Part shown: positions 1-64,000 of the stretch, in pieces
Layout: every line of letters starts with the position of its first letter
How positions within the stretch are numbered: the first letter of the stretch is position 1
From: Felis catus
Taxonomy: Eukaryota
DNA: 64,000 nt
Direction of reading: 5' to 3'
Assembly (NCBI RefSeq): GCF_018350175.1
Contig: NC_058368.1
Coordinates: forward strand, 32,676,001-32,740,000
Translations under genes and position numbers: made by a program
Notes under the pieces: generated by a model
The model's database searches: none
Seen by the model: only the letters and a program-made list of their open reading frames with translations
Told to the model about the DNA's origin: nothing

Positions 1-869
1 GAGATATAAGGAGCAAAGAGGTTTAGAAGAGTTGAAATCTCTTTAATAAAATGATGAAACTGACATTAGTGTAACCAGTTCCTACCAAAGCTGCATCAGT
101 CTGTTTAACAATTTGTTCACTAGAAATTTAAGTGAGTGGCAACAAATGATAAGGAGGGAACATTTGTAAGAACCAGGTGATAAAAGGCTAGGTACTTCTA
201 TTAAGTTTGGATGGCAAATTGAAGCCACCAAAGAATTTTAATTGTTATGTGTATTGATGTGTATTTATATTTTCATTTTAAATTACTATATTTTAGTTTT
301 TATGAAATTGATGCACAAATATTATTAAAAACAAGATTTAATAAATAGCTTTATAATGAAAAGTAGTAGAATACTCCATACATCTCACCTCTGCTTTGCA
401 GAGGAATATATCTTTAATTATTTTATGGTAATTTCTTTTTGTTTCTAATTACATTAATTTCATTAAGTAATATGCTTTGCCATTATATATTTATTATCTA
501 TTATATTAAATAAGAATTTATCTTATCTCAACACATTTTACTACATCCACCCAACACATATTGTAGGATAGATATGTAATTAACTTTGTATCTTATACTA
601 TTTCCTTCATAAATTTAACGAATACATTCACATTTGTTTCTTGTACCTGCAATACCACCTAGTCTTGTTTTATCTACAATACAGTTGTCTAGTTAGAGTA
701 TTTGCTTTACAACCTTCTAGAACTGTCATCTTGGTTCTTGATTACCTCTTTTTGCCTCTTTTCCCTCATTTATGAAAAAGCAATAAGAATAGAACATACA
801 TTATAGAGTGGCTATTAAAATTCTATGAGTTTGTGCATTAGAAAAAACAATAAATTGGCACACAGTAAG

Positions 870-1088
870 GTTTTTTTTTCTTTAATGTTTTTATTTATTT
901 TTGAAAGAGAGAGAGACAGAGCACGAGCGGGGGAGGAGCAGAGAGAGAGGAAGACACAGAATGCAAATCAGGCTCCAGGCTCTAAGTTGGCAGTACAGAG
1001 CCTGAAATGGGGCTCAAACTCATGAACTGTGAGATCGTGACTGGAGCTGAAGCCGGATGCTTAACCGACTGAGCCAACTAGGCGCCCC
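870..1088 (-). mobile_element. CAN-SINE (feline type)
   Basis: Reverse complement of the ggggcgcc head at 1081-1088, (GA)n tract and T-rich tail; TSD gcaca(c/t)agtaag at 858-869 and 1090-1101. Confidence 0.95.
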
Positions 1089-1438
1089 AGCACATAGTAA
1101 GTTTTTAATAAGTGATAGCTATTGTTAGAGTTTTCACTCTTTCATCAATTCCAATATATACTCTTTTACTATTGATTGTGGATCATATTTTAACTGTTAG
1201 TGTTTTTCCCTGGAATATAAAATAATGGTGTATCTTAGAAATGACTGACCTTTGGATTCCATACTATAATGGTGTATCTTACATTGACTGACTGTTAGAT
1301 TCTACAAAACATTCTTTGTCTTGTAATTATTGATAGTATTAAACCTATATATTGAATCAAATTTGAAAATAAAAAAATGGTATGAATATTATCAATGTAA
1401 ATACAGTTTGTGCAAAGTTATTCAAATACTGTGATTGA

Positions 1439-1643
1439 GGGTTCCTGGGTAGTTCAATCAGATAAGCATCCAACTCACGGTTTTGGCTCAGGTTCATGGT
1501 TTGAGCCCCGCATCAGGCTCTGCGCTGACAGTACAGAGCCTGCTTCAGCTTCTCTCTCTTTCCCTCTCTCTGTGCCCCTTCCCTACTCATACACACACAC
1601 TCTCTCTCTCTCTCAAAATAAATAAATAAAACTTGAAATAATT
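1439..1643 (+). mobile_element. CAN-SINE
   Basis: tRNA-like head, (CT)n tract, AATAAA tail; TSD aaatactgtgattga at 1424-1438 and 1644-1658. Confidence 0.95.
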
Positions 1644-3048
1644 AAATACTGTGATTGAATTTTCTTTATTTTTTCCTATATTAAAAATATTATTAGTTAC
1701 TTAGAATTGTGAAATGTTAGAATGTTCTTTTCCTCTGGAAACCTTCCTCCTGGACTTCTTCCATCATTTTGATTTAATCTTAGCTCTTATTAGGAGAACA
1801 AGAGAGGTGTTCGTTGGACACCATTTCACTGCTCTCCTGTTTTGATCCTTTGTTTCTTCAGTTAGTTCCATTAAGAAAATTCAAATTTTGATGAAGCACA
1901 TCATTCATAGTGTGCCAGGAAATAGATTGTGAAACTTTTTTTCTAAGGACTTGTTTTTATGTGCAAAATGTCTTTATTTTGCCCGTATTATTATTCAGTA
2001 ATTTAAGTGAATTTCATAATTCTATATTAAATGTCTTGTTTATTTTTTAAACTGCTTTCTGGCATCGGTGCTGCTGATGGGAAGTCTAATTTCAATTTAA
2101 TTATCATTTATAATCTGTTTTGTTTTAGGTAATTTGGGTGATATTTTGTTTGTTTTTATTTTTTATTTTTCCTTCCAAGAAGCTTTAATAATCATCGCTC
2201 TATTAGTGTTCTATAATGCCACAGTGCATATGTTGAATTTTGTTTGTGCATTTGTGTGTGTGTGTTCTGTGAACTCATTGATCTCTTTTCAGCTATAGAA
2301 TTTTATCTTTTGTTTCTGTGAAATTATTTTGCATTATTTCTTTGGTATTTGCTCCTCCTATTTTTTTCCTTGCTTTTTTTTCTTTCCAAAACCTATCTAT
2401 TTATAGATTGTTATACCAGATAGATTGTGTTCTACGTACATTGTTTTTTAGTATCATTAAGTATTATTGGCTATTTGTCTCACTTCCAGGAGATTTAACT
2501 AATTGGTGATAGACATGATCAAATTTGTGCTTTAAGAATGTAAATGGCCACTGGAAATGATAAAATACCTAGGGATAAACAAACCAAAGAGGTAAAAGAA
2601 CTGTATGCTGAAAACTATAGAAAGCTTATAAAATAAATTGAAGAAGACACAAAGAAATGGAAAAACATCCCATGTTCATGAATTGGAAGAATATCGTTAA
2701 AATGTCCATACTGCCCAAAGCAATCTAAACATTCAATGCAATCACTATCAAAATAAAACCAGCATTCTTCACAGAGCTAGAACAATCCTAAAATTTATAT
2801 GTAACCAGGAAAGATCCCAAATAGCCAAAGTAATGTTGAAAAAGAAGACCGAAGCTGGAGGCATCACAATTCCAAACTTCAAGCTGTATTACAAAGCTGT
2901 AATCATCAAGACAGTATGGTGCTGGCACAACAAGAGACACATAGATCAATGGAACAAAATAGAGAACCCAGAAATGGACCCCTAATTGTATGGTCAACTC
3001 ATCTTTGACAAAACAGGAAAGAATATCCAGTGGAAACAAGATAGTCTT

Positions 3049-3270
3049 GGGGAAGCTGGGTGGCTCAGTTGGTTAAATGTCAGACTTTGGCTCAGGTCAT
3101 GATCTTGAAGTTCGAATTCGAGGCCTGCATCAGGCTGTGTCTGACAGCACAGAGCCTGGAGCCGGCTTCAGATTCTGTGTCTTCCTCTCTCTCTGCGTCT
3201 CTCCTGTTCATGCTCTGTCTCTGTCTCTTTCTCTCTCTCAAAAATAAATAAACATTATTTTCTTAAAGAA
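3049..3270 (+). mobile_element. CAN-SINE nested in L1
   Basis: Typical SINE body; L1 ORF2 continues on both sides. Confidence 0.93.
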
Positions 3271-4143
3271 AAAAGACAATCTCTTCAAAAATGGTATTGG
3301 GAAAACTGGACAGCAACATGCAAAAGAACAAAATGGGACTTTCTTACACCATACACAAAAATAATCTCGAAATGGATGAAAGACCTAAATGTAAGACAGG
3401 AAACCATCAACATCCTAGAGACAGGCAACAATTTCTTTGTACTTGGTCACAACAACTTCTTTCTAGGAGTGTCTCTAGAGGGAAGGGAAACAAAAGTAAA
3501 AATGAACTCTTGGGACTTCATCAAGATAAAAAGCTTCTGCACAGCAAAGGAAACTATCAACAAAACTAAAAGTCAGCCTAGGGAATGGGAGAAGATATTT
3601 GCAAATGACATATCTGATAAATGGTTAGTATCCAAAATCTATAAAGAACTTATCAAACTCAACACCCAAACAACAAAATATCCAGTGAAGAAATGAGCAA
3701 AATACATGAACATACACTTTTCCAAAGAAGTCATCCAGATGTCTAAGAGACACATGAAAAGATACTCAACATTGCTCATCATCAGGGAAATACAAATCAA
3801 AACCACAATGAGATACCACCTCACCGCAGTCAGAATGGCTAACATTAACAACTCAGGCAACAACAGATGTTGGCGAGGATATAGAGAAATGGGAACCTTC
3901 TTGCACTGTTGGTAGGAATGCAAAGTTATGCAGGCACTCTGAAAGACAGTATGGAGATTCTTCAAAAAATTAAAAATGGAACTACCCTATGACCCAGCAA
4001 TTGCACTACTAGGTATTTATCCAAAGGAAACAAAAGTGCCGATTCAAAGGAGCACATGCACCGCAATGTTTATAGCAGCACTATGAACAGTAGCCAAACT
4101 GTGGAAAGAGCCCAAATGTCCATTGACTGTTGAGTGGATAAAG

Positions 4144-4145
<2 letters not shown>

Positions 4146-4202
<57 letters not shown>

Positions 4203-4240
4203 CACACATATATATGTACACATATATATGTGTATATATA
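4146..4240. repeat. (TA)n/(CA)n microsatellite inside L1
   Basis: Seen directly. Confidence 0.95.
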
Positions 4241-5873
4241 TGGAATATTAATCAGTGATCAAAAATAATGAAATCTTGAAACAAAGTGGATGGAATTAGA
4301 GTGTATTATGCTAAGTGAAATAAATCAGAATGATGAATATCATATGATTTCACTCATGTGGAATTTAAGAAACAAAAGAGATGAACATAGGTGGAGGGAA
4401 GGAAAAATAAGATAAAGAGAGAGAGAGAGAAACAAACCATAAGAGACTCTTAAGTTACAGAGAACAAACTGAAGGTTGCTGGAAGGGTTTAGGATGGGAA
4501 TATGGGTTAAATGGGTGATAGGCATTAAGAGGGTACTTGTTGGGATGAGCATTGGGTCTTATATGTAAGTGATGAATCACTAAATTATACTCCTGAAACC
4601 TTTCTTACATACACTATATGTTAACGAAATTGGATTAAGTAAAATAAAGAAATAAAAATAAAATAAAAATAAAAAGGTAACTGGCTGCATTGTAGAAAAC
4701 TGTTAGTAGTCCTTTCTCCAAAGGGTTTTGCAGGAGAAATGAAAATACCCAGATAATAAGCTCAGATTATTTTCATCCCTCATAAATCTTCCTTCTATCC
4801 TTTTCTAACTCTGAGAACATTAACTCTTGCTCTTTATATGAAAAAAAAGTTTCCTAAAAATTCAATTAAAATAAAGTGCTTCTGACAGACCTAGAATAAG
4901 TATATGTAGCCTAAGCTAAAAATTATCTCTGTTATACTATTAAAGATGTATATCTACATATAAACTTGTAGGAAATGTGTAGCTGATAATCATCTCAGTT
5001 TAAATAACATTTTAATGCCATTTCAATGTTTAAGTAGTAAAAAGGAAGTAATTTTCCTGAAAATCTGTAATATATAGTGTTATGCAAGGAATAAAAGAAA
5101 TATAAATCTCAAGGAGTTCATAGTGTATTGAGGCTTTGGATATATGAGCAAGTAAGTTTAATAGAATATTTAAGTGCTGTGAAAGAAACATATACAAGCA
5201 ATACTTGAAATTCAGAGAATTAATGCAGTAATTCCCAGGTTTGTTTTGTGGGGCTTTGTTTGTGGTGAAGTGGGCATTAGGAAGTGAAGATATTATAAGT
5301 TCCTTCGAAGAAGTAACTTCTTAATTAATTAATTCGTTCTGGATTGGTAGGATGGTACATGAACCCAAAGACCAGATACAGTGAATCACATATATAACTC
5401 CTGTGATAATCATATTCCTTATTAATTGAAAAAGTATAGCAAGCTCAGTATTTTTTTTAATATCCCCAGGTTCTTTCACTGATGGGTTTATGAAACATAA
5501 TGTTGAAAATTGTGTTTGAAGAGTAAAGGTGAGACGAAGTTAATCGGCCTTGAATGTCAAGCTAAAGACTTTGAATCTTATAAAGATGGAAATATTCAGG
5601 TGAGTTATAGTAGATTTTTTTAAAAAAATAAGTGTGGTATTATTATAATGTAGAGATGTGAATTAAGAAGTCTTCAAGTAACTCTTAAATCCTAAAAAAA
5701 ATCACTATATTATTTCAGCATAGCACACAAACCATATAATTTACTCCTAAAATATAATCTGCCATTCATTCAACTTCTACTAAATTTAAAGAGAATAATA
5801 AACATGACACTGGAAACACACACCCTATTGATAGTCTTGCTTTCGACTTTGATCTTCAACTGGAATTGCAGAA

Positions 5874-6112
5874 ATGAAATTTATGGCTGGGCTTCTTTTA
5901 ATAATTAGAATCAGATTGGAACCATTGGAAAGGATCCCTAAGATGGTATGGTTTTATTATTGTCTGTGTAACCATATGGGAGTTTCACTCTTTACTCTCT
6001 GTCGAGTTGATTTATGCCAACACATTAGCATTATTTTCCTAAGTATATTTTTAACAGAGGGTTGCCATGTAAGACATTTTGCATTGTTGGACTTAATCTC
6101 TGGAGAAGAGAA
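5874..6112 (+). CDS. Candidate coding exon ending at a phase-2 donor (or internal 55-nt exon 6058-6112)
   Basis: Unique sequence; 79 codons + 2 nt ending ...LISGEE, then GAA|gtaagt; possible acceptor ttttaacag| at 6057. Confidence 0.3.
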
Positions 6113-6399
6113 GTAAGTATAGACCAAAATGCTATAGAACTGACAGAATCAGGAAGAAAATTTCATTGCTCAATATGTTATTGCCTTTCTTTACCAATAG
6201 ATTTCATATGGATATATCAAGAATATGTAATTTACTACAATTTCATAACTGGAAGTCAGATGGCATTACTTAGGCTAATCAAATGTGATTTAAAAACTTT
6301 ATCTGCCTACTGTTTATTCCATCTGTTTGCTTGGTTCTTACCATATATCTTAGCATATGAAAGCCGCTTCAATGTAAAAAAAATAAGGCTTTAACATTT

Positions 6400-6570
6400 A
6401 TTTTTATTCTTTTTAATTTTTATTTTTTAATTGAAGTTTAATTTACATACAATGTTATATTCATTTCATGTGTACAACACAGTGATTTGGTAATTCTGTA
6501 CCTTGTGCTGTGCTTGCCATAATAAGTGTAGTTACCACCTATCACCATATGTTATTAAATATTATTGACA
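6400..6570 (-). mobile_element. L1 3'-end fragment
   Basis: T-rich tail followed by L1 3'UTR-like tacaatgttatat...tgtacaacacagtgatt. Confidence 0.75.
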
Positions 6571-8009
6571 ATAATAGGTGAAGGGTACAAATTTCCAGTA
6601 TAACATTTATTTTTATATGTTCTTTGCAATGGTCAACTTGGAGGAAGTTCACTGAAAATGCACAAAGTTGCTTCTCGGTGAATAGTATTTAACAGATCAA
6701 TATTTTATAACATAAATATGGATAATTCAATATTTTGGAGGTATCAGTCTCTGGATGCCTTCTAGCCATGAAGAGTCTAATCTCTTTCAAGTTGAACTAC
6801 AGCCATTTATGTTGGCAACTGACAGAAGAAGACTTTGACTTTTCTCCAAATGTGCTTGGGATCTGCAGGGCTTGTAGGAAGTGGGAGTCAAGGAGGAGAG
6901 ATTTGCCAGTATTGACTTAAGCACACTCTGGAGAAATACTGAATTAGGCTGTTGAACATTTCGTTAGCTGCTGTCCCTGTTCAGTGTTTGGGATCAACTC
7001 AATTCTCTCTGGTTAAAAAAACTTTAGAGGAGTATTTGCAAGGGCTGTGGTCTGCCAGGAGGCAGTAGAGAAAGCTTATTCTACTTTTAAGTGTATGCTG
7101 TTTTAATATTTACAGCTCATACGTAAGTGTCAATACTAGCTTATATTTGGTTATTTTCTATAAGTCTTTACATTCCTATGGCAATATATCACTTCCTAGT
7201 TTCATGTCTTATGTTCTTAATCATATGGAAAATTCATTAAAAATAATCTTTATTTGGGCAATGTGCATTTAATTTAATTACTTTTCAGTCTATGGTTGTT
7301 TCCCACCTCCCCCTAAATCCTTCAAAATTAAGTTTTTAAAACTGTCTTTTACTTTCACATTGGGTAAAGTTGAGACATATTAATAAGGATTTCATCATGT
7401 GATATATTGGAAGAATAAACACTGTTTCTGGATCCATTTCTTCGAAGTTATGATTATCCTTAAGAATCAAATATGTCAATAATTATATTTCAGATTATTT
7501 TCCAATAAACATTTTTAAAATACTGAACATGCTTAAGTTTAATATAATACAAATGTAAGTTGAATATTTCCAGTTAACCCAATACTGGGCTAATTGCCAT
7601 TACAGACACAGAAAAATGTCCAAATTGGTTCATGGTATCGATCTATCTATCTATCTATCTATCTATTAGTTATCTATTTCCAATATATCATATCCATGGA
7701 CTTGGAAGGTGGAATCCTAATGATTTACATATGAAGCCTTCCCAATAGGGCTCTTTGGATGTCATATTTTAAGGTCAACAGCTGATATTTCTAACATACC
7801 CTGGCACTTTTTATTTTTCATACAGAATCTCTCTTCAAAACGGTGTTCTCTGTAGGATTTCTCAATTTTTCTTTCTCTTGATGAATAAGAAACCACTTTT
7901 GAGGGACATTTATTAATTTATTTTCTATTCAGGAAATTCAAATTATAGATCCATGGAAATTTAGAGATGAAAGGTTGCAAATTCAACCCTCCACATCAGA
8001 CTAACATCG

Positions 8010-8156
8010 AACTACTGACTTAATGTTCCTAAGCCTCAGTTTCTTCATCTATAAAATGAGTAAAATATTAACTGTGTTATAGGGATACTTGTGAGGTTTA
8101 GAGTGAATGTGCTAAACAGTGCCTAGGATAAAATCTTATGCATAGTAAGTGCTCAA
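8010..8156 (+). mobile_element. MIR
   Basis: Core aagcctcagtttcttcatctataaaatg and 3' end catagtaagtgctcaa. Confidence 0.85.
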
Positions 8157-8376
8157 CTTATTTTCCTCTTCTGTTACTCTACATATAAGGCAAATGGTCT
8201 AACTTAGTAAAAAACAACATAGTAATATATCCTAAATAAGCCGTGATAAGGAATGTGTTTATCTTGATCTTGATCTTGAATCTAAGTGATGTTGAGTGCC
8301 AGCCAAAATAACAAGTTGATAAGAAAGCACTGAATTTATTCTTATAGAGTAAAAGAAAGAATTGCTTTATCAGATT

Positions 8377-8592
8377 AAAAAAAAATAAGTTTATTTTTGA
8401 GAGAGAGAAAGAGAGAGAGAGACAGAGTGCGAGCGGCGGAGGGACAGAGAGAGGGAGACACAGAATCTGAAGCTGGCTCCAGGCTCTGAACTGTCAGCAC
8501 AGACCCCAAGGTGGGGGTCAAACTCAAGAACTGCAAGATCATGACCTGAGCTAAAGTTGGACACTTAACCGACCGAGCCACCCAGGTGCCCC
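8377..8592 (-). mobile_element. CAN-SINE
   Basis: SINE body; TSD tgctttat(c/a)agatt on both flanks. Confidence 0.95.
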
Positions 8593-8949
8593 TGCTTTAT
8601 AAGATTTTAATAGCATCTCAGAGAGAGGGAAAGTAAATTTGGTATTATGAGGTTTTGAAGTTTTCGACCCAGGTATTTGACTGTATAAGGGGTCATAATA
8701 TAGTGGTTTAGAACTGAGGAAAACATCGAAGTGAGGATTTTGTTTTGATGTCTTTAAAGAGTCCTGAAAAGAAAATAATTGTTGTTTGATGACATCGTTT
8801 GCAGAGTTGAACAGTTTGATGTTCATTTTAGGAGAAAAGAATAATTACCGAAAGGAATACCAAAATTACTTTCAACATTTTCCATCCTGGACACAACTTT
8901 ACTATATTAATAAAATTGTATTAGAGACAGTAGAAAACAATGCTGTATT

Positions 8950-9206
8950 TTTTATATAGTTGTTTTTTACTGTTTATTTTATTTAATTAATTAATTTATT
9001 TTTGAGAGAGAGAGAGAGTGAGAGAGAGATTGATTCAGAGTGTGAGCAGAGGAGGGACAGAGAGAGAAAGACGCAGAATCTGAAGTATGGTCCAGGCTCT
9101 GAGCTGTCAGCACAGAACCCTACATGGAGTTCAAACTCATGGACTGTGAGATCATGACCTGGGCTGAAGTTGGCTGCTTAACTGACTGAGCCACTCAGAC
9201 GCCCCT
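8950..9206 (-). mobile_element. CAN-SINE
   Basis: SINE body; TSD aacaatg(c/t)tgtatt at 8936-8949 and 9207-9220. Confidence 0.95.
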
Positions 9207-9459
9207 AACAATGTTGTATTAATGTAAATAGTAAAATCTTTGTTTTAGGGTGGTTTGAGGTCTCGTTGTCTTCCTTTGTGGTCATTTTTCAGCCTAAGCT
9301 AAATGATATATCATTAATATATAGGGGTATGATTAATCCAGATAATGACAACATGAGGTATCATACTCTCATTTCAAGTTTCCTGTTAATGGTTGTTTAA
9401 ACCTCTATATGTGCCAAACTTTCTTATTTATTTCTTATGTGTATTTATATTTATCTAGA

Positions 9460-9787
9460 TACATATATATATATATATAAAAATATATATGACTATATAT
9501 ATGCTACATATAAATATATATGATATATAACTATGTATATACTATATATACTGTATATAATATATATACAGTGTATATATTATATATATACATATATATA
9601 TGTATATAGTATATATACACTGTATATATTATATATACACTGTATATATTATATATACACTATATGACTATATAACTATATGTAGTTCTATTATTTATAT
9701 ATAATGTATATTTAATATATTTATATATAATATATATTTTATAATGGAATATATATGTATATGTATATATATGTGTGTATGTGCATA

Positions 9788-9836
<49 letters not shown>

Positions 9837-9840
9837 ATTC
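9460..9840. repeat. Complex (TA)n-rich tract with 20-bp tandem units
   Basis: atatatacactgtatatatt repeated at 9611-9661 within long TA runs. Confidence 0.95.
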
Positions 9841-9949
9841 TATTATAGTCCAGTACAGCAGTGAACATGTTGAAGATCACAAGTTGAAAATTTCAACATA
9901 GTCAACTGAGAGAAGGATCATCATCAGAATTTATAGTCTACTTCTCAGG

Positions 9950-11400
9950 TGCCACGGGTGTCTGAAATAAACCAGGAGAATAGAATAAAAATCCTGTAGA
10001 ATAACACCATAACACCAGATATGGTATTATTCACCAAATAATCTATTTTTTTCATTCTTTTTTTTGATTAGCAGGTCTTTTTGTAATAGTGAAAATCCTA
10101 GTGAACATTGCAGGAATATAAGCACAACATTCTGTTCCCCTGAAAGGCCAAAATTATATCTAAATTGATTTTCTTCTGAACCACTGCTTATCCAACTTCA
10201 TGAATCTCCCAGGTTCTATAGTCCGGTTGGCATTATCTAAATCTGATACTCTCTAATCCACAGCACCCGGGATCCTACTTTGTGGGTAAAGTGTGTAAGG
10301 AGAAAAGAAATCAATCAAAAATTTCCCTTGAATAATTAAGATGTTGGCTCTCAACTCAGAGCCCATTTTTTATTCTTCTTAAATTATTATCTATTATCTT
10401 TTTATCCAAGAGGGTAAACTGATGGTAACAATTGGACCCTGGTTGCCATGTCAGTAAATGTTTTTGTTTTTTTTTTTACTTCCAAATTTTAATTTAAATT
10501 GCATTTACTTAACATATAGTGTGATACTGGTTTCAGGAGTAGAATTTAGTGATTCACCACTTACACATAACATCCAGTGCTCATCATAACAAGTGCCCTC
10601 CTTAATACCAAACACGCATTTAGCTCATTCCCCACCCACCTCCCTCTATCAACCATGTCAGTAAATATCTTGAAAGAAGGAATTAGTTGAACAAGTTTGT
10701 ATTTAGTCAGCAGATGGCTTTTGTGTCACAAATATAACACCAGGCATAGAAAGTCATACAATGATCTGTTCAGGACCAAGATACTCCAGTAGGATTTCTG
10801 AACAGTGTAAACAGTGTTAAAGTGTTATGGCACAACTCCTTTAGAATTGTCCACTGCCAAGAAATTAACTTATAATGGTGAGATCGTTAGGTAGATCTAA
10901 AGCAAAAGAGAAGTTTGTCTTCCTTGTAAGATCTGTGAAGTTGAGAAACTCCAAATACACACCATCTGTTTCCTTTTTTTCTTCCAAGTTCTATTTCTTA
11001 ACAGTTCAATTAAAAACTAGTTCCCACATAAGGTCTTCAAGTCATATTTTATTGAAGAAAGTAATCTACTTTCCTATGAAAATTTGTCTTTTAGATGCTT
11101 AGACATTGAGATGTCTGTCCTGTTGTTGTGTTTGTCATCTATAAAAGTCACACGTAGGTTGAATCCAGTTAACCAGGAAATAAACTGACTCTTTACAAAT
11201 AACCAGTATTAAGAGAAGCTGAGTGGTTGTCAAAAAACTGTGTGTACAAATTCGACAGTTTATTGTTATGATTTAGCCAGTTCACCAGCCAACTGTAGTC
11301 AAGTATTGAACTCATAACAAAAAATGTATAAAGAAGTAACAATGTTAATAATAGAGACTTCCCTATAGTTAACAGAATTAAAAGTAGCCTTAAGCCAACC
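9950..11400 (-). pseudogene. env: ERV env remnant (SU CXXC, TM immunosuppressive-domain-like segment and CC motif)
   Basis: NCRICTH at ~11240-11260; AVVQKKINLDIILAFQG then, after a frameshift, GTECCAYIP at ~10110-10187. Confidence 0.75.
10460..10652 (-). mobile_element. Short L1 3'-end insertion inside env
   Basis: L1 3'UTR with T tail; perfect 14-bp TSD ccatgtcagtaaat at 10446-10459 and 10653-10666. Confidence 0.92.
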
Positions 11401-11436
11401 AAAAGGAAAAGAAGATTACTAGAAAAATGAAGAACC

Positions 11437-11633
11437 AGGGTGCCTACGTGGCTCAGTTGGTTAAGCATCTGACTCCTGGTTTTGGCTCATGTCATGATCT
11501 CATGATTTGTGAGATCGAGCTCCATATTAGTTCTGTGCTGTCAACACTTGTGGTTCTCCCTCTCTCCATCTCTCTCTGTCCCCGCCCCCCGCTCTCTCTC
11601 TCAAAAATAAATAAATATACATTAAAAAAAAAG
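11437..11633 (+). mobile_element. CAN-SINE
   Basis: SINE body; TSD aaaaatgaagaac on both flanks. Confidence 0.93.
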
Positions 11634-12191
11634 AAAAAATGAAGAACAAAAGAATGAAGATCAAAATGTAACAACTCTTGGTTTTGTTTTTGAATCTTCA
11701 GTGAAGACTATCTATACCTTATGTAGTTGATTTGGTCTGGGAAGTGTTGGGTGGAATCTGTCTCCTTACAGAGGTCATAGGCTTCTGGAGTTTCCCTAAT
11801 CATCCTCAACTTGAAGACTCCAGAAGGAATTGTCTTCTAGTGATTCAGGGATGTTATATGCCTCTTTAATTGGGAGATGTGGACCAGTTTCCAACAGATT
11901 CCAAGGCAGATCTCTAGGTTTTAATTAATGCAAAATTTCTTTTGAAAGAAAGTGAAGAAAGGCTCTCATAATTGTTGATGACAGCCCTGGGTGCATTGCT
12001 AAGTCACCTGTAATTCGAGCAATGTGTTTTTGCAATAATATGGTGTTTATAAATGGAGATGATACATCCAAACACATGTTGCTGCCTGTTACTATCACAT
12101 GAAGGGAGAATTGATGATACCCAGAAGGAGCTGATCTCATTGTCATTAATCGAGAGTAATACTTATTTTTTTTTAATTTTTTTAAATAATT

Positions 12192-12409
12192 AAAAAAATT
12201 TTTTAACATTTATTCATTTTTGAAAGGCAGAGAGAGACAGAGCGTGAATGGCGGAGGGGCAGAGAGAGAGGGAGACACAGAAACAGAAGCAGGCTCCAGG
12301 CTCTGAGCTGTCAGCACAGAGCCTGATGTGGGGCTTGAATTCACAGACCATGAGATCATGACCTGAGCAGAAGTTGGCCGCTTAACTGACTGAGCCACCC
12401 AGGCACCCC
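12192..12409 (-). mobile_element. CAN-SINE nested in the tail of another SINE
   Basis: TSD aattttt(t/a)aaataatt at ~12175-12191 and 12410-12426. Confidence 0.93.
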
Positions 12410-12446
12410 AATTTTTTAAAATAATTTTGAAAAATGTTTATTTACT

Positions 12447-12655
12447 GGGGTGCCTGAGTGGCTCAGTTGGTTAAGCGTTCAACTTTGGCTCAGGTCATGA
12501 TATTGCCGTTTATGAGTTCAACCCCTGAGTTGGGCTTTGTGCTAATGGCTCAGAGCGTGGAGCCTGCTTCAGATTCTGTGTCTCCCCCAGTCTCTGACCC
12601 TCCCATGCTCATGCTCTGTCTCTCTCTGTCTCTCAATAGCAAATAATCATTAAAA
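12447..12655 (+). mobile_element. CAN-SINE nested in the tail of another SINE
   Basis: Full SINE body on the plus strand. Confidence 0.93.
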
Positions 12656-12659
12656 ATTT

Positions 12660-12865
12660 TTAATTAATTAATTAATGTATTTATTTATGTGATTATTTTT
12701 GAGAGAGCGTAAGCAGGGGAGGGACAGAGAGAAGGGGACAGAAGATCAAAGTGGGCTCCATGTCGATAGCAACAAGCCCCACATGGGGCTCGAAACCATG
12801 AATCGCGACATCATGACCTGAGACAAAGTCAGACGATCAATTGACTGAGGCACCCAGGCACCACA
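12660..12865 (-). mobile_element. CAN-SINE (older outer copy of a triple nest)
   Basis: Diverged SINE body; gtaatactt flanks the whole cluster at ~12156-12164 and ~12874-12882. Confidence 0.88.
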
Positions 12866-13307
12866 GTCCAGTGGTAATACTTTAAATGCATTTAAGTTGG
12901 AGAATCTCCGAGAGTTTTGCTACTTTTCCTTTCATAATTACATTTGATATCTCTACTTTTCTCAAAATTGCAAAACTTTGTAAAATTTTTGATATATTTC
13001 AGTAAAATGGGTACATCTGTCACTAAAGGATGCTAGAGAGACAGAATGAGATTTCTTGGATTGGTCAAAGTACAGTCATTGTTACTTATGAAAAATTAAA
13101 TGAATGAAATTTATTTTTATAAAATTAAATCATACATATATATATATATATTTTCAAGTAATTATCACACTCTTAGGCAACAAGAAGGTTCAATCAATTC
13201 TGAGAGTAAGAAAACAATTGTAGACACATATACAATAGCCATTCAGGTGATAGTTATGTGGAAAAGAACTAATCAGGGGGTTGCTGAGGTTTGGGCTTTT
13301 GAACCTT

Positions 13308-13547
13308 TAAAAAATTTTTTTTAATGTTTTTATTTTATTTCTGAGAGAGTGAAAGAAACATAGAGAGACAGAATGTGAACAGGGGAAGACAGACAGACAG
13401 ACAGACAGACAGACACACACACACACACACACAAAATCTGAAGCAGGCTCAGGGTCTGGGCTGTCAGCACAGACCCTGAAGCAAGGCTTGAACTCATAAA
13501 CTGTGAGATAAAGACCTGAGCCTAAGTCAGACACTTAACCGACTGAG
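13308..13547 (-). mobile_element. CAN-SINE, 5'-truncated, with (GACA)n(CA)n
   Basis: TSD gggct(t/c)ttgaacctt on both flanks. Confidence 0.92.
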
Positions 13548-14771
13548 GGCTCTTGAACCTTGTACTCACCTTTAGAGTTTTACCAAAATTATGCTGGTGA
13601 CTGATGAGACAAACACTATAGACACCCTCAGAAATTTTAGTGATGTTCCCCCCAGTGTTGATTGAATACAGTAGTCTTGTGGTAGGCAATTTCATGTGTA
13701 GTTGCATGCTTTCATTTGTGGTACCCCAGTGCTCCTGAGCAGCCATCTTTGAAGATTATTCTCATGTAGCCTGCATTCATATTTTTCCCAGTACCTTTGT
13801 TTCTGACTCTGGTGCAATGACTCTGGTACAATAGCCTTTTGAAGCTTTTAAAGGATTTTTCTCCTTGGGTATGTAACCAGGATGTTAGTGAATGCAGTCT
13901 GTCTAGCAAAATGAACATCATGGGCATTTTCTCTAGTTTTTAGGTTATTCCCTTAATTCTACCTTTTAGTGAATCATGAGGGCGCACAAAAGTTCTTTAA
14001 TGGATTGGCTACTCGTAGATATGGTCAAAAACCCTCTCTTCTTTTTAAAGCATTCCAAAATTATGGTCAATTCCCAAAAACTTATTGTATACATTACATT
14101 AATTCTCCTATCTCCAGCTAACTGACAAGCTGTGGTGAGAACATTGATTTCTACTTTCTGCGTAGACTTTGCCTCAGACAGGAAGTCATATTCTTGGGGT
14201 AAAGTCAAATCTATTGGGGACACAGGGTGTTTTTCTGTTTTGGTCTCAAGATATAACCAAGTCTTAATATAATCAACCAAATTAAGTCTGTATATTATAA
14301 AGGGTTTTCCAATAAATCTCCCTGAAATATAGCTCATGAATAAGAGGTTAGACAATTATGATTTTCCCTTCTCTATGTAATGAAATAAAAGTGGCAGGAT
14401 TAAAAACATTACAGTGATGAATAGAAAATAATAGAATTTCATAGAAGTAAGCCTGTTTGCTAAGAAATGTGTATTTTTATTGAGCAACCATTATAAAACA
14501 CGAGGGATCATCAAGTGTAAAGGAGATGCTAAAATAAAATTGGAGGAAGCGTTTGCTTAATTATCTGTCATGACTATTACCTGTAGACAAAGTGGATAGG
14601 CTTTGGCAGGGAGTCAAGAAGGAGTCTATAGTTACCTACTTGTCTGTGGTCATTCTCAAAACATTAATCAAGAATGCTGAGGGCTTGTCCATAACTCTGA
14701 CATAATGAATAAGTAGAAAGGTTCATGGTAATTAAGTAAGCCTACATCAGATGTTGAAGAGCTAATTTCAT

Positions 14772-14776
14772 ACACA

Positions 14777-14816
<40 letters not shown>
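14772..14816. repeat. (CA)n microsatellite
   Basis: Seen directly. Confidence 0.95.
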
Positions 14817-14818
<2 letters not shown>

Positions 14819-14934
14819 TATGTCACTTCTTAGGTTTTCAGGGAAGAGTCTCCCTTGCCATAAATTTGGTTAAGTCATATAGTGTTTTGGTGATTTCAGA
14901 AAAGTTAAGGCCTATTACCTGTAGAAGTCAATAA

Positions 14935-15002
14935 GTCTATCTTGAAAGTGTCTGATCCTGGAAACTAAGCAGGGTTGGACCTGGTTAGTACTTTGATGGG
15001 AG
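14935..15002 (+). pseudogene. RNA5S: 3'-truncated (tailless) 5S rRNA retropseudogene
   Basis: gtctgatcctggaaactaagcagggttggacctggttagtactttgatgggag matches 5S GTCTGATCTCGGAAGCTAAGCAGGGTCGGGCCTGGTTAGTACTTGGATGGGAG; starts gtcta; TSD agtcaataa at 14926-14934 and 15004-15012. Confidence 0.9.
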
Positions 15003-16247
15003 GAGTCAATAAAATCCAGGAATTCCTTTATCTTTTTCTTTTTTTAATTGATCTGGGATAGTTTGAATGGTTGTAGTGACTCAGGAATAAGAGATCTATC
15101 TCCTTGGAATAAATCATACTCTTGGGGGGTAAACTTTATTTAAGAAAACATTTAAATACTCTTTGGAAATCTTTTGCCCTTTCTAAACTGTAATAGTAAG
15201 TAGATATATACAATCAATCTTAGAATTTTCCTTATCTTTAAAACACACAAAAATAGTCATACACATATTGAATAAGAGTAGAATCACAAGGAAATGTAAT
15301 GTTTCCTTAAGGTCTTAGTTGAGGACTTGTGAAAAGCAGTAAAGTTCCTTACTAAATCCTTGGGATATTACAGTCCAGGTATTTTTTGCTTTTTGCTTTT
15401 TTTTTTTTTCCAGGAGAAGGCAATTATTGCCTATATTGATCTAATTCTAGAGGGACACTAAAGAAAGCAGCACACAGATCAACAACTGCAAAATATGCAG
15501 AATCAGGAGGTACTGAAGGTAAAACAAATCTCAACTCTATAATACAGTGAAAAACTAAGACTATTATATTTATTTATAGCTCTCAGTTCCTAACTAAACA
15601 GAGATCCTTGCTTACTGGTTTTGATAGGGAGGATAGGAGTACTCTAAGATCTAGTAAAGGTAGGTTGAGTTCTCCATTATTTGGATTTTGACTGTTGGTT
15701 TTAGTCTCCTTTTACCTTCTGGTTTGAGAGCTAATTTTGTTAGGTTGGCCAGAGGTTTACATGGGTCAATAGGAACATAAATGGATTCAGCACCCAAAAT
15801 CCAACCCCCAAAAAAGTAAACTTTTTTCCCCCTCTCAAGTGGTCAGCACCTCCTTGAAGTCCTCAGTTTGGACTTAGTTTAGGCACAAGGGTATTGGCAA
15901 GTCAGTGACCAAAATAGCTATTATCTCATTATGAAAAGGGATAGCCTCAGGAATTTCAAGATCACAAGGAGAGCATTTACACTGGTAATTCCACCTGCCA
16001 GGTAAAAGTCTCATAATTAGGTTGGTGGGTGTAGGGCCAAAAGGAAAGAAGAACGTTTCTTGTTTATAACGATGAGATAACAGGTTGGGACTAGAACACA
16101 GGGAATGTCTGAGGATTATGTTTATCAGAGATACCCACAATCTAAGAGCTTACTGAGTCTGAGAGAGAGAGAGATTATGTAACACTGTTTGGGTTTAAGG
16201 TGATAATGTAGTGCCTCTATCAGTGAAACTTTTTCAAAACTGCCTTT

Positions 16248-19200
16248 AAAAAAAAAAAACAAAGGAATTTTTGTTTTTACTTTTATTTTATAGCCTTGTT
16301 GAGATACGTTTCACATACCATTAAATTCACATATTTAGGGTAAACAGTTCAGTGGTTTTTGTGAATTCACAGGAAAAAAAATACATATCACCAAAATCTA
16401 ATTCTAGAACAGTTTTTCAACACCCCCCACCAAAAAACAAAAAACAAAATAAAAAACAAAAAACCTTGTACATATTAGATGCCATTCCAAATTCCCACCT
16501 CTTTCCTACCCAGCACCAGGAACTAGGATCTATTTTTAGTTTCAATGGATTTTCCTATTCTAGATGTTTTATATAAATGAAATGATGTAATATGTGGCCT
16601 TTAAACTGTCTTCTTTGACTTAACATAATACTTGAAGCTTTATCCATGTTGTGGTGTGGTGTATATAAACCCTTTTTTTCATTTCCAGCCGATATTCCGT
16701 TGTATCAATATACTACATTTAAAAAAATCCATTCATCAGTTGTTGAGCACTTAGGTTGTTTCCACTTTTTTTAGCTGTTATGAATAATGCTGTGTGCTTT
16801 TGCACGTACAAAAAAACTTGTACATGTGCAGGTTTTTACCTGGATATGTTTTTGTTTCTTTTGGATATAAATCTAAGAGTAGAATTGCTGGGTCATTTGT
16901 AACTGTATTCAAGATGTTGGGGAACTGAAAAACTGTTTTCTGACACACTGACAAAGTGTCTGTACCAATTTTGCATTCACACTAGGAACTTACATGATGG
17001 TTCCAAATTCTCCACATTCTTACCAACATTTGTTCTTTACTGTCATCTTTTTTAGCCACCTAGTGGGTGTAAAGTGACATCTCATTGTGGTTTTGATTTG
17101 CATTTCTCTGATAATTATGTTGAGCAACTGTTCATGTGTTTATTGGCCATTTGTATATTTTTCTTTGGGGAAATGTCTTCAAATCACTTGCTCATATTTT
17201 AATTGGATTTTTTATCTATTGTTAAGTTGTAAGAGTCCTTTATATATTCTGTAGAAAAATATCTTGTTAAGTATATGATTTGCAAATATATTCTAATACG
17301 TGAGTTGTCTTTTTACTTTCTTGATAATGTCTTTTAAAACACTTTTTTTTTAATTTTGATGAAGTCCAGTCTGTGTATTATTTCTTTGCTTGTGTTTTGG
17401 TGTCATACCTAAGAAATTACTGCCTAAGTTTGTAAAGTTCACAAAGTGTTACTTCTGTGTTTTATTTTAGAAGTTTTATTCTTTTAGCTATTACATTAAA
17501 GTAAATGATCCATTTTGAGGTATCTTTGTGTGTCATGTGAGAACAGGGTCTAAATTCAGTGTTTTGCCTATGGATATGTATTTGATTCAACCTAATTTCT
17601 TGAAAAGACAATTATTTCCTTATTAAATTATCTTGGCACCCTTGTTGAAAATCAGCTGACTGTATATCTAGGGTTTACTGCTGGATTCTCAATTGTAATT
17701 TGTTGATCTATAGGTCTACGTGTAAGAATGCATTGTCTTAGTTACTGAAACTTTTTAGTTTATTTTGAAACCAAGAAGGATGAATCATCTAAATTTGTTC
17801 TTTTTAAGAGTGTTTTGACTATTCTAGGTGCTTTGCATTTCCATATGAATTTTAGGTATAGCTTGCCATTTTGCTAAAAATAAAAAAAAATAGCTGGGAT
17901 TTAATAGGAATAGTGTTGAATCTGTACATCAATTTGGGTAGTATTATCCTCTTAACAGTGTTCATTCATTCAGTTCATGGACATGAACTCTTTCATTTAT
18001 TTAGATCTTTTTAAGTTTCTTTCAATGATTTATAGTTTTCAGTGTACCAATCTTACATATTTTTGTTAAATTTATTCTTCATATTTTAATCTTGTAGATG
18101 TTATTATAAGTAAAATTGCTTTCTTAGTTTGACTTTTGGATTTTTTTTATTGTTAGTAGATAGAAATGCAGTAAAGTTTGTATTAATCTTGTATCCTGTC
18201 ACATTGCTAAATTTGTTTATTAGTTCTAATAATTATGGTATGATCATTATGGTGTTCAGTATATAAGATCATGTCATCTGTGAATAGGGATAATTTACTT
18301 CTTCCTTTCCAATATGGATGCTTTCTAATTCTGTTTTTGCCTAATTTCCCTACCTGAAACTTCCATGTTATTGTTGAATATAGGTGGCAAGATAGGATAC
18401 ATCCTTGTTTGGTTCCTGATTTTAGGTGTAAATCATTTAATCTTTCACCATTAAGCTTGAGGCTAGTTATAGGTTATTTGTAGATGTTTTGTCAGGTTGA
18501 GATGGTTCCCTTTTATTCCCAGTCTGTTTTTTTTGTTGTTGTTGTTGTTAATCATTAAAAGGTGTTGGATTTTTGTGAAATGATTTTGCTGTGTCTGTTG
18601 AGATGATTATGTCTTTTTTAAATCCTTTATCCTATAAATATGGTATATTACACTGATTTTTGGATGGTAAATGACTCTCTCCTGTCTAGGAGAAATACCA
18701 CTTGGTCATGGTGTATATCCCATTTTAATTGTTGTTGGGTTAAGTTTGTAATTTGTTGATGATTTTATGTCTATGTTCTTAAGGGATGTTGCCCTACTGT
18801 CCTTAAGGGATGTGGTTTTCTTGTGATGGATTTTCTACTCTTGGTATCACCATAGTAATGACTTCATATAATGAGCTGGGAAGTGTTCACTCCTCTTCTA
18901 TATTTTGAAAGAAATTGTGATATTAATTCTCTAAATGAGAATTAATCAATTTCATTGATTTTACCATTGAAGCCATCTGGTGCTTGATTTTGTTGAATTT
19001 TTTTAAAATTATTAGTTCAATATTTTTACTTTGTATAAATCTGTTTAGATTATCTATGTTTTCTGGGTTCAGTTTTGGTAGTTTGTGACTATCTAGCAAT
19101 TTGGCCACTGCACCCAAGTTATCTAATCTGTTAACACACAATTGTTCATAGTGTTATTTTATAATCCTGTTTTAAAATTTCTCTAAGAACAGTAATAATG

Positions 19201-20335
19201 TTCCCTCTTCCATTCTCAATTTTAGTAATTTGAGTCTTTTCTCTTTTTTCATGGCCCATTGAATTACATGTTTTCATTTCAGTTTTCAACCTTTTTACTT
19301 TTTTAAATGTTTGTTTATTTTGAGAGACAGAGAGTGCCTATGCACTTGTGCGAGGTGGGGAGGGGCAGAGAGAGAAAGAGAGGGAGAGAGAGAGAGAATC
19401 CCAAGCATGCTCCATGCTGTCAGTGCAGAGTCCCGCTTGGGCTCAATCTCACAAACCGTGAGATCATTACCTGAGCCAAAATCAAAAGTCAGATGCTTAA
19501 CTGACTAAGCCAATCAGGTGCCCCAGTTTTGACCTTTTCAAATATATGATTTTTATTTCATTGATTCTTCTTACTGCTTTCTATTTTAATAATTTAAATT
19601 TTAATCTTTATTTTTATGCTTTAGATTTAACTTTTTGTTCATTTTCTAATTTTTGTGGTAGAAGGTTGATTAATGACTTTATATCTTTCTTCTTTCAGTA
19701 TAGATATTTACAATTATAAATTCCTCTGTAAGCACTGCTTTTGCTGCATCCCATAAAATTTGGTATGTTGTAGTTTTATTTTCTTTCAAGTCAAAGTACT
19801 TTTTCAATTTCTCTTGTTATTTCTTCTTTTACCATTAGTTACTTAGGAGAATGTTTTTCATTCCATGTATTTGGGAATTCTCAAAGTTACTCCTGTTGAT
19901 GTTTTACTTAATTTTATTGTGATCAGAACACATAATAAATATGTTAATGTTTCAATTTTCCGAGGCTCCTTTTATGGTAGAGATTTTCCTATGGGCTATA
20001 AGTTAAGATAAATTTATTGACTGTATTCAGATTATAATGCTTTTAACAGACCATCAGAAAAGGTGTGCTCTCTCTGTTGTTTGCAGTGCTACTGGTCTTT
20101 GGTATCACATCAATGAGCTGAGGAGGTGGGAGATAAGGAAATAGTTCCAAGTTAAACATCTCCAAACCTACTGTTTTGGTTTAGTGATTTTTATTGGATA
20201 GATGATTTTCAACTCATTCTGTGGCTTTGATTAATGGCCAGAGTTCTGATATGGTTGATTTTAGTTGTCTTCCCCATATATTTGTTCTTATAACAAGTTC
20301 ACTAAGGTACTACCTAATCTGTTCTGAAAGTCATT
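16248..20335 (-). mobile_element. Old LINE-1 (L1MB/L1M-like) inserted between ERV gag and pro
   Basis: L1 3'UTR from ~16280; ORF2 remnant LDSHKLPKLNPENIDNLNR (ORF 18923-19141); possible 5'-end sequence at ~20050-20335. Confidence 0.9.
19290..19524 (-). mobile_element. CAN-SINE nested in L1
   Basis: SINE body flanked by agtttt(c)(a/g)accttt. Confidence 0.92.
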
Positions 20336-20399
20336 TTCTTAAGGTTGTCTTTGAATATTTTGAGAAAATTCTCTTTTTGAGGTTAAGAGAACAATAGGA

Positions 20400-21800
20400 A
20401 ATTGGTGCTTAATTTTTTAGTAACAACTTCACTAATCACTAACTTATTTTATTTTCTTGGCTAACACAGGAAACTTTAAAAAAAAATTTTTTTCTCCTGT
20501 ATACAGTATCTAGAGACCCTGTTTAAATAAACAAGGGTAGAAATTTTTATTTTGATTTTTGTTTGTTTTAATTTTTTTTAATGTTTATTAATTTTTGAGA
20601 GAGAGAGAGAGCACCACTGGGGGAGGTGCAGAGAGGGGGCGGGGACAAGATCCAAAGCAGGCTCTGTGCCAGCAGCAGAAAGGCTGGTGTTGTTCTCGAA
20701 CTCACGAACAGTGAGATCATGACCTGAGCCAAAGTTAGGTGCTCAACCAACTGAGCCATCCAGGTGTCCGTTGTTTGTTTTATTCTTATCTGTAATACCA
20801 TCAATTTATCAGAGTTATAGTCTGCTTTGGTTCTAAGATTCTGAAAAGTTTCAGCAAAGTATTGGAGGTTTGCCTGTGGGGTAATTTCTGATTCTAGTTT
20901 TTATTGCATATTAAGTTTCCCACTTTTGACATAATATTAATAAAACTTGAGGAAAGAGCTAAGATTACATATATTTTAGGTTTTACTTTTGAATGTTGTC
21001 TATTTAAAAGTGTTAAAGAACTATTGCTAAAGTCCCAATGATTCAACCTTTGATTGCTTAGAGGACTAAATCGTGACAAAGCTATTTCACAGGAAAGATT
21101 TTGAAGACAGACTTCAAAATATCTTGTCCAACATCTACAGTTTTATCCAAACACTTCTTAATTCCTATTCAGTTTAGAGTCTTGTTAAGTCACCCTTGGA
21201 ATCTCCCCATTCTTCATTTTCCATACAAGGTTTTGCAACTGAGATTTCCACTAACACAAATTAGTTGGTATATGTCTAGAAGCCCTGGATTATATATTCT
21301 TTTAATCAATATATGTTCTTCTGCAGATTTCTTTCTATCTTTTCAAAGTCTTTGATGATGGCTGTCAATTAAGTAAAACACCGAGTCTTACATGGTCCTT
21401 CTTTGTTTTGAGAGTTATTTTACTTTAAGAAGTAGTTGAGATTTTGGGCTTTGGCAGGCCTAGGGGAAAAGAGAGGGGTGCAGTTAGAATTAGGTGCAGA
21501 AGGAAATGAAGAAGCAAAGAGTGAGGGAAGTTATTAGTTAGATAAAGCATTTAGATTCTAGTTATGATGTAGAGGATCTAAAAGAAAGATAGTTTTAAGT
21601 TTTTTATTGTATATATATATATATGTTTCAGAATTTTTCTCAGCTTGGCCAAGGAATAGATTTAGGAAGCAATTTTTGGATCGAATTTTTTGGAGAATGA
21701 GTTTTATGCAAATAAAAATAGACAATATTTTTGGTATGATGTCCCCCCCATCTTTTCATTTTGAACTCAAATATTCAAAGACTTACAGCTAAAACAAACA
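20400..21800 (-). pseudogene. gag: ERV gag remnant
   Basis: LTAIIKDF...SAEEHILIKRIYNPGLLDIYQL (~21260-21370), IFPVK...SSKQSKVES (~21040-21100), Pro/Ser-rich segment ~21450-21530. Confidence 0.65.
20568..20769 (-). mobile_element. CAN-SINE inside gag remnant
   Basis: SINE body flanked by ttgtttgtttt. Confidence 0.92.
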
Positions 21801-22046
21801 AACAAACAGAACAGTCTTTGATGTTGTTTACCAAAATTTGAGTGGTTTCATAAACATTTAAATGTTTTCTTTTTCCCAAATCGAAAAATACAGTTATTTA
21901 CAATTTGAATATTCTATTAAAGTGTTTTCAGGAATAATAAATTCATGTTGATAAATACAAATAAATAGTAAAGTTGTGTTAAAGTACACAGAGAGTTAAC
22001 TGTGTGAGTGTAAATCATTTCAGGTTTTGGTAGAAATGTCCAGTAG

Positions 22047-22118
22047 ACAGTTAAACATATAAGTAGATGCAATTTCTTGCCAACAGTTAAACATATAACT
22101 AGATGCAATTTCTTACCA
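22047..22118. repeat. 36-bp tandem duplication
   Basis: acagttaaacatataa(g/c)tagatgcaatttctt(g/a)cca twice, 2 mismatches. Confidence 0.95.
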
Positions 22119-23236
22119 ATTATTTTTTTTCATAAAAATTAAACAGAAGAGATGACTAGATATTTTATGAAAAATATTGTAGATAGCTTTGTTTTGTTCT
22201 GTAACTATTATCAGATGTATACTATATTTATATAATTTTCAGATGCATACTATATATAATTTTCAATTAATAAATATGAGATATAAATGTTTATTATGAT
22301 AAATGCTACTGTACTCATTCTGACCGTGCATGAGCCACTTATAAAATATATTGTTAACTTTCAGTGTTATTTTGCAAGGCAGTTGATTAAGCATAAAGTT
22401 AAGTGTGGTGTGAACAGGGTAATGGAGAGATAAAAGGTAAGGTCCTGTTGTATGATGGCATTGTAAACATGAGCTCTTTTGAAGATTGCCACTTTTTGTT
22501 GCTGACTGAACCTAATCACATGGCTGATTGCATGAATTTCTAAAAGCTAGAGGCTACACATGTCTGCATGAACTGTAGGAAACCATGCTCTATATATTTA
22601 GTTATCAAATGAAATACATTGATATTATAAAGGACTAAACATATTTTATACTTTCCAACACCATTCTAAGTGTCCATGTCTGTAAAACGTAGATAAATAA
22701 TGTCCACATAAGAGGATCTTCGTATTTAAGTCACTTAGGGTAATATCCACCATTGTTAGTTTCTTAGCTTATACCTTTATCATTGTCCAAATGAAAGTGA
22801 TTCTAAATTGACCCCAGCTTACATGACTATTAAATTCTTGGTTCTCATGGAACTTCTTAAGATGGCGAGTCAATTTCTCATGTCTTCACACGTTCATTGA
22901 CTATACTTTACTCTTAGTTAATCTTGGATATTAATGTATAGTTGACATTCATTCATCTAATTTGAGACTCTAAGAATATTTGATATAAACCTAAAGAAAG
23001 ACCAAATTCAGTGATTTCCTTTAACAGTTATTGTTGGTCTCCAATCTCTGCCTGTGGGAAACTGTGCTGTGTCATGTAGTGTCCTTGTTCCATAGTCTTT
23101 TTTTTTAATGGACCCTGGAAACAAAGTTGGGCTAGTTTAATTCTCTAGCATCAATTTGTATATGTTCTTCACTCAATCTCTCTCTCTCTGTCTGTCGTTA
23201 TTAGTAGTAGTTGTAGTGTTACCATCATCAGCAACA

Positions 23237-23545
23237 TTTATTTTATTTTTTTAATATGAAATTTATTGTCAAATGTGTTTGCATACAACACCCAGTGCTC
23301 ATCCCAACAGGTGCCCTCCTCAATGCCCATCACTCACTTTCCCCTCCCTCCAACCCCCCCACCCATCAAACCTCAGTTTATTCTCCGTTTTTAAGAGTCT
23401 CTTATGGTTTGGCTCCCTCCCTCTCTAACTTTTTTTCTGCCTTCCCCTCCCCCATGGTCTTCTGTTAAGTTTCTCAGGATCCACATAAGAGTTAAACATA
23501 TGGTATCTATATTTCTCTGTAGGACTTATTTCACTTAGCATAATA
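23237..23545 (-). mobile_element. Feline L1 3'UTR fragment
   Basis: Reverse complement of the L1 3' end seen at 31360-31690 and 37598-37749. Confidence 0.92.
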
Positions 23546-23609
23546 TTTTTAAAACAGCTAGATTTATTTTTTTCATGTAGAAACACTTTATTTATTTGGT
23601 GTAAGTATA

Positions 23610-24237
23610 ACTTTATTTTTATTTCTTTGTAGTGTTATATTAATGTCAGATATATAATATAGTAATTAAACAATGTCTTCAATTATGCATATGAGTGAAA
23701 TAATATGGTATTTGTCTTTCTCTGACTGACTTATTTCACTTAGCATTATACCTCCTAGCTCCATCCACATCATTGCAAATGGCAAGATTTCATTATTTTT
23801 AATGGCTGAATAATATTCCATTGTATATATAAATGTCTTCCAAAGAAGACATCCAGATAGCCAACAGACACATGAAAAGATGTTCATGACTTACCGTCAG
23901 GGAAATGAAAATCAAAACTACAGTGAAAAATCACCTTACACCTATAGAATGGCTAAAATCAACAACACGAGAAACAGCAGGTGTTGGCAAGGAACTGTAG
24001 AAAGGGGAAACCTCTTGCACTCTTGGTGGAAATCTAAACTGGTACAGCCACTCTGAAAAACGGTATGGAAATTCCTCAAGAAATTAAAAACAGAACTACC
24101 TTACAAACAAGCAATCACAGTACTGGGTAGAATACAAAAACATTAATTCAAAGGGATACATGCATCCCTGTGTTTATAGCAAGATATGGAAACAGCCCAA
24201 GTGTCCACTGGTTGATGAATGGATAAGAAGGATGTGC
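23610..24237 (-). mobile_element. L1 with 5' inversion (minus 23610-23830, inverted plus piece 23831-24237)
   Basis: Strand switch at ~23831; the plus piece ends gatgaatggataagaaggatgtg, which directly precedes the minus piece in L1 order. Confidence 0.8.
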
Positions 24238-24439
24238 TATAAAACTTCTAGATTTAATGGCAACCTCCTCTGAAAATTTTACTTGTCCTTGCTTCAGGAA
24301 CTGCTAGGTGCAAGTCTGACCTTCCTATCTAGAAACTTAGATATCTACTTACCAGTGTATTTTGAAAAACACTAAATAGCATCCTTTACCAAAAATATCT
24401 CAACTATTTTTCTTCAGCATCTAAAATTTTATTTACCAG

Positions 24440-24610
24440 AAGTAGTGTGTGGTATAATGGAATGATCTGTGGACCTAATGCTAGAAAACCTTAGGTTATA
24501 TTCATTTCCACATCAAACACTGTATCTGGGGCTAGTGGAAAGTCATCTGAGACATTTCCTTGCCTCAAAATTGGGACAATCTTGATAGTTTGATGTGTTG
24601 AGGTATAGAC
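24440..24610 (+). mobile_element. MIR remnant
   Basis: agtagtgtgtggtataatggaa 5' end and degenerate core. Confidence 0.55.
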
Positions 24611-24729
24611 TGAGGAACAGACCTTTCCAGAAAGTGGGGCACCTAGAAAGATGGTTTTCCAAGGGAGAATAAAGTGTGTATCAAGAAGAACTGAGAACAT
24701 GCATATAATTCTCCACAAACACACTATTA

Positions 24730-24905
24730 GCTTTGGGGTAAGACTGTTCTTTGCAATTTTAACTGCCCCATATTGCAGATTATTTACCTTTATCAGCTCC
24801 TACTCCACTAAATGCCAGTAGTGACCCCCTTTCCATTTATACTGACAAACTAAAATACCTAGACCTGTCTCTTTGAGGAACATACTTCGCATGGTTAGAA
24901 CCTCA
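24730..24905 (-). mobile_element. MER20-like hAT DNA transposon remnant
   Basis: ctactccactaaatgccagtagtgaccc resembles the MER20 reverse strand. Confidence 0.6.
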
Positions 24906-24923
24906 GTTAGACTAGTTGGAAGA

Positions 24924-25055
24924 GGGGCACCTGGGTAGCTCAGTCAGTTAAGCATCTGACTCTTGATTTTGGCTCAGGTCATAATCTCATGGTTTGTGAG
25001 ATTGAGCCTTGTGTTGGGCTTGGGCTCTGTGCTAACAGCACGGAGCCAGCTTGAG

Positions 25056-25093
<38 letters not shown>

Positions 25094-25180
25094 ACCCCAC
25101 CTCCCACTCTGTCTTTGACTCTTCCCTGCTCATGGCTCTCTCTTTCTCTTTCTCTCAAAATAAATAATTTTTTTTAAAAA
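24924..25180 (+). mobile_element. CAN-SINE with (CT)n expansion
   Basis: SINE head, (CT)n tract, AATAAA tail. Confidence 0.93.
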
Positions 25181-25212
25181 GAGTAATTGAAAGATATATA
25201 CCAAGAATAATA

Positions 25213-25424
25213 GGGGCGCCTGGGTGGCGCAGTCGGTTAAGCGTCCGACTTCAGCCAGGTCACGATCTCATGGTCCGTGAGTTCGAGCCTCGCGTCAGGC
25301 TCTGGGCTGATGGCTCAGAGCCTGGAGCCTGTTTCCGATTCTGTGTCTCCCTCTCTCTCTGCCCCTCCCCCGTTCATGCTCTGTCTCTCTCTGTCCCAAA
25401 AATAAATAAACGTTGAAAAAAAAA
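25213..25424 (+). mobile_element. Young feline CAN-SINE (SINEC_Fc-like)
   Basis: CpG-rich ggggcgcctgggtggcgcagtcggttaagcgtccgacttcagccaggtcacg, pure A tail; TSD aagaataata at 25203-25212 and 25425-25434. Confidence 0.97.
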
Positions 25425-27284
25425 AAGAATAATAGATACCCTAAATAATGAAAGTAGATATGAGTGTTAGTGAATATTCTGTGAAAGAAAGTATCGTGGG
25501 AGGAAAACCACAAAGATTCAAAGACACAGTGAGACTAGAGGCAGCATTATTATTTGCCTTCTCAACTACAGTATAGAAACTGCATGAGGGCAGGGATTTA
25601 TTCACAGTAATGTATTCATATTTGTATCTCTAGGGAATATCAGAATGCCCCAAACGCAGTACATGTTCAACTAAGAACGTGTCCAATAAACAATTAATGG
25701 GTATAAATTATTGGTACGACTTAAATGAATTCTCCCATTTTTAAGAATTTTGTGTTTTTCTTTTCTTTCCAATATAATTTACTCTTACACACTTAAATTT
25801 AGTCTTGTTTTCTATTTGTCATTCTTGTCTTAGGTTTTGAAAAAAAACACGTATTTATCCACTCCACCTACTGATAGCCCTTTGTATCTCATCTTTGTGG
25901 ACTACCTCTTCAAGTTTTGGTATATCCAGTTGCCTTGAGATACTTTCTGAGCTTCCAAGAAGTTGATTATGATATTTAGTTGATTATGATATTATCCTCT
26001 TCTTGACTACTGAGTCCTAAGCTTGGTAATTCAACTCCACTGAAATGGAAAGACTTTAGACATAAGTCACATTTTAAGATTTTTCACAATTTGTTTTAAT
26101 TTGTACAAGTTAATTCACCGGAGCCTTTCCTAAATACATGAGGGAAGGTATGATATAGAAGGGGAAATTCAAAAGTCAACCAAGAGTCCAAGGTATAATT
26201 TAGTTGTCTATTCAGCTAAAACTAGCTTCTAAAATAGATGAATATTTTTTTTTTCAGAGAGAATCAAAATAGTTGTTCAGTGTAGCAAGACAGCTGCTTA
26301 CTTTTAAATTGAATACCATTCTGTGCTCAGTTTGGGGAGCAAAGACCTATCAAAGTGGTTTACCAGTTCCATTCCAGCACAGGTAAATGTGTCACATGGT
26401 TAAACAGAACTCTTACCCTTAAACAAAGCTATAAAGTGATAATCCAAGATTCTTGCTATTTTCAGTCATATATGTCATAGTACAAAGAATAGTTTCATGT
26501 TTAAAAATTAACACCAAATAATTCTACATTATCTGGATTTGTTGGCGTAGCAATTGTTCTTTGTAAAAAGGTCTACTTATTTAGTATAATTTATATTTGT
26601 TGGCCTGTCATACGGTCATTTTTTTATTCTTTCCATTTTTCTGTTTCATTTGCAGTCTTTTGCATAGTGACCACTGAAATATGTTTCTAACTTAATGTCA
26701 TTTAAGTGTATTTTATATATTCTTTAACACAATCTATATTGTAGTAAATTTATATTCACTCTGCAGACTCTCTCTTCTCTAATTATAAGGTGAATTTAAA
26801 ATGTTTTATTTTAGTTAATGTTTAACTTCTAAGCCTGTCTATCTTTATTTTTCTTCCCATATTTCAATTTATTCAGCTTGAGAAGACAATGTAGCAGTTG
26901 TACAAAAAGCATTCTTGTTGAAAATTCCCAGTAATGATAAATGAGTAATCCAATTCCAATGAAATAAGTGAATCTATAAGAAGGGAATTGCTCTATATAT
27001 TAGTTTACTGTTATCCACACTTCTACATCACCTTTTGGGTTGGTGAATTCGGAATTATGCATATGAATAACACCTTTCCCAGCTGTCAATTCATTATTGC
27101 TAACCCCTAATGTGGAGTAGTAATATTTATTGTCCATTACATTCATCTCTAAATGTAGAATCAGATTTACTCATTAGTTCTCTCATCAGACACAAAGTCC
27201 ATTTCAAAATGAGTCATGTTACATGAAGGCATAACATATTGTCCTATAAACTCTGGATATCTTATTTTGAAGACCTATTGTTAA

Positions 27285-27388
27285 ATGAACTGCAAATCAT
27301 TTCTTGATGATACCTCTGATGCTTCTGATGGATGGTGTGAAGAGAGTTTTGTCTCAGTGGTTAGATATATTTCTGACATGCAGATAAG
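27285..27388 (+). CDS. Candidate alternative first coding exon MNCKSFLDDTSDASDGWCEESFVSVVRYISDMQI(R/S)
   Basis: In-frame TAA just before the ATG; 34 codons + 2 nt; donor AAG|gtatat; TATAAA at 27245-27250 and TGAGTCA at 27210-27216; lies in repeat-free sequence. Confidence 0.45.
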
Positions 27389-27849
27389 GTATATGAGCAT
27401 GTTTTAGTTAATGCAATTGTTATGATGAGGCTGTTGGAAGAATTATAAAATCATAAAAGGCTGGAACTTTTGGGAAGCAGTAAATAAAAAAAATCTAACA
27501 AAGAGCCTAAATAATAACTTAAAAACAAAACTTGTTTAGAAGTAGTTTTCCTGAGCAAACTATGCCAGAAATTATTTTAATGCTTTGCTAATGGAAATAT
27601 TCACTCCCTGAACCTTATATTTTATATATTTGTCTAATACCTACCATATAACAATTCAAGCACGCAGTTAATATTATAGTACATAATATTATAATTTATA
27701 TTTATAGTCATCCTGATTTTCCTACAGTATATGAACGATGGGTTTCTGAAGAAAAAAAATAGTAGTCCCAGAACTTTAGATATGAATCTTACTTGGCTGA
27801 GAGGAATTAGAAACATTTAATTACTTCAAGATGTGCAGGAACTCAGTTT

Positions 27850-28925
27850 CAGCAGTGGTGGAGGCAGGCCCCATTTCTCTGTCTCCTCATTTTGTCTGAC
27901 TTTCTGTGTCTGTTTCTGCATGTTAGGAAGGTCAGCGGTTTCTCTTTCTCTTAACACTAATAGTGTTATGAGTGGTCTATAAGTAGACCACTGCACACCT
28001 TGGTAAAACATACCTCACCCATGCTGGAGGCTGAACCCTGTCCACAATAGGCAAAGAGAGTCTCTGCAGACAACTGGACTGAAAGAAAAAGAGGCTAAGT
28101 CTCAAAATCAGAGTATACGTGACACACATAGGCCTGGGGGAACAGCTGACACTGAACTGCAGGGCACTACAGGACCTCTTCATAACACTATTATTGTTAA
28201 GAGAAAGAGAAACAGCTGACCTTCCTAACACACAGAAACAGACACAGAAAGTCAGACAAAATGAGGAGACAGAGAAACATCTCCCAGATGAAAGTACAGG
28301 AACAAACCACATCATGGGACTAAAACAAAATGGTTAGAAATAATATGCTTGAGAGAAAAGTTAAAGTACTGATCCTAAAGAAACTCACTTGACCAGAGAA
28401 AAGAGTGGAGGACATCGGTAAGATCCTTAACACATAGATAAAAAAACCAAAAAAAAACAAACACAAAAAAACAAAAAAACAAAACAAAAACAAAAACAAA
28501 AAGCAACCAATCAGACATCAAGACCACAATAAATGAAATTAAAAATATATATGATGGAATAAATAGCAGGCTAGATGAAGCAGGGGAATGAAATAATGAC
28601 CCAGAAGACAAAATAATGGAAAGTAACCAAGTTGAGCAAAGGAAAGGAAAGAGAATCATGCAAATAGAGTAGTCTTAGGGAACTCAGAGACTCCATCAAG
28701 TGTAATAACATTTGCATTATAGGAATATCAGAAGAAGAAGAAAAAAAAAGGGGGCAGAAAAGTTATTTGAAGAAATAGTTGAAACTTCCATAATCTGGGG
28801 AAAGAAACAGAGGCAGGTACAAAGGCACAGAGATCTGGGAGGCACAGAAATCTCCCCATAAATTCAAACCAAGAAGGGCCACACCAAGATACATAATAAA
28901 CAAATTAGTAAAAAGCAATGATAAA
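27850..28925 (+). mobile_element. L1 5'UTR/ORF1 fragment with internal inverted duplication
   Basis: ORF1-like start atgaggagacagagaaac and coiled-coil-region remnants; 27874-27971 is an inverted copy of 28180-28277. Confidence 0.8.
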
Positions 28926-29809
28926 ATTGAATAGGTTTTAAAAGATGTGAAGTTATGTTTCTTTCTTTGAAGGTACTTTACAATGTAATATATAAAATAA
29001 TATTACATTTTATCTTTAAATCAAGTATCTTTAAATGAAGTATTAGTTCACTTTTGCATCTGTTGGATATTTACTTTTTATTTGTAAGGTTCAGTGAGCC
29101 CAGTAAATATATACCTTTTAGTTTTGGTTTAACTCTCTTAGTACAATAAAGATTTTCCTCCAGTTCATTGCTCAGTTAATTGTTGAGGTAAATTCGGGAA
29201 CTATTTCATGTGATTAAATTTATGACTTTTATTTGTCTTTGAAAGCTAACTAAGGGGAATGTTTTTGAAGAGATTTGTGGAGATACAGCTAAACATCCCA
29301 CAATATACTGTAGAAGCAGAAGCAAAGTTCAGTCTGTTAGAGACAGATAACCATATCATTATTACACCTGTTCTGTCTTCACGCTGAGTGTGAGTTTTTT
29401 GGGTCCTGATATACTTCTTGTCCAGGTCTGTGAATCCTTCGATGCCCAGTACCAGAGGAAAGCATGTTTTTGGCAGGAGAGCATGTTCCTATGTGTCATT
29501 CTTCCAAGATGAGTAAATACTTCTAGCTGGGAAATATAGCCTTACCTACTAAATAAGCATAGCCTCTTATCCATTAGGCTACAGCATCTACCTAGGTAAG
29601 ACCTTCATTCTGTGGTGACACACGCCTGATGGAGAGCAGAAAAAATGGAACAAAGACAAAGGAAAATTGGGAATTACTGGAAAGCATCATTATTTTAGTT
29701 TTTGAAGATAGTGTTATTTCAGGAATGGCTAAGACTAGATCATGAAAGCTCAACTTTCCTCATTTACCAAATAGAGCTGTATTCCTTCATCATTTGAGGG
29801 TAGCAATCA

Positions 29810-30030
29810 CAAATATTAACTCCAGAGTTACACTACCTTGTAAATTCTAGATTTAGTACTTTTAACTCTGTGATCTTAGGCAAGTTATTTACTTTCTCTG
29901 CCCCAGTTTCCTAATATGTAAACAAAGAAAATAATAATCCCTGTGCAATAGTCTTACTTGATTGATTAAATGGGTTATTACAGGTAGAACTCTCCAAACA
30001 TTGTTATTATTCAATAAATATGAGTTATCA
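29810..30030 (+). mobile_element. MIR
   Basis: ctgtgtgatcttaggcaagttatttactttctctgccccagtttcctaatatgtaaa core. Confidence 0.85.
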
Positions 30031-30792
30031 TAGGGCATTGCTGTCCCTTGGAAGCTGGTAAACTTCCAAAGGAATAAAGCATGTTCTGTAAATCACCTTC
30101 TGTCAGTAAAATGACTACCACTGTTTGTAATCACTGTCACAATGAATCATAGCAAACTAAAGGAAAAATACTACAGAATATTTCAAAGTCTTATTTAAAT
30201 GCTTTGCTAGAACAAAGACCATAGGGTAGCTGAAGGAGGGTTAAGATATAGTAAATGTATAATGTCTATATATAACAAACTATAATCATATGACTCTTTC
30301 ACATGATTGCATTTATTTTACACTTTTTTGTGTATTATGCATGAGCTTATTGAACACACAAAAAATGAGTCTAGGATATCCCTCTTATATTTCACTGATG
30401 AGCAATTATTTGTTCATTTATCAAGCATTTAGAGAAACTACCGAGTCAGACATCACGCTGCTTAACTTTACTGGATCATCAAAGGAGAAAAAATAAAAGC
30501 CGTAGCCTTACAAAGGTGGCATTCATTCATAGGTTGATACATTCATATATACATAATGAGCATTTATACCACACCAGATACAAGTATAGCTACTGTATAT
30601 CCAAATTGATCTGAATACACACCATGTGGTCCAGTAGACCAGTTGCCAATTCACAGCATTACATTAGCATATATGTCAGCAGAATTTAACAATCTGCTTA
30701 TTCACCAAAAATGAAGTTGACCAGATAGAGGGACAATTACTCTAGGTTGAGATTTTAAACAAATTGACAGCATAGTCAAGAAGAGGAGCTGT

Positions 30793-30962
30793 AGGTGTGC
30801 GTGGGTGGCTCAGTCCATTGAGCATTTGACTTTGGCTCAGGTCATGGTCTCATGGTTCAGTTTGTGCGTTCCAGACCTACACTGGGCTTGCTACTGTCAA
30901 CGCAGAGCCTGCCTAGTATCTTCTGTCCCCCTATCTGTCTGCCCCTCCCCTCTGTCTCTCCT
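30793..30962 (+). mobile_element. Degraded CAN-SINE without a clear tail
   Basis: gggtggctcagtc...gactttggctcaggtcatg body. Confidence 0.85.
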
Positions 30963-31161
30963 GAAGTAGAAATGAAATGATCCAAATATCACACTGCCAT
31001 AAAGCACTGCTATGGTGTTAAATATATATACAATAATGACCCTGAAATAGATGAAGACAAACTAATATGAAGAAATAACAATATTATAATAAACATGGTA
31101 TTTAAAACCTAGGCATTAAGCTTTCTTCGAATGAATAAGTTTAATGTAAAAAAAAGGACAT

Positions 31162-31690
31162 ATTCACTTAGCATAACACTCTCCAGTTCCATCCATGTTG
31201 CTACAAAAGGCCATATTTCATTATTTCTCATTGCCAAGTAGTATTCCATTGTGTATATAAACTGCAATGTCTTTATCCATTCATCAGTTGATGGACATTT
31301 AGGCTCTTTCCATAATTTGGCAATTGTTAAAAGTGCTGCTATAAACATTGGGGTACAAGTCATACGGAGAAAGACAGATACCATATGTTTTCACTCTTAT
31401 GTGGCATTGGGGTACAAGTCATACGGAGAAAGACAGATACCATATGTTTTCACTCTTATGTGGATCCTGAGAAACTTAAGAGAAGACCATGGGGGAGGGG
31501 AAGGAAGAAAAAAGTTAGAGAGGGAGAGAGCCAAACCATAAGAAACTCTTAAAAACTGAGAATAAACTGAGCATTAATGGGGGGTGGCAGGGAGGGGTGG
31601 GTGGGTGATGGGCATTGAGGAGGGCACCTGTTGGGATGAGCACTAGGTGTTGTATGGAAACCAATTTGACAAAAAATTTCATATTAAAAA
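31162..31690 (+). mobile_element. Feline L1 3' end with 5' inversion and 59-bp junction duplication
   Basis: Minus piece 31162-31360, plus piece to the A tail; TSD aaaaaaaagga at 31148-31158 and 31686-31696. Confidence 0.92.
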
Positions 31691-32030
31691 AAAGGATAGT
31701 ACCTATAGGTATATACATCATCTGTTTTTACGAAGGTTCTTTCCAAATCTTGTTGAAAAAAATAGTATATTCTCATTAGATTACTCTCAAATTATTTTAT
31801 GTCAAGTTCATGAAACTCAGTTATCAACTCTAGCAATGTCCTGGTTGCAAGAATATGCAAAGTATCATCTTAAATATTTTGGACTACATATATAAAAGTA
31901 TATAAAAATTTTACCTACACACAAAATTTGAAATTAAAAAAAATAGTAATAAATTTAACAGTTGAGCTCTTTTCATTTACAATCCCTAATTTTATATTTA
32001 TTTAGTTCTTTTAAAATTTGAGTATAACTG

Positions 32031-32247
32031 TGGCGCCTGGGTGGCTCAGATGATTGTGCGTCTGACTTCAGCTCATGTCTTGATCTCGCCGTCTGGGAGT
32101 TCGAGCCCCGCGTTGGGCTCTGGGCCGACAGCTCAGAACCTGGAGTCTGCTTCGGATTCTGTGTCTCCCTGTCTCTCTGCCCCTCCCCTGCTCACATTCT
32201 GTCTGTCTGTCTGTCTCTCTCAAAATAACAAATAAACGTTAAAAAAA
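32031..32247 (+). mobile_element. CAN-SINE inserted in an L1 tail
   Basis: TSD ttaaaatttgagtata at 32011-32026 and 32248-32263. Confidence 0.95.
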
Positions 32248-32500
32248 TTAAAATTTGAGTATAGTTGACATATAATGTTACATTAATTTCAGGGGTACAG
32301 CATAGTGATTCAACAATTCTTATATTTCACTGATGAGCAATTATTTGTGCTCATCAGTGCTCACTATGGTACTTACCATCTTTCACCATACAAAGTTATT
32401 ACCATATTACTGACTATATTTCTGATGCTGTGCTTTTCATCCCTGTGACTTTTTTTATTTTATAACCAGAAGTTTCTACCTCTTAATATATTTACTTAGT
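32248..32500 (-). mobile_element. L1 3'-end fragment carrying a templated insertion
   Basis: gtatagttgacatataatgttacattaatttcaggggtacagcatagtgattcaac is typical of the L1 3'UTR. Confidence 0.8.
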
Positions 32501-32711
32501 TTTTCTGTTATGATAAATACTGATTAAGCCAAGTACTTGTGAAACATTTTGAATCCTGTATTATCTTACGGGACATCTTTATCAATTTGTGTGTATGAGT
32601 GTTCAGCAGATACAGTTATCCTTAAACAACAAGAAAATGACACTTCAGGACTATCTGATTTTTTTTAGCTAAACGTAATGCCAATACCAATAGTAAAGCA
32701 ACACTGGTATA

Positions 32712-32833
32712 ATGCCAATGTTTGCATTCTTTGTAATACTACTAGAGATCAATATTTGTTTGGTATTCTGTAAAACACCTGCATTTCTTTCACAGGATAT
32801 GCTGATGAATGTCTGTTTTTCCACAGTGGAGAA
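32712..32833 (+). CDS. Candidate exon: first coding exon MPMFAFFVILLEINICLVFC...FSTVE(K/N), or internal 38-nt exon 32796-32833
   Basis: Donor GAA|gtgagt at 32834; acceptors tttctttcacag| (32795) and tttttccacag| (32826); 40 codons + 2 nt with an in-frame upstream TAA at 32694. Confidence 0.45.
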
Positions 32834-33079
32834 GTGAGTGCTCAGTTATATTTTATAGAAAATTGATATGATTTCACTATCCTCAGGCAGACTTGTAATT
32901 CTTACTTTTTGATGGAGTATGCATATGATGGATTGCATATTTTGTATGAGGCAAATATCAATCACATTGATATGGAATTTTGTTAAAAGACATTAAAAAA
33001 TTTTAATTCACATTTACTTTCTTCATATATCATGCAGAATGTACTTAAAAGGTATTTGTCTTTGTAGATATATGTTCAT

Positions 33080-33670
33080 AAGACAGAATTTGCAGTTGCA
33101 TGCAACAGAAATTGATTCTGAGTAATTTAAGCATTAGGAGAATTTACTGATTGATTATTAGGTAGCCCATAAATTCACCAGCAAAATGAAAGGACAAGGC
33201 TTAGCAAATGAGGAAGGAAAAAGGGAATCTAGAGAATAAGGACTGCTGTCTAAATCATTTCACAGAAGCAATCTGTGAGGACCATTTTTCTTCCAGTGGA
33301 CACAGATTGTTTCAGCTTGTACTACCACAACCACAACTACCAATGTCACCAACCATAAATTGACTTTGCTGCCATTTTTGCTATGGATGACCCTGAAAAC
33401 TGATATGGCTTCCATTGATATCGTTATTGAATTTTTTGTCTCTGCTTATTTTAATCACTAGTCCAGATTAAAAGATCCACATAAACATGTCTGATTGGGA
33501 AAAATTTATACAGTGGGGAATTTCCCATATATAAGAATGGTATTAAATTGCTTGACAATAAAACAAGTAGAAACATCCAGTACATTTCATGCTACGGTAT
33601 GCCACAACCGATATACACGATTTTTCCCCCAGAGGGTAATTCCAATAAAAAAAAAAAGCAGCAAAATGTA
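33080..33670 (-). mobile_element. Old MLT1-like (MaLR) LTR
   Basis: gttgcatgcaacagaaattgattctgagtaatttaagc...aatttactg resembles the reverse 3' end of old MLT1 LTRs. Confidence 0.65.
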
Positions 33671-33742
33671 TTCCTAAAAAAAATGCAATGATATCTTCTC
33701 AATTAAGCCTCACATAGCTAGTTTAAAATTAATTCCCTCTCC

Positions 33743-33934
33743 GGGGTGCCTGGCTGGCTCAGTCGGTTAAGCATCTGACTTCGGCTCAGGTCATGATCTC
33801 ACAGTCTGTGAGTTCGAGCCCCGCGTCGGGCTCTGTGTTGACACCTCAGAGCCGGGAGCCTGCTTCCGATTCTGTGTCTCCCTCTCTCTCTGCCCCTCTC
33901 CTGTTCATGCTCTTTCTCTGTGTCAAAAATAAAT
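33743..33934 (+). mobile_element. CAN-SINE
   Basis: TSD aaaattaattccct at 33725-33738 and 33935-33948. Confidence 0.95.
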
Positions 33935-34187
33935 AAAATTAATTCCCTTTCCAAAGAAGATTAAGGAAGGAAGGAAGGAAGGAAAAAAGGAAGGGAGACC
34001 ATCAATCAAATACAAAATATGTAAATGTGTATCTCTTGGCTGCATCGGGTCCAAATTCAGAATCTCTAGGTGATGTATACTTCCCCTCTGGTTTTAGTCC
34101 TTATACTGTCATGGTGTTCTGCAACCTATTCGCAAAAATGTTAAGAGAAGAGAAAGAAAGAGAAATTATTTAAAATGCCTGAACTTT

Positions 34188-34418
34188 GGGGCACCTGGGT
34201 GGCTTAGTCAGTTAAGTATCTGACTTCAATTCAGGTCATGATCTCATGGTTTGTGGGTTTGGGTTTGAGCCCTACGTTGGGCTCTCTGCTGACAGCTCAG
34301 AACCTGGAGCCTGCTTCAGATTCTGTGTCTCCCAATCTCGTTGCCCCTACCCCACTCATTCTCTCCCTCTCTCTCTGTCTCTCTCTCTCACAAATAAGCC
34401 ATAAAATAAATAAATAAA
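34188..34418 (+). mobile_element. CAN-SINE
   Basis: TSD tgcc(t/c)gaacttt on both flanks. Confidence 0.94.
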
Positions 34419-35150
34419 CTGCCCGAACTTTTATTTTTCAGCAATTATAAGCTCTTAGTTGTTGAATTTGTATAGAAGTAGAGTGAACTTTCATTGATAT
34501 TTTCCTCTGGATGTGGCAGTACATAGAGCATTCCAGGGAATTACCTGGATTCCATTCCTTCCCTCCCTTGCTCTGTTCTATAGAAACAACCTTATCTCCC
34601 CTGGATGGTCAAGATCAGTCATCCCAATCAATACTGTAACCCCACTGATTTCTGCTGACTCAGAGGTAAGAGGAAACCAAAAGATTGGGAGGTAATCTCA
34701 ATCTCCATTTAAAATGATATTATTATGTATCTCCTGATGGAAACATTTTTTCTTTGGGTGTTGCATCTTCCAAAACTGAAGAAGCCGTAGTTGCAGGGAA
34801 AGGAAGCAGTCTGTGAAAAGATCGGTAGGCATCATTGTGAGAGGTGTCATTCTAATTTCCATCCTTTGACTTTAGAATGCATACCTTCTAGTTAGATAAG
34901 CGAGCTTACCATTTTATGATGTCTGGTTTGGGTGCTGTACCACTTCTGGAGGGACAGAATCCTCAAACTTGGAAGGAATTCTATACTTCTGAAACTGTAG
35001 CAGTATCTTCAATAAGTTATTCCATACATCAATAAAGCTAATATCTGAATATTTTACAAATAATTAAAAGAATATCTTCATCAGAAATAGGTTGTATGGG
35101 GGCCATGATGGTGAATAATATATATTATGGTTGGCAGAAAAAAAAATAGA

Positions 35151-35692
35151 TGTAGTTGCTCCTCTTTAAGATGACTCCAGACACTTCCCCCCACTGCGCC
35201 CCCTGGCATGTATGTGCCTTTTTGCCAGTGAGAAGTGGTATTTGTGAAAAGATTTCTTCCTTCTACTTAAATCAGGATTTCCTTAGTGACTTGATTGGCC
35301 AGTAAAATGCACTGAGGTGATAGTTCAAACTGCTAAAGGTTGGTGATATTAAGCCTTGCCACTTTTGCTCAGATTCATTGAAGTGCTTTTAGAACACTGA
35401 AATAATTGACTTGGGGCATTGGCCACCTTCTAAGAAGACCAAATACCCAGAAACAGTTATACTATGATAAGCCCAAAGCAAATAGAATCTGAAGGAGAAA
35501 TATCATATGGAGAGAAAGAGGCGAGGGGCAGAGACTCACTAAGGAACACTCAGGAGTCAGACAGGTGAATGAAGAAGCCAATTTGGCAGTGGATTCTCCA
35601 ACATAAGCTCACCTCAGCTGATGCTATTTGATTTAGAAATGAACAGCCCAGTTTTGAGGAATTTGTTATGTAGGAACAGATAACTAGATAAG
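35151..35692 (+). mobile_element. MLT1-like solo LTR inserted into the ERV-L integrase remnant
   Basis: Starts tgtagttgct..., contains ccttagtgacttgattggccagtaaaatg, ends tttgttatgtaggaacagataactagata; integrase peptide resumes on both sides. Confidence 0.75.
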
Positions 35693-36084
35693 TGATAGAT
35701 AAGGAAGTTCAATCCAAATATAGTATCTCTTCTCATGAGAACATATTTCTAGTCCTTCCCTGAAGGAAAAAGTTCAGTATAATCAAGCTGCCAACAAATG
35801 GCTTGTCCACTCAGGTATATAGCACCACATCAGGTGCTTGGGTTGCTCCTTGCCACTGAGCACTGAGAAGCAGTAGTGGCTAGATTGGCCTGACCTAGAG
35901 AATCCATGTTTTTGACCCCATGCATAGTCTCCATTGTTGCCATTTTACTTTGTTTATGGGTATACCAAACAAGCTGGGAGTTAAGGGTGACTGACATCAC
36001 CTTTACACTCAATCAGTGAGCATGTCCATAATGGAGATCTATGCAAGGGATTCCATGGGACAAAGATTTTCTTAAAGATCAAGC

Positions 36085-36302
36085 GTATTTTTATATTTTA
36101 TTTTATTTTATTTTATTTTATTTTGAGAAAGAGACAGAGACAGAGAGAGTGAGAGAGGGAGCAGCATAGAGGGAGAATCCGAAGCAAGCTCCAGGCTGTC
36201 AGCATGGAGCCTGATGCAGGGCTTGAACTCACGAACCGTGAGATCATGACCGAGCTGAAACCAAAGTCAGATGATTAACTGACTTGAGCTACCCATGTGC
36301 CC
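36085..36302 (-). mobile_element. CAN-SINE
   Basis: SINE body with (TTTTA)n tail. Confidence 0.93.
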
Positions 36303-37330
36303 TGAGCCTATGTTTAATAGTTATCCCTCAAAACATTGTTCAAGTCTCCTTCTCTCCAGTCTTCTAACCTTTTTTCTTCTAAGTCCCAGTTCAAAATCAT
36401 TAATTACTTCCTATACATTAATATAGATCCTTATCTCAAGATCCTGATAGTATAGATCCTTCTTTATTTCCAGAAAAATTAGCAATATTATGCTCAGATT
36501 TATGTTTTCCTCATTTACAGATCTTGAATTGAATTGAACCATAGCAACAATCTCCTTCCAAATGGTTTCAGTATGTCATTAAGAGTTGTTTGTGAACCAG
36601 ATTCTAGTTTGTTTGTTTGTTTAGAGTCAACTGGTCATAGGCAATTACCCTTGAAATCATATGTGGGAGACTAAGGATGCAACTTAAGTTCTATCACTAG
36701 ACCAAGATCTGTTTTTCAAAAGAAGAACATTATAAAGAGGGAATATCTTGGCTCCAAAGCTAGTGGACTCCATTGTAAGCCTATTAGCAGGGATTTCTGC
36801 ATCTTTACAGTATCCCTATCCATCGTAGACATTTTGATATTCAGAAAATTTTGATATTTGATATTTAATTGTTGATATTTAAGTACTGAATAGCAATGCT
36901 GCTTTTTTATAGGTTTGCCCAAACCAGCTGGGAAACCTTGCACTGAAAGCCACCCAAAGCTATGAATCTCTTATGTCATTTAAGGAATAAATGAGAACAT
37001 CAGAATGCTTAGCATTCAAAAATGAAGCAAAGTCACCTATATTACAACTTTATTAGTAGTTGAGGGTGTAAGATGCAGAATAGTTCTTCACTTTGGAGGG
37101 GATATGTAATATTTCTCTGGCAAATAACCAGAAAATTTGTTAGGGTAGCAGGTCATGGGTGTTGTCTTGGACCTCTAGCATGCATCTATCTTGTCAAATC
37201 ATTTAGGAACAGCTCTACAGATTCATATAGTATTATTTAACTTAAATAATCATTTATAGTAATGTTTTGTGTAATTTTTATATGACAAGGATACCTTGAA
37301 TTTATAATGGTTTAAAGCCAATAAATTTTA

Positions 37331-37749
37331 TGCCAATACCTTGCTGTCTTGATGATGACAGCTTTGTAGTAGAGGCTAAAGTCTGGGATTGTGATGCCTC
37401 CTGCTTTGGTCTTCTTCTTCAAAATTCCTTTGGCTATTCGGGGCCTTTTGTGGTTCCATATGAATTTTAGGATTGCTTGTTCTAGTTTCAAGAAGAATGC
37501 TGGTGCAATTTTGATTGGGATTGCATTGAATGTGTAGATAGCTTTGGGTAGTATTGACATTTTGACAATATTTATTTTTCCAATCCATGAGCAGGGAATG
37601 AGACTCTTAAAAACTGAGAACAAACTGAGGGTTGATGGGGGGTGGGAGGGAGGAGAGGGTGGGTGATGGGTATTGAGGAGGGCACCTTTTGGGATGAGCA
37701 CTGGGTGTTGTATGGAAACCAATTTGTCAATAAATTTCATATAAAAAAA
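37331..37749 (+). mobile_element. Feline L1 with 5' inversion and large internal deletion
   Basis: Inverted ORF2 piece 37331-~37598 joined to 3'UTR and A tail; perfect 18-bp TSD taaagccaataaatttta at 37313-37330 and 37750-37767. Confidence 0.95.
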
Positions 37750-40700
37750 TAAAGCCAATAAATTTTAGAGCAAGGTAGGAAATGTATATTGCTGTCTCTT
37801 ACAGATAAAAGGCAGCTAGTTATGCTCTTCTCCATTTTGGACAAGAGATAAAAGTGTTTTTATCCTAATAAGTGTATACTGATTGCCAGGGACTGTTTGA
37901 TTTGTTCAAGCGATAAGTTCCTATCAGGAACAATAGCTGTAATTACATTTGCAGGTGATTAATTGTAAGACAATCCACTGCCATTCTCAAATATAATCTA
38001 TCCCTGTACTAGAAAGTACAAATGTGGATGTGATAAGAATCAATATTCTTGAACCCTACAATCCTTCAATATGACACTAATTCTTCTATTCCCCTTGAAG
38101 TTATAATATTGGTATTAAGTTGCTATTCACAATTTTGTTAGTGGGAGTTCCAAATCTTTCCACTTGACTCTTCTACCATCATAACTATTATGTCTATATG
38201 AAGCAAACATTGTGGGTGTTCTTCCAGTGGGTAAAAGTATTTATTATAGTAATACATATTGGGGATAGGAATAAATATAGTATGGGTGATAGCTGTGAGT
38301 TAAACTACCATGACGTGGATTTAGAACAAAATGAAGTTTATCTTCTGATTCCATTACGCCTGCTCTTACCTATGGATCACAGAATTATTCTTAAATCTTT
38401 AGGAATTAGTATTATCTCAGAATCAGTGTCCAATAACACCTCAAGGATCTGAATATTGCACCTAGTGTAAACAAGAGGTCTGAAAGAGTTGAGAGAATAG
38501 CAGCATTACTTGTGGATGGCCAGAGAATTTCCATTTTTCTATTGCTCTTTGTGTTGGGAGGTGGGAGAAAAGTCCCACCTGTGGATGATTTTTGTGCCCA
38601 TGTGACTCTGTGGTTTAGAATGAAGTGATCAGAATATCGTCTAAAAAATTATCCACATAGTATACCAAGTAAATATATCTATTTCAGATTAATAAGGTCT
38701 AAACTGAAGTAATTAACTTTATAACTTGTAATGAATAAGTATGTTTTCAGAAATGTAGTATAAAAATACAGATCTTGGCTAGAAGATGTGTTATCTATCG
38801 ATGCAAAATCTAAATTTAAAAGTCTCTCTAGTCTACACACCTAATATCAGTGAATATAATCTCTCAAAAAAGCAAATGAATGACATAAGAGTATTTTAAT
38901 TTTATTTCAAAATAATCAAGTGAAGTTGTTTTAGTAGCTACAAAATTCAGAAGCAATCTTGATAAATCTAGAAGAGACTAAACTTTGTTATTTAGATGGC
39001 TCAGGAGAGTTTATGCAAAGGTATTTTGGCTCACTGAATATATTTTACACTTACTCGCACTATTATTTTAAAGAATTTTACTACTCATACATTTTCTCTA
39101 CTAGAACACTAGTGTAAATACATTGAGGACTCTATGAAGTAATTGCATACTCTAGGGGTTTAATTAACAACAAAGAAAATGTATATTAATGACACAGGCT
39201 GTTTTCAATTAATAACTTATCTAAATTAATTATTACTATTATGGTTAATATTAAATGTATATTGTTCAAAACATGACTAGACTTTCAAAATTAATAGGAA
39301 GAAAGTATTGTGTTCTACTTTATTTTATGTATTTAATCTTAAAAGCTGAAAATAAAATTTATGAATTACAATATTTGAAGCTAAATTTTATTAACATTAA
39401 CAGTAAATATTTCATTTAATTATTTTTTTGTTTTCCCTTATTTATAGTCTGGCATATTATATTTGTTAAATAGCTATATTGTCAAAGAGGCTTTTCTAAT
39501 GTTAAACACCCAATGACGTTTTGTCTTCTGAAATGTATAGTCAGTGATTGGCTTAAGGGAAGAGTTACACATTTCTTCTGTTTGCTTTTTTCTTTTTTTT
39601 TTTTAAGAGTTATACTTTTCTGAAGGAAAACAGGGTGTTAGTGCCCCACGATTTCTCAGGTTATTAAATAGGAATGTTAGTAAACATAAAAGGACTACTG
39701 AGAATGTTTTCTTTCTCTGGATCCTTTAATTAACAAATATTTAATGCATGTCCCTACTTTACCAGTCTTTGTGGTAGGTACTGGGTATGAATACTGTATA
39801 AAATAGACAACAGCTCCCACTTTCATGCAGGTCATATCAACACCACTTTTTTGACTCTCTTCATTAAACCCTGTTTATTCTTTGACTACCTTTTTGAATC
39901 ATGTTTTTTTTTCCCTCCACACCATTCAGTTAAAATTGATCTTACTGTATTTGCTAATGACACTCTACCTAGTATATGTGTGAAATATGTTTATGTCCTC
40001 ATAGTATTCGATGGCTATGAATTTGACATTGTGGAAATGCTCTTCTGTTTTCTGAGAATTTTTAAAAATACTATTTCTTTTATTCTTAAACAATACTCTA
40101 TTATCTGTGTGTTTTTTTCTTTGCTTCTCTTCCTCCGCTTGCCTCTTAGATGATTATGTTGTATTTCAAGACTTTCCTCAATGCTTTACTCTTTCCCTGT
40201 GTATATGTACACCCTCTTTTTGCCTTAAAACCTATAAAAGAGGAGAAAATTCAGAAGATTCAGGAAAGCACACAACCAAAACTCACACAATTTTGATGTC
40301 CAGTGATGGACCTTTCATGGACTTAAAGCCAATAAAAAGGCAGTTTTTCCTGCTGAATTGCTTTCTAGTCCTCAAAGGAACTGATTTCAACGTGCAGTTG
40401 CAGTTCAGGAGAGGATCAGAACAAAGGCAATCTATGAATATTTCCCCCGGGTGTTCCTAGAACCCAGTGAAAGGATTTATTCTGGGAAATAAGCATGTAT
40501 GCATGTGAACAGAAGTAACCACATACAGTACAGGCTGAGGAAAATTTTGTGACTGTAAAATTAGGTGAAGAAACAAAATATTTTACAATGGAAGTGGTGG
40601 AAATTGAGGTGAAATGCTTTAGTAGACTATTTGCTTACAAAATTCTTCGTGGCTCAGAAGTTTTTTACACAGCTAATTTTATGTATGTTTCTCATTTGAA

Positions 40701-40879
40701 TTTGTGAGAATTATGTACTTTACCTATTACTTAGGATATTCTGAGAATTTTTTTAAAATATTATTTTTTTATTCTTCAACAATTCTTAAACAATTGGGAA
40801 GAAGGATCTGCCATTTTCTGAATCCTTAAAAGAATTGTCAACTTTTGCTTTCCTACTTTTTCTCCTCTCATTCTCTACA

Positions 40880-42380
40880 ATACCACTGAACTGCCTTGTG
40901 CCCATGTCACTCCATGTTCGCTGCTCTTGTCAAAGTCTGAACTGACGTCTGCCTGCTAAGTTCAATGTTCTGTTCTTGGTTCTCATCTCACTTGCCTTCT
41001 CAACATTATTTAGTATTTTATCGCTCTCTCTTTGAAACACTTTCATTGCCACACTCCCAGGAATCAAACTATCGTGTTTGTCTTTGTTTTTCACTAACTG
41101 CACTTTTTCAGCTAGCTGCACTAGCTGCGCTTTTTTTTTCTCACCTTCCTGTTTCTTTGATTCCTTAATGTAGGAGGGGTCCTTGGACTTTTCCATCCAA
41201 ACTCACTTGCATGGCAAATTTATTTGATTCCGAATAAGTATGTTAGGCCCATAATTCTCCTTTGAAATTCAGACTCATTTACCCAAATGTGTCTTCAGTT
41301 TGTTCACTTCAAAATTGGATTACCCAATCTAAATTTGCAACCAGTGCCGTCAACCTATTCCACCATCCATCTTCTTTAACTTAGATGTGGTTAAACATCT
41401 TAAATTACCTGTAGTCATCTCTTTTGATCACACTGCATCCTATGTGTCAAAATATCTGGCTTCTTCTTCCTTCAAAATACAACGGAGTGGATCTTCCACT
41501 TCTAACACTGGTTCCATCCTGGTAAAGCTGCTGTTATCTTTGACCAAGATAGTTGTGATAACCTGCTATATGGCCTTCCTGCTTAAACCCTTTTTCTTAC
41601 AGTAAATTCTTGGCACACTTGTAGGAGTTTTCTTTTGTAAATATACATCAGTCTGTCACTCATGGTTTTCCATTTTATTCAGATAAAATCAAAGTCTATA
41701 CAATAATCTATAAAGCCTATATATATAGGGATTCTTTATGTCTGCGACAGAATTTTATCCTACTCTGTCCCTTGATGATTTATTTCTATTCATCCTGGCC
41801 TTTTTTAGTTTTCCAGTGTCCTCCTTTCAAATGTTCCTCTTGGCTCCTGACCTTTGTACTGGCTGTTGGCTTTTTTTCAAATATCCATGACTTATTGCTT
41901 CATTTCCTTTAATTTTTGCTAACATTTCACTGGTCATTGAGGCCTTGTCTGACTGCTTTTTTTTTTTTTTAAAGTTTATTTGTTTATTTTGAGAGAGACA
42001 GAAATAGCATGAGTGGGAATGGGGCAAAGAGAGGGAGAGAGAGAATCCCAAGTAGTCTCTGTGCTGCCAGCACAGAACCAAGAGTGGGAGGCTTAGTCAA
42101 CTGAGCCACCCACGTGCCCCTAATCTGACTACTCTTAAAATAGTATAATCCACTTAGTATAATCCACTCTTCTTATTCTGTTTTATGTTTTTCCATGCCA
42201 TACATAATCTTTTAAATATACTACCTAGCTTACCTGATTATTTTTTGTCTTTGCTAACATATGTCTTCTCTAACATGTAAGATCTATGATGTTAAACATT
42301 TTAATCTGTTTGTTTCCTGCTGAATCTTCACCATCTAGCATAATTCTTACTGCATAATTGTTGAATAATTGAATTGACTG
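40880..42380 (+). mobile_element. L2 remnant (SINE inserted)
   Basis: L2-like segments and 3' end tgctgaatcttcaccatctagc...ttgttgaataattgaat. Confidence 0.7.
41958..42120 (-). mobile_element. CAN-SINE with internal deletion
   Basis: Poly-T tail and SINE ends; flanked by tctgact(g/a)ct. Confidence 0.9.
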
Positions 42381-42541
42381 GAGGTCCTGAGATTACAGAA
42401 AACTCTGTATGTTATAAAGAACATTGAAGGGATGCCAGCTTTGTCTTGTTCTTGGCCACATCATTTGTGCCTAGCAGCACCAAGAACATAAGAGACCCCT
42501 AGTAAATATATGTTGATTTAATAAATGTCCTCTATAACAAG

Positions 42542-42848
42542 TGCTATAGATTAAATGTTAGTATCCCCCAAATTCATATGTTGAAATCCCAAGCCCTGAG
42601 GAGGTGAGGCCTTGGGGAGGGTGGGGATTATGATGTTTGTACCATCATGAATCGGATTAATGTCCTTATAAAAGAGGCCTGAGAAAATCCCCTTGCTCTT
42701 CACGATGTTAGCTTCAATAGCCATCAGAGAGGATGGAGGCCCTCACCGGATATCAAATCTTCTTGTGCCGTAACCTTGGATTAATAAATCTTTTATTTAT
42801 TAAGCTACCCAGTTTATGGTATTTTTTCTATTGAGTAGACTAAGGAAA
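42542..42848 (+). mobile_element. MLT1A/MST-like MaLR LTR
   Basis: tgctatagattaaatg...cccaaattcatatgttgaaatccc...aataaat...aagctacccagtttatggtatt. Confidence 0.8.
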
Positions 42849-43769
42849 CCATTTTATTTAGCAAATACATTGAATATATATTATATATACATCTATATTT
42901 TGGTGCTATAAATATTTTGCCCAAATATTTGTATTTGATTTTTACCTAATTAAAAGTATATACATACTTATCTTTGAAATAAAAATATATTCCCCTATGT
43001 TTTAGAGATTTGAAATAGATATAACATTTTATACATGTGTGACATATATAGTTCTGTGTGTGTGTGTGTGCACGCATGTATGTGAGTGTGTTGTATACAT
43101 ATATATGTTATAGTTTGATAAGTTGTATCATCTTAAAATTAGCCAGGAAGGAAAATATTGTGTAAATGTTAATTGGCAGTTTACATATATAAACATATAA
43201 AGATAGTGTAATTTTAATATGATTAATCTCACATATTTATGACCACTATAGATTCGATCACAAAGAATCCACTTAAAGCAAGATAAAACATGAAAAAAAG
43301 TGTATCATTATTGAAAATAACAAGAGTCTATATGATTATAAATAGTAGTCATTTTTGCTTGTGTATCAACTAAAGTTTCCAAACAAGTAATCAAACTCTA
43401 TAATTAAATTATGCAATAAAAGGATGGAAATGGAGTTCATTTAACAAGATTCTTCTTTTCTGGTACATTTGCTCCTTTCTCTTTGGCTTGTCCCTTGATA
43501 TTGTGTCCTGTTTTATGAATGTCACATTAGCTGATAAAGAATCAACTGAGATCTGAAGACAGTGGGAAACACCTGTCACATTGTTGAATTACTCTAAATA
43601 TTTCCTGTTAATGAGTAATGCATTTCAAAATTATATCCATATTTTTTTCTTGGTCTATATGAATATCACATAAAATAACAGTCTGATACTTTAGTTTTGG
43701 TTCCTTTTTTAATTTGAATATTTAAAAATGAGACATTACACTCCTTTGTTAATGACACAGTTATTCAAC

Positions 43770-44400
43770 TAGTTCATTGATTCATTTGTTCTTGAAACGT
43801 ATACTGAACATTTAGGAGCTGTATACATTAGCAAATCATATTTGGAGCTTACCTATTTTAGAGAAGCTTATAATCTAAAAGCAGAGGCATATATGTATAC
43901 AACTAATTATAGAATACAGACAGAAGTGAGTTCAAAGGTGAAGGAATATAAAAACAGATGATAGGAATGAAGAGGAAGTAAAGATTATATTGTAACAGAA
44001 GATATCAACTAATCTAAAGACAAATATTTATTTGCCCAAGCAAGAGAAGTCAGGAGTTTTAATCAAAGCATTTAATAAGCATTAGTGGTAGGTGTTTGCC
44101 TAAAGAGATTCCATTTTTCATGCTGGCATCTGGACTTGCTCTGAAGAAATTGGAGAAAGGAGGGGATGTCTACAGAGGGTCTTGCCTATCTGGCTGTCAA
44201 CTGCCCAAGCCCTGAGGGGAGGGTACTTGGAAATGAAGTTGATCCTCTTGTGTCTCCCTAGATAGCCTAAAGTTGGGAATTTTAAAGGAATGATTGCTTT
44301 GACACTGAACATTTTGAATGAATGAAGTCTGAAGTAGTAGGTCAGAGTCTTGTGGTTCTTCAATGGGACAAATGATAATCCTTTCATTATGGACATGGGG
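43770..44400 (-). mobile_element. L2 remnant
   Basis: ttcattgattcattt start, then purine-rich L2-like sequence. Confidence 0.5.
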
Positions 44401-46689
44401 AAAAATGGGGTATTGTCAAGGAGAGGATAGGAGAGTGAATGACAGAAGAGGCACTCATATATTTAAGACAGTGTCCATTAGTCAATGAGTAAAGAGTATT
44501 TCAAGTTTTAACAATAAAACACAGGTTTTCTTGCCATTGCCTAAATATCACCATTTTGAGGAAGAGTTTCATATCATAAGAGCAAGAGTGTCATTGAAGC
44601 CAACTTTCGAATACTTTTATTTAAAAGGTATTGAATATGGATGGGATCTATCAGGGAATAGAATATATTTATGAAAATTCCTTTGTAATGTCTGCTAAAA
44701 TTTTCACCGCAAAACTTTTTTTTTTAATTTATTTATACAAAATACTCAAACATGTAATTCTAATTCTAACAGGAATCTTTCATCCCACGCATAGACACAC
44801 ACAAACAAATAAAGAATACAAAGAATTGCTATTTTGGTCAATAAAGCCCATATTTGAGTAACAGATGAAACTATATTGCTTTTTTACTATGTTGACATTT
44901 GGCTTTCTTCTTTTACCTAAAATTCAGAAATGCTTAATTTCAGATAAACTTAGCATGTTTACAAATTACTCAGCAGTTGACCTCCATCATAGATATTTTA
45001 TGGATATATAACTATAATATCAATATATTCTGAGAATAATAAACATTAAATAAATAACCTTAGTATATTCATTATGAAATATACATTTTAGAAATAAATA
45101 CATTATTTTATTCACAGATATCTTATGCACAAATGAATACCAGAGATATATCAATGGTGATGATTTTTAATGTTTCCTCAGTTAACATTATTAGCTAGTG
45201 TTGATAGGAATGTATCTTCTAGAATAGCATATTTTATTACCAAAATCTATCTTTTTAAATAATAAGTAGAATTTTTCAACAAATTCTGTCTTCCTTTAAA
45301 TTAATCTTTCCTTTCCCAATAGGTTAATTTTCTGTACTTTGTATCTTTAAAGGAGAGAGTTTGTAACTTCCCAATATAATTTATTTCAGAAATATGTAAT
45401 AGATTATAATAAGTGCAGTAGAAAACATACTGTAGTGTAAAAGATTGTGAAATTCTTTTCTAAAATTTAGAGATGTGAATGATCATTGATGAATCAATCA
45501 TGCACATTGTGTTTATACAGTTTATATATATATTATAGGCAATAACTAACCTTATTCTTTGTGTAATTAAATTTTATTTATGAAGAGTAAAAATATTGTG
45601 ACAGTGCTTTCAATAAACATAGTCATTTATGTATGTGAGTACAAACAAGGTAAGTAGTAATTTTCCTTTACTGTCATTGCAAACAACGTAAGGCCTAGTT
45701 TAAGACAGCTATACACTGTAGAGTCACACTTTATTGGAAATATTGACTAAGGTATCAATAGTTATGTCTTTTCCACTTATTTCAGATCAGGTCTTCAATG
45801 TAATTTTTCTTTCCTGTCAGTATGGTGAGAGTAATAACAGAAGTCTGTTGTTTATATGATATATATGCAGTGCATATGTATGAAGTCCCAGAAAGTGTTC
45901 TTCAAATTATTGCTTCTGTAGCCCATTTGGGAGATTGTTATAGTGCCAGTTTCTAGATACAATACCATGAGATTTCTGATCCTGTAGGTCTAGTGAAGTC
46001 TAAGGAACACACTACATTTTAAGACACACTGGTTTCATGGTGTATTAAAAAGCAAACACCCACAAAAGGAAAAAACACATAAATTAAGAGTAAATCTTAG
46101 TTTTTCTTTTACTTAAAATCATTTAAACAGAATTATATTCAATGAAGGACATTATACATAAAAATAAAAGAATTTTATCCTTTCATTCTCTTGAGGGAAA
46201 AATTTCACTGGAATTTTTCAGTTCAGTGAACAAATATGTCTTAAATACTTTCTATGTAACAAACACTGAAAATATACAGTTATGTCAGTATAGTCAACTG
46301 GAAATAAAAGTGTGAATTTATTTTTTGCGTATGAATTTCTGTATAAATTAATTTCAGTCTTTTCTGTAACAATGTGGAATATGAAAACAAAAGAAAAATA
46401 GTCTTTTTTCCTTTGTCTTTTAAAATGTTAGTGTTTTAATATATTGTCAGTCAGTAATGGAAGGAAGAAAAAAATGCATGATTAAGCCCACCTGATGAAC
46501 TAACAAAACTCTAAAAAGAAGACTGTGCCTGAATACAGATACTGCTTATACCTTTAAAAATATTTGCCTATGAAAAATTTAAACATTTTAAAGCTGTGAA
46601 AACTAATATTAGGCAGCCATAGATTCACTGTTCATATTTTAACAAAAGTTAACTTTTTTGCCAAAGTCAAAGAAAAAATGTGAGTTAAC

Positions 46690-46960
46690 TGGGAAGATAG
46701 GAAAGGTAACACACCTAATGATATAACCCTGAAGATTCACTGGGTTATGTCATCCTCTCACCTTGAGTGAAGATGAAAACTGACTTGTTTACAATCAAGG
46801 GAGATAGGACGTCACTCCTATGAGTACATCACATTGTGTAAGACTCCATTATAGTAGACTATAAAGAGAGGCTCTACTATTGGCCTTGAAGAAGCAAGCA
46901 TCTAAACTCACTCTGGGGATGGGGTAAGAAATTAACTTGGAAGCCCTCCTTTCAAGAGCC
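46690..46960 (+). mobile_element. Old MLT1-like LTR fragment
   Basis: ttggccttgaagaagcaagc motif typical of MLT1. Confidence 0.5.
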
Positions 46961-47773
46961 TTGTAGTTTTCTAATAATCAAAAATATATTCACATATTTA
47001 GTGTAATAATATAAATATGAATACCAGTGCATGCTTCTTACATAATCGTTTATCGTAACTGAAAGTACCTTTATTGTGAATCTGTGGATGTGCATTAAAA
47101 CAAGGTTGAAGAAGAAACTAACACAATGTCAATAGGAATAACCAAATGAGCATGCAATTTTATAGGTCTCAAAGCACATGATGTTTCTTCTGTTCAGAAT
47201 ATTTTCCCTCTTGATCCTGAATAGCTACTTTACTTGTGTTCAGTTTTACAAATCACAGAGCTCTTTATCATTCAAGATTTCCATAACTCTACTCTTCTGC
47301 AGTAACTGTGGCTCCTACTCTTTCATATTTTCTTATCATGATGCACTTTTACCAGTATCTGAGATTATTGATAGATTGTTCTGAAGAATTTCCATAAGAA
47401 CTTAAGCTCCCGTAAGAATAAAGACTACATTTTTCATCACTGCTATCCTAGCAGTAACATCTCAGACATGGTAGTCATTTAAGGAATACTTGTTGAATGA
47501 ATAGAAACCACAAACACACTGCTAAATTTCGCTTGATGCCTGCTACAGCTGTAAGTGGTAATGATAGGAAAAACGCCTAAGAATATCCCCAAAGCAAAAT
47601 ATAATTGAAACAATTTAAGGAAAAAAGTCTACTAGAGTTAGGATGTAATTCTGGCATGAAAATGATGAAATCTGCGGTTTTTCGACAGACTTACTAAACA
47701 TGAACGAAAATATAAAATGCCCTCTAAAACCTTTAACTTCATAATTTAGAATGCTTTCTAGACCATTTTGGAT

Positions 47774-47778
47774 TTTTC

Positions 47779-47812
<34 letters not shown>

Positions 47813-47986
47813 GAGACAGGGAGAAAGATTGGGAGGGACAGCGGGGTACAGAGGGAGAGAGAGAAAGATAATCTTAAGTGCTGGACGTAGGGTCTGATGT
47901 GTGGCTTGATCTCACAACCTTGAGATCCTGACCTGAGTTGAAATCAAGAGTTGGACACTTAACCAACTGACCTACCCAGGTGCCCC
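47774..47986 (-). mobile_element. CAN-SINE
   Basis: SINE body with (TTTTC)n and poly-T tail; tagacc flanks. Confidence 0.92.
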
Positions 47987-48599
47987 TAGACCTTTTTAAA
48001 ATTCATTCTTTCTCATTTTTAAAATTCATTCTTTCTCATTTCCTATTTTCTGAATGGAATTAAATATGTATGTATATATGTATTATTGTGTATGTATATA
48101 TATGTGTATATATATGTATATATATGTGTATATATATATATATATGTACATTTAGGATAAATAATGGCTACTTATATAGCTTGTATTGGAGGAAAATACC
48201 AATGTACTCATCACATTTACTGCCTTAAAACAAATATAATGCTAATTAGATTATATAAGGATAGTTTCAGTTTTTGTCTTTAATAATGTAAACTGATTTG
48301 TTAACTTCAACTCAGTCATATGTATGTTTAAATATAAATGATCTATTTGCATTGTGATGTTTTAGTTCTACACTTTTAAAAACAAACATTTGTGTTTTTA
48401 ATAAAATCAAGATGAAAAGACTTGATGCATTATTTTATGTTTGTGAAGAAAATGAAGCAACATGCTATGTGAGGGTCACTCATAATTATATAACGCATGT
48501 GAAATATACTGCTATGAATCCCAGAATGATGAAAAGAATAGATTGATGACAACAAAAGCATTATTCCACTTAATGTTTGTTTAAACTACAAAAGCAGAT

Positions 48600-50245
48600 T
48601 TCAGTTTTATTGAAAAATAATTGATATACTTTACTGTATAAGTTTAAGAAGTTGAGTTTGATGGTTTGATTTGTACATATTGTGAAATAATTACCCAAAT
48701 AGATTCAGCTAACATCCATCATCTCCTATAGATATACTGATAAAAAATAAATGAAAAAAATTCTCCTTGAGATGAGAACTGTTAGGATTTACTCTGTTAA
48801 CTTTTCTGTATATCATACAATGGTGTTAACTATAGTCATCATGTTGTACATTACATATCTAATACTTTATCTTATAACTGAAAGTTTGTACCTTTTGAGC
48901 ATCTTCCTGCACTCTTCACTTCCCCCACTCTTTGTCTCTGATAAACACAAGTCTGATCTTTTGTGTTTTTTAAATTTAAATTTTTAAAGATCTCCACATA
49001 TAAGGGAGATCATACAGTACTTGTCTTTTTCTGACTTATTTCACTTAGCATAGTGTATTCAAAGTCCATCCATGTCGCAAACAGTAGGCTTTCCTCATTT
49101 TTTATGGCTGAATAATCTTCTATTGTGTATTTGTAACACAACTTTTTAAGTCCATTCATCCATCAGTGGACACTGAGGTTGTTTCCATGTCTTGGGAATT
49201 GTAAAAAATGGTACTGTGAACATGGGTGTTCACATATCTTTTTGTAGTTAGTGTTTGCATTTCCTTTGGATGTATACCCAGAAGTGGAATTACTGGATCA
49301 TATGGTAGTTATATTTTTAATTTTTTAGGATTCTTCATACTGTTTTCCATAGTGCCTGTACCAATTTATAATCCCACCAACACTGCACAAGGGTTTCCTT
49401 TTATTCACATCCATGCCAGCATTTGTCTTTTTGATGATGGCCATTCCAGCAGGATTGGGGTGGGTGACATCTTACTGTGATTTTAATTTGTGTTTCCCTA
49501 ATGACTAGTGATATTGAGCATCTTTTCATGTACCTGTTGTCCTTTTGTATCTCTTTGTTTGAAAAATGTCTATTAAGATTTTTTGCCCATATTTTAAATT
49601 GAGATTTTTTGTTTTGCTATTGAGTTGTATGGGTCCTTTATATATTTTGGCTTTTAACCTCTTATCAGATATATGGTTTGCAAATATTTTTCCAATTCCA
49701 TTGGTTTTATTTTTCCTGTGTTCATGGTTTCTTTCGCTGTTCAGAAGCTTTTTACTCTGATGTAGTCCCACTTGTTTATGCTTTTGTTCTCTGTACTTTA
49801 AGGTGTCATATCTTAAAAGTCATTACCAATATCCATATTGAGCTTTATTCCTATGTTTTCTTATAGGGGTTTCAGGGTTTCAGGTCTTATTTTCAGTCTT
49901 TAATCCATTTCAAGTTAATTTTTGTGAGTTGAGTAAGATAGTGTTTCTGATTCATTCTTTTACATGTGAACATCCAACTATCTTAGCACCGTTTATTGAA
50001 AAGACTCTTTTCTGCATTGGGTATTCTTGGCCCCTTGTCAAATATTAGTTGGCCATATATACTTCTGCTTATTTCTGGGCTCTTGATTATATTACATTGA
50101 TCTATTTGTTTTTATACAAGTAATTTTTCTGTTACTATAGCTTTATATTATACCTTGAAATCAAGGAGTGTGGTGCCTCCTTCTTAGTCTTTTCTCATGA
50201 TTTCTTTGACTATTTGGGTTTTTTTGGTGATTCCCTATACATTTT
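48600..50245 (-). mobile_element. 5'-truncated L1 (3'UTR and ORF2 3' part)
   Basis: ORF2 remnant KIFANHISDKRL (ORF 49526-49771); L1MA-like 3' end. Confidence 0.92.
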
Positions 50246-51129
50246 TTCTACTTCATTTTTGAGATGATAACCTAACATTTAAATATTTTAAATAATCATC
50301 CACTAGGTGGTGAGGAAATTAGAGTTTGTGATGCGCTTCCAAGAATTTCATTCGGTCGGGGGAGATAGTCTTTCCCATTTCTGGTGCCATGGGCATAAAG
50401 GCACACTCTTTTTTAGTAATTTCATTACTCCTGACTATATTTAAGATACAAATAAATTTATGCTCATAAACCTTACTTTCAAATAACATGTATCAGGACA
50501 CTTTGATTTTTTTTTTCTGTCAAATAATATTGCAATTCATCATTTAACCTAAAGTATTTTCTTCTAATTTTATTTTAGAGGAAGTTTTTCTATTTATGCA
50601 ATAACTAATAAAGAAAAGTTCTACAGTCTATTAATTTAACCCAAGGAACAGTAACATGGAATGAATCAAATACTCATTGAAGGTGACTGGGATGGAGTTT
50701 AAGGAAATAATAAATGTATATTTTTATGTATACCTCTGTTCCTTCCCCTGGTGTCATCTACACAGTAGAACCATAAATTACAATCCATTCACTGCTTCAT
50801 TTTATGAGTAAAAAGGTGTGAGGATGTTCATTCAGTTGGGAAATCAAATTGACTTCATAACTCCATAGTGAAATCATGGGAAATGCTACATAGTTGCTGT
50901 TTTGAAAATATATTTAAATTTATGTATGCATTTTCAGAAATATTCATCTCATCTCTACACATTTAATAAAAGCAATTTATTCCAATATAAATCATTTTGC
51001 TGTCATTGTAATATCCTCAGGAAATAGTTCAAATTTAGTTGATGTTCTAATATGGGAAACTGAGGCATCATGAGATTAACACATGAGTTCAGTTTTGCTT
51101 CTGACTTTTTTTTTCTACTGTATAGGAAA

Positions 51130-51560
51130 AGAGAACATAGTTTTCTGTCATCCCACCTATTCTGTCCTATTCAGGAACATTTCTGTCTACACCTGTTGAC
51201 AAACCCCGGGTCATTCACATACATAATTTCACATGTTTAGTTTGTAGGAGATAAAATCACCCACATATAGCTTAGGCAGTAATAACATATTTGAAAATAA
51301 ACTCTTGATTCTTTTCTTTACAATCTATGCTGCATAGTGTTTTCCATGTTTGTCAATAGAAGCTCTATCCTCCCAGTGTTTTCAGAAAAAAATATTTTGA
51401 AATATATACATGTTCAACTCATTCTTGACTCCTCTCTTACTTCATATTGTGTTAGTCAGGAATTATTGTTGATGGTACTTTCAAGATATATCCAGGATCT
51501 GACCTCTTCCTGTCACTTCACCCATCACATATATTCATCCCTGCGACCCTGTTAGCATCC
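51130..51560 (+). mobile_element. L2 remnant
   Basis: attcttgactcctctctt...atatatccaggatctgacc typical of L2. Confidence 0.55.
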
Positions 51561-52045
51561 TAAAGATATTTAGCTGAACAAAATCTCACAGTCTATTAGG
51601 AAGTAGTGAGGCTTAAAAATAAGACGTCCGGACAGGGCAGTATAGGAAAACAAAGTATAATTTCTAAGATTACAAAGGGCAGAAATAAAAATAAAGGACA
51701 GAAAATAAAGGGCAGACTCAGCATAAAGTTTATTTTTGATTCTTATACTTTAAGTAAGATGATAGATTAAACTCAAAAAGTGTTCTTTTCATATTTGTAT
51801 AAGCACCTGACTGATTTGCATCAATATGTGCTCAGTGCATATTCACAGATAAATTTTAGCTCAGTTTCTTGGTAAATATCTATTGAATATTTCAAAACAT
51901 GCACTAATATTGACACTAAGGTGTTTTCACATAATGCCTATTCTGATGATCACAACAGCCTTGCAAATTTCTATTGCTATTCATTCCTCATTGCCCATGA
52001 AGATGCTGTCTTTTCTGTATGTTCACGTAATCCTAATCCTCTGTG

Positions 52046-52281
52046 CAGAGGTTTGGCAAACTTTTCTGGTAAAGAGTCAGATAGTATATATAAATGTATA
52101 ACCTTACTTTGCTTGCCATGTAGTCTCTGTGGCAACTACACAACTTTGGCAGTGCAGAGAGAAAACACTCATAGTAAATAAGTGTAAGTGAATGGATAGG
52201 TCTGAGTTCCAAGCTAAATTTGTTTACAAAATTAGATGGCAGGGCAGATTTGGCCCATAGGCCATAGTTGGATGACTGCTG
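52046..52281 (+). mobile_element. MER58A-like hAT MITE
   Basis: cagaggtttggcaaacttttctggtaaag...ggcagatttggcccataggccatagttggatgactgctg with degenerate terminal inverted repeats. Confidence 0.85.
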
Positions 52282-53992
52282 TACATTAAAAGGTTATGGC
52301 AGTTCCACTTATAGAGAAAGTGCCCTCAAAACTTTATTGAATTAATGCTTATATTAGTTTGGTAAGTTCATAAAGTTTTACAAACCTGGGAAGAATAAGG
52401 ATTTCTAAAGAGCACTGTGAAATTTTTAAAATTAAATCAATAGGAAAGTAAGTGAAAATACCAAATATTTCCTTTAGCCTTCTAAAGGATTATATTAAGT
52501 AATACAATATATATCATAAACATCTCTCTCTATAAGATTAATTGATGAAACTTAGTTTATAGCCCTTTAAATTTATGTCATTGTACATAAGCGTGTGTAA
52601 TATGCTTATAAAAGAATTTATAAGTTGACTTGTTTGCTATAATTCAGAAAAACAAACTGATATGGCAAAATATCAAATGAGTTTCTTCCATTTTATGTAT
52701 GATTTAGAGTAAATATAGCACATATTCATATGCCATGTTCAGGCTATACCTTTGTTATATTTTTTATTATTAAGTAGAAAAATACATGCAGGATAATTTT
52801 GGTCATGAAAATTGATAGAAATATTTTAAATATCATTTTCCAACATATAATACCATTTGCAAAAACATTCCTTACTTTGGAACGGCTAAGTGCACTTAAT
52901 ATAATTATTTATGTGTTTAATATGCTATAACTAGGGGCATGTTTTTATGGTAGCTATCTAGTTTTGATTATTAAGGATGTTATAAGCACCACATGTTTAA
53001 ATGCAGAAAACAGAACAGCTAAATTCAAAGGCTTATGAGTAGTGAAAAATAAGCTAGCTGTTCACATACCCCTGGGGCTATGGATTAGTTACTGTGTATT
53101 TCAGTCCCTTACTTTTGGTATGCTTTTGAAATGTATTGTATATGATTTGTGTTGAAAATCTTGGGTGTTACATTGATTTTATTCAAGGATTACAGTTCAT
53201 CCAACTTCAGAGTTGTTATCTTGGTATCTAAAATTTCTAAAATTGCTTGCCAAGTTCTAACAACAAGCTGTATAATCCCAGATCAGACACTGCCTCCTGT
53301 GTATTATCCAACAACAAATTGGGTAGAATAGCATATCAGTAAATTAAGTATCAGAGTAAGCATTTTTATGTACAATGCAGATTTATAATTATAATTTATT
53401 TAATCACTAAAAACAATCTTATCGTTATTAATTTTTTTCTTATTTGTCCTTTAAAATTTTTAGGCTTAACACAGCTCATGCCACCTAAATTTCTTACTAA
53501 TTAATTTCATAGCAAGTGTTCATTCATTAACATGATGCTGTATCCCTAATTCATATTCCAAATTTGATTTATGTTTCAATATGATTTGAAAAGAGGAGAT
53601 TTGGTAAATTTATTAATGTATATTTCTTTTATAAAGGTCAGACAAAGGGAAATGTCTTACCCTCAATCATAGCCCACAATAATTATGTTTTCAATGTTTT
53701 GCTTAAAGTTTGGGGGAGAAATATTATCAACTCTTTTCATCAAAAGCAAGAACAATGATGCTAGGTCTGTTGGTTAAAGGTAAATGCATAATACAGTCAA
53801 TGTAGACATAGAGGTGAGGAAGGGACAGGAATATTAAACTTTGTTATGCCTTCTTGTATAAACAAATACAGGAATATCAAAGTAAAAGAGTGAGGGACGA
53901 TGATTGCTGAATAAGGTACTTTTCAGATTGTGGATGTTATGTTTTTTATTTTTTATTATTTTTGTGACATTGTTGTTGTTTTTGTTGTTGCC

Positions 53993-54390
53993 GTTTTATG
54001 GATTGAATTGTGCCCCCCCAAATTAATATGTTGAAGCCCTTTATCCCCAGTGTGACTGTGTTTGTAGTCAGGGCCTTTAAGGAGGTGATTAAGGTTAAAT
54101 ATAGTCACAAGGGTAAGGCCCTCATCCAATAGGATTGGTGTCCTTGTAAGAGGAGGAAAATACACCAGAGATGTGCACATAAAGAAAAGATCATGTACAG
54201 AATACAGTGAGAAGGCGGCCTACTGCAAGCCAAGGAGAGAGGCTTTGGGAGAAACCAAACCTGCTGAGACCTTGATCTTGGACTACTAGCTTCCATAATT
54301 GTGAGAAAATAAAGATATTAAGCATATGCTATGCTTTAAAATACCTAGTCTGTGATGTTTGGTTAGGGCAAACCTTGTGGACTAATTCAA
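53993..54390 (+). mobile_element. MLT1A/B-like MaLR LTR
   Basis: tatggattgaattgtgccccccaaatt...gcaagccaaggagagagg...gaccttgatcttggact. Confidence 0.88.
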
Positions 54391-54550
54391 CAGGTGTATA
54401 ACACATATATGGGATTAAGTATTGCTTAATGAATTTCCATATAGAACATAACCCATGAAACCACTCCACATATTAAATTACATAAATTTATCAGCACCTC
54501 AGAAACTCCAGAAAGTATCTTTCCATTTACTCCATAACCAAAGGACACAC

Positions 54551-54595
<45 letters not shown>

Positions 54596-54960
54596 TAAAA
54601 CCTGTGTTATACACTATATATATATATATATGTATATCAGTTTATGATAAGTACTCTTTTATCTCTAACTTATTTAGCTCAACACTGTGCTTCTGAAATT
54701 CATTTGAATTGTTGTTAATTCCTATATTTTACTCATTCTCATTAGCTTTTACCATCTGTTAGATGAATGTAATACATACATTTATTCATTCTACTCTTGA
54801 TGGACATTTCAGTTTGAGACTATTGCAAATAGTCCTTCTTTGAACATTCTTATATATATCCTAAGCTGAACAGATACATACAGTTATAACTGATATAGCT
54901 AATGTAAATATAATATACATATATATTAGGTATATAACTAGACTTAAAATTGCTGGGTTC
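54390..54960 (-). mobile_element. Old L1 (L1ME-like) 3'UTR remnant with (CA)n
   Basis: ttattcattctactcttgatggacatt...aattgctgggt motifs; (CA)n at 54545-54592. Confidence 0.65.
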
Positions 54961-55276
54961 ATATATTCTTTTGACTAGATTTATAGTATTATTGCTTCAT
55001 TTGTGACCATGACCAAAGCTGGAAGAAGAGACAGAAGAATGTGGAATCTTGTCATGTTCTGTTATGAGGATTTTACTGTAAGGCTACCTATTTCTTCTTA
55101 GAAATAGGTCCCATTGGTTTAAAGTCATTAGAAATGATATTAGGATCATACATGAGAAAGTGTGCGTGTGTGTGTGTGTGTCTGTAATTAGTTTTGGAAT
55201 GTGAGAATAAGTCTTGCATAAATTCAATCTCTTCTGAATCACTTTCTTCTATATGTCCTCATATGTTGTATTTTAT

Positions 55277-55481
55277 AATTTTTTAAACGTTTTTATTAAT
55301 TTTTGAGAGACAGAGCATGAGCGGAGGAGGGGAGGAGAGAGAGGGAGACACAGAATCTGAAGCAGGCCCCAGGTTCTGAGCTGTCATCACAGAACCTGAG
55401 GTGGGGCTTGAACTCACGGACCACGAGATCCTGACCTGAGCTGAAGTCGGACGCTTAACCGACTGAGCCACCCAAGCACAC
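55277..55481 (-). mobile_element. CAN-SINE
   Basis: TSD cctcatat(g/a)ttgtattt on both flanks. Confidence 0.95.
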
Positions 55482-57437
55482 CCTCATATATTGTATTTCA
55501 GAACCTTTATTGTCATGTCCACATAAGTTAATTTCTAAGTCTCCTTTGTCACTATGCTACTAACATGCATAAGCATTATCATATCAGTGTTTGCATCAAT
55601 GTTGGAGGGTAAATTAGGATGTAGGAACCATGTCTCTTCATTTAAAAATATGAGATATTATTTAGTAAAAGCCCAAACTAAATATTTCATTGAATAATTT
55701 AAAATAATTCATATTTTAAATTTTAAAAGATGTGAAAAAATACTTAATAAAAGCCAGCTTCCCTTCTTTACATTGTTTTTTTTTTGGTCAGACATTCATT
55801 GTCTGTCATCTTAGTGATTGGAATCTTTTTTGTTTGCTTGTTTTCAGATTGATGTATCCCAAGTTTCTCCTTACCAGTATTTCCATTTAATTTGATACCT
55901 GAGATATTTTCTACATATAACAAATACTATCGTATTTTCCCTTGTGTCTCTGTTATCCAAAAGAATCCCTTCTTGACTCCATATTTGCTCTCTAGTTTCA
56001 ACTTGAGTAATCCATATTTGGCCTAGCATCATCTCCCTTTTCTATCTTTAATGCATCTTCAACACTTTGACTTCCCTTAATTTCATTCTGTGGGACATAG
56101 TTTTATCCCTTGGTTTTTGTTCTAACATGGATATTTACAGCTCTGACTCCTTTATGTTCAAGACTGGACATTTTCTAAGGTTATCTCTTATGTTCCTTTC
56201 TTTTATGTACTTGCAAGCTGTCTCTTGACTCTCTCATCTGTTCTTAAAATTTAAATACTACATCAGCATAGAGAATATAAAATTGCATTCCAATTTGAGT
56301 TCCAAAACACAAAGACTCAGATCTGTTGTTGATGTGAAATAAAACACTTTGTCAGGTACACAGATGATGGAAATAGTCTGTCCCACTGCAGTCAGGTGTA
56401 GTCATGGCATGTTAAGCACACTTATGTTTTGGTCAATTCTACTTGTAATAGTTATAAGTTCAAGAGCTTTATAAACGAAATATGTTTGTGTTGTTTATCA
56501 CCTGAATCATCCTAAGGAAATTAGGTTCTCCACCTGAATCCTATGTTTCTCATTGTGAAAATGGGGAAAATGACACCTATTATGTTGTGATGACTTATAT
56601 ATAATTGTGGTATTAGTAACATCTCCATATAGGAGCAGCAAATTGCTCAAAGTCAGGTACAAGAATCATAAAAATACTTTCTTTCTCTCTTTCTCTACCA
56701 ACTTCAAAAATGCAAAAACATACTTGAAGGCTGCCTGATAGTCCAGCGAGAAATCGGGGCTATATGGCTTTCACTTCCTCTAGGTCCTGTAGAATTACTT
56801 TAAAAATGCAAGGACTAGGGCTGGACTTCAGGTATAGTGTAGAATGAGCACAAAACTTATATGCAGGCTGTGGCTGTGACTTTATACAAGGCACTGAGAT
56901 GTACAACACTTCTTTCAGTATGAGTTGTCCCAAGGACATTGTGGTTTAAATACATTTCTGAGTACCAGGTTCCAGATTTATGTTTCTTTCTCATTGTTTA
57001 AAATGAGCTGATTTAAATCTTACAGCTTCTAAACTTGAGGGCACCATATTTATAAAATTGTTATATTGTGACAAATGTTTTAAAAGAGTAAAACCTCTTT
57101 TTTCTCCTTAAAAAAAAATTGGTAGCTTAGCTCTGACACATTACATGATTGCCTGCCTAAATATCTTTGTACTTCAGATTATAAACATTGTTTTATAGTA
57201 TAAAATACTTAAAGGGAATTTAATAGAAATGCATTTTATTTGTTAGATAATTAGTCGGTTGCTTTTAAAAAGGAACAGTTCATTTCAGTATAAGGTAGCA
57301 TCCAGACTATCAAGAAATGTGAAGCATTTGATAGCCTGCTTATTTTGCTTTTATTTTGCAAGTCTTTTGCATACTCATACGGGGCTTGCAATCTCTGACA
57401 TTATCCAGGGACCTGAACTATCATTTCTTGAAGCAAG

Positions 57438-57490
57438 ATGGATGTTTACCCTGCTTGGGAGGCACTTAACATGGCAACAGCACAGGCAGT
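57438..57490 (+). CDS. Candidate alternative first coding exon MDVYPAWEALNMATAQA(V)
   Basis: Strong Kozak aagATGG, in-frame TGA at 57429, 17 codons + 2 nt, donor AGT|gtaagt; lies in ~1.5 kb of repeat-free sequence. Confidence 0.5.
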
Positions 57491-59759
57491 GTAAGTGACC
57501 TCTCTCTGGGTGGAAGCCTCGAGTGTATACATAGATTAATGTGCTTCTCCAGAGAGTGATCACTGGGCAGATTCTTATTAGTCAATTTATTCAGTTGATT
57601 AAAGATGACTAATCATATTGTATTTTGAAGAACTCTCTTAGTTATTAATTTGAGCCACAGAAAACAGGAGGGCCAGTTCACCTTAGCTACAGAAATTGTG
57701 TGCAGAGAATTAGACACTGCACATTGCCACGCATGGGCACTGGTTAAGCATGGGGAGGGAATATAAAGTTTCAGCTGTTTTGTTCTGTCTAGGTGCAAGT
57801 GCAGATAAGCCTTTGAACTTTAAGGCATATAGAATCTGTAGTTAATTGATGGAAAATTTACCTTCTTCTCAAGGTGCATTTTGCAAAGTGATTGTAAAGG
57901 TGCTTGCTGAATGCAAAATGGATTTAATAGATAATTTGGATTGCATTGACTTTACACTCATTGTGATTTAAACGGAAACTTATGCTAGCAGGATTGGATT
58001 TTAACATTATATTGTTTTGTGAATGTATCTGTGGATTGTAACATTAAATTGTCTTATGAAAGGATCTGTAGATATTGATATAGAAGTGTTTATATTTTGC
58101 AAGAAAGGTTTGATGTGACATACTATGCTTAATTTGAAGTGCAATTCTTTTTGATGATAAACTATTTGCGTAGAAAATCATAATGTTATTAAGACAAATA
58201 TTTTAAGCATAAAATTCTTTAAAAATAATCTTTAATTCTGTCAAATTTCTGACAAAGTATGAGGCAAACCATTGTATCTCCAGAATGTCTTGTAGGCGTG
58301 GGGTTAGGGCCGTTATCGACAGGGATGTTGTCCTAAGTCTGTGTTTTCATAGGGTACACACTTTTATTTTTTAAGAGATCTGTAAAAATATCTTATTTTA
58401 AAGTTATGTAATTATTTAAAGCATTAAGACAATGTAGGACACTAACAGAATGGTATTTGAAAATCCCAATTCTAATGCTCAGAGGTAACAACAGATTGGG
58501 CATTAAGTCAACCAGGCATATTTTAATATACTGATCTAGATACACTAACAACTACTTTATGAAAGCAGAATCAAATTATATAGACTATATTTACTTTTAA
58601 AAATGATGAACAGAGATATGGGTTTGTGTAAGAAAGCCTCAGCATGTTGACTGCATGCCCACTGCCTTCTCTGTCCTCTGCATCCCTTCAGATATATCAT
58701 GATGTAAGCAAAATCATGGGCACTGGTCTAGACTGGGAGGGAACAGTTGACACCAGAGGACAAAACCTAGTGACCAACTGTGGAAAGCCCTGAAGCAAGA
58801 ATAAGACAGCATTTTCTAGAGATACTTTGGCCCTTAGGGATGTAAGAAAAAGAACCATTCTGGCCTGAGTGAATATCTATGGAAGGACCTGCTGACATAC
58901 TCCCAGTGATCCTAAGGCTGAGGACCAGGGTTCGCTCTCTTGACCTCTGCAACTGTTGCTGATGCAACTGTGCAGGTGACGAGAGAAAAGAACAGGGGCA
59001 ACCCTTTCCACTATTGTTTAGGATTCTAAACATGTCAGTTCCAATGTGTGAACGTTTTCGTACTTGCCTTTTGATGCATATTATGAGAGTTTCTATAGGA
59101 TATATATTTCAAAGTAAATTACAGAGGTTTCTAGTTGTCTTCCAGTATTAATCATCTCCTTTTTAAGGTAACATTGGATTTCTTCATGTTGCACTGGGCA
59201 CATGGTTTCTCAAAATATAAGTATACTTTTGCCCAAGTTGTATTCATATGTGCCTAAGTACTGGCCAATAAAGATAAGATACTATAATATACTGGTTTGT
59301 CAAATTAGCCTCAGACAAATCAAAGATCTAACCCATGATTAAACTTTACCAGTAATTTAAAGTATCAGATAATCGCAAGGTGTTATAAAAATTGGTCAAG
59401 GACTTACAATGAGCTTCCCAGGCTACTTCTCATTGCGTCCAACTTGTTGTATCCTGACTTCAGTGTGAGCTTTCAGGTGATGTGTGCAACTGCAAATCTT
59501 ACACAGAAGAGAGTCATTTCAGTTATAAAACATTTCCATTTTATATTCAGTGAGTGATAGAGCTTCAGTGACATTTTCCAGGGAACCATTCCCCATAGAT
59601 CCATAGATTTTATGTTTGTTTCTTATAAACAATCCTAGACAACCTGCTAAGTATCTCCTGCTAAATGTGTCCCATAGATACTGACTCTGCTGCCTGCAAA
59701 TATCATTAGTTTGCTTGCCAGGAAGTCTGTGATTAACATGCCTAAAAGGACATTAAAAC

Positions 59760-60140
59760 AGGTCACTGACTTCTTTCTTTCCTTTAAGGTGGATTGGATT
59801 CTTAACTCTTTCCTTCCCAGATGTATAAGCAGAAGCAGTCCCTAAATCCTAGGCAGTATCATTTGCATTAGAGAGTTTTCTTCTTCCTTCTTCATTCCAA
59901 GTAGAGTGTGGATGTAGTGGATGGAAATCCGCCAGACCTTTGCAATGGAAACTTTTTGCCAAGTAGACAAACAAGATAAAAAGAGTCTGCATCCCTGTAG
60001 AATTGCAGGGACATAGCAGTACCAGCATGCCAACTTCCAGCCTTTCTCAGTATCAGGGAAAATTAACTATCTGTTTAAACTCCTGTTATTTAATATGTTT
60101 TGAAACTCTCATATGACTCTAGTGACAAAACTGAAAAAAA
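59760..60140 (+). mobile_element. MaLR LTR remnant
   Basis: gcatccctgtagaattgcaggg...ttccagcct...ctgtttaaactcctgttatt. Confidence 0.5.
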
Positions 60141-60257
60141 TTAGAACCCAGCAGAATACTGCACATGACAGAACCTATACATGGCTTTGGAATAAGAGAA
60201 GAAGATAGGTTGGCAATCTGATGATGCTTGTTAAACAATGGAAGTCATATTATGACA

Positions 60258-60431
60258 TTAAAAATATTTATTTATTTATTTTGAGAGAGAGAGAGAGAGA
60301 ACAAGGGAGGGGCAGAGAGAAATAGAGAGGGAGAATCCTAAGCAGAGCCCAATGTGGGATTCAATCCCATGAACCATGAGATCATGACCTGAGCCAAATA
60401 TGCTTAGCCAACTGAGCCACCCAAGTGCCCC
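60258..60431 (-). mobile_element. CAN-SINE with internal deletions
   Basis: SINE head, (GA)n tract and tail. Confidence 0.9.
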
Positions 60432-62377
60432 TATTACATTTTTGGATAGAGTCACAAGCAGAACTAGGGGGAATAGTTGAAAATCAATAACAGCCTTAGT
60501 TGTCCATTTTTTCTACTTCTAATCCTTCAAGAGAGAAGTACTCTATTAGAATTAGATAGTCAGTCTTTACATAGAGAGAGAATGAATGAAGCCTTATTAA
60601 AGGAAACATAATTGGTGGCTAAATGTGTAGTTTGGAACCTTGGCAGATTGAAGAAATGGCTTTTTTACTCCAAGCCATATCCTTATATAGATTTTGGTTG
60701 GAACTCAGAAGACTTAGCAGTTAGTAAGATTAAATATTTCTGGCTTACATCCTGCTGGGTGTGGCTATGTTACTAAATTTTGCCAAAAAATGTAAGAAGA
60801 TATAATTTGGGAAATTTGGGGGAACTGACCTTAAATGAAAGGGACATTAGAGTATCTTTTTTTTTCTAATTTTCTGTTGGTTGAATGTTAATATAATTTC
60901 TCGAGCTCCAAAAACAATTTTAGAACCTGACTTGGTCTTGGGGATGGAAGCCAAATACGGTAGAGCAACATGAATGTAGAAGCCTGACATTCTGACCAAA
61001 TTGATGTCCTGGTTTCCCACACTTCTCGGATAAGGGAGAAGATCAAATTCTACTAAGAAACTTATATTATTTGAGTTGCTTCTGATACTCAAAATAAAAC
61101 CCAACTAAGGAATATTTGTGAGAAACAAAGTGCTAAAGAAACATTTACAAAAAGAAGGTCAAGAAATATTAAGAGAAAATGACAAATAAACAGAAATACA
61201 CATTCCATTTACATACATGCCAATTTTGTGTTGAAAACACTAAAGATAAGGTACAATAATAAACTAATAAAAGACAGAATAACAGAATAAATTAAAAGAA
61301 AATCAAACTTGGACATACATAATAGTGAAACTTCAGAGAAACAAAGATAGATAAAGGGAACCAGAAAAAAAAGACTGATCACTTACAAAAAGGGCAGACC
61401 CATGGGTAACTTCTCAGACATCAACAACAGCAGTTAAAAGTTAGTGGAATAACATTGTCAGTGTCCTCAGAAAACAACTGCAAAATAACCATACTCTGTT
61501 TATTTTTTTTATTTTATTTTGATTTTTAGAAATTGCAGTTGGATTTTGCTAACCTCCATGGATAGGATCATAATGTTTAATTCCTTTGATTGGTGTATGC
61601 ATTGAATCATATTGACGAATTTGTAAGGTTTTTCTCTTTTTGCTACATTGTAATAATCAATTTTCTAAAATTTAATTAGGACTTTTCCATAAGTCAGGTA
61701 GTATATAGTCTCCTTCTCATTTATTTCTTGTATTCATTCTTTATCAAGTTTTAGAATTAAAGTAAATCCAATGTATTTTTTAAATGTATTGAACTTTTCT
61801 TTTTTGTTCCATGGGGTAAAGTAATATCTATGCATGCTTCAATAAGTGATAATTTTTCCAATACTTAGCCAGTTACAGTGAAGTAATTGTTCTTCAAATA
61901 TATTTTCTTGCCCTCCTTTGTACCTACCCTATATGCATCCTATACTCCAAACGTCCAAATTTATTTTAATGTAAGTTCATGACTAGACTGTGTGGGATGT
62001 CTTTCTTTAGTGTTAATGTCTTTATTTTGAAGAATCATTCCAAAGGCCATCTCCTTAATAGTAACTTCCCTAAACACCACATTCAGACACATGTATACTG
62101 TCTCCATCGCAATTCACATATCCCATTAGAGAACCCCAGTGGAGTTATTTGTTCAAACGTCTGCCCAGTCCTCTGAACAATTAGTTACACTATTAGATCC
62201 TCTGAGTTTTTGACTGAGAAAAACAGTGGGTAAAATAGACAATCACTTCAGACACCACAAAGTCTAATGTATTTTTTCAGTACTGTGCTTCTCAGGTTTT
62301 GAAAACAAGAGATACAGAGAACTGAGAAGCATCCTTTTGATTAACAGAAGCTGACTACTTTTACAGAATTAACTTTT

Positions 62378-62589
62378 TTAAAAAAGTGTTTTTTTTAACA
62401 TATATTTATTTTTGAGAGTCAGAGCATGAGCAGGGGAGGGGCAGAGAGAGGGAGACACAGAATCAGAAGCAGGCTCTAGGCTCTGAGCTGTCAGCACAGA
62501 GCCCGACGCAGGGCTTGACCTCATGGACAGCGAAATCATGACCTGTGCCAAATTCGGGCGCTCAACCGACTGAGCCACCCAGGTGCCCC
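62378..62589 (-). mobile_element. CAN-SINE
   Basis: TSD tacagaattaac(t/c)ttttt on both flanks. Confidence 0.95.
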
Positions 62590-63484
62590 TACAGAATTAA
62601 CCTTTTTAAAAATTTCCCCATGTCAAGAAACACAACAATTGATGATGCCACGTGTCATATTTGTCTATTGCCAAAACTGAATATAGAGTTTGTACATAGT
62701 AAGCAAAAAAAAGAAAAAAATGGTGTTTGTGCCTGATGCATGTCTAGTCAGTAAGCACAAGTAGCACGGCAGAAAACTTTGAGGAAAAATAAGCACTATT
62801 AGAAATCAAAATGAGAAAATATTAGCCCCACAATCTTTCAAGGTGATCCTTCTTACATGTATATTAAGATGGATTTTTTTGCAAGATGAATTTAGAACTA
62901 CTTTGGACATTTAAATTTGATTTTCCTAAAAGAGAGAAATTGCATTAGTGTGTTTTGTGTGTCTGTGTGTGTTGTGTATAAGAGAGATTAGACTTTTAGC
63001 ATCATTGTATCATTGAAGATACTTTCGAACAAAAAGCAATGACAGTGAGTGAAGACTATGTTAATGTTGTACTTTACTGCAAGAAGTGAGCTTTTATTTA
63101 TGTGCATTGCTAGACCCAACAATCTTCTTAAAATTATTTGGGTTGTAAACCCGGGATTCTACTTTTGAAATCAATCCTCCAATCCTTGGAGCACATTGTA
63201 ATTTACTTTTTTATACACATCTAGTTAAGTAGTGACTTAAATTTATAATAATAAAATTATAAGTCAAGGTGAAAGTATTCTGAAAGTGACTTTCTATCAT
63301 TTTCTACTGTGTCTCATTTTTGATCTTGAACACTATCAGGATAGCGCCAAAGCTTTAATTTAAATGTTTGAGAAGCAGTTGGCAAAAAGCATTTTGAGCC
63401 TGAAGCAGTTATCAAGACCTCAGGAAAATTTTGAACATCTCTGAAGTGTTTCTAAGGTATGATATAGGGACTCATATTATTTTC

Positions 63485-63706
63485 TCTTTTTTTTAATTTT
63501 TTTAATGTTTATTTATTTTTGAGAGACAGAGAGAGACAGCATGAGTTGGAGCGGGGCAGAGAAAGAGGGAGACATAGAACATGAAGCAGGCTCCAGACTC
63601 TGAGCTGTCAACACAGAGCCCAACATGGGGCTGGAACTCACGAACTGTGAGATCATGACCTGGGCCAAAGTCAGCTGGTTAACCAACTGAGCCACCCAGA
63701 AGCCCC
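63485..63706 (-). mobile_element. CAN-SINE
   Basis: TSD ggactcatattatttt on both flanks. Confidence 0.95.
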
Positions 63707-63897
63707 AGGACTCATATTATTTTCATTCAAATTCAGAGGGATAAATAAATTTCGTGAAGGGCCCACAAAATGTGCTTTGGATATCCCAATAATACATCAG
63801 GCTCACTGGTTTAATAAGAGTTCTCAAAATTTGATCTTTGATCTCATAATTGTATTTCTGATTGTGACATATTTGTATCACACAAATGAGTCAGCAG

Positions 63898-64000
63898 TTT
63901 TATTTTTTAATTTAATTTATTTACTTAAGTTTATTTATTTATTTTGAGAGAAAGAGAGAGTACAGTGGAAAAAAGGCAGAGAGAAAGAGGGAGAGAGAAT
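63898..64000 (-). mobile_element. CAN-SINE 3' part, cut by the window end
   Basis: tttatttatttattttgagagaaagagagag...gcagagaga. Confidence 0.85.

Follow-up and report, generated by a model that had tools for sequence, protein, structure and literature searches.

The retroviral motifs scattered along the minus strand of this 64-kb stretch of the cat genome (the whole stretch analysed, here called the window) raise the question of whether they belong to one provirus and, if so, to which lineage and age. The sequence-only reading had placed a hidden near-complete class I provirus at 9900..21800. We identified a minus-strand provirus remnant at ~8295-22120, which includes remnants of both LTRs; the earlier span was too short because it omitted them. 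Only 7,182 of the 13,826 bases in this interval are proviral, while the rest consists of a 4.1-kb old L1, an L1 fragment, nine SINE copies and microsatellites. The element is real and nearly full length, its protein-coding capacity is nil, and that the locus is a class I provirus is virtually certain. We consider it, with a probability of about 85%, to be a single epsilon-like (HEPSI/MER4-group) class I insertion, a copy from an ancient burst that has since decayed neutrally and is inert. No paper on the locus was found in the literature, by a search that cannot use coordinates and misses most subscription journals. The stretch itself is contained (word share 1.00) in 20 of 24 sequencing runs among the matches listed (10 studies; 14 possibly the source).

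Anatomy of the provirus and its related copies

Motifs and DNA homology to related copies gave an LTR-gag-pro-pol-env-LTR layout on one strand. Nine other loci in the cat genome match the window provirus in the same gene order, and the family as a whole has LTR sequence at either end, which bears out the colinear class I gag-pro-pol-env order proposed earlier. The copy L037/L038 is colinear from gag to the start of env, and L043 from the end of gag to the 3′ LTR. The copies differ by 0.29–0.44 substitutions per site; K2P distances of the window copy to the others are 0.34–0.39 in RT and 0.38–0.44 in gag, the divergence is star-like, and the CpG observed/expected ratio in the provirus is 0.12. 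The provirus would be one of at least 10 related copies which came from one ancient burst and were then fixed. Since the family carries env, entry into the germ line was presumably by infection or reinfection.

The 5′ LTR remnant (21810..22120, minus strand) is the middle part of an LTR, with an uncertain 5′ edge, and was recognized by homology to the LTRs of the copies. Its identity to the LTRs of six copies is 63–73% (0/300 shuffles each), and its nhmmer matches are the 5′ LTRs of L036 and L038 as well as the 3′ LTR of L037. Compared with L036 and L041, about 1 kb adjoining this remnant is deleted, and with it the LTR end (U5), the primer-binding site and the leader. Thus, "near-complete" applies to the four genes but not to the 5′ end. 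The 3′ end of the LTR in L036, L041 and L043 is one that we take to resemble a MER34-type LTR end.

The gag remnant, from MA to NC (20336..21780, minus strand), matches four copies (nhmmer E 1e-53 to 1e-40); it has many stops and frame changes, and its final ~60 bases enter the start of the protease. One zinc-finger remnant only was detected, near 20494-20508, copy L058 having a clearer, partial nucleocapsid zinc finger. A SINE, which we take to be CanSINE-type, lies within gag (20560..20784, minus strand) with a 14-base target duplication. The gag-pro junction region is decayed and is cut by the old L1.

On the other side of that L1, the protease remnant (15930..16250, minus strand, 3′ boundary approximate) has a decayed active-site motif (16213-16221) and is homologous to stretches of L035 and L039 (z 13 and z 7, respectively, against a Pfam RVP-bearing protein). 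It is followed by the reverse transcriptase remnant (14820..15930, minus strand), with a decayed catalytic YxDD motif, an AC microsatellite (14772-14816), and the connection and RNase H remnant (13900..14770, minus strand), whose homologous stretch in L060 has a Pfam RNase_H domain. DNA homology to L037 and L043, together with motifs, identified the integrase remnant (11820..13700, minus strand), which is interrupted by a SINE at 13308-13547 and a cluster of three SINEs at 12165-12874, with target duplications. Another SINE (11430..11655, plus strand) separates pol from env.

The env remnant (9850..11425, minus strand; ~1.36 kb excluding an insertion) is homologous at the DNA level to L037 (E 2.5e-20) and L043 (E 2.8e-23). 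Motifs on the minus strand include the CXXC candidate CRIC (11246-11257), an immunosuppressive-domain-like (ISD) stretch (10137-10175) and a CC motif (10118-10138). Of the Env CXXC/CC pair claimed earlier, a CXXC candidate and the CC pair are present, whereas the first Cys of CX6CC was not seen in that frame. The insertion in env is an L1 3′ fragment (~10460-10655) with a 16-base target duplication, 84–88% like its kin.

A TA microsatellite (9442..9838) lies between env and the 3′ LTR remnant (8295..9440, minus strand, outer edges approximate). The latter was also identified by homology to the copies' LTRs, and is split by SINEs at ~8970-9208 and ~8375-8600. Positions 9211-9428 match the 3′ LTRs of L035, L037 and L043, positions 8700-8939 match the 5′ LTR of L041 (E 4.6e-7), and the last 70 bases match weakly (11/300 shuffles). 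The two window LTRs are 57–61% alike, no more than shuffled sequence gives (243 and 49 of 300 shuffles), so the insertion cannot be dated directly from the pair and their common origin is unproven.

A rival reading is that the locus is a mosaic of at least two related elements, such as a separate piece of solo LTR beside a 5′-truncated provirus. The 5′ LTR remnant is indeed closer to other loci than to its own 3′ LTR and abuts gag without a leader, and a host target-site duplication flanking the provirus was looked for and not found. However, individual copies run colinear with the locus over gag to env and the 3′ LTR, the 5′ LTR remnant has the correct orientation and position, and under star-like decay sister LTRs should differ roughly as much as any pair of copies. 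We regard such a mosaic as highly improbable, and a single insertion is the reading followed below.

Protein-level evidence and decay

All seven peptides quoted in the earlier reading were found exactly, each once, on the minus strand and in gag-pro-pol order: YNPGLLDIYQL in Gag (21262-21294), DRGTTLS (16201-16221) and PTNLIMR (16009-16029) in the protease, VVDLCAAFFSVP (15451-15486), TWTVISQGF (15354-15380) and LIQYVYD, a decayed YVDD (15256-15276), in RT, and NFSEITKTLYDLTK (14865-14906). The RNase H, integrase and Env motifs come next in order, at 14175-14023, 13698-11864 and 11260-10118, respectively.

Window stretches were also scored against intact Pol proteins with tolerance of frameshifts, using 20 shuffles and the opposite strand as controls. 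RT (15643-15015) scored 230 against a turtle ERV Pol (shuffle maximum 47, z 44.5) and connection-RNase H (14733-14023) scored 178 (shuffle maximum 46, z 39.7), compared with 32–34 for the opposite strand. The Env TM stretch reached a maximum of 54 and a mean of 40.0 against 60 Env proteins, values that 0/30 shuffles reached, and all 15 of the top 15 alignments fall on the ISD/CC stretch. Frameshift-aware alignment thus recovered RT, RNase H and Env TM, whereas Gag, protease, integrase and SU of the window copy were not clearly significant alone against intact proteins. The window gag, protease and integrase are nevertheless established, because they are DNA-homologous to copies whose stretches do score: gag of L038 (z 9.7, against a salamander Gag-Pro-Pol), protease of L035 (z 13.2), and integrase of L037 (z 48) and L043 (z 22).

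Other searches were less sensitive or found nothing. Pfam gave nothing relevant on 27 single-frame window translations, including no dUTPase or G-patch; the test is insensitive here, since L1 ORF2 was missed as well. On 22 further translations, one relevant domain was found, the RNase_H of L060 (E 2.6e-7). The RT stretch gave 0/71 candidates in a word-seeded protein search and no matches in either of two PDB sequence searches, two metagenome scans, one of them with RNase H, were empty, and whole-library phmmer yielded only 6 short ORFs. For L043 and L035, the TM stretches scored no higher than shuffles; no relative emerged when the cat genome was searched with the window TM, and in two env DNA searches nested repeats dominated the hits.

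The provirus is dead and makes no protein. Pol has ~14 frame changes and 9 stops over 436 aligned codons (7 and 3 over 203 codons in RT; 7 and 6 over 233 codons in connection-RNase H). The longest stop-free run, in the RNase H part of pol (13966-14355), has 129 codons, and a full-length open env frame is absent, the longest env run having 76 codons with the L1 fragment inside the gene. Host co-option of a part, whether for a HEMO- or syncytin-like protein or for enhancer activity of an LTR, would find some encouragement in HEMO, a MER34-family env gene that is kept open in cat (PMC12704712), and in the short open frames that the RNase H stretch has in several genomes. Unlike HEMO, the env of this provirus is closed; both LTRs are broken, and just two frames in the window reach 140 codons or more, both of them beyond the element and over L1 remnants. 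We therefore consider co-option of this locus extremely unlikely, and judging by its sequence the provirus is most likely without host function.

Position among class I elements

In the RT tree, the element lies outside the gammaretroviruses and adjoins turtle, fish and frog ERVs. The window copy and seven other copies group at 100/99, and this group is sister to the turtle protein P0015 at 94/94, just below the starred level. The gammaretrovirus clade (100/98, starred) also takes in an ERV of eagle and L059, a gamma-like fossil of the cat that served as a control: aligned like the window rows, it grouped with the gammaretroviruses. The epsilon-side branch of turtle, fish and frog ERVs is weak (75/97). 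P0015 guided the alignment of the fossil rows, and decayed rows can attract each other. L039, in which insertions split the RT, and L061, whose RT was unmatched in the fetched stretch, were left out, and the tree is without walleye dermal sarcoma virus (WDSV), HERV-FRD/MER50/HUERS-P, class II or class III sequences. Scanning the viral collection with a fish-type Pol gave no hits, and WDSV was not recovered from it.

P0015, the Pol of a turtle ERV (Terrapene, LOC113409400), is the best intact match (RT 35% over 203 codons), although its host is a reptile and that of the cat element a mammal. Connection-RNase H scored 113–178 for the eight best Pols, including turtle, fish and salamander, versus 56–89 for gammaretroviral Pols, but 8 of the 24 non-mammalian-type proteins were no better than the gammaretroviral ones. 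The RT scores overlap (gamma 101–138; fish and frog 93–153; one partial salmon protein 56), so that the turtle alone stands out among the scored Pols. Non-mammalian references are favoured here, because they were fetched with a copy of the same family.

The RT position beside the turtle ERV fits the epsilon-like HEPSI/MER4-group. The HEPSI supergroup of human ERV1 comprises HEPSI1-4, MER34, MER4, MER21, MER65, MER89, PRIMA4 and HERV24 (PMC4724089; Repbase table PMC5753468). The cat element has in common with it the class I layout, a Pol outside the gammaretroviruses, high age and heavy damage. By eye, and within the available part of List S3 of PMC4724089, the cat Gag has a Y[ND]PG..D.YQ-type motif like HEPSI1 and HEPSI3 Gag (first 400 characters), and the N-terminus of RT a G[AV]E[SP]I-type motif like HEPSI1 and MER89 Pol. 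HEPSI was defined in human, with an LTR divergence of 13–31% (PMC4724089), whereas the felid LTR pair is beyond reliable alignment. The HEPSI ISD pattern (LnNRiaLDyLLA) has 36 matches in the cat genome against 0 in the control, which indicates that HEPSI-type Envs are present in it. In the window, the best match falls at the expected 10175 with 8 mismatches, and is no better than chance because 163 window positions reach that level. An A-rich bias of over 31% was reported for HEPSI2 and HEPSI3 (PMC4724089); the provirus has 33.8% A but also 32.4% T, its CpGs have decayed, and the surrounding host DNA is AT-rich.

A provirus of another class I supergroup (HERVFRD-like, MER50-like, HUERS-P or HERV-H/F-like) would have escaped notice in the tree, which holds none of these groups, and classification of the MER4 group is confused by recombination (Vargiu et al. 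2016, PMC4724089). Moreover, the single MER34 Gag chain of Vargiu et al. had, within its first 400 residues, no motifs in common with the cat Gag by eye, a weak comparison. On the other hand, the window lies outside the starred clade of gammaretroviruses, eagle ERV and L059, proteins of turtle, fish and amphibian are the nearest among those that are intact and named, and the Gag and RT motifs are those of HEPSI1, HEPSI3 and MER89. Another supergroup is thus quite unlikely, and membership in epsilon-like HEPSI appears likely from the sequence. Of the MER4/MER34 style proposed earlier, the epsilon-like part agrees with the tree and the HEPSI1/HEPSI3-like Gag, while the MER34 part does not find a counterpart in the one MER34 Gag chain compared by eye. 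As a family name for the provirus, MER34, MER21, MER89 or CarERV4-like may each apply. The HEMO env gene belongs to the MER34/MER21/MER39-type LTR elements of Repbase (PMC12704712); MER34 was reported as inserting in the laurasiatherian ancestor (PMC1395351), and its insertion was put at ~100 My ago (PMC12704712).

Among felid elements, the LwiJO7007 group has an epsilon-like RT, 67% identical to CarERV4-int (PMC4373062). In age class and lineage type it is like the cat provirus, but it is a 641-base pro-RT fragment, whereas the cat provirus is mapped over four genes and LTR remnants.

Nested insertions and age

The old L1 at the protease start (16250..20335, minus strand) consists of a presumed 5′ part, ORF2 residues ~212-1256 and the 3′ UTR, and contains a SINE (19290-19525). 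We take its 3′ end to be L1MB-type. Its protein identity to intact L1 ORF2 is 27–37% (the reference came from an RVT_1 family search, which returned L1 only) and its best identity to other L1 copies is 67–73%. As the earlier reading held, this L1 is nested: the site is empty in three of four aligned copies (L037, L041 and L043), with ~15–20 bases of decayed overlap and no exact target duplication found, and the fourth copy matched only up to the site. Since nesting gives the order of insertions, the provirus came first, the long L1 then entered the protease start, and the SINEs, one of them within the L1, and the L1 fragment followed.

Insertion before crown Carnivora is probable, because the copies diverge by as much as they do, and the date also draws on database ORFs, while an orthologue from a named species was not seen. 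Those at 94, 77 and 75% identity score 196–405 on the window and at most 100 on the nine other cat loci, which suggests the same locus in other species. The same provirus could be younger, carnivore- or feliform-specific, if it owed its old look to divergent parent viruses and fast-changing AT-rich DNA. Distances between copies bound the age only from above, named non-carnivore species gave no orthologue, and database ORFs at 48–58% identity were picked with the window sequence itself and could be other copies in other species; the Repbase relative CarERV4 is also Carnivora-named (PMC4724089 supplement 2). Against this, the L1 that entered after the provirus has kept no more than 67–73% identity to other L1 copies, as against 84–88% between the env L1 fragment and its kin, the two LTRs are no longer recognisably alike, and the copies are 67–73% alike, compared with a LwiJO7007-type felid element whose dog match is 80% and whose matches in other orders are 71–75% over four placental orders (PMC4373062 Table 1). 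We find a younger insertion unlikely, and a pre-Carnivora one remains our reading.

A still older date is doubtful, namely that the locus is common to placental orders and predates an L1MB-age insertion, which would put it among the oldest datable four-gene mammalian proviruses, at ~100 My or more. If true, the family, epsilon-like and with env, would be one covered only piecemeal by current libraries, and the turtle retrovirus as nearest intact relative would hint at a Cretaceous reptile-mammal exchange.

The provirus is one more old mammalian ERV of a described group, similar elements being already known from felids, and its sequence gives no sign of a new mechanism or host function. It illustrates how such fossils evade ORF- and Pfam-based scans. 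It also shows that an epsilon-like ERV1 group, known in human and as a wild-cat fragment, is represented in the cat lineage by copies of nearly full length with all four genes, and the main value of this copy is that of a clean dated fossil, whose nested L1 and SINE layers are usable as presence/absence markers.

Detection of the provirus and its relatives

Only two frames of at least 140 codons were found in the window (C1:32676001-32740000; G+C ~33%), both over L1 remnants and outside the provirus. The sequence-only reading had proposed a near-complete ancient class I provirus from seven minus-strand peptides; all seven were found exact in the minus-strand translation, ordered gag-pro-pol, and they were followed on the same strand by the RNase H, integrase and Env motifs. 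Pfam returned no relevant family for 27 single-frame translations of the window, at which L1 ORF2 was missed too, and searches of the protein collection and PDB gave no match to the provirus. Since these standard searches missed the genes, the stretches between insertions were scored one by one against intact proteins, with frame changes allowed.

The RT (15643-15015) scored 230 against the Pol of a turtle ERV (Terrapene), with a shuffle maximum of 47, and the connection-RNase H region (14733-14023) scored 178, with a shuffle maximum of 46; the opposite-strand control gave 32-34. Against every second one of the Env proteins (60 of 119), the Env TM stretch reached a maximum of 54 and a mean of 40.0, either value being reached by none of 30 shuffles, and all of its best 15 alignments fell on 10234-10055. 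None of the window gag, protease, integrase and SU was clearly significant alone against intact proteins.

Of the related loci found in the 2.43 Gb genome, ten were fetched: nine family members and L059, which is gamma-like. Family counts are lower bounds, as scoring covered the best candidates only. The L037/L038 locus is colinear with the window between gag and the beginning of env; for L043 the colinear part begins at the gag end, takes in env and reaches the 3′ LTR. Copy stretches homologous to the weak genes of the window had z values of 9.7 for gag, 13.2 for protease and 48 and 22 for integrase against intact proteins, and the env stretches of the copies gave no significant score. One sequence precedes gag in L036, L038 and L041 and follows env in L035, L037 and L043, and is thus the LTR; it was detected at both ends of the window element, at about 21810-22120 and 8295-9440. 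The class I provirus is therefore real, largely as first interpreted, given the RT and connection-RNase H scores, the Env TM shuffles and the colinear copies. In copy L035 (L035:6580-6906), the connection region runs straight into the end of env owing to a large internal deletion.

Nested insertions and decay

Proviral DNA makes up 7,182 of the 13,826 bases. Without insertions, pro-pol is ~3.5 kb, near full length, and env ~1.36 kb, while ~1 kb (LTR end, primer site and leader) present in L036 and L041 is absent from the window copy. An old 4.1 kb L1 (16250-20335, ORF2 residues about 212-1256) sits at the protease start; its insertion into the provirus, already noted from the sequence, was confirmed by three copies in which the site is empty, with a decayed overlap of 15-20 bases. 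As one SINE sits within the L1, the order was provirus, L1, then SINE. Further SINEs and an L1 3′ fragment break up gag, integrase, env and the 3′ LTR; most of these insertions have 10-16-base target duplications.

The SINEs of the window are tRNA-derived, and we take them to be CanSINEs; together with intact gammaretroviral loci elsewhere in the genome, they identify it as that of a member of the cat family. Three of them are stacked at one site within integrase (12165-12874), the whole cluster having a single 10-base target duplication; two are inverted, 35 bases apart, with 216-base arms that are 77% complementary. Four ARAGORN calls (25218-25302, 30798-30884, 33748-33833 and 55392-55477) are probably not tRNA genes, since at least three overlap SINE heads. 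A 36-base tandem duplication (22047-22119, 94% match) sits at the 5′ LTR remnant's upstream end. Elsewhere, a second, separate retroviral integrase remnant (35586-35994, minus strand) scored 72 against gamma-type Pol, the best of 15 shuffles being 53, and its motif style is presumably that of class III/ERV-L. A young L1 ORF2 piece (37327-37599), with protein 97% identical to an intact copy, contains a weak match on the opposite strand (37382-37522).

The RT has 7 frame changes and 3 stops in 203 codons, and the connection-RNase H region 7 and 6 in 233. The protease and RT catalytic motifs of the window are decayed, while a YxDD motif survives in two of five further copies examined. Stop-free runs do not exceed 129 codons in pol and 76 codons in env, and the CpG observed/expected ratio is 0.12; judging by its sequence, the provirus is dead. 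It also appears fixed, as the stretch had a word share of 1.00 in 20 of the 24 listed DNA runs (10 studies), 14 possibly being the source.

Age of the insertion

K2P distances of the window copy to the others were 0.34-0.39 in RT and 0.38-0.44 in gag, in a star-like pattern. Halving these distances and applying a neutral rate of 1.5-2.2 x 10^-9 per year puts the age at roughly 80-145 My, which is an upper limit because the parent viruses may have differed beforehand. The LTR pair of the window (57-61% alike) is not above shuffles and thus gives no date. The nested L1 is 67-73% identical to the other L1 copies compared, and the L1 fragment in env 84-88%; we assume that the 3′ end of the nested L1 is of L1MB type. 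L1MB insertions are placed in the boreoeutherian and placental ancestors (PMC1395351).

Six database ORFs, with 94, 77, 75, 58, 57 and 48% identity to the window copy, scored 158-405 on it versus at most 106 on the nine other loci of the cat genome. Those at 94, 77 and 75% are probably the same locus in other species, whereas the match of those at 58, 57 and 48% could reflect selection by this very query. The provirus is probably older than Carnivora.

Lineage and relation to known elements

A protein search with the RNase H of L060, another related locus, retrieved 24 proteins; of the 19 with an organism given, 18 were from turtle, fish or amphibian and one from an eagle. For connection-RNase H, the best eight scores were 113-178 versus 56-89 for gammaretroviral Pols; RT score ranges overlapped with those of gammaretroviral Pols, the turtle protein excepted. 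The RT tree had 28 rows; its references were chosen via the window's own family, the turtle protein also guided the fossil rows, and neither WDSV nor further human ERV1 groups nor class II/III were included. In this tree, the window formed a starred clade with seven copies (100/99), to which the turtle protein was sister (94/94). The window clade is not part of the gamma clade, which is also starred (100/98) and includes the control fossil L059. Support is weak (75/97) for the broader group that unites the window clade with elements of fish and frogs. The LTR end of the family may be MER34-type.

In the classification of Vargiu et al. 2016 (PMC4724089), the epsilon-like supergroup of human ERV1 (HEPSI) takes in HEPSI1-4, MER34, MER4, MER65, MER89, PRIMA4 and HERV24, and it groups with WDSV. 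Compared by eye with that study's motifs, the window resembles HEPSI1 at both the Gag motif and the RT N-terminus, HEPSI3 at the Gag motif and MER89 at the RT N-terminus; the MER34 Gag there looks different. Of the proposed epsilon-like, MER4/MER34-related affinity, the epsilon-like part is supported by these motifs and by the position outside the gamma clade, and the different MER34 Gag argues weakly against the MER34 part. The provirus probably belongs to a known epsilon-like ERV1 group, with its family name unsettled.

The published immunosuppressive domain (ISD) pattern fell at the expected spot of the window, but with 8 mismatches, which is chance level. Genome-wide, the HEPSI-type pattern with at most one mismatch was found at 36 places (control, 0), and their DNA falls into two or more sequence types; these places make up a sizeable stock of epsilon-like env remnants.

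Our literature search found no publication on this locus. Descriptions of epsilon-like ERVs exist for humans (PMC4724089; PMC5753468) and for felids, in which clone LwiJO7007 has 67% identity to CarERV4-int and relatives in four placental orders (PMC4373062). HEMO, a MER34-family env kept in cat, is open (PMC12704712), unlike the closed env of the window. The provirus is most likely a neutral fossil of a kind already known in humans and felids.
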